From Chlamydiales bacterium (lineage in GTDB: Bacteria; Chlamydiota; Chlamydiia; Chlamydiales; SM23-39): a stretch of 32,000 nucleotides of DNA. The position numbers and the translations under genes are program-made. The stretch covers positions 360,001 to 392,000 of the forward strand of contig OZ253438.1 of NCBI GenBank assembly GCA_965261025.1, in the 5' to 3' direction. Under the pieces are notes generated by a model. The model did not search any database. It saw nothing but the letters and a program-made list of their open reading frames with translations, and was not told where the DNA came from. Below are positions 1-32,000 of the stretch, one piece after another. Position 1 is the first letter of the stretch; every line of letters begins with the position of its first letter.

Positions 1-13844: not shown

Positions 13845-15109
13845 ATCTCAAAAAATTTACTAAGAGCAAGCGTTGGCAGCTCCTGGGAGATCTTTCGCCA
13901 AAGAGCACTTAGAATAATATTTATACTTTTTTCTGAAGCAAACTCTTGGCTTTTTCTCAACAAAAGAAAACCGGTATCTGCTATCTGATCTTTTTTTTGT
14001 ATGCCAATTACTACAAAACGGTCAGAACCTTCTTCCGAACCCTGAAGAGAATTAAAATCTTGTGAAACAACAACTGCATAAGTTGCTCCGGAAAGACTAA
14101 GAAGTTTTTCCAAGAGTTTTTCTACCTCTTTCTTTATTGAGCTTTTTTCAGAAGAATTTTTAGTACTAGGGAGAGAAAAAATATTTCTGCTCATGAAATC
14201 TGAACTAGCTACGAAAGATCCAAGGAAGTAGGAGCTAGCATTAGACTGCTTTAGAAATTTCTGGGCTAGGATTCCTTTCGAATAAGACTCAGATAAGATG
14301 AGGGTTTCTTTTCTTTTTAGGAGAATTTTATGTATAGCCTCTTCAATTAACCCTGATTCGGAAGGGTAGATATAATTTTTAAACTTTTGAGTAAGGGTAT
14401 TTTCTAAAGCCTTTAATTTTTCCAAACTATTTTTTGTTTGAGCACCCATACTAACGCGGACTAGACCTGAAAAAGGATAGATACCTAGAACGAGATTTTC
14501 AGATTGCCATTGCCTCAAAAAAGGATCTATATCCATTTCTTGCAGAAGGCAGAAATTAAGATATTTAAAAGAAGTTTTTTTTGTTACGGGAAACTTTTGT
14601 TTTAACCAAGGCAAGACCTGCTTTAACATTTCCTGCATTTCTATAGGAACACCTGGAAGCATAATCAGTACCTTTTTTTCTTTTTCAAAGATTAACCCCG
14701 GAGCACTACCTATTTTATTTATGAAAAAAGAAGATCCTTTCGGTGTTTTGGCTAGTTCCTTCCTGATTTGAGGATCTATGTTAAATCGAACTTTTAGATT
14801 TTTTTCGATGACTGGATTTACAACTAATTCTTGATTAAAAACTCTTGATACAACCTGCTTACTCAAATCATCCAATGTAGGGCCTAAGCCCCCAGTTGTA
14901 ATAACAATATCTGATCTTTGAAGAGATTTAGCTATTTCTTGCTCCAGTAAAATGGGGGAATCTGGCAGGGTTACCTGTATAGAGGTTGGGTACCCTTCTT
15001 CTAGCAAAGCCTTACTGATGTAGGTGGTATTTGTGTTAATAGTTTGCCCTCGAAGCAATTCATCACCAATAGAGATATTTTCAATCCACATGTTCCTAAA
15101 TGACCTCAC
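13841..15109 (-). CDS. cinA: CinA-family competence/damage-inducible protein (MoCF-like domain plus PncC-like domain)
   Basis: 422 aa. N-terminal IGDELLRGQTINTNTTYISKALLEEG...ITTGGLGPTLDDLSKQ is typical of CinA. The C-terminal domain resembles the nicotinamide-nucleotide amidase domain, but ESYSKGILA replaces the usual ESCTGG. The start could be Met7 (MWIENISIG). Confidence 0.88.
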   Translation of the reverse strand: MRSFRNMWIENISIGDELLRGQTINTNTTYISKALLEEGYPTSIQVTLPDSPILLEQEIAKSLQRSDIVITTGGLGPTLDDLSKQVVSRVFNQELVVNPVIEKNLKVRFNIDPQIRKELAKTPKGSSFFINKIGSAPGLIFEKEKKVLIMLPGVPIEMQEMLKQVLPWLKQKFPVTKKTSFKYLNFCLLQEMDIDPFLRQWQSENLVLGIYPFSGLVRVSMGAQTKNSLEKLKALENTLTQKFKNYIYPSESGLIEEAIHKILLKRKETLILSESYSKGILAQKFLKQSNASSYFLGSFVASSDFMSRNIFSLPSTKNSSEKSSIKKEVEKLLEKLLSLSGATYAVVVSQDFNSLQGSEEGSDRFVVIGIQKKDQIADTGFLLLRKSQEFASEKSINIILSALWRKISQELPTLALSKFFEI

Positions 15110-15413
15110 TTGAATTAAAGTAGGGATAAAGTATCATTCAAATTTTTATTAATGTCAAAAAACCCACAAATTTTCTACGGAAGCTGTCTGAAAGCATTAG
15201 AATCACAGTTAAGTAAAGGTTCAGATTAGGTAGAAATTGTGAGAAGTTTCATCAAAACTATTTTTCCTCACCTATAAGTTTTGCCTTTGAGAAGAGATTA
15301 GATAATCAGGATTTACCCGTAACTTTCCTATCTTTTCAATTTTTTAGTATCATTAAAAAATATTTTTAATATATGTTGGAGTCTTCGTTTTTTTGAGAAA
15401 GAGGAGGTAGATT

Positions 15414-17042
15414 GTGAAGAAAAAAGTAGCTCTAGTGAGAGCTCCTACGGTTTCTTCTTACGCTGACTATGATGTCAGGGAAGAGCCGATGTTAACAGGG
15501 CTTTTAGGTTATTTTGATTCTATAGGACTTAATTCTTCAGAGTATGATATTTATGATTTTCACCTTGATAGATCGATCAAACATACTAACTTACTCGAAA
15601 ATGAGTATGAATTTTATGTTTTTTTTGTAAGGGATGTGGGTGATTCTTATCACTATTCTTTTAGGCTGATTAATTTTCTTCTGTATAGTGAGAATGTTTC
15701 CTCTAAGATCGTAATGTACGGACAAGTGGCTCCTCTTAGACATTATACCAATATAGATCTTAACAGGGTTACTATCGTAAATCAGAGTGAGCAAGCATTG
15801 GCAAGTGTTTTGGGTGTCAGTACATTGGGAAGTCATTTTGAGAAGGATCTGAGGTCCAGGTCTTACTTTTCTAATTTAAGCTTAGAAGACTGGCAGTTAA
15901 AAAAGAAAAAAGGAGTAGTGGAATCTACTAGAGGATGTCCTTTTCGGTGTAATTTTTGTTTTATTAATGCTGGAGAAAACTACGAAAAACGTTGGGCTGC
16001 GAAGACAAATGACAGCATTTTGCATGACTTAAAGATGTACGTAGATCAGGGTATCCGGAAATTTACCTTTCTTGATTCAGAGTTTTTGGGAGGAGATAAA
16101 AATCACTTTTTAGAGAGAGAGCAGCTACTGAATAGAATCATTTCAGAGCTTCCCAAAATCAAGTATATGATCTGGTGTCGTGCTGATACAATGCTTCGTT
16201 TTAATCAATATGATCTTTTTAAGAGAAGTGGACTTAACAAAGTTCTTGTAGGAATTGAATCGTTCTATCAACCAGATTTGGATGCTTTTAGGAAAGGTAC
16301 GACATCGGATAAATTGATAAGAGGTATTCGAGAATTAATGGAAAGGGAGATCTATGGAACCTATACCTTCATTACTTTCAATCGAAATACAACCCTAGAA
16401 AGTTTAGAACATAACATCGGGGTTTGGGAGGAGTTGCATAATCACCCTAAGGCAAAATATTTAGGAGTACCCAATTTTGCTGTTGGATTTGAGATTGTTA
16501 GAGATTCCAAAACAAGTAAGAAATCGCTTCATAAACTAACAAATAGGACTTATATCAAACCCATTATTTGGCATAGAGGGCAGGAAAACTATCACGAGGT
16601 GTGTTTCCCAGTCGAGCTAGAGCCTTTAATGGAGATTTATCGACAGTTCCACTACGAGTGTAATACGAAGAGAAGTTATTTAAGTAGAATTAGAGAAACA
16701 GTGTCTCCTGAAGAGGTTGCTAGTATTGATTCTTGGTTTCTTGAGTATGGTAGAGAAACGGTTAAGATGATGAAGAAATATCTCAATCGTTACAAAGTAG
16801 GGAAATTAGGCTTTGATGACTTGAAAGAAGCTAGTAGGGAGCTGGCAGAGGATATCAGAAATTTTTACAAGATTCTCCCAGAAAATAGAAGATACATGGA
16901 AGCTTATGAAGAACACACGAAAAGTTTAGATTTTGAAAGTATAGCTGCTGTAGATCATGGCTGGGATCATATTATTCCCCCTATGAATTCTAAGTTTCAG
17001 TTTGAGCTAGAAAAAAAGAAATCTGCTGCAGTTGAGGTGTGA
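15414..17042 (+). CDS. radical SAM enzyme with about 170-aa N-terminal extension (class unknown)
   Basis: 542 aa. GTG start at 15414, 6 nt downstream of a strong GAGGAGG RBS (15401-15407). CX3CX2C cluster GCPFRCNFCF (Cys codons 15936-38, 15948-50, 15957-59). Only two further Cys lie in the C-terminal half, so there is no SPASM/twitch cluster. The length and N-terminal alpha/beta-looking domain recall B12-binding-type radical SAM enzymes, but no cobalamin motif could be verified. Confidence 0.88.
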   Translation: MKKKVALVRAPTVSSYADYDVREEPMLTGLLGYFDSIGLNSSEYDIYDFHLDRSIKHTNLLENEYEFYVFFVRDVGDSYHYSFRLINFLLYSENVSSKIVMYGQVAPLRHYTNIDLNRVTIVNQSEQALASVLGVSTLGSHFEKDLRSRSYFSNLSLEDWQLKKKKGVVESTRGCPFRCNFCFINAGENYEKRWAAKTNDSILHDLKMYVDQGIRKFTFLDSEFLGGDKNHFLEREQLLNRIISELPKIKYMIWCRADTMLRFNQYDLFKRSGLNKVLVGIESFYQPDLDAFRKGTTSDKLIRGIRELMEREIYGTYTFITFNRNTTLESLEHNIGVWEELHNHPKAKYLGVPNFAVGFEIVRDSKTSKKSLHKLTNRTYIKPIIWHRGQENYHEVCFPVELEPLMEIYRQFHYECNTKRSYLSRIRETVSPEEVASIDSWFLEYGRETVKMMKKYLNRYKVGKLGFDDLKEASRELAEDIRNFYKILPENRRYMEAYEEHTKSLDFESIAAVDHGWDHIIPPMNSKFQFELEKKKSAAVEV

Positions 17043-17821
17043 CTTGCATGAGTCAGGGAAACTTACTTTATAGTCAATTTGTTGAATCCTATGATGTTAT
17101 CAGTAGAGATAGGGATTTTTCAAAAGAATGTAGCTTTTTCATTGAGACAGCAGGTCTGATCCCTTCAAAGGGTAGGATTTTAGAGCTTTTTGCAGGGCCT
17201 GCTTATCATAGCAGTGAGTTTAAGAATCGTGGTTTTGGGGTTTGTTGTGTGGATAACTCAATTCCTATGAAGGAGCTGGCTGTTTCTAAGTACGGTATCT
17301 CGGAGTCAGAATATGTATTGGGTTCTTTGCCTGATACTCTTCCTACTTTAAAAGACTTTGCTCCTTTTAGTCTAATTTTGGCTTTGAGGTATTCAATGGG
17401 CTTGATTAACTGGACTTTCATGGAAGAAACTTTACGAGAATCTATGCTGTATTTGAATGTGGGGGGACTGATGGTGTTGGAGCTTCATAGATTTGATTTG
17501 TTAATGGGAAATCTAGAGGATTTAGCAATTCGAGAAAGAGAAAGTGGGAAAGAAGAAGAAGATGTTAGATGTTTATGGCCCAGTGGTCCTATAGAGTGGG
17601 ATTTGTTTGAGCTAAAGGCAAAGATGCCTATTACTTTAGAAAAAAGAAAAGAAAATGGCGAATTAAGCCGAATTAATACTACTTCTAATGAGTGGATCTA
17701 TTTGCATAGAGATTTTGAATTATTAGCACGAAAGTATAAAACTTTCGAGGTAGATCCTATTTCGTATTTAGATCAGCCTTTATTTCATCAATCAAAATTA
17801 TTAGTTTTAAGGAGAATTTAA
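17039..17821 (+). CDS. class I SAM-dependent methyltransferase
   Basis: 260 aa. Motif I-like ILELFAGPAYHS followed by VCCVDNSIPM (acidic post-I residue). GTG at 17039 overlaps the radical SAM stop (GTGTGA); an alternative ATG lies at 17048. The stop overlaps the next ATG (TAATG). Confidence 0.78.
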   Translation: MTCMSQGNLLYSQFVESYDVISRDRDFSKECSFFIETAGLIPSKGRILELFAGPAYHSSEFKNRGFGVCCVDNSIPMKELAVSKYGISESEYVLGSLPDTLPTLKDFAPFSLILALRYSMGLINWTFMEETLRESMLYLNVGGLMVLELHRFDLLMGNLEDLAIRERESGKEEEDVRCLWPSGPIEWDLFELKAKMPITLEKRKENGELSRINTTSNEWIYLHRDFELLARKYKTFEVDPISYLDQPLFHQSKLLVLRRI

Positions 17822-18861
17822 TGAATTATGAATATGAACGTCCTCTAAAAAAATCGGAGGTATTTGTTGCCCTTGTGAGGGAAACTTCTTTTCCTGTGTA
17901 CGAAAAATTGGGAGAGCTGATTCAAGAAGCTTCTGAAAAATATTCTTTTTCTTTTCGGTTTTTTGATTCTTTGGAAAGTTGTTTAAAAGGGTTTCCTGAA
18001 AAGGATTATGTCCTTTCTCATGTGATTGTTGTTACAGATCGAGATACCTTGAAAGAATCCTCTCAGTTTTATCTACCTCTTCTAAAGAAGTTTAAAAGCA
18101 TGAGCTTAGCTCCTATTTATTCTTCTTTGCAGAAATTTAATGAAGAAGGAAAAAATATTGAAACCCTGAAGAAGGCATTCCAGGGAAAAATAAACTTTTT
18201 AAGGCCGAATTCTACAGATAAAGAAGAGAAAATTTATGCCTCACTTCAAAAGATTATTGATAACTCTGTCTGTGATACGGTTCGTATAAAATATAGAGTT
18301 GAAAAAGTGGAGAGGGATATTTCTGCATTGACTCAGGATTTTTCTACTTTTTTTCGTTGTGCTTCCGAAATTTATGAGCGGCTGGCTCTTTATCACAGAG
18401 CTCCCTCTGATGGTTTTTTTGCTATTCGTGTTCCAGACGGTTTTTTAATTACAGCAACAAAAACAAATAAGATAAGCATAGATTGTCAGAGAATTTCTTT
18501 GGTTTATGGATATGACAAAGGGTCAAATCTCATTAAATATAGCGGTAAATACTTACCCTCTTCTGATGTTGTAGAGGCCTCTATTGTTTTTGCTAACTGT
18601 CCAGAGGTTCATAGTTTAATCCATTCTCATGCTAGTGATAGGTTTACAAGGAATCCGGAGTTTGCTCACAAAATTGCCGTTCCTCAGATGTCTTATGGCG
18701 AAGCAGAGTTAGGTTTTGCTTTAGCAAAAGAGGTGCCTAAGCATTTAGATGATTTTATTATTATGGAAGATCATGGAGAGTTATTTGCATTTAGAGAGTA
18801 TAGCGACTTATCAAAGCCTGCTAGGCTTGTTGAGTCTCTTTGTTCTGCTTCTTTAGTATAG
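17821..18861 (+). CDS. fusion protein: unknown N-terminal domain (about 170 aa) plus class II aldolase/adducin-fold domain
   Basis: 346 aa. The C-terminal half matches the class II aldolase pattern: FFAIRVPDGFLITATKTNK, YLPSSDVVEASIVF...VHSLIHSHAS (PSSE...HxH metal ligands) and IIMEDHGELFAF (third His). The N-terminal half (VFVALVRE...HVIVVTDRD) was not recognised. Confidence 0.72.
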   Translation: MNYEYERPLKKSEVFVALVRETSFPVYEKLGELIQEASEKYSFSFRFFDSLESCLKGFPEKDYVLSHVIVVTDRDTLKESSQFYLPLLKKFKSMSLAPIYSSLQKFNEEGKNIETLKKAFQGKINFLRPNSTDKEEKIYASLQKIIDNSVCDTVRIKYRVEKVERDISALTQDFSTFFRCASEIYERLALYHRAPSDGFFAIRVPDGFLITATKTNKISIDCQRISLVYGYDKGSNLIKYSGKYLPSSDVVEASIVFANCPEVHSLIHSHASDRFTRNPEFAHKIAVPQMSYGEAELGFALAKEVPKHLDDFIIMEDHGELFAFREYSDLSKPARLVESLCSASLV

Positions 18862-18894
18862 AGGGTTTTTGCAGCTTAAGAGGAATGAGTCCTG

Positions 18895-19809
18895 ATGTTT
18901 CTTTTACTTTTTGGGTTCTTCCTCTTAGCTTCGAGCTATACGGCGAATAAATTTTTGCTTGATTTTATGCCCGTGTTAGTACTCACCTCTCTCAAGCTTT
19001 GCCTTTCTGGCTGTTGTTTTTTAACACTTCTAGTTTGTAAAAGAAAGATTAGGGGATTAATAAGTAGAATAAGAGAAGATCTTTGGCTTATCTTATTTAT
19101 TTGTGTAGTGACTACAGCCATACCTTATTTTTTAAAGATGCTTTCACTGAAGAATTTAAGTTCTTCTCAGTCTATGCTTATAGGAGGGTTAGATCCTTTT
19201 ATTACGGCTGTTTTTACCTTTTTCTTATTTAACGAAAAACCTTCTATTCATAGATTAAGTGGGATATTTTTAGGCTTGCTCTCTTTAATTATCCTTTTTT
19301 ACTATGATAGTAGCTTATATTCTCATGGAGTAGGATCCAATTATTTTATAGCCTTTTTACAAGGTTTATTGTCTGTTATTATTGGAAGGTATGGGTGGAT
19401 TCGAACACAAAGACTACTTTTAAAAGACCGTTATACTATCTCTGAGATGAATTGTGTTATCCTATTGGGTGGAGGAGGGATTTCGCTTTTAACTTCTTCT
19501 CTTTTTTCTTCAGAACAGTGGATTATTTCCGAGAATCTCAGTATGGGAGTCTTTTTGATTTTGTTGTACAGTGCTATTATCGGAAATGTAATAGCCTATT
19601 ATATCTATTCTTATTCGCTAAAAAAATTTTCTATAGCAACTATCTCTTACTCCGGATTAGTTATTCCTTTTTCTGGGCATTTTTTGGGATGGTTTTTTTT
19701 AGGAGAATCCCTTTCAAAAACTTTTTTTTTAGCAATTATTCTCATTCTTTTCGGTTATAGACTGTACTTTTATCAAAGAAAAAAAGAGGTTATTTCTTAC
19801 AACAACTAG
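18895..19809 (+). CDS. DMT-superfamily (EamA-like) permease, about 10 TM segments
   Basis: 304 aa and hydrophobic throughout. Two-fold internal organisation of 5+5 predicted TM helices and a size typical of EamA/RhaT-type drug/metabolite transporters. It starts 33 bp after the aldolase-like gene. Substrate unknown. Confidence 0.78.
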   Translation: MFLLLFGFFLLASSYTANKFLLDFMPVLVLTSLKLCLSGCCFLTLLVCKRKIRGLISRIREDLWLILFICVVTTAIPYFLKMLSLKNLSSSQSMLIGGLDPFITAVFTFFLFNEKPSIHRLSGIFLGLLSLIILFYYDSSLYSHGVGSNYFIAFLQGLLSVIIGRYGWIRTQRLLLKDRYTISEMNCVILLGGGGISLLTSSLFSSEQWIISENLSMGVFLILLYSAIIGNVIAYYIYSYSLKKFSIATISYSGLVIPFSGHFLGWFFLGESLSKTFFLAIILILFGYRLYFYQRKKEVISYNN

Positions 19810-19899
19810 CTTTTTTTGATTATAACCGCCATTTCTATGAAGTTCTTTTAAGTTTGCACAGAAATCTCAAAAGGAAACGGATCTATGTTCTTCTGAGAC

Positions 19900-19908
19900 T
19901 GTTATAAT
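19900..19908 (+). promoter_or_regulatory. candidate extended -10 promoter element (TGTTATAAT)
   Basis: An exact TGnTATAAT match read at 19900-19908, in the 252-bp gap between the permease gene and the SDR-like gene and about 155 bp upstream of ATG 20062. There is no convincing -35. In AT-rich DNA, chance matches are common. Confidence 0.3.
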
Positions 19909-20061
19909 TTTCTCTAAGAATAATCCTCCAAAATTACAATGAGAAAGTACTAAAATTTTCCCTGGAGAGTTCGTAGAAACCTTGTAAGGCTTCAATTAGA
20001 GCTTGCTTTTTAGTTTAGAAAGTAGAGAATATTTTGAGTTTAATTCAAATCTGGGGGATAT

Positions 20062-20769
20062 ATGGCAGGAGTTGCTTCAAATGCTGTTCTTATTACTGGA
20101 ATTAGAACTAATTTAGGGGTTAATTTATCGGGGCTCTTTCCTCATAACTCTGTTATAGGAACCGCTTCAACAGAGGAAAAAGTTAGGGATTTTAGTGGCA
20201 GGAAGTTGAGAGAAAATATGAGGGTTTTTCCTTTAGACTTTTCCTTGCTTTCACCACAAGATTTTAGAAACCAGTTTAATCTGGGACAGATACCTCCAAA
20301 ATCTTTGAAATATGTTATCCATATTGCTTCTCCCTATGACAGCTCAAAAATAGCTAATGTTTCAGAAGTTACGGCTCAATTTTATACTTCATTCATCCAG
20401 AATAATGTCCTTTTTTTTCAGAGCCTAAAGAATTGTCTTGCAGAGGATGCTCGTGTTATTTCAGTAGGATCTATTGCTGGTGTTCCCGGGAACATGAATG
20501 GAGATAAAACGATGTATAGTTTTTATAAGGCGACTTTATATCCCTTAACAGAAGCTCTTAATAAAGAAGCTTCTGGAGGAGCACTTTTTTCAGTTCTTAC
20601 TTTGGGTAATATGCGAGCGGAAGAATCTAATAGTGGAGCTTTTCTTTCAGACAAAAAAGTAGCAGAAAAGATCAAGCAGATTTTAGAAGGACAAGAATTT
20701 TCTCGAGATAATCTTCTTGTTGCACCAAATGATCCTTCTTATAAAGTCCCTCAAGACTCTAGTTTATAA
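20062..20769 (+). CDS. short-chain dehydrogenase/reductase (SDR)-like protein
   Basis: 235 aa. GGGGGA RBS upstream of the ATG. N-terminal VLITGIRTNLGVNL (degenerate TGxxxGxG), ISVGSIAGVPG, and a YSFYK (YxxxK) catalytic motif. Divergent from canonical SDRs. Confidence 0.68.
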   Translation: MAGVASNAVLITGIRTNLGVNLSGLFPHNSVIGTASTEEKVRDFSGRKLRENMRVFPLDFSLLSPQDFRNQFNLGQIPPKSLKYVIHIASPYDSSKIANVSEVTAQFYTSFIQNNVLFFQSLKNCLAEDARVISVGSIAGVPGNMNGDKTMYSFYKATLYPLTEALNKEASGGALFSVLTLGNMRAEESNSGAFLSDKKVAEKIKQILEGQEFSRDNLLVAPNDPSYKVPQDSSL

Positions 20770-20781
20770 AGGTTTGTAATA

Positions 20782-22098
20782 TTGAGCAGTGATTTTGTTA
20801 TTCATCGTTCAGGGGATGGCTATTTTTCTTCCTCTTGCCGAAATACCTTGAAGGCGGGGGCTTCTGCTCTTTCTTTTTTTTCCGTAATTCCTTATGCTCC
20901 CATTGCATCAGAGTTTCCTTCGGAAAAGATCCCTTTTCTAGGCAATCTGTTTGCTGGTGGTGAAATAGTTGCTTGGAGCGTTTTCTATTCTAACTCTGCT
21001 TTTGAGATTATCTACCAGATAGATCAGGATTTCGGTCATAGAGTTGAGAATTTAGAAGAAAAAAAAGGAAAAGCTTACTGGATTTCAATAATAGCCTACG
21101 GAATCCTTTCTCAGTTTCCAGGGGGTTATGTTATTTACCATTACAATGGTAGTCTCTTCTACACTATTATCTCCCCTTTAGTTTACTCTTTTTTTTCTAT
21201 TCATTCTCTTCATGGATTTTTTTCTAGTACGGAGATTTCTTGTAATCTTCGTAGAAGACCTAGTGGATATCTGTTTACTAATGATCCGGTAAGTTTAAGA
21301 AGAAGACTACGTTTTTCCCTCGATTGTTGCAGATTTATTCTCTTGAATGGAAAAGGAGAACAGTCTGCTGAGTTAAGGAGACAAATTGAGCAGGTTTTAA
21401 TGAAACCTACGATTGATGTTCAAGATCTTCGGTTCCTGAAGGATAAAGGATTGGCTATAGCTCCTATTATGGAGGAGTCTTTAAAAAGAAAAGTGGAATT
21501 GGTTAGAAAGTATGTAGGAGGCTCTCTTGGATTTGTTATCTCTTTATTTAAGCCTGGGCTAGAAGGGTACCTTACTTATAAAGGGCTTTCTTTGGAAGTA
21601 GAAGAATACCTCAGTGTCTTTTTAGCGGTTTTAGCAACTACACCCATGGTTTACTTGGCAGTTTATCTAAATCGAAAGATGTTCGACCAATATTTGCTTC
21701 TGTGTCTCAGAAATTCTACAAGAACTATTTCTACGGACTTTCGGGGCAGCGGTTTTCCTACACTGAGAAAAATAGCCATGCGCATTTCTCCTTTTGTTTG
21801 TTTTTTTGGGATGGGTTCAACCTTTACCGTTTTACGGAATGAATATGGTTTTTCTTCCTTTTTACGTGGAATGCTTTCTGCATTAACTCCTGTAAGCATT
21901 TATTCTGTTTTGCTTAAGTCAATGCACAGGGCTATTAATACATCCTTGGATAGACTTTCCGTGGAAAGGATTTCTCCAGAAGAGGCTAGACTGTATTTGA
22001 GTCTAGAAACATTAGAAAATCTCGAAAGGAGAATAAGCTATCTTCCAGATCGAATAATATATCAAATTTTTTCTGAAGATGAGTTAGAGCTGGAGTGA
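20782..22098 (+). CDS. hypothetical polytopic membrane protein (4 TM + soluble linker + 4 TM)
   Basis: 438-aa ORF with a TTG start at 20782, 12 bp after the SDR stop; there is no in-frame ATG for about 200 codons. Hydrophobic clusters lie at roughly aa 25-150 and 255-390, with a charged region between them. No family recognised. Confidence 0.65.
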   Translation: MSSDFVIHRSGDGYFSSSCRNTLKAGASALSFFSVIPYAPIASEFPSEKIPFLGNLFAGGEIVAWSVFYSNSAFEIIYQIDQDFGHRVENLEEKKGKAYWISIIAYGILSQFPGGYVIYHYNGSLFYTIISPLVYSFFSIHSLHGFFSSTEISCNLRRRPSGYLFTNDPVSLRRRLRFSLDCCRFILLNGKGEQSAELRRQIEQVLMKPTIDVQDLRFLKDKGLAIAPIMEESLKRKVELVRKYVGGSLGFVISLFKPGLEGYLTYKGLSLEVEEYLSVFLAVLATTPMVYLAVYLNRKMFDQYLLLCLRNSTRTISTDFRGSGFPTLRKIAMRISPFVCFFGMGSTFTVLRNEYGFSSFLRGMLSALTPVSIYSVLLKSMHRAINTSLDRLSVERISPEEARLYLSLETLENLERRISYLPDRIIYQIFSEDELELE

Positions 22099-22469
22099 GG
22101 TAGAGAGAAAAAGAAGAATCTACAGTTGTTTTTGGTACGGAATTTACTAGCGTGGTTATCCTAGCTAAATTTCACCTCTATTTTCAGAAAACCAAGGTAT
22201 TTTTATTCCAGGATTTATACTTTTTTATATCCTTTTAAAGAAATTAATTTACTAATTAAGAAATGTTTTTCTTTAAATATGAATTTCATATCTTCTTTTT
22301 GAGTCACTTTAAATTCAATTCTGAAGAAACTAGAATTTATTCTTAAAACTAAAATTGAAAACCACTCTTATTTGAGCAAGACCATTTATTAAAAAGAGAT
22401 ACATTCGATAGCCCCTCGGGGGGGGGTAGGTTTTACCCATAAACTTTCCCTGCTCTTTCCAAGAAAAAC

Positions 22470-22498
22470 TTGCACTTTGTCTTAACTCAATATATATT
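22470..22498 (+). promoter_or_regulatory. candidate sigma-70/66-type promoter for the DUF721-gyrB-gyrA operon
   Basis: TTGCAC (22470-75), a 17-nt spacer, then TATATT (22493-98). The predicted transcription start would leave a very short leader before the GAGGTG RBS and ATG 22516, which weakens the call. Confidence 0.35.
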
Positions 22499-22515
22499 TT
22501 GGACGAGGTGTCCAC

Positions 22516-22839
22516 ATGAGAAAAAGAGCCTATAAGAGGGTTTCTCCCACTGCAAGAACAAGTCAGAACTTAGGGGACTTATTACCTCTTTTTTTGCAAA
22601 AACTTTCTTCAAAAAAAAGAGAGGAAAAGGAGGAGGTTTTTAAGGCTTGGTTTGCTATAATGGGGGAAGAGCTTTCGGGATATACCCGTCCTTTTTCTTA
22701 TGAAAAGAGGGTCCTTTTGGTAAAGGTGCAAAGTTCTACTTTGTACTCTCTTTTGTGCACAAGGGAAAAACCTAGACTTTTGCAGGAGATGCAGGCAAAG
22801 ATTGCTGCAGTAAAGGATATTCAGTTTCGTTTTGGCTAA
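22516..22839 (+). CDS. DUF721-domain protein (DciA-like, putative replicative helicase loader/operator)
   Basis: 107 aa. The pattern LGDLLP...VFKAWFAIMGEELSGYTRPFSYEKRVLLVKVQSSTLYSLLCTREKPRLLQEM matches the DUF721 layout (W..ivG..la..t.p..l..g.L.v.v.ss....eL). It occupies the classical position directly upstream of gyrB. Confidence 0.8.
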   Translation: MRKRAYKRVSPTARTSQNLGDLLPLFLQKLSSKKREEKEEVFKAWFAIMGEELSGYTRPFSYEKRVLLVKVQSSTLYSLLCTREKPRLLQEMQAKIAAVKDIQFRFG

Positions 22840-22848
22840 ACCATTTAA

Positions 22849-25350
<2,502 letters not shown>

Positions 25351-25369
25351 TTGTAAGGAGAGACTTTTT

Positions 25370-27826
25370 ATGTCTTATACGAGTAGAGAAGAGGTTGTAC
25401 CCAAGAATGTAGAAGAGGAGATGAAAGAAAGCTACCTTCGCTATTCCATGTCGGTTATTATCTCTCGAGCCTTGCCTGACGTAAGAGATGGCCTTAAACC
25501 TTCTCAGAGAAGAATTTTATATGCCATGAGACAGCTCAACTTATCACCAGGGGCCAAACATAGAAAGTGTGCAAAAATTTCAGGAGATACTTCAGGAGAT
25601 TATCACCCTCATGGAGAAACGGTAATTTATCCTACCTTAGTTCGAATGGCCCAAAGTTGGGCCATGAGATATCCTTTAATCAATGGACAAGGAAACTTTG
25701 GCTCCATTGATGGGGACCCCCCTGCTGCCATGAGGTATACAGAGGCTAAACTTACCCAGGCTGCGATGGAGTTGATGGAGGATTTGGAAAAGGATACAGT
25801 AGATCTTGCTCCCAACTATGATGAAACAAAAAAAGAACCGCTAGTTTTTCCGGCAAAATTTCCTAATTTGCTCTGTAACGGCTCTTCAGGGATTGCTGTG
25901 GGTATGGCAACGAATATTCCCTCTCATAACCTAAAGGAGTTAATAGATTCTACTATACTTATTTTACAAAATCCCAAGGCAAGCATTGATGAAATCATGC
26001 AAGTAATGCCGGGTCCTGATTTTCCTACAGGAGGTATTATCTGCGGCTATAGGGGAATTAAGGAAGCGTATCATACTGGTAGAGGAAAGCTCCTTTTACG
26101 GGGACTTTTAAAAGTAGAAGAGATCCCTTCTTCTGCAAAGCAGGCCATTATAGTAGAAGAGATCCCCTATAATGTTAACAAATCACGTCTTATAGAACAG
26201 ATAGCAGAGTTAATTACTAATAAGATAGTTCCAGGTCTTTCTGATATCCGAGATGAATCAGATAAAGAAGGTCTTCGTATTTGTTTAGAGTTAAAAAGAG
26301 GAGAAATTCCCGAAGTTACTATCAACCAGCTGTATAAGTATAGTGACTTACAAGTTACTTTTGGTTGCAACATGCTTGCCTTAGATAAGGGTTTACCCAG
26401 AGAAATGAATATTAAGCATTTTCTTATAAGTTGGGTAGATCATCGGGTCGAAGTAGTAAGGAGAAGGACTCGTTATGAGTTAAATAAAGCAGAAACGAGA
26501 GCTCATATCTTAGAAGGTTATCTAAAGGCATTAGACCATTTAGATGAGGTAATTCGTTTAATTCGTTCTTCACAAAATAGGGATGAAGCAAAGGGAGAAC
26601 TTATGAATAGATACCAAATGAGCGAAAAACAAGCTCAGGCGGTTTTAGAGCTTCGTCTATATCAACTTACCTCTTTAGAAAGAGAAAAAGTAGAGAATGA
26701 GCATAAAGAACTTTTAGAAAAAATAGCCTATTTTAAGGCAGTTTTAGCCTCGGAAGAAATGGTAAAAGCCATTATTCAAGAAGAGCTTCTATCGATTCAG
26801 AAAAATCATAAGTCAGAAAGGAAGACAAAGATCATTGCCGCAGAAGGGGAATTTCAAATGGAGGATCTTATTGCGGATGAGCCGGTAATTATCACGGTTT
26901 CTAATGATGACTACATCAAAAGAATGCCTATCAACACTTTTAAGGAACAAAGAAGAGGGGGACAGGGAGTTATTGGTCTTGAAATGAAAAAAGAGACGGA
27001 TATGCTCAAATTTGTCTATGTGGCGTCTACTCATGATCAGCTGCTTGTTTTTACTTCTCTAGGAAGGTGTTATTGGCTTAAAGCGTGGCAACTTCCCGAA
27101 GCTGGAAGGAGGACTAAGGGTAGGCCTCTTGTTGGTCTTTTAGAAGATATTTTACCCGATGAAAAAATTGCAGCTATTGTGAAGGTAAAGTCCTTTAAAG
27201 AACCAGGATCTATCTTATTAGTTACCTTGCGAGGTGTGGTAAAGAAAACAGAGCTTCCTGCCTTTTCTAATCCGAGAAGAAAGGGGGTTTATGCCATTAA
27301 TATTGATGAAGGAGATAGTTTGATTGCAGCAAGGCATGTTGTTTCTGGGCAGCAGATCATGATTTTTACCAAAAATGGGATGGCTGTCCGTTTTGAAGAA
27401 TCACTAGCCCGGGCTTTAGGAAGAGTGGCAAGAGGTGTGAAAGGAGTTACTCTAAAAAACAAAGAAGATAAGGTAGTGGCCTGTGAAGTAGTAAATGCAG
27501 AGGAATCCATACTCGTTGTTTCAGAAAACGGTTTTGGAAAGAGATCCAAAGTAGGGGATTTTCGGCAAACAAACAGAGGAGGAGTAGGAGTTCGTTCTAT
27601 CATTGTCTCTGTTAGAAATGGTTTTGTAATAGGGGCTATATCTGTAAAAGAGGAAGATGGGGTAGTCTTGATGTCTGATTCGGGTCAAGCCCTTCGGATT
27701 CGGATGAAAGATGTGAGGGTCATGGGCAGATCTACTCAAGGAGTTCGTTTAGTACACTTAAAAGAGGGGACTAAGGTAGTAGGTATACAGAAAATAGAAG
27801 CAATTGCTGCAGAAGAAGAGGTATAA
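25370..27826 (+). CDS. gyrA: DNA gyrase subunit A
   Basis: 818 aa. RALPDVRDGLKPSQRRILYAM, the active-site region AAMRYTEAKL, and a GyrA-box (EQRRGGQGVIG), which indicates true gyrase rather than topo IV. It starts 19 bp after gyrB. Confidence 0.98.
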   Translation: MSYTSREEVVPKNVEEEMKESYLRYSMSVIISRALPDVRDGLKPSQRRILYAMRQLNLSPGAKHRKCAKISGDTSGDYHPHGETVIYPTLVRMAQSWAMRYPLINGQGNFGSIDGDPPAAMRYTEAKLTQAAMELMEDLEKDTVDLAPNYDETKKEPLVFPAKFPNLLCNGSSGIAVGMATNIPSHNLKELIDSTILILQNPKASIDEIMQVMPGPDFPTGGIICGYRGIKEAYHTGRGKLLLRGLLKVEEIPSSAKQAIIVEEIPYNVNKSRLIEQIAELITNKIVPGLSDIRDESDKEGLRICLELKRGEIPEVTINQLYKYSDLQVTFGCNMLALDKGLPREMNIKHFLISWVDHRVEVVRRRTRYELNKAETRAHILEGYLKALDHLDEVIRLIRSSQNRDEAKGELMNRYQMSEKQAQAVLELRLYQLTSLEREKVENEHKELLEKIAYFKAVLASEEMVKAIIQEELLSIQKNHKSERKTKIIAAEGEFQMEDLIADEPVIITVSNDDYIKRMPINTFKEQRRGGQGVIGLEMKKETDMLKFVYVASTHDQLLVFTSLGRCYWLKAWQLPEAGRRTKGRPLVGLLEDILPDEKIAAIVKVKSFKEPGSILLVTLRGVVKKTELPAFSNPRRKGVYAINIDEGDSLIAARHVVSGQQIMIFTKNGMAVRFEESLARALGRVARGVKGVTLKNKEDKVVACEVVNAEESILVVSENGFGKRSKVGDFRQTNRGGVGVRSIIVSVRNGFVIGAISVKEEDGVVLMSDSGQALRIRMKDVRVMGRSTQGVRLVHLKEGTKVVGIQKIEAIAAEEEV

Positions 27827-27828
27827 AA

Positions 27829-28443
27829 TTGGGATTTTTGGCCTCTTTTGAAGGAGGAGAAAGAGCGGGAAAAACCACCTTAATTCGCAGTATGGAAAGA
27901 GCCTTAAAAAAAGCCTCTTATTCTGTTTTTGTCACCAGAGAACCAGGAGGGTCTTTACTCGGAGAAGAAGTCAGACTGCTTCTTTTGCAAGGAAAACAAC
28001 CTATTTCTTCTAGGGCCGAGCTTGCCCTTTTCTTAGCTTCCAGAGCCGAGCACGTAGAAAAGATTTTGATCCCTGCTTTGCAAAAAGAACAAGTGGTTTT
28101 GTGCGATAGATTTTCTGACTCTTCTATTGCCTATCAGGGGGGAGGCAGAAAATTGGGAATGGAAAGAGTTGAAGAGATCAATGCTTTCTTTTGCCAAAAC
28201 TTGCAACCGGAGATTACCTTTTATTTAGATATTGATCCGAAAAAGGCTTTTTCTAGAAGCTCCTTGGAAAAGGATCGGATTGAAGAGGAAGAATTTTCTT
28301 TTCATGAAAGAGTGCGCAATAGTTTTCTCTGTCTTGCAAAGAAATATCCGAGTAGAATTTTCCCCTTAGATGCTGCTTTGCCAGCAGAGGTTCTTTTTGA
28401 AAAAGCTTGGAAGCTTTTAGAACCTAAACTAACTTGTGTATAG
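27829..28443 (+). CDS. tmk: thymidylate kinase
   Basis: 204 aa. P-loop FEGGERAGKTT, TREPGG, and DRFSDSSIAYQGGGR. The TTG start lies 2 nt after the gyrA stop. Confidence 0.92.
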   Translation: MGFLASFEGGERAGKTTLIRSMERALKKASYSVFVTREPGGSLLGEEVRLLLLQGKQPISSRAELALFLASRAEHVEKILIPALQKEQVVLCDRFSDSSIAYQGGGRKLGMERVEEINAFFCQNLQPEITFYLDIDPKKAFSRSSLEKDRIEEEEFSFHERVRNSFLCLAKKYPSRIFPLDAALPAEVLFEKAWKLLEPKLTCV

Positions 28444-28444
28444 G

Positions 28445-29395
28445 ATGTTATTTTCTTCCCTTATTGGAAATGAATCAGTAAAGCAGCAGCTTATAAAAAC
28501 TTTGCAAAAGCAGGCTTTACCAAACGCGGTTCTTTTTTCAGGGCCAGAAGGAGTAGGAAAGTCTTTTTTCGCTAAAGAGGTAGCAAAATACCTTCTAGAA
28601 GAGGATTTTCTAAGTGAACATCCTGATTTTCATCTGTACGGGCCAGAAAGTAAGTCTTTCTTTTATAAGATAGAGACAATCCGAGAGATTTTAGAAGAGG
28701 CCTACAAACCCCCTTTTTCTGCTCCTAGAAAAGTATTTATCCTTCAACAAGCAGATAAGATGCAGCCTGTTTCTTCTAATGCTCTCTTAAAAACCTTGGA
28801 AGAACCCACTTTAGATGCTTTTTTTATTTTAATTACCTCTTGCTTCTCCCAGATTTTACCAACGATTGTTTCAAGGACGGCCCATTTTTCTTTTTTATCT
28901 CTTAAAGAAGAAGAAATAGAAAAAGCTCTTATAGATCTCTATCAGATATCTTCTTTGGAAGCAAAAAAAGCAGCGAAGATATCTCAAGGATCTTTTACCA
29001 GAGCTTGTGAGTTAGTCTCTTCGGAAAAAGCCCTTTTTATCAAAGAGGGTTTTTTCGCTCTTTTCCAGAAAAAATTTCAGTCTTTGGAAGAATTTTTTGC
29101 TCTACTTACCAGGATAGAAAAGTATATTATGGAAGCTAAAGAGCCGGTTAGAGCCCTTCGTCAATTTTTTTCCTATATCTACCTTTGGTATAAAGATGTA
29201 TTTCTTCTACAAGAAGGGCTTTCTTTAGAAAACCTTTATTTTTCTGAGTTAAGAAAGGAAAAAAGGATAGAAAAGGCTCTTCCTCCTATAGACCAGGTAG
29301 AAACATGGATAGAAAAGGCTTTAGTGCTGTTTGAAAGAGGAACTAAGGCCTTTTCTTGTTTGGAGTATATAAGTATACAGTTTAGGCTTGTTTAA
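28445..29395 (+). CDS. holB: DNA polymerase III delta-prime subunit
   Basis: AAA+ clamp-loader motifs: LFSGPEGVGKSFFAKEVAKYLL, NALLKTLEEP, ILPTIVSRT. ATG at 28445 (MLFSSLIGNE) is preferred over the track GTG at 28436, which overlaps the tmk stop. Confidence 0.85.
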   Translation: MLFSSLIGNESVKQQLIKTLQKQALPNAVLFSGPEGVGKSFFAKEVAKYLLEEDFLSEHPDFHLYGPESKSFFYKIETIREILEEAYKPPFSAPRKVFILQQADKMQPVSSNALLKTLEEPTLDAFFILITSCFSQILPTIVSRTAHFSFLSLKEEEIEKALIDLYQISSLEAKKAAKISQGSFTRACELVSSEKALFIKEGFFALFQKKFQSLEEFFALLTRIEKYIMEAKEPVRALRQFFSYIYLWYKDVFLLQEGLSLENLYFSELRKEKRIEKALPPIDQVETWIEKALVLFERGTKAFSCLEYISIQFRLV

Positions 29396-29446
29396 TGGAG
29401 GAGTTACCTATCATGGGATCAATTACTTAGCAGGCTTTTCCTTTTT

Positions 29447-29485
29447 CTTACTTTAAAAAACTCTATAAAGTAAGTAGCTTTTTTT
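29447..29485 (+). terminator. weak candidate rho-independent terminator after holB
   Basis: cttacttta (29447-55), a 10-nt loop, taaagtaag (29466-74), then tagcttttttt. The stem is AU-rich and the T-run is offset by 4 nt, so support is weak. It lies directly upstream of the TTG start at 29492. Confidence 0.3.
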
Positions 29486-29491
29486 GCTATC

Positions 29492-30556
29492 TTGGCGAAA
29501 AAGAGGTTTTCTTTGAGACGTTGGAAGTTTTTTTTCCTTATTTTTTGTTTTATTCAGGGGTCTTTTTGTCAGTCAAAAGAAGAAAAGCAGCAAGCCTGTG
29601 CTTTTTTTCCCCAAAAAGAATTTCATAGTTTTCTGAAAGTACATACAGGCTATCGAAGGGATTTTTTTTCCCTGGTAGATTTTTTTGAGACGCAGTCTAT
29701 AGAAGGAGGGACCACTCTTGTTAAGGCAGAAGATAGTCAATCCTGGCCAGGATTAAGCATTTTTGACTTAAAGGGGGAGCTTTTTTTTACCTACAGACGT
29801 TTTTTAGTGAAGCTCGATGCAGATTATGGATGGATCTTAGAAGGCGAAAATCCAGCCGTAGACAGTCAAGTACTACAGGGAGATGGAACCACTCGTATTC
29901 TTTCTACAGTCAGCTCTGGAAAGAGCAGGGGCTATGTTTGGGATGCTTCTGTAGCGGGAGCTGTTCAGCTGGTCTTTTTTGACTCAAGTGTAAAAGTTAT
30001 GCCTGAAGTAGGTTTTTCTTATCATAAACAAAAGCCTGTCCAAAAACCTATTCAAGCAAGTTCTAGTGTAGAAATCGTTTCTGTAGGAACGACAAGGTAT
30101 ATAGGCTCAGGGGACAGAAAGGTTTCTTTTGCCTGGTTTGGTCCTTGGCTAGGAATAGATTTATCTTATTTTCCTCTCTCCTTTTTTGAGCTTTTTGGGG
30201 AATACAAATTTCACTTGGGAAATAGTCGTCTTTTTGGCAAAGCAGATCTTCTTTTAACCCAAACATTTCCAGAAGCTACTCCTCAACCTACAGCCACCGT
30301 ATTAGCATTTCGTACTTTCCAAAAAGATAAGGCCTTAGGACATGAAGGAACGCTTGGATTTCGTTATAGATTTTTGAAGCGCTATTTGGCGGGCTTAAGA
30401 GGTGGCTATACAAGCTGGTATGTTCTTTTTGGAAGAAAAGTAAATAAGTATGAAGAGATCTCTATAGAGTCTCTTCCCGTTTCAGCAGTGGGAAAAGCGG
30501 ATAAAATTTATTGGCGTTCCTGGAATATTTTAGCTTTTTTTGGTTTTGATTTCTGA
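29492..30556 (+). CDS. putative outer-membrane beta-barrel protein
   Basis: 354 aa with a TTG start. Signal peptide MAKKRFSLRRWKFFFLIFCFIQGSFCQ. The body has alternating hydrophobic/polar strand-like segments. The C-terminal beta-signal-like ending is ILAFFGFDF (terminal Phe). No family recognised. Confidence 0.6.
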   Translation: MAKKRFSLRRWKFFFLIFCFIQGSFCQSKEEKQQACAFFPQKEFHSFLKVHTGYRRDFFSLVDFFETQSIEGGTTLVKAEDSQSWPGLSIFDLKGELFFTYRRFLVKLDADYGWILEGENPAVDSQVLQGDGTTRILSTVSSGKSRGYVWDASVAGAVQLVFFDSSVKVMPEVGFSYHKQKPVQKPIQASSSVEIVSVGTTRYIGSGDRKVSFAWFGPWLGIDLSYFPLSFFELFGEYKFHLGNSRLFGKADLLLTQTFPEATPQPTATVLAFRTFQKDKALGHEGTLGFRYRFLKRYLAGLRGGYTSWYVLFGRKVNKYEEISIESLPVSAVGKADKIYWRSWNILAFFGFDF

Positions 30557-31429
30557 AGAGAGACTCTTTAATCTTTGACTAGCACTTCCTGACCAGTTTA
30601 ATTTTTTTCTAAGGGTGGAAAAGTAGTCATTTTTTTCTAGATTTACAAGACGAAAGAGATGATTGCTTTTTTCTATGGTAAGAATTTCTTCTTTCATCAA
30701 AAAAGCATCTAGTCCATCAGCCCTAACTTCTATGGGTTTATCTTGGTTTATACACTTAATTGTTACTTTGTGATGAGAAGATAAGACAAAAGGGCGATTA
30801 GAAATGGTATGGGCACAAATAGGTGTTATAACAAAAGCATCTAGATTTGGTGTTAAAATAGGTCCTCCTGCTGCTAAAGAATAGGCGGTAGAACCATTTG
30901 GCGTAGAAATGATAAGACCATCTGCTACGAATGTGTTTACATAAACGCCATCAACTTCTATGTAAAGTTCAATAAGACTAGAATTAGTATGCCTGTGAAG
31001 AACAAGATCATTGGCAGCCCTACATTTTTTTTTGCCCATTACTCCTTTTAGTACCAGTCTTTTCTCCACAGAGTATCTTCCCTCAAGGAAGTCGATAAGA
31101 TGGGTCTTGTATTCTTTTATAGGAATATCTGTCATAAAACCCAAATGGCCTAGATTAATCCCAAGAATGGGAGATGTATAATCAATATATTTGTGATAAA
31201 GTCTTAAGACACTACCATCTCCTCCAAAAGCTAAGAAAAAATCTATTTTCTCCTTAGGAAAAGAGGAGAGAGAAGGAAGATTCATTTCTTTAGAAAAAGC
31301 ATCTTCTACTACTAGAGAAATCCCTTTTTTTTCAAAAAAAGTCTTTATTTCCTTGGCAATCCCAAATGATTTAGGAAATTGCTCATTGGGGAATAGAGCA
31401 ATGATCATGAAAGTCCTGTTTTTTCCCAT
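30530..31429 (-). CDS. nadK: NAD(+) kinase
   Basis: GGDGSVLR, DGLIISTPNGSTAYSLAAGGPI and ITPICAHT motifs. The start is either ATG 31429 or Met8 at 31408, which forms an ATGA overlap with the dxs stop. Confidence 0.93.
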   Translation of the reverse strand: MGKNRTFMIIALFPNEQFPKSFGIAKEIKTFFEKKGISLVVEDAFSKEMNLPSLSSFPKEKIDFFLAFGGDGSVLRLYHKYIDYTSPILGINLGHLGFMTDIPIKEYKTHLIDFLEGRYSVEKRLVLKGVMGKKKCRAANDLVLHRHTNSSLIELYIEVDGVYVNTFVADGLIISTPNGSTAYSLAAGGPILTPNLDAFVITPICAHTISNRPFVLSSHHKVTIKCINQDKPIEVRADGLDAFLMKEEILTIEKSNHLFRLVNLEKNDYFSTLRKKLNWSGSASQRLKSLSSEIKTKKS

Positions 31430-32000
31430 TCAAAATGGTTTTCAATATATTTTGCAATAGATTCAGCGGAGAGCCCCGCTTTTTTTAAAAGGATTTCTCT
31501 ATCTCCATGCTCAATAAAAGCAGAAGGAATTCCTAGATTGATCACAGAGATATGTTTATTAAGCTGGTGCTGAAATAAAAAATTATTGATGAGACTTCCC
31601 AGACCTGAGGTTACGCAGTGCTCTTCCAGTGTTAGGACTAGATGATGTTTAGAAATTACATCATAGAGAAGATCTGTATCTAAAGGTTTTAAAAAAATAG
31701 GATCAATGATTGTGGGAAAAATACCCTTTTTTTCTAGGAGTTCTCTTGCTTTTTGGGCCATTTCATTTAAATGGCCCAAAGCGAGGATCACTACTTTTTC
31801 TCCATAGGCTAATACCTCTGCTTTTCCGAGTTTTCTCTTTTGCAAAAAAGAAGAACCTTCTTCTGTAGGTAGATTAGGATATCTTATAGATATGGGGCTA
31901 TCATAGGAAAAGGCACTTTCCAAAAGTTCTTTTAAAAGCTGTCCATTTCTTGGTTGGCACACAATCATATTCGGCATACTGGTTAAAAAAGCGATATCAT
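31405..32000 (-). CDS. dxs: 1-deoxy-D-xylulose-5-phosphate synthase (C-terminal part; 5' end outside window)
   Basis: The minus-strand frame is open to the window edge. Transketolase pyrimidine-binding/C-terminal domain pattern: MPNMIVCQPRNGQLLKELLESAF...PISIRYPN..., KVVILALGHL..., TLEEHCVTSGLGS. It lies immediately upstream of nadK. Confidence 0.88.
   Translation of the reverse strand, partial: DIAFLTSMPNMIVCQPRNGQLLKELLESAFSYDSPISIRYPNLPTEEGSSFLQKRKLGKAEVLAYGEKVVILALGHLNEMAQKARELLEKKGIFPTIIDPIFLKPLDTDLLYDVISKHHLVLTLEEHCVTSGLGSLINNFLFQHQLNKHISVINLGIPSAFIEHGDREILLKKAGLSAESIAKYIENHFEWEKTGLS

Follow-up and report, generated by a model that had tools for sequence, protein, structure and literature searches.

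Six co-directional genes at positions 15414-22098 of the window (the whole 32,000-nucleotide stretch of chlamydial DNA analysed here) probably form one operon and make up a compact biosynthetic gene cluster that belongs to a rare, horizontally mobile and uncharacterised cluster family, a reading to which we assign a probability of roughly 55%. Its core of a radical SAM (rSAM) enzyme, a methyltransferase-fold protein (MT) and a two-domain aldolase-fold protein recurs together in about 25 unrelated bacteria, and the predicted product is therefore most likely a small methylated metabolite. Among the hypotheses raised in a preliminary description of this DNA, the best fit is a pathway that makes and exports a small methylated compound resembling a sugar or a cofactor. 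That description could match the gene combination to no named pathway, and the same holds after wider searches: the cassette has no name in any library or paper searched, its matches in Pfam, NCBIfam and PADLOC are all sub-threshold and at superfamily level, and full-text literature searches found nothing on the combination.

The four genes at 15414-19809 are intact and tightly packed (Table 1), with the overlaps, ribosome-binding site (RBS) and CX3CX2C motif present in the sequence as first described. The rSAM and MT genes overlap by 4 nt (GTGTGA at 17037-17042, where the MT GTG start at 17039 runs into the rSAM TGA; an in-frame ATG at 17048 offers an alternative start), the MT and aldolase-fold genes overlap by 1 nt (TAATG at 17819-17823, with AGGAG at 17810-17814), and a 33-nt gap with an AAGAGGA RBS (18862-18894) precedes the DMT gene. 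These overlaps suggest translational coupling. The unit had been thought to end at 19809; since a short-chain dehydrogenase/reductase (SDR) and a membrane protein accompany the cassette in relatives, we extend the operon to 15414-22098. The 252-bp gap between the DMT and SDR genes counts against a single transcript for all six genes and may hold an internal promoter; it has no Rfam match, and its small ORFs look spurious. Upstream of the cassette, searches of 15110-15413 returned no Rfam family and no tRNA, and the small ORFs there, viewed within the window alone, are only 22-29 aa. A promoter scan of the same region gave 14 sites against 21.9 in shuffled sequence and, with fewer sites than shuffled sequence, supports neither the presence nor the absence of a promoter. 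In family alignments, all family-invariant residues are kept in the window proteins.

Table 1. Coordinates of the cassette genes and surrounding features in the window.
Feature	Positions	Strand	Basis or remarks
rSAM enzyme, 542 aa	15414-17042	+	PF04055; N-terminal Rossmann-like ~1-135, core ~165-350, C-terminal helical ~380-541
Class I SAM-dependent methyltransferase-fold protein (MT), 260 aa	17039-17821	+	motif I LELFAGPAYH
Two-domain class II aldolase-fold protein, 346 aa	17821-18861	+	fold model, family profile
DMT/EamA permease, 304 aa	18895-19809	+	PF00892, hydropathy
Divergent SDR, 235 aa	20062-20769	+	weak NCBIfam SDR matches; clusters with SDRs of other loci
Polytopic membrane protein, 438 aa	20782-22098	+	homologues in nearest-clade loci
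cinA (MoCF_biosynth + CinA/PncC NMN-deamidase domain)	13841-15109	-	Pfam, NCBIfam
Intergenic region between divergent cinA (-) and cassette (+), 304 bp	15110-15413		GAGGAGG RBS at 15401-15407
Spacer inside cassette, DMT to SDR, 252 bp	19810-20061		
Accessory block, cinA + six-gene cassette, ~8.6 kb	13850-22450		comparison with L095

The combination had been called an orphan, which the comparison of loci contradicts: of 28 distinct loci with an rSAM homologue, 26 carry the whole triad of rSAM, MT and aldolase-fold protein, which is thus not unique to this chlamydia. Its carriers are Actinomycetota, Bacteroidota, Myxococcota, Cyanobacteria, Alpha-, Beta- and Gammaproteobacteria and low-GC metagenomic bacteria, spanning at least 7 phyla or classes and a locus GC of 31-71%. 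The MT lies beside the rSAM in 27/28 loci, in one case as a short fragment; the remaining locus breaks off next to the rSAM gene. As to recurrence of the original four-gene set, the triad recurs whereas the DMT permease does not, having no homologue in any of the 28 other cassette loci; an SDR is a frequent fourth member. Among 5.8 billion clusters, only 58 belong to the rSAM family and 42 to the aldolase-fold family; these two very small families occur together, the latter being found only alongside the cassette rSAM.

As signs of mobility, cassette GC3 differs from that of the flanks in Sororendozoicomonas, Tolypothrix and Chromobacterium, and in one locus (L008) the cassette adjoins Tn7-like tnsABCDE genes. 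Its neighbours include tailoring genes (PhyH in 5 loci, WelO5-like in 5-6, DUF2520 in 5 and O-MT in 3) as well as P450s, MFS and ABC transporters and APH-type kinases, a tailoring and transport complement of the kind usual in biosynthetic clusters. Uptake followed by catabolism or salvage, in which the permease would bring in a compound from the host or its surroundings, for instance a methylated amine or sugar, for the enzymes to convert, is in our view quite unlikely. Class II aldolases are typically catabolic, the cassette transporters, DMT and MFS proteins among them, could be importers, and in Saccharopolyspora the genes preceding the cassette (Rieske, DMGDH-like and SHMT) are of the kind used in betaine demethylation. 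However, such neighbours are limited to that one lineage, the Fe/2OG oxygenases, O-MTs and P450s nearby suggest biosynthesis, and two SAM-consuming enzymes, one of them a methyltransferase, would be odd for catabolism.

The host is an environmental member of the Chlamydiota with a small genome, and its closest sequenced relative (L095; GyrA 92% identical) has neither cinA nor the cassette at the syntenic position. Positions 2549-5980 of L095 align to window 9325-12747 and 7084-14021 to window 22454-29389, and between these aligned stretches lie only two small ORFs. This absence defines the accessory block listed in Table 1, in which cinA shares the gain or loss of the cassette.

The families first guessed for the rSAM, MT, aldolase-fold and DMT proteins are borne out by profiles, homologues and models. 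The rSAM enzyme matches PF04055 over residues 170-332 (61 bits, cut-off 29.5), and its CX3CX2C motif and a partial TIM barrel modelled at pLDDT >90 place it in that superfamily. Across 31 family sequences, C175, C179 and C182 are the only invariant cysteines, which means that there is no SPASM or twitch cluster and agrees with the earlier opinion that this is not a SPASM-type RiPP maturase. We consider RiPP maturation and anti-phage defence very improbable functions of the cassette. Weak NCBIfam matches to RiPP rSAM C-methyltransferases would suit the former; a SPASM/twitch maturase was rejected on the missing cysteines and on the lack of any precursor-like ORF beside the window genes, where the small ORFs (20-42 aa) look spurious, and none of the operon proteins matches an RRE or peptidase family in Pfam or NCBIfam. 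Defence would suit a mobile, patchy cassette with one sub-threshold PADLOC match each for rSAM and MT, yet these matches (26 and 19 bits, with none for the other four proteins) cover generic SAM-binding cores, and no nuclease or effector was found.

In a structure search, the AF2 model of the rSAM enzyme (pLDDT 91) had OxsB, TsrM, MgmA, CysS and AprD4 as its best PDB matches, OxsB being the closest (TM 0.62, E 2e-16; AprD4, TM 0.54, E 2e-9). The overall model superposes best on OxsB, TsrM, MgmA and CysS, and the modelled architecture appears class-B-like. A check for the B12-binding domain PF02310, suggested in the preliminary description, gave no Pfam match in the window rSAM, and in an hhalign comparison with a BchE-like PF02310 protein the aligned part was the rSAM core alone. 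AprD4 has the same architecture and is not known to require cobalamin. From the lack of a sequence-detectable B12 domain and the lifestyle of the host, the enzyme is probably cobalamin-independent here.

MiaB and RimO also match the rSAM model, and together with weak NCBIfam rSAM matches to HpnJ, HpnR and 'ladder' (hopanoid/lipid) and a membrane protein conserved in the nearest clade they could point to modification of a macromolecule or of the envelope, acting on an RNA (tRNA or rRNA), a protein or a membrane lipid. We hold this to be unlikely, because MiaB and RimO rank below OxsB, TsrM and AprD4, the lipid-family scores are 34-40 bits against cut-offs of 360-650, the aldolase-fold site resembles that of sugar-phosphate enzymes, and the patchy, island-like distribution with small-molecule tailoring and exporter neighbours fits poorly with such a role. 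For the lipid or envelope variant, which had been among the original hypotheses, we found no positive evidence beyond the membrane protein, itself poorly conserved.

The window MT has no Pfam match, and Methyltransf_25 is matched by 12 of 14 of its homologues. Its motif I and a conserved D/E in 'AID.S' are those of a class I SAM-dependent methyltransferase, and the family profile finds small-molecule methyltransferases in the PDB (1wzn, 1y8c, DesVI, ToxA, PEAMT and GNMT, down to E 3e-10), with small-molecule N-methyltransferases nearest. By fold it belongs to the class I methyltransferases, with methyl transfer as its predicted activity. The class I fold also occurs in SAM-utilising enzymes that do not methylate.

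The aldolase-fold protein falls under the PF00596 threshold (18.8 against 22.2 bits), whereas 31 of 34 family members match this profile (best E 6e-13). Its AF2 model (pLDDT 95) matches FucA (Foldseek E 2e-8), YgbL, DrdA and AraD, and with H268, H270 and H318 invariant it belongs to the class II aldolase/adducin superfamily. A small N-terminal alpha/beta domain (~14-120) is joined to the C-terminal class II aldolase fold (~150-346) through a conserved linker motif (K117..N125..K144..D147 N148..C151 D152..R155..K157). The C-terminal domain is predicted to keep an AraD/FucA-type metal and Ser-Ser site, consisting of D249/H268/H270/H318 and S247-S248, to which S71-S72-E73 and H92/H94 of FucA correspond in the alignment. 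FucA, AraD, RhaD, MtnB, DrdA and OtnC/YgbL share this HxH...H triad, acidic fourth ligand and Ser-Ser pocket; the window protein has Asp as the acidic ligand, as in AraD, and differs from these enzymes in the extra alpha/beta domain and invariant charged linker at 1-150. This N-terminal part of about 150 residues, absent from the single-domain equivalogs of ~215-230 aa, matches no Pfam family. Almost all family members are 327-359 aa long, and at 36-49% identity they are as conserved as the rSAM itself.

None of the named class II enzymes describes this family. Its commonest NCBIfam match is L-ribulose-5-P 4-epimerase (30/34 members, all far under cut-off), the MtnB model is matched by 12/34 at E 0.0015 or worse, and for the L-ribulose-5-P 4-epimerase, L-fuculose-1-P aldolase and MtnB equivalogs the best E values are 1e-6 to 1e-3, with cut-offs of 251-264 bits; every class II aldolase equivalog model is missed by more than 200 bits. 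These results bear on the earlier hypothesis that the class II aldolase disposes of the 5'-deoxyadenosine/5-deoxyribose by-product of the rSAM reaction, which we think has very little chance of being correct. DrdA (6btd) and MtnB have the same fold and are among the weak matches, though only at superfamily level (DrdA ranks 23rd among the fold matches of the model). None of the six operon proteins matches a kinase, isomerase, nucleosidase or phosphorylase family in Pfam or NCBIfam, as 5-deoxyribose disposal (DrdK/DrdI/DrdA) or MTA salvage with its kinase and isomerase partners would call for, and the aldolase-fold protein belongs to a private two-domain family conserved as well as the rSAM. 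Moreover, genes for salvaging such by-products usually belong to the housekeeping set and not to a mobile cassette.

The putative SDR keeps the catalytic YxxxK (Y152, K156), while its TGxxxGxG glycine-rich motif is degenerate (TGIRTNLG). It has weak NCBIfam matches (E 1e-5), and its homologues in other cassette loci match adh_short clearly; it clusters with triad-adjacent SDRs in 12 other loci and is 25-30% identical to those of L089, L092 and L094. The membrane protein has no Pfam, NCBIfam or PADLOC match and is 26.6% identical over 391 aa (E 5e-36) to the product of the gene after the SDRs in L089. Relatives of it are present in all seven nearest-clade loci (L003, L006 with 2 copies, L089 with 2, L091, L092, L093 with 2, and L094).

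The DMT permease has PF00892 in two EamA stretches and about 10 hydrophobic segments by hydropathy, and it is found in the cassette context in this chlamydial copy only. Chlamydia CTL843 (SAMHT) is likewise a DMT protein with two EamA domains and 10 transmembrane segments, which exchanges SAM for SAH, and most Chlamydiales lack metK (PMC3104491). Given this shared architecture, the chlamydial genome and the adjacent SAM-consuming enzymes, it is possible, if doubtful, that the window DMT by itself acts as a SAM/SAH antiporter feeding the two SAM-consuming enzymes in a metK-less host rather than as a product exporter. SAMHT, however, is reported in all Chlamydiales (PMC3104491), whereas the window DMT sits in the accessory block and is missing from the syntenic site of L095, which argues against a core SAMHT orthologue.

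Three further known systems resemble parts of the proposed biosynthetic cluster. Oxetanocin OxsB, which carries out a cobalamin-dependent ring contraction, is a non-methylating rSAM of class-B architecture with a phosphorylated nucleoside substrate; it is 14% identical to the cassette rSAM and has an extra N-terminal domain (~730 aa), and its partner OxsA has an HD domain, for which no operon protein gave a family match. The arsQML (arsinothricin) cluster also combines an rSAM (ArsL), a methyltransferase and a permease. ArsL is the best NCBIfam match of the cassette rSAM, although the score is 73 bits (cut-off 450) and the match spans only model positions 181-341 of NF040542, within the rSAM core, which leaves the window enzyme outside that family; the C-terminal RCCLKC motif that gives the model its name is absent, the window rSAM ending in ...KKKSAAVEV. 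To our knowledge, arsQML includes neither an aldolase-fold protein nor an SDR. AprD4/AprD3, an rSAM 1,2-diol dehydratase and NADPH reductase pair (PMC5461906) of apramycin C3'-deoxygenation, shares with the cassette an rSAM with an N-terminal Rossmann-like domain and a reductase partner. Beyond the rSAM core the two show no detectable sequence homology, an MT and an aldolase-fold protein are obligatory parts of the cassette, and no aminoglycoside gene (2-DOI synthase, aminotransferase or glycosyltransferase) was seen among the called genes near it.

By analogy with these enzymes, a tentative sequence of steps can be assigned for the small methylated metabolite. A phosphorylated keto-sugar-like or nucleotide-like precursor would bind the metal and phosphate site of the aldolase fold and undergo aldol, retro-aldol or epimerisation chemistry there. 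The rSAM would catalyse a non-methylating radical step, either a rearrangement or a dehydration, with a carbonyl left behind as in the AprD4 and OxsB reactions; the SDR would reduce that carbonyl, as AprD3 does for AprD4, and the MT would supply a methyl group, with N or O as the probable acceptor. Counting against the scheme are the named-family matches, all far below their cut-offs; N-methylation is further disfavoured in that no core enzyme provides an amine, and the SDR step by the degenerate glycine-rich motif of the window protein. In other lineages, Fe/2OG oxygenases (PhyH or WelO5-like), O-methyltransferases and DUF2520 reductases would decorate the scaffold and MFS or ABC transporters would move the product; the chlamydial DMT permease and membrane protein would either export it or exchange SAM for SAH.

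Three enzymes encoded side by side in the window, a radical SAM enzyme (rSAM), a SAM methyltransferase and a two-domain class II aldolase-fold protein, travel together across bacteria, with their genes grouped in 26 of 28 distinct loci examined. One of the two loci without this full triad is truncated by a contig end and the other looks degraded. Both signature families are small: among 5.8 billion public proteins the rSAM family comprises only 58 clusters and the aldolase-fold family only 42, and full-length relatives were found in 18 species genomes of 185,579 scanned. Carriers include Saccharopolyspora, Nocardiopsis and Amycolatopsis, Roseivirga, Cyclobacteriaceae and Myxococcus, Tolypothrix, Snowella and Symploca, and Hyphomicrobiaceae, Alsobacter, Paracidovorax citrulli, P. 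oryzae and Chromobacterium piscinae; further carriers are Marithrix, Fastidiosibacter, two Endozoicomonadaceae and several low-GC metagenomic bacteria. The rSAM identities correlate with those of the methyltransferase across loci (rho 0.69) and are uncorrelated with those of the aldolase-fold protein (rho 0.14), where the range of values is narrow; this comparison was given no weight as evidence. In Fastidiosibacter lacustris (locus L021, 10001–13100), the rSAM gene is followed by an MFS gene and a mere fragment of the methyltransferase gene, with no aldolase-fold gene within 10 kb, and this cassette appears to be decaying.

The preliminary description placed four genes in the operon, and their coordinates and junctions (GTGTGA, TAATG and a 33-nt gap) agree with ORF calls and with direct reading of the sequence. 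Its boundary after the DMT gene does not hold: an SDR and a membrane protein recur with the triad in other loci, and the operon therefore probably consists of six genes (15414–22098) with a 252-bp internal spacer. The public gene call starts the rSAM at GTG 15435, seven codons later (535 aa vs. 542 aa), but alignment with 30 homologues and the GAGGAGG ribosome-binding site 7 nt upstream favor GTG 15414. The 304-bp spacer upstream of this gene is shared with the divergent cinA. Promoter-like sites were fewer than in shuffled sequence, and a terminator scan gave none convincing between the genes. Rfam and tRNA scans of the window returned no match, with no riboswitch in either the cassette leader or the internal spacer.

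Genes of the cassette in the window
Product	Position	Strand	Remark
rSAM	15414–17042	+	ORF
Methyltransferase-fold protein	17039–17821	+	ORF
Aldolase-fold protein	17821–18861	+	ORF
DMT	18895–19809	+	ORF
Putative SDR, 235 aa	20062–20769	+	Same family as SDRs adjoining the triad elsewhere
Membrane protein, 438 aa	20782–22098	+	Homologues in nearest-clade loci

The putative SDR of the window belongs to a single family that adjoins the triad in 12 other loci. Homologues of the membrane protein occur in all seven nearest-clade loci, often in two copies per locus, and rSAM identity between the window and these loci is 44–48%; no member of the membrane protein family tested matched Pfam, and almost no residues are invariant. 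The DMT has no counterpart in any other cassette locus, where MFS or ABC transporters stand in its stead. Its relatives comprise 36 representatives at E 1e-30 or better, and the ten best that were looked up are without names. Tailoring genes vary by lineage and encode PhyH or WelO5-like Fe/2OG oxygenases, O-methyltransferases, DUF2520 reductases and a P450. In two actinomycetes (L010, 13779–14669, and L013, 14962–15885), genes for APH-type phosphotransferases, which could act as substrate kinases or in self-resistance, adjoin the cassette on the opposite strand. The Saccharopolyspora rosea cassette is preceded (L001, 320–9200) by genes for a Rieske oxygenase, a reductase, a dimethylglycine-dehydrogenase-like DAO-FAO_M-GCV_T protein and SHMT, a set typical of quaternary-amine demethylation.

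In an AlphaFold model of the rSAM (pLDDT 91), a Rossmann-like domain at the N-terminus precedes the rSAM barrel, and the C-terminal domain is helical. The nearest PDB structures are OxsB, TsrM, MgmA, CysS, AprD4 and TokK, with MiaB and RimO next, and by this predicted structure the enzyme has class B architecture. The B12-binding family PF02310 was undetected in it, and by profile it aligns with a BchE-like enzyme over the rSAM core alone. Scores against named NCBIfam models fall short by hundreds of bits (best, ArsL, 73 vs. 450 bits). As the preliminary description had read it, the CX3CX2C motif stands without SPASM cysteines: C175, C179 and C182 are the sole cysteines invariant in the family, so the enzyme has no SPASM or twitch cluster. 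RiPP maturation was rejected, as auxiliary cysteines are lacking and nothing resembling a precursor ORF was seen; three non-coding stretches of the window yielded only spurious-looking ORFs of 20–42 aa, besides a dciA-like gene.

PDB sequence searches with single cassette proteins were empty or near-empty, and matches by sequence needed family profiles. The closest matches to the profile of the methyltransferase family are small-molecule methyltransferases: the unannotated 1wzn and 1y8c, the sugar N,N-dimethyltransferase DesVI, ToxA, phosphoethanolamine N-methyltransferase and glycine N-methyltransferase. Modification of a lipid, RNA or protein by the cassette is a minor possibility. In the model of the aldolase-fold protein (pLDDT 95), residues ~150–346 adopt a class II aldolase fold, with structure matches to FucA (E 2e-8), YgbL, DrdA and AraD. 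H268, H270, H318, D249 and S247-S248 are invariant in the family and align with the metal ligands and Ser71-Ser72-Glu73 of FucA; the acidic metal ligand is an Asp (D249), as in AraD, and AraD models are the commonest weak match of the family (30 of 34 members). Residues 1–150 form an additional alpha/beta domain with an invariant charged motif and matched no Pfam family. Disposal of 5′-deoxyadenosine or 5-deoxyribose, proposed earlier as the role of this protein, was abandoned, since none of the six operon proteins matched a family of partner enzymes and the aldolase-fold family is private to the cassette. A defense system was likewise rejected, with no PADLOC match.

Strict co-inheritance of the three enzymes, lineage-specific tailoring genes, varied transporters and mobility together fit a family of small biosynthetic gene clusters. 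By analogy, the pathway might begin with aldolase-type processing of a phosphorylated carbonyl compound and continue with a radical rearrangement or dehydration, then a ketoreduction and finally a methylation; AprD4/AprD3 (PMC5461906) are a documented example of an rSAM paired with a reductase. We tentatively propose, with a probability of about 0.3, that the triad makes a previously unknown class of small metabolite by new radical chemistry, in which a cobalamin-independent rSAM of class B architecture acts on a phosphorylated sugar or a pyridine nucleotide and rearranges it, and that intracellular and host-associated carriers (a chlamydia, Endozoicomonadaceae and an ankyrin-rich metagenomic bacterium) use the product in interactions with their hosts. 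The DMT may be an exporter of the product or, alternatively, may supply SAM; the Chlamydia SAM/SAH antiporter is a DMT (PMC3104491).

One speculative candidate for the rSAM substrate is NaMN, suggested by cinA in the window and nadCBA in the operon of L006, the cassette locus of an ankyrin-repeat-rich bacterium. In the window, cinA (NMN-deamidase domain) is co-variable with the cassette. In L006 (13422–17242), nadC, nadB and a nadA of unusual length (455 aa) lie within the cassette operon, between the aldolase-fold gene and an O-methyltransferase. A search of all cassette loci found cinA and nad genes in these two alone, and the idea therefore stays speculative.

All of the cassette proteins fall into known superfamilies, and gene clusters with an rSAM are an established type of system. 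The cassette, its rSAM subfamily and the two-domain aldolase-fold family appear uncharacterized in the libraries and literature searched, and full-text literature searches on radical SAM enzymes with class II aldolase, methyltransferase, SDR, chlamydiae or Acidovorax citrulli turned up no description of the cassette. Few rSAM enzymes of class B architecture are known to catalyze anything other than methylation (OxsB, AprD4 and a handful of others), and all of these have revealed new chemistry. If the proposed radical chemistry is correct, the two-domain aldolase-fold protein would add a new functional type to its superfamily; should the product prove to be a commonplace modified sugar or osmolyte, the cassette would be mostly of enzymological interest. 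Because the enzyme set is compact and strictly co-inherited across many phyla, with culturable and genetically tractable carriers, both orphan families are directly testable. An intact accessory biosynthetic operon is unusual in a 1.4-Mb chlamydial genome. Genome reduction is strong in chlamydiae and most Chlamydiales depend on imported SAM, yet two SAM-consuming enzymes are kept here, which suggests a selected role, possibly directed at the host.

Among named relatives, the window GyrA best matches those of Chlamydiales, Parachlamydiales and Chlamydiota MAGs, none of which exceeds 92% identity. The contig that carries the window measures 1.42 Mb. The closest relative, GCA_964351495.1, is collinear (menD-menF-menG, two small ORFs, dciA-gyrB-gyrA-tmk-holB), and cinA and the cassette are missing from this syntenic region; ~8.6 kb (window 13.85–22.45 kb) is therefore an indel. 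Since its GC3 equals that of the flanks, the cassette is not a recent arrival here; in other genomes it looks island-like by GC3. On one metagenomic contig (L008, 179–7936) Tn7-like tnsA-tnsB-tnsC-tnsD-tnsE genes stand immediately upstream of the cassette, which may be transposon cargo. The only repeat found flanking the indel is a 27-nt, 85% imperfect direct repeat (13912–13938 and 22052–22078) within the coding 3′ ends of cinA and the membrane-protein gene, probably due to chance in AT-rich DNA.

Elsewhere in the window, an 1802-aa RHS/YD-repeat protein (3653–9061, − strand) is followed on the same strand by two 189-aa ORFs (3103–3672 and 2487–3056) that are 86% identical to each other. The large protein may be a toxin and the two ORFs a duplicated immunity-like gene; none of these genes was found in the closest relative, whose syntenic locus spans 14.6 kb. 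The genes menD, menF and menG/ubiE of the classical menaquinone pathway (9226–12783, − strand) belong to a single gene string that also includes two small ORFs and cinA; cinA overlaps the next ORF by 4 nt (13841–13844). Upstream of gyrB, a 107-aa ORF (22516–22839) is 71% identical to a DciA-domain-annotated gene in the cassette-free locus of the closest relative, and is followed by gyrB-gyrA-tmk-holB in an order common to both genomes.
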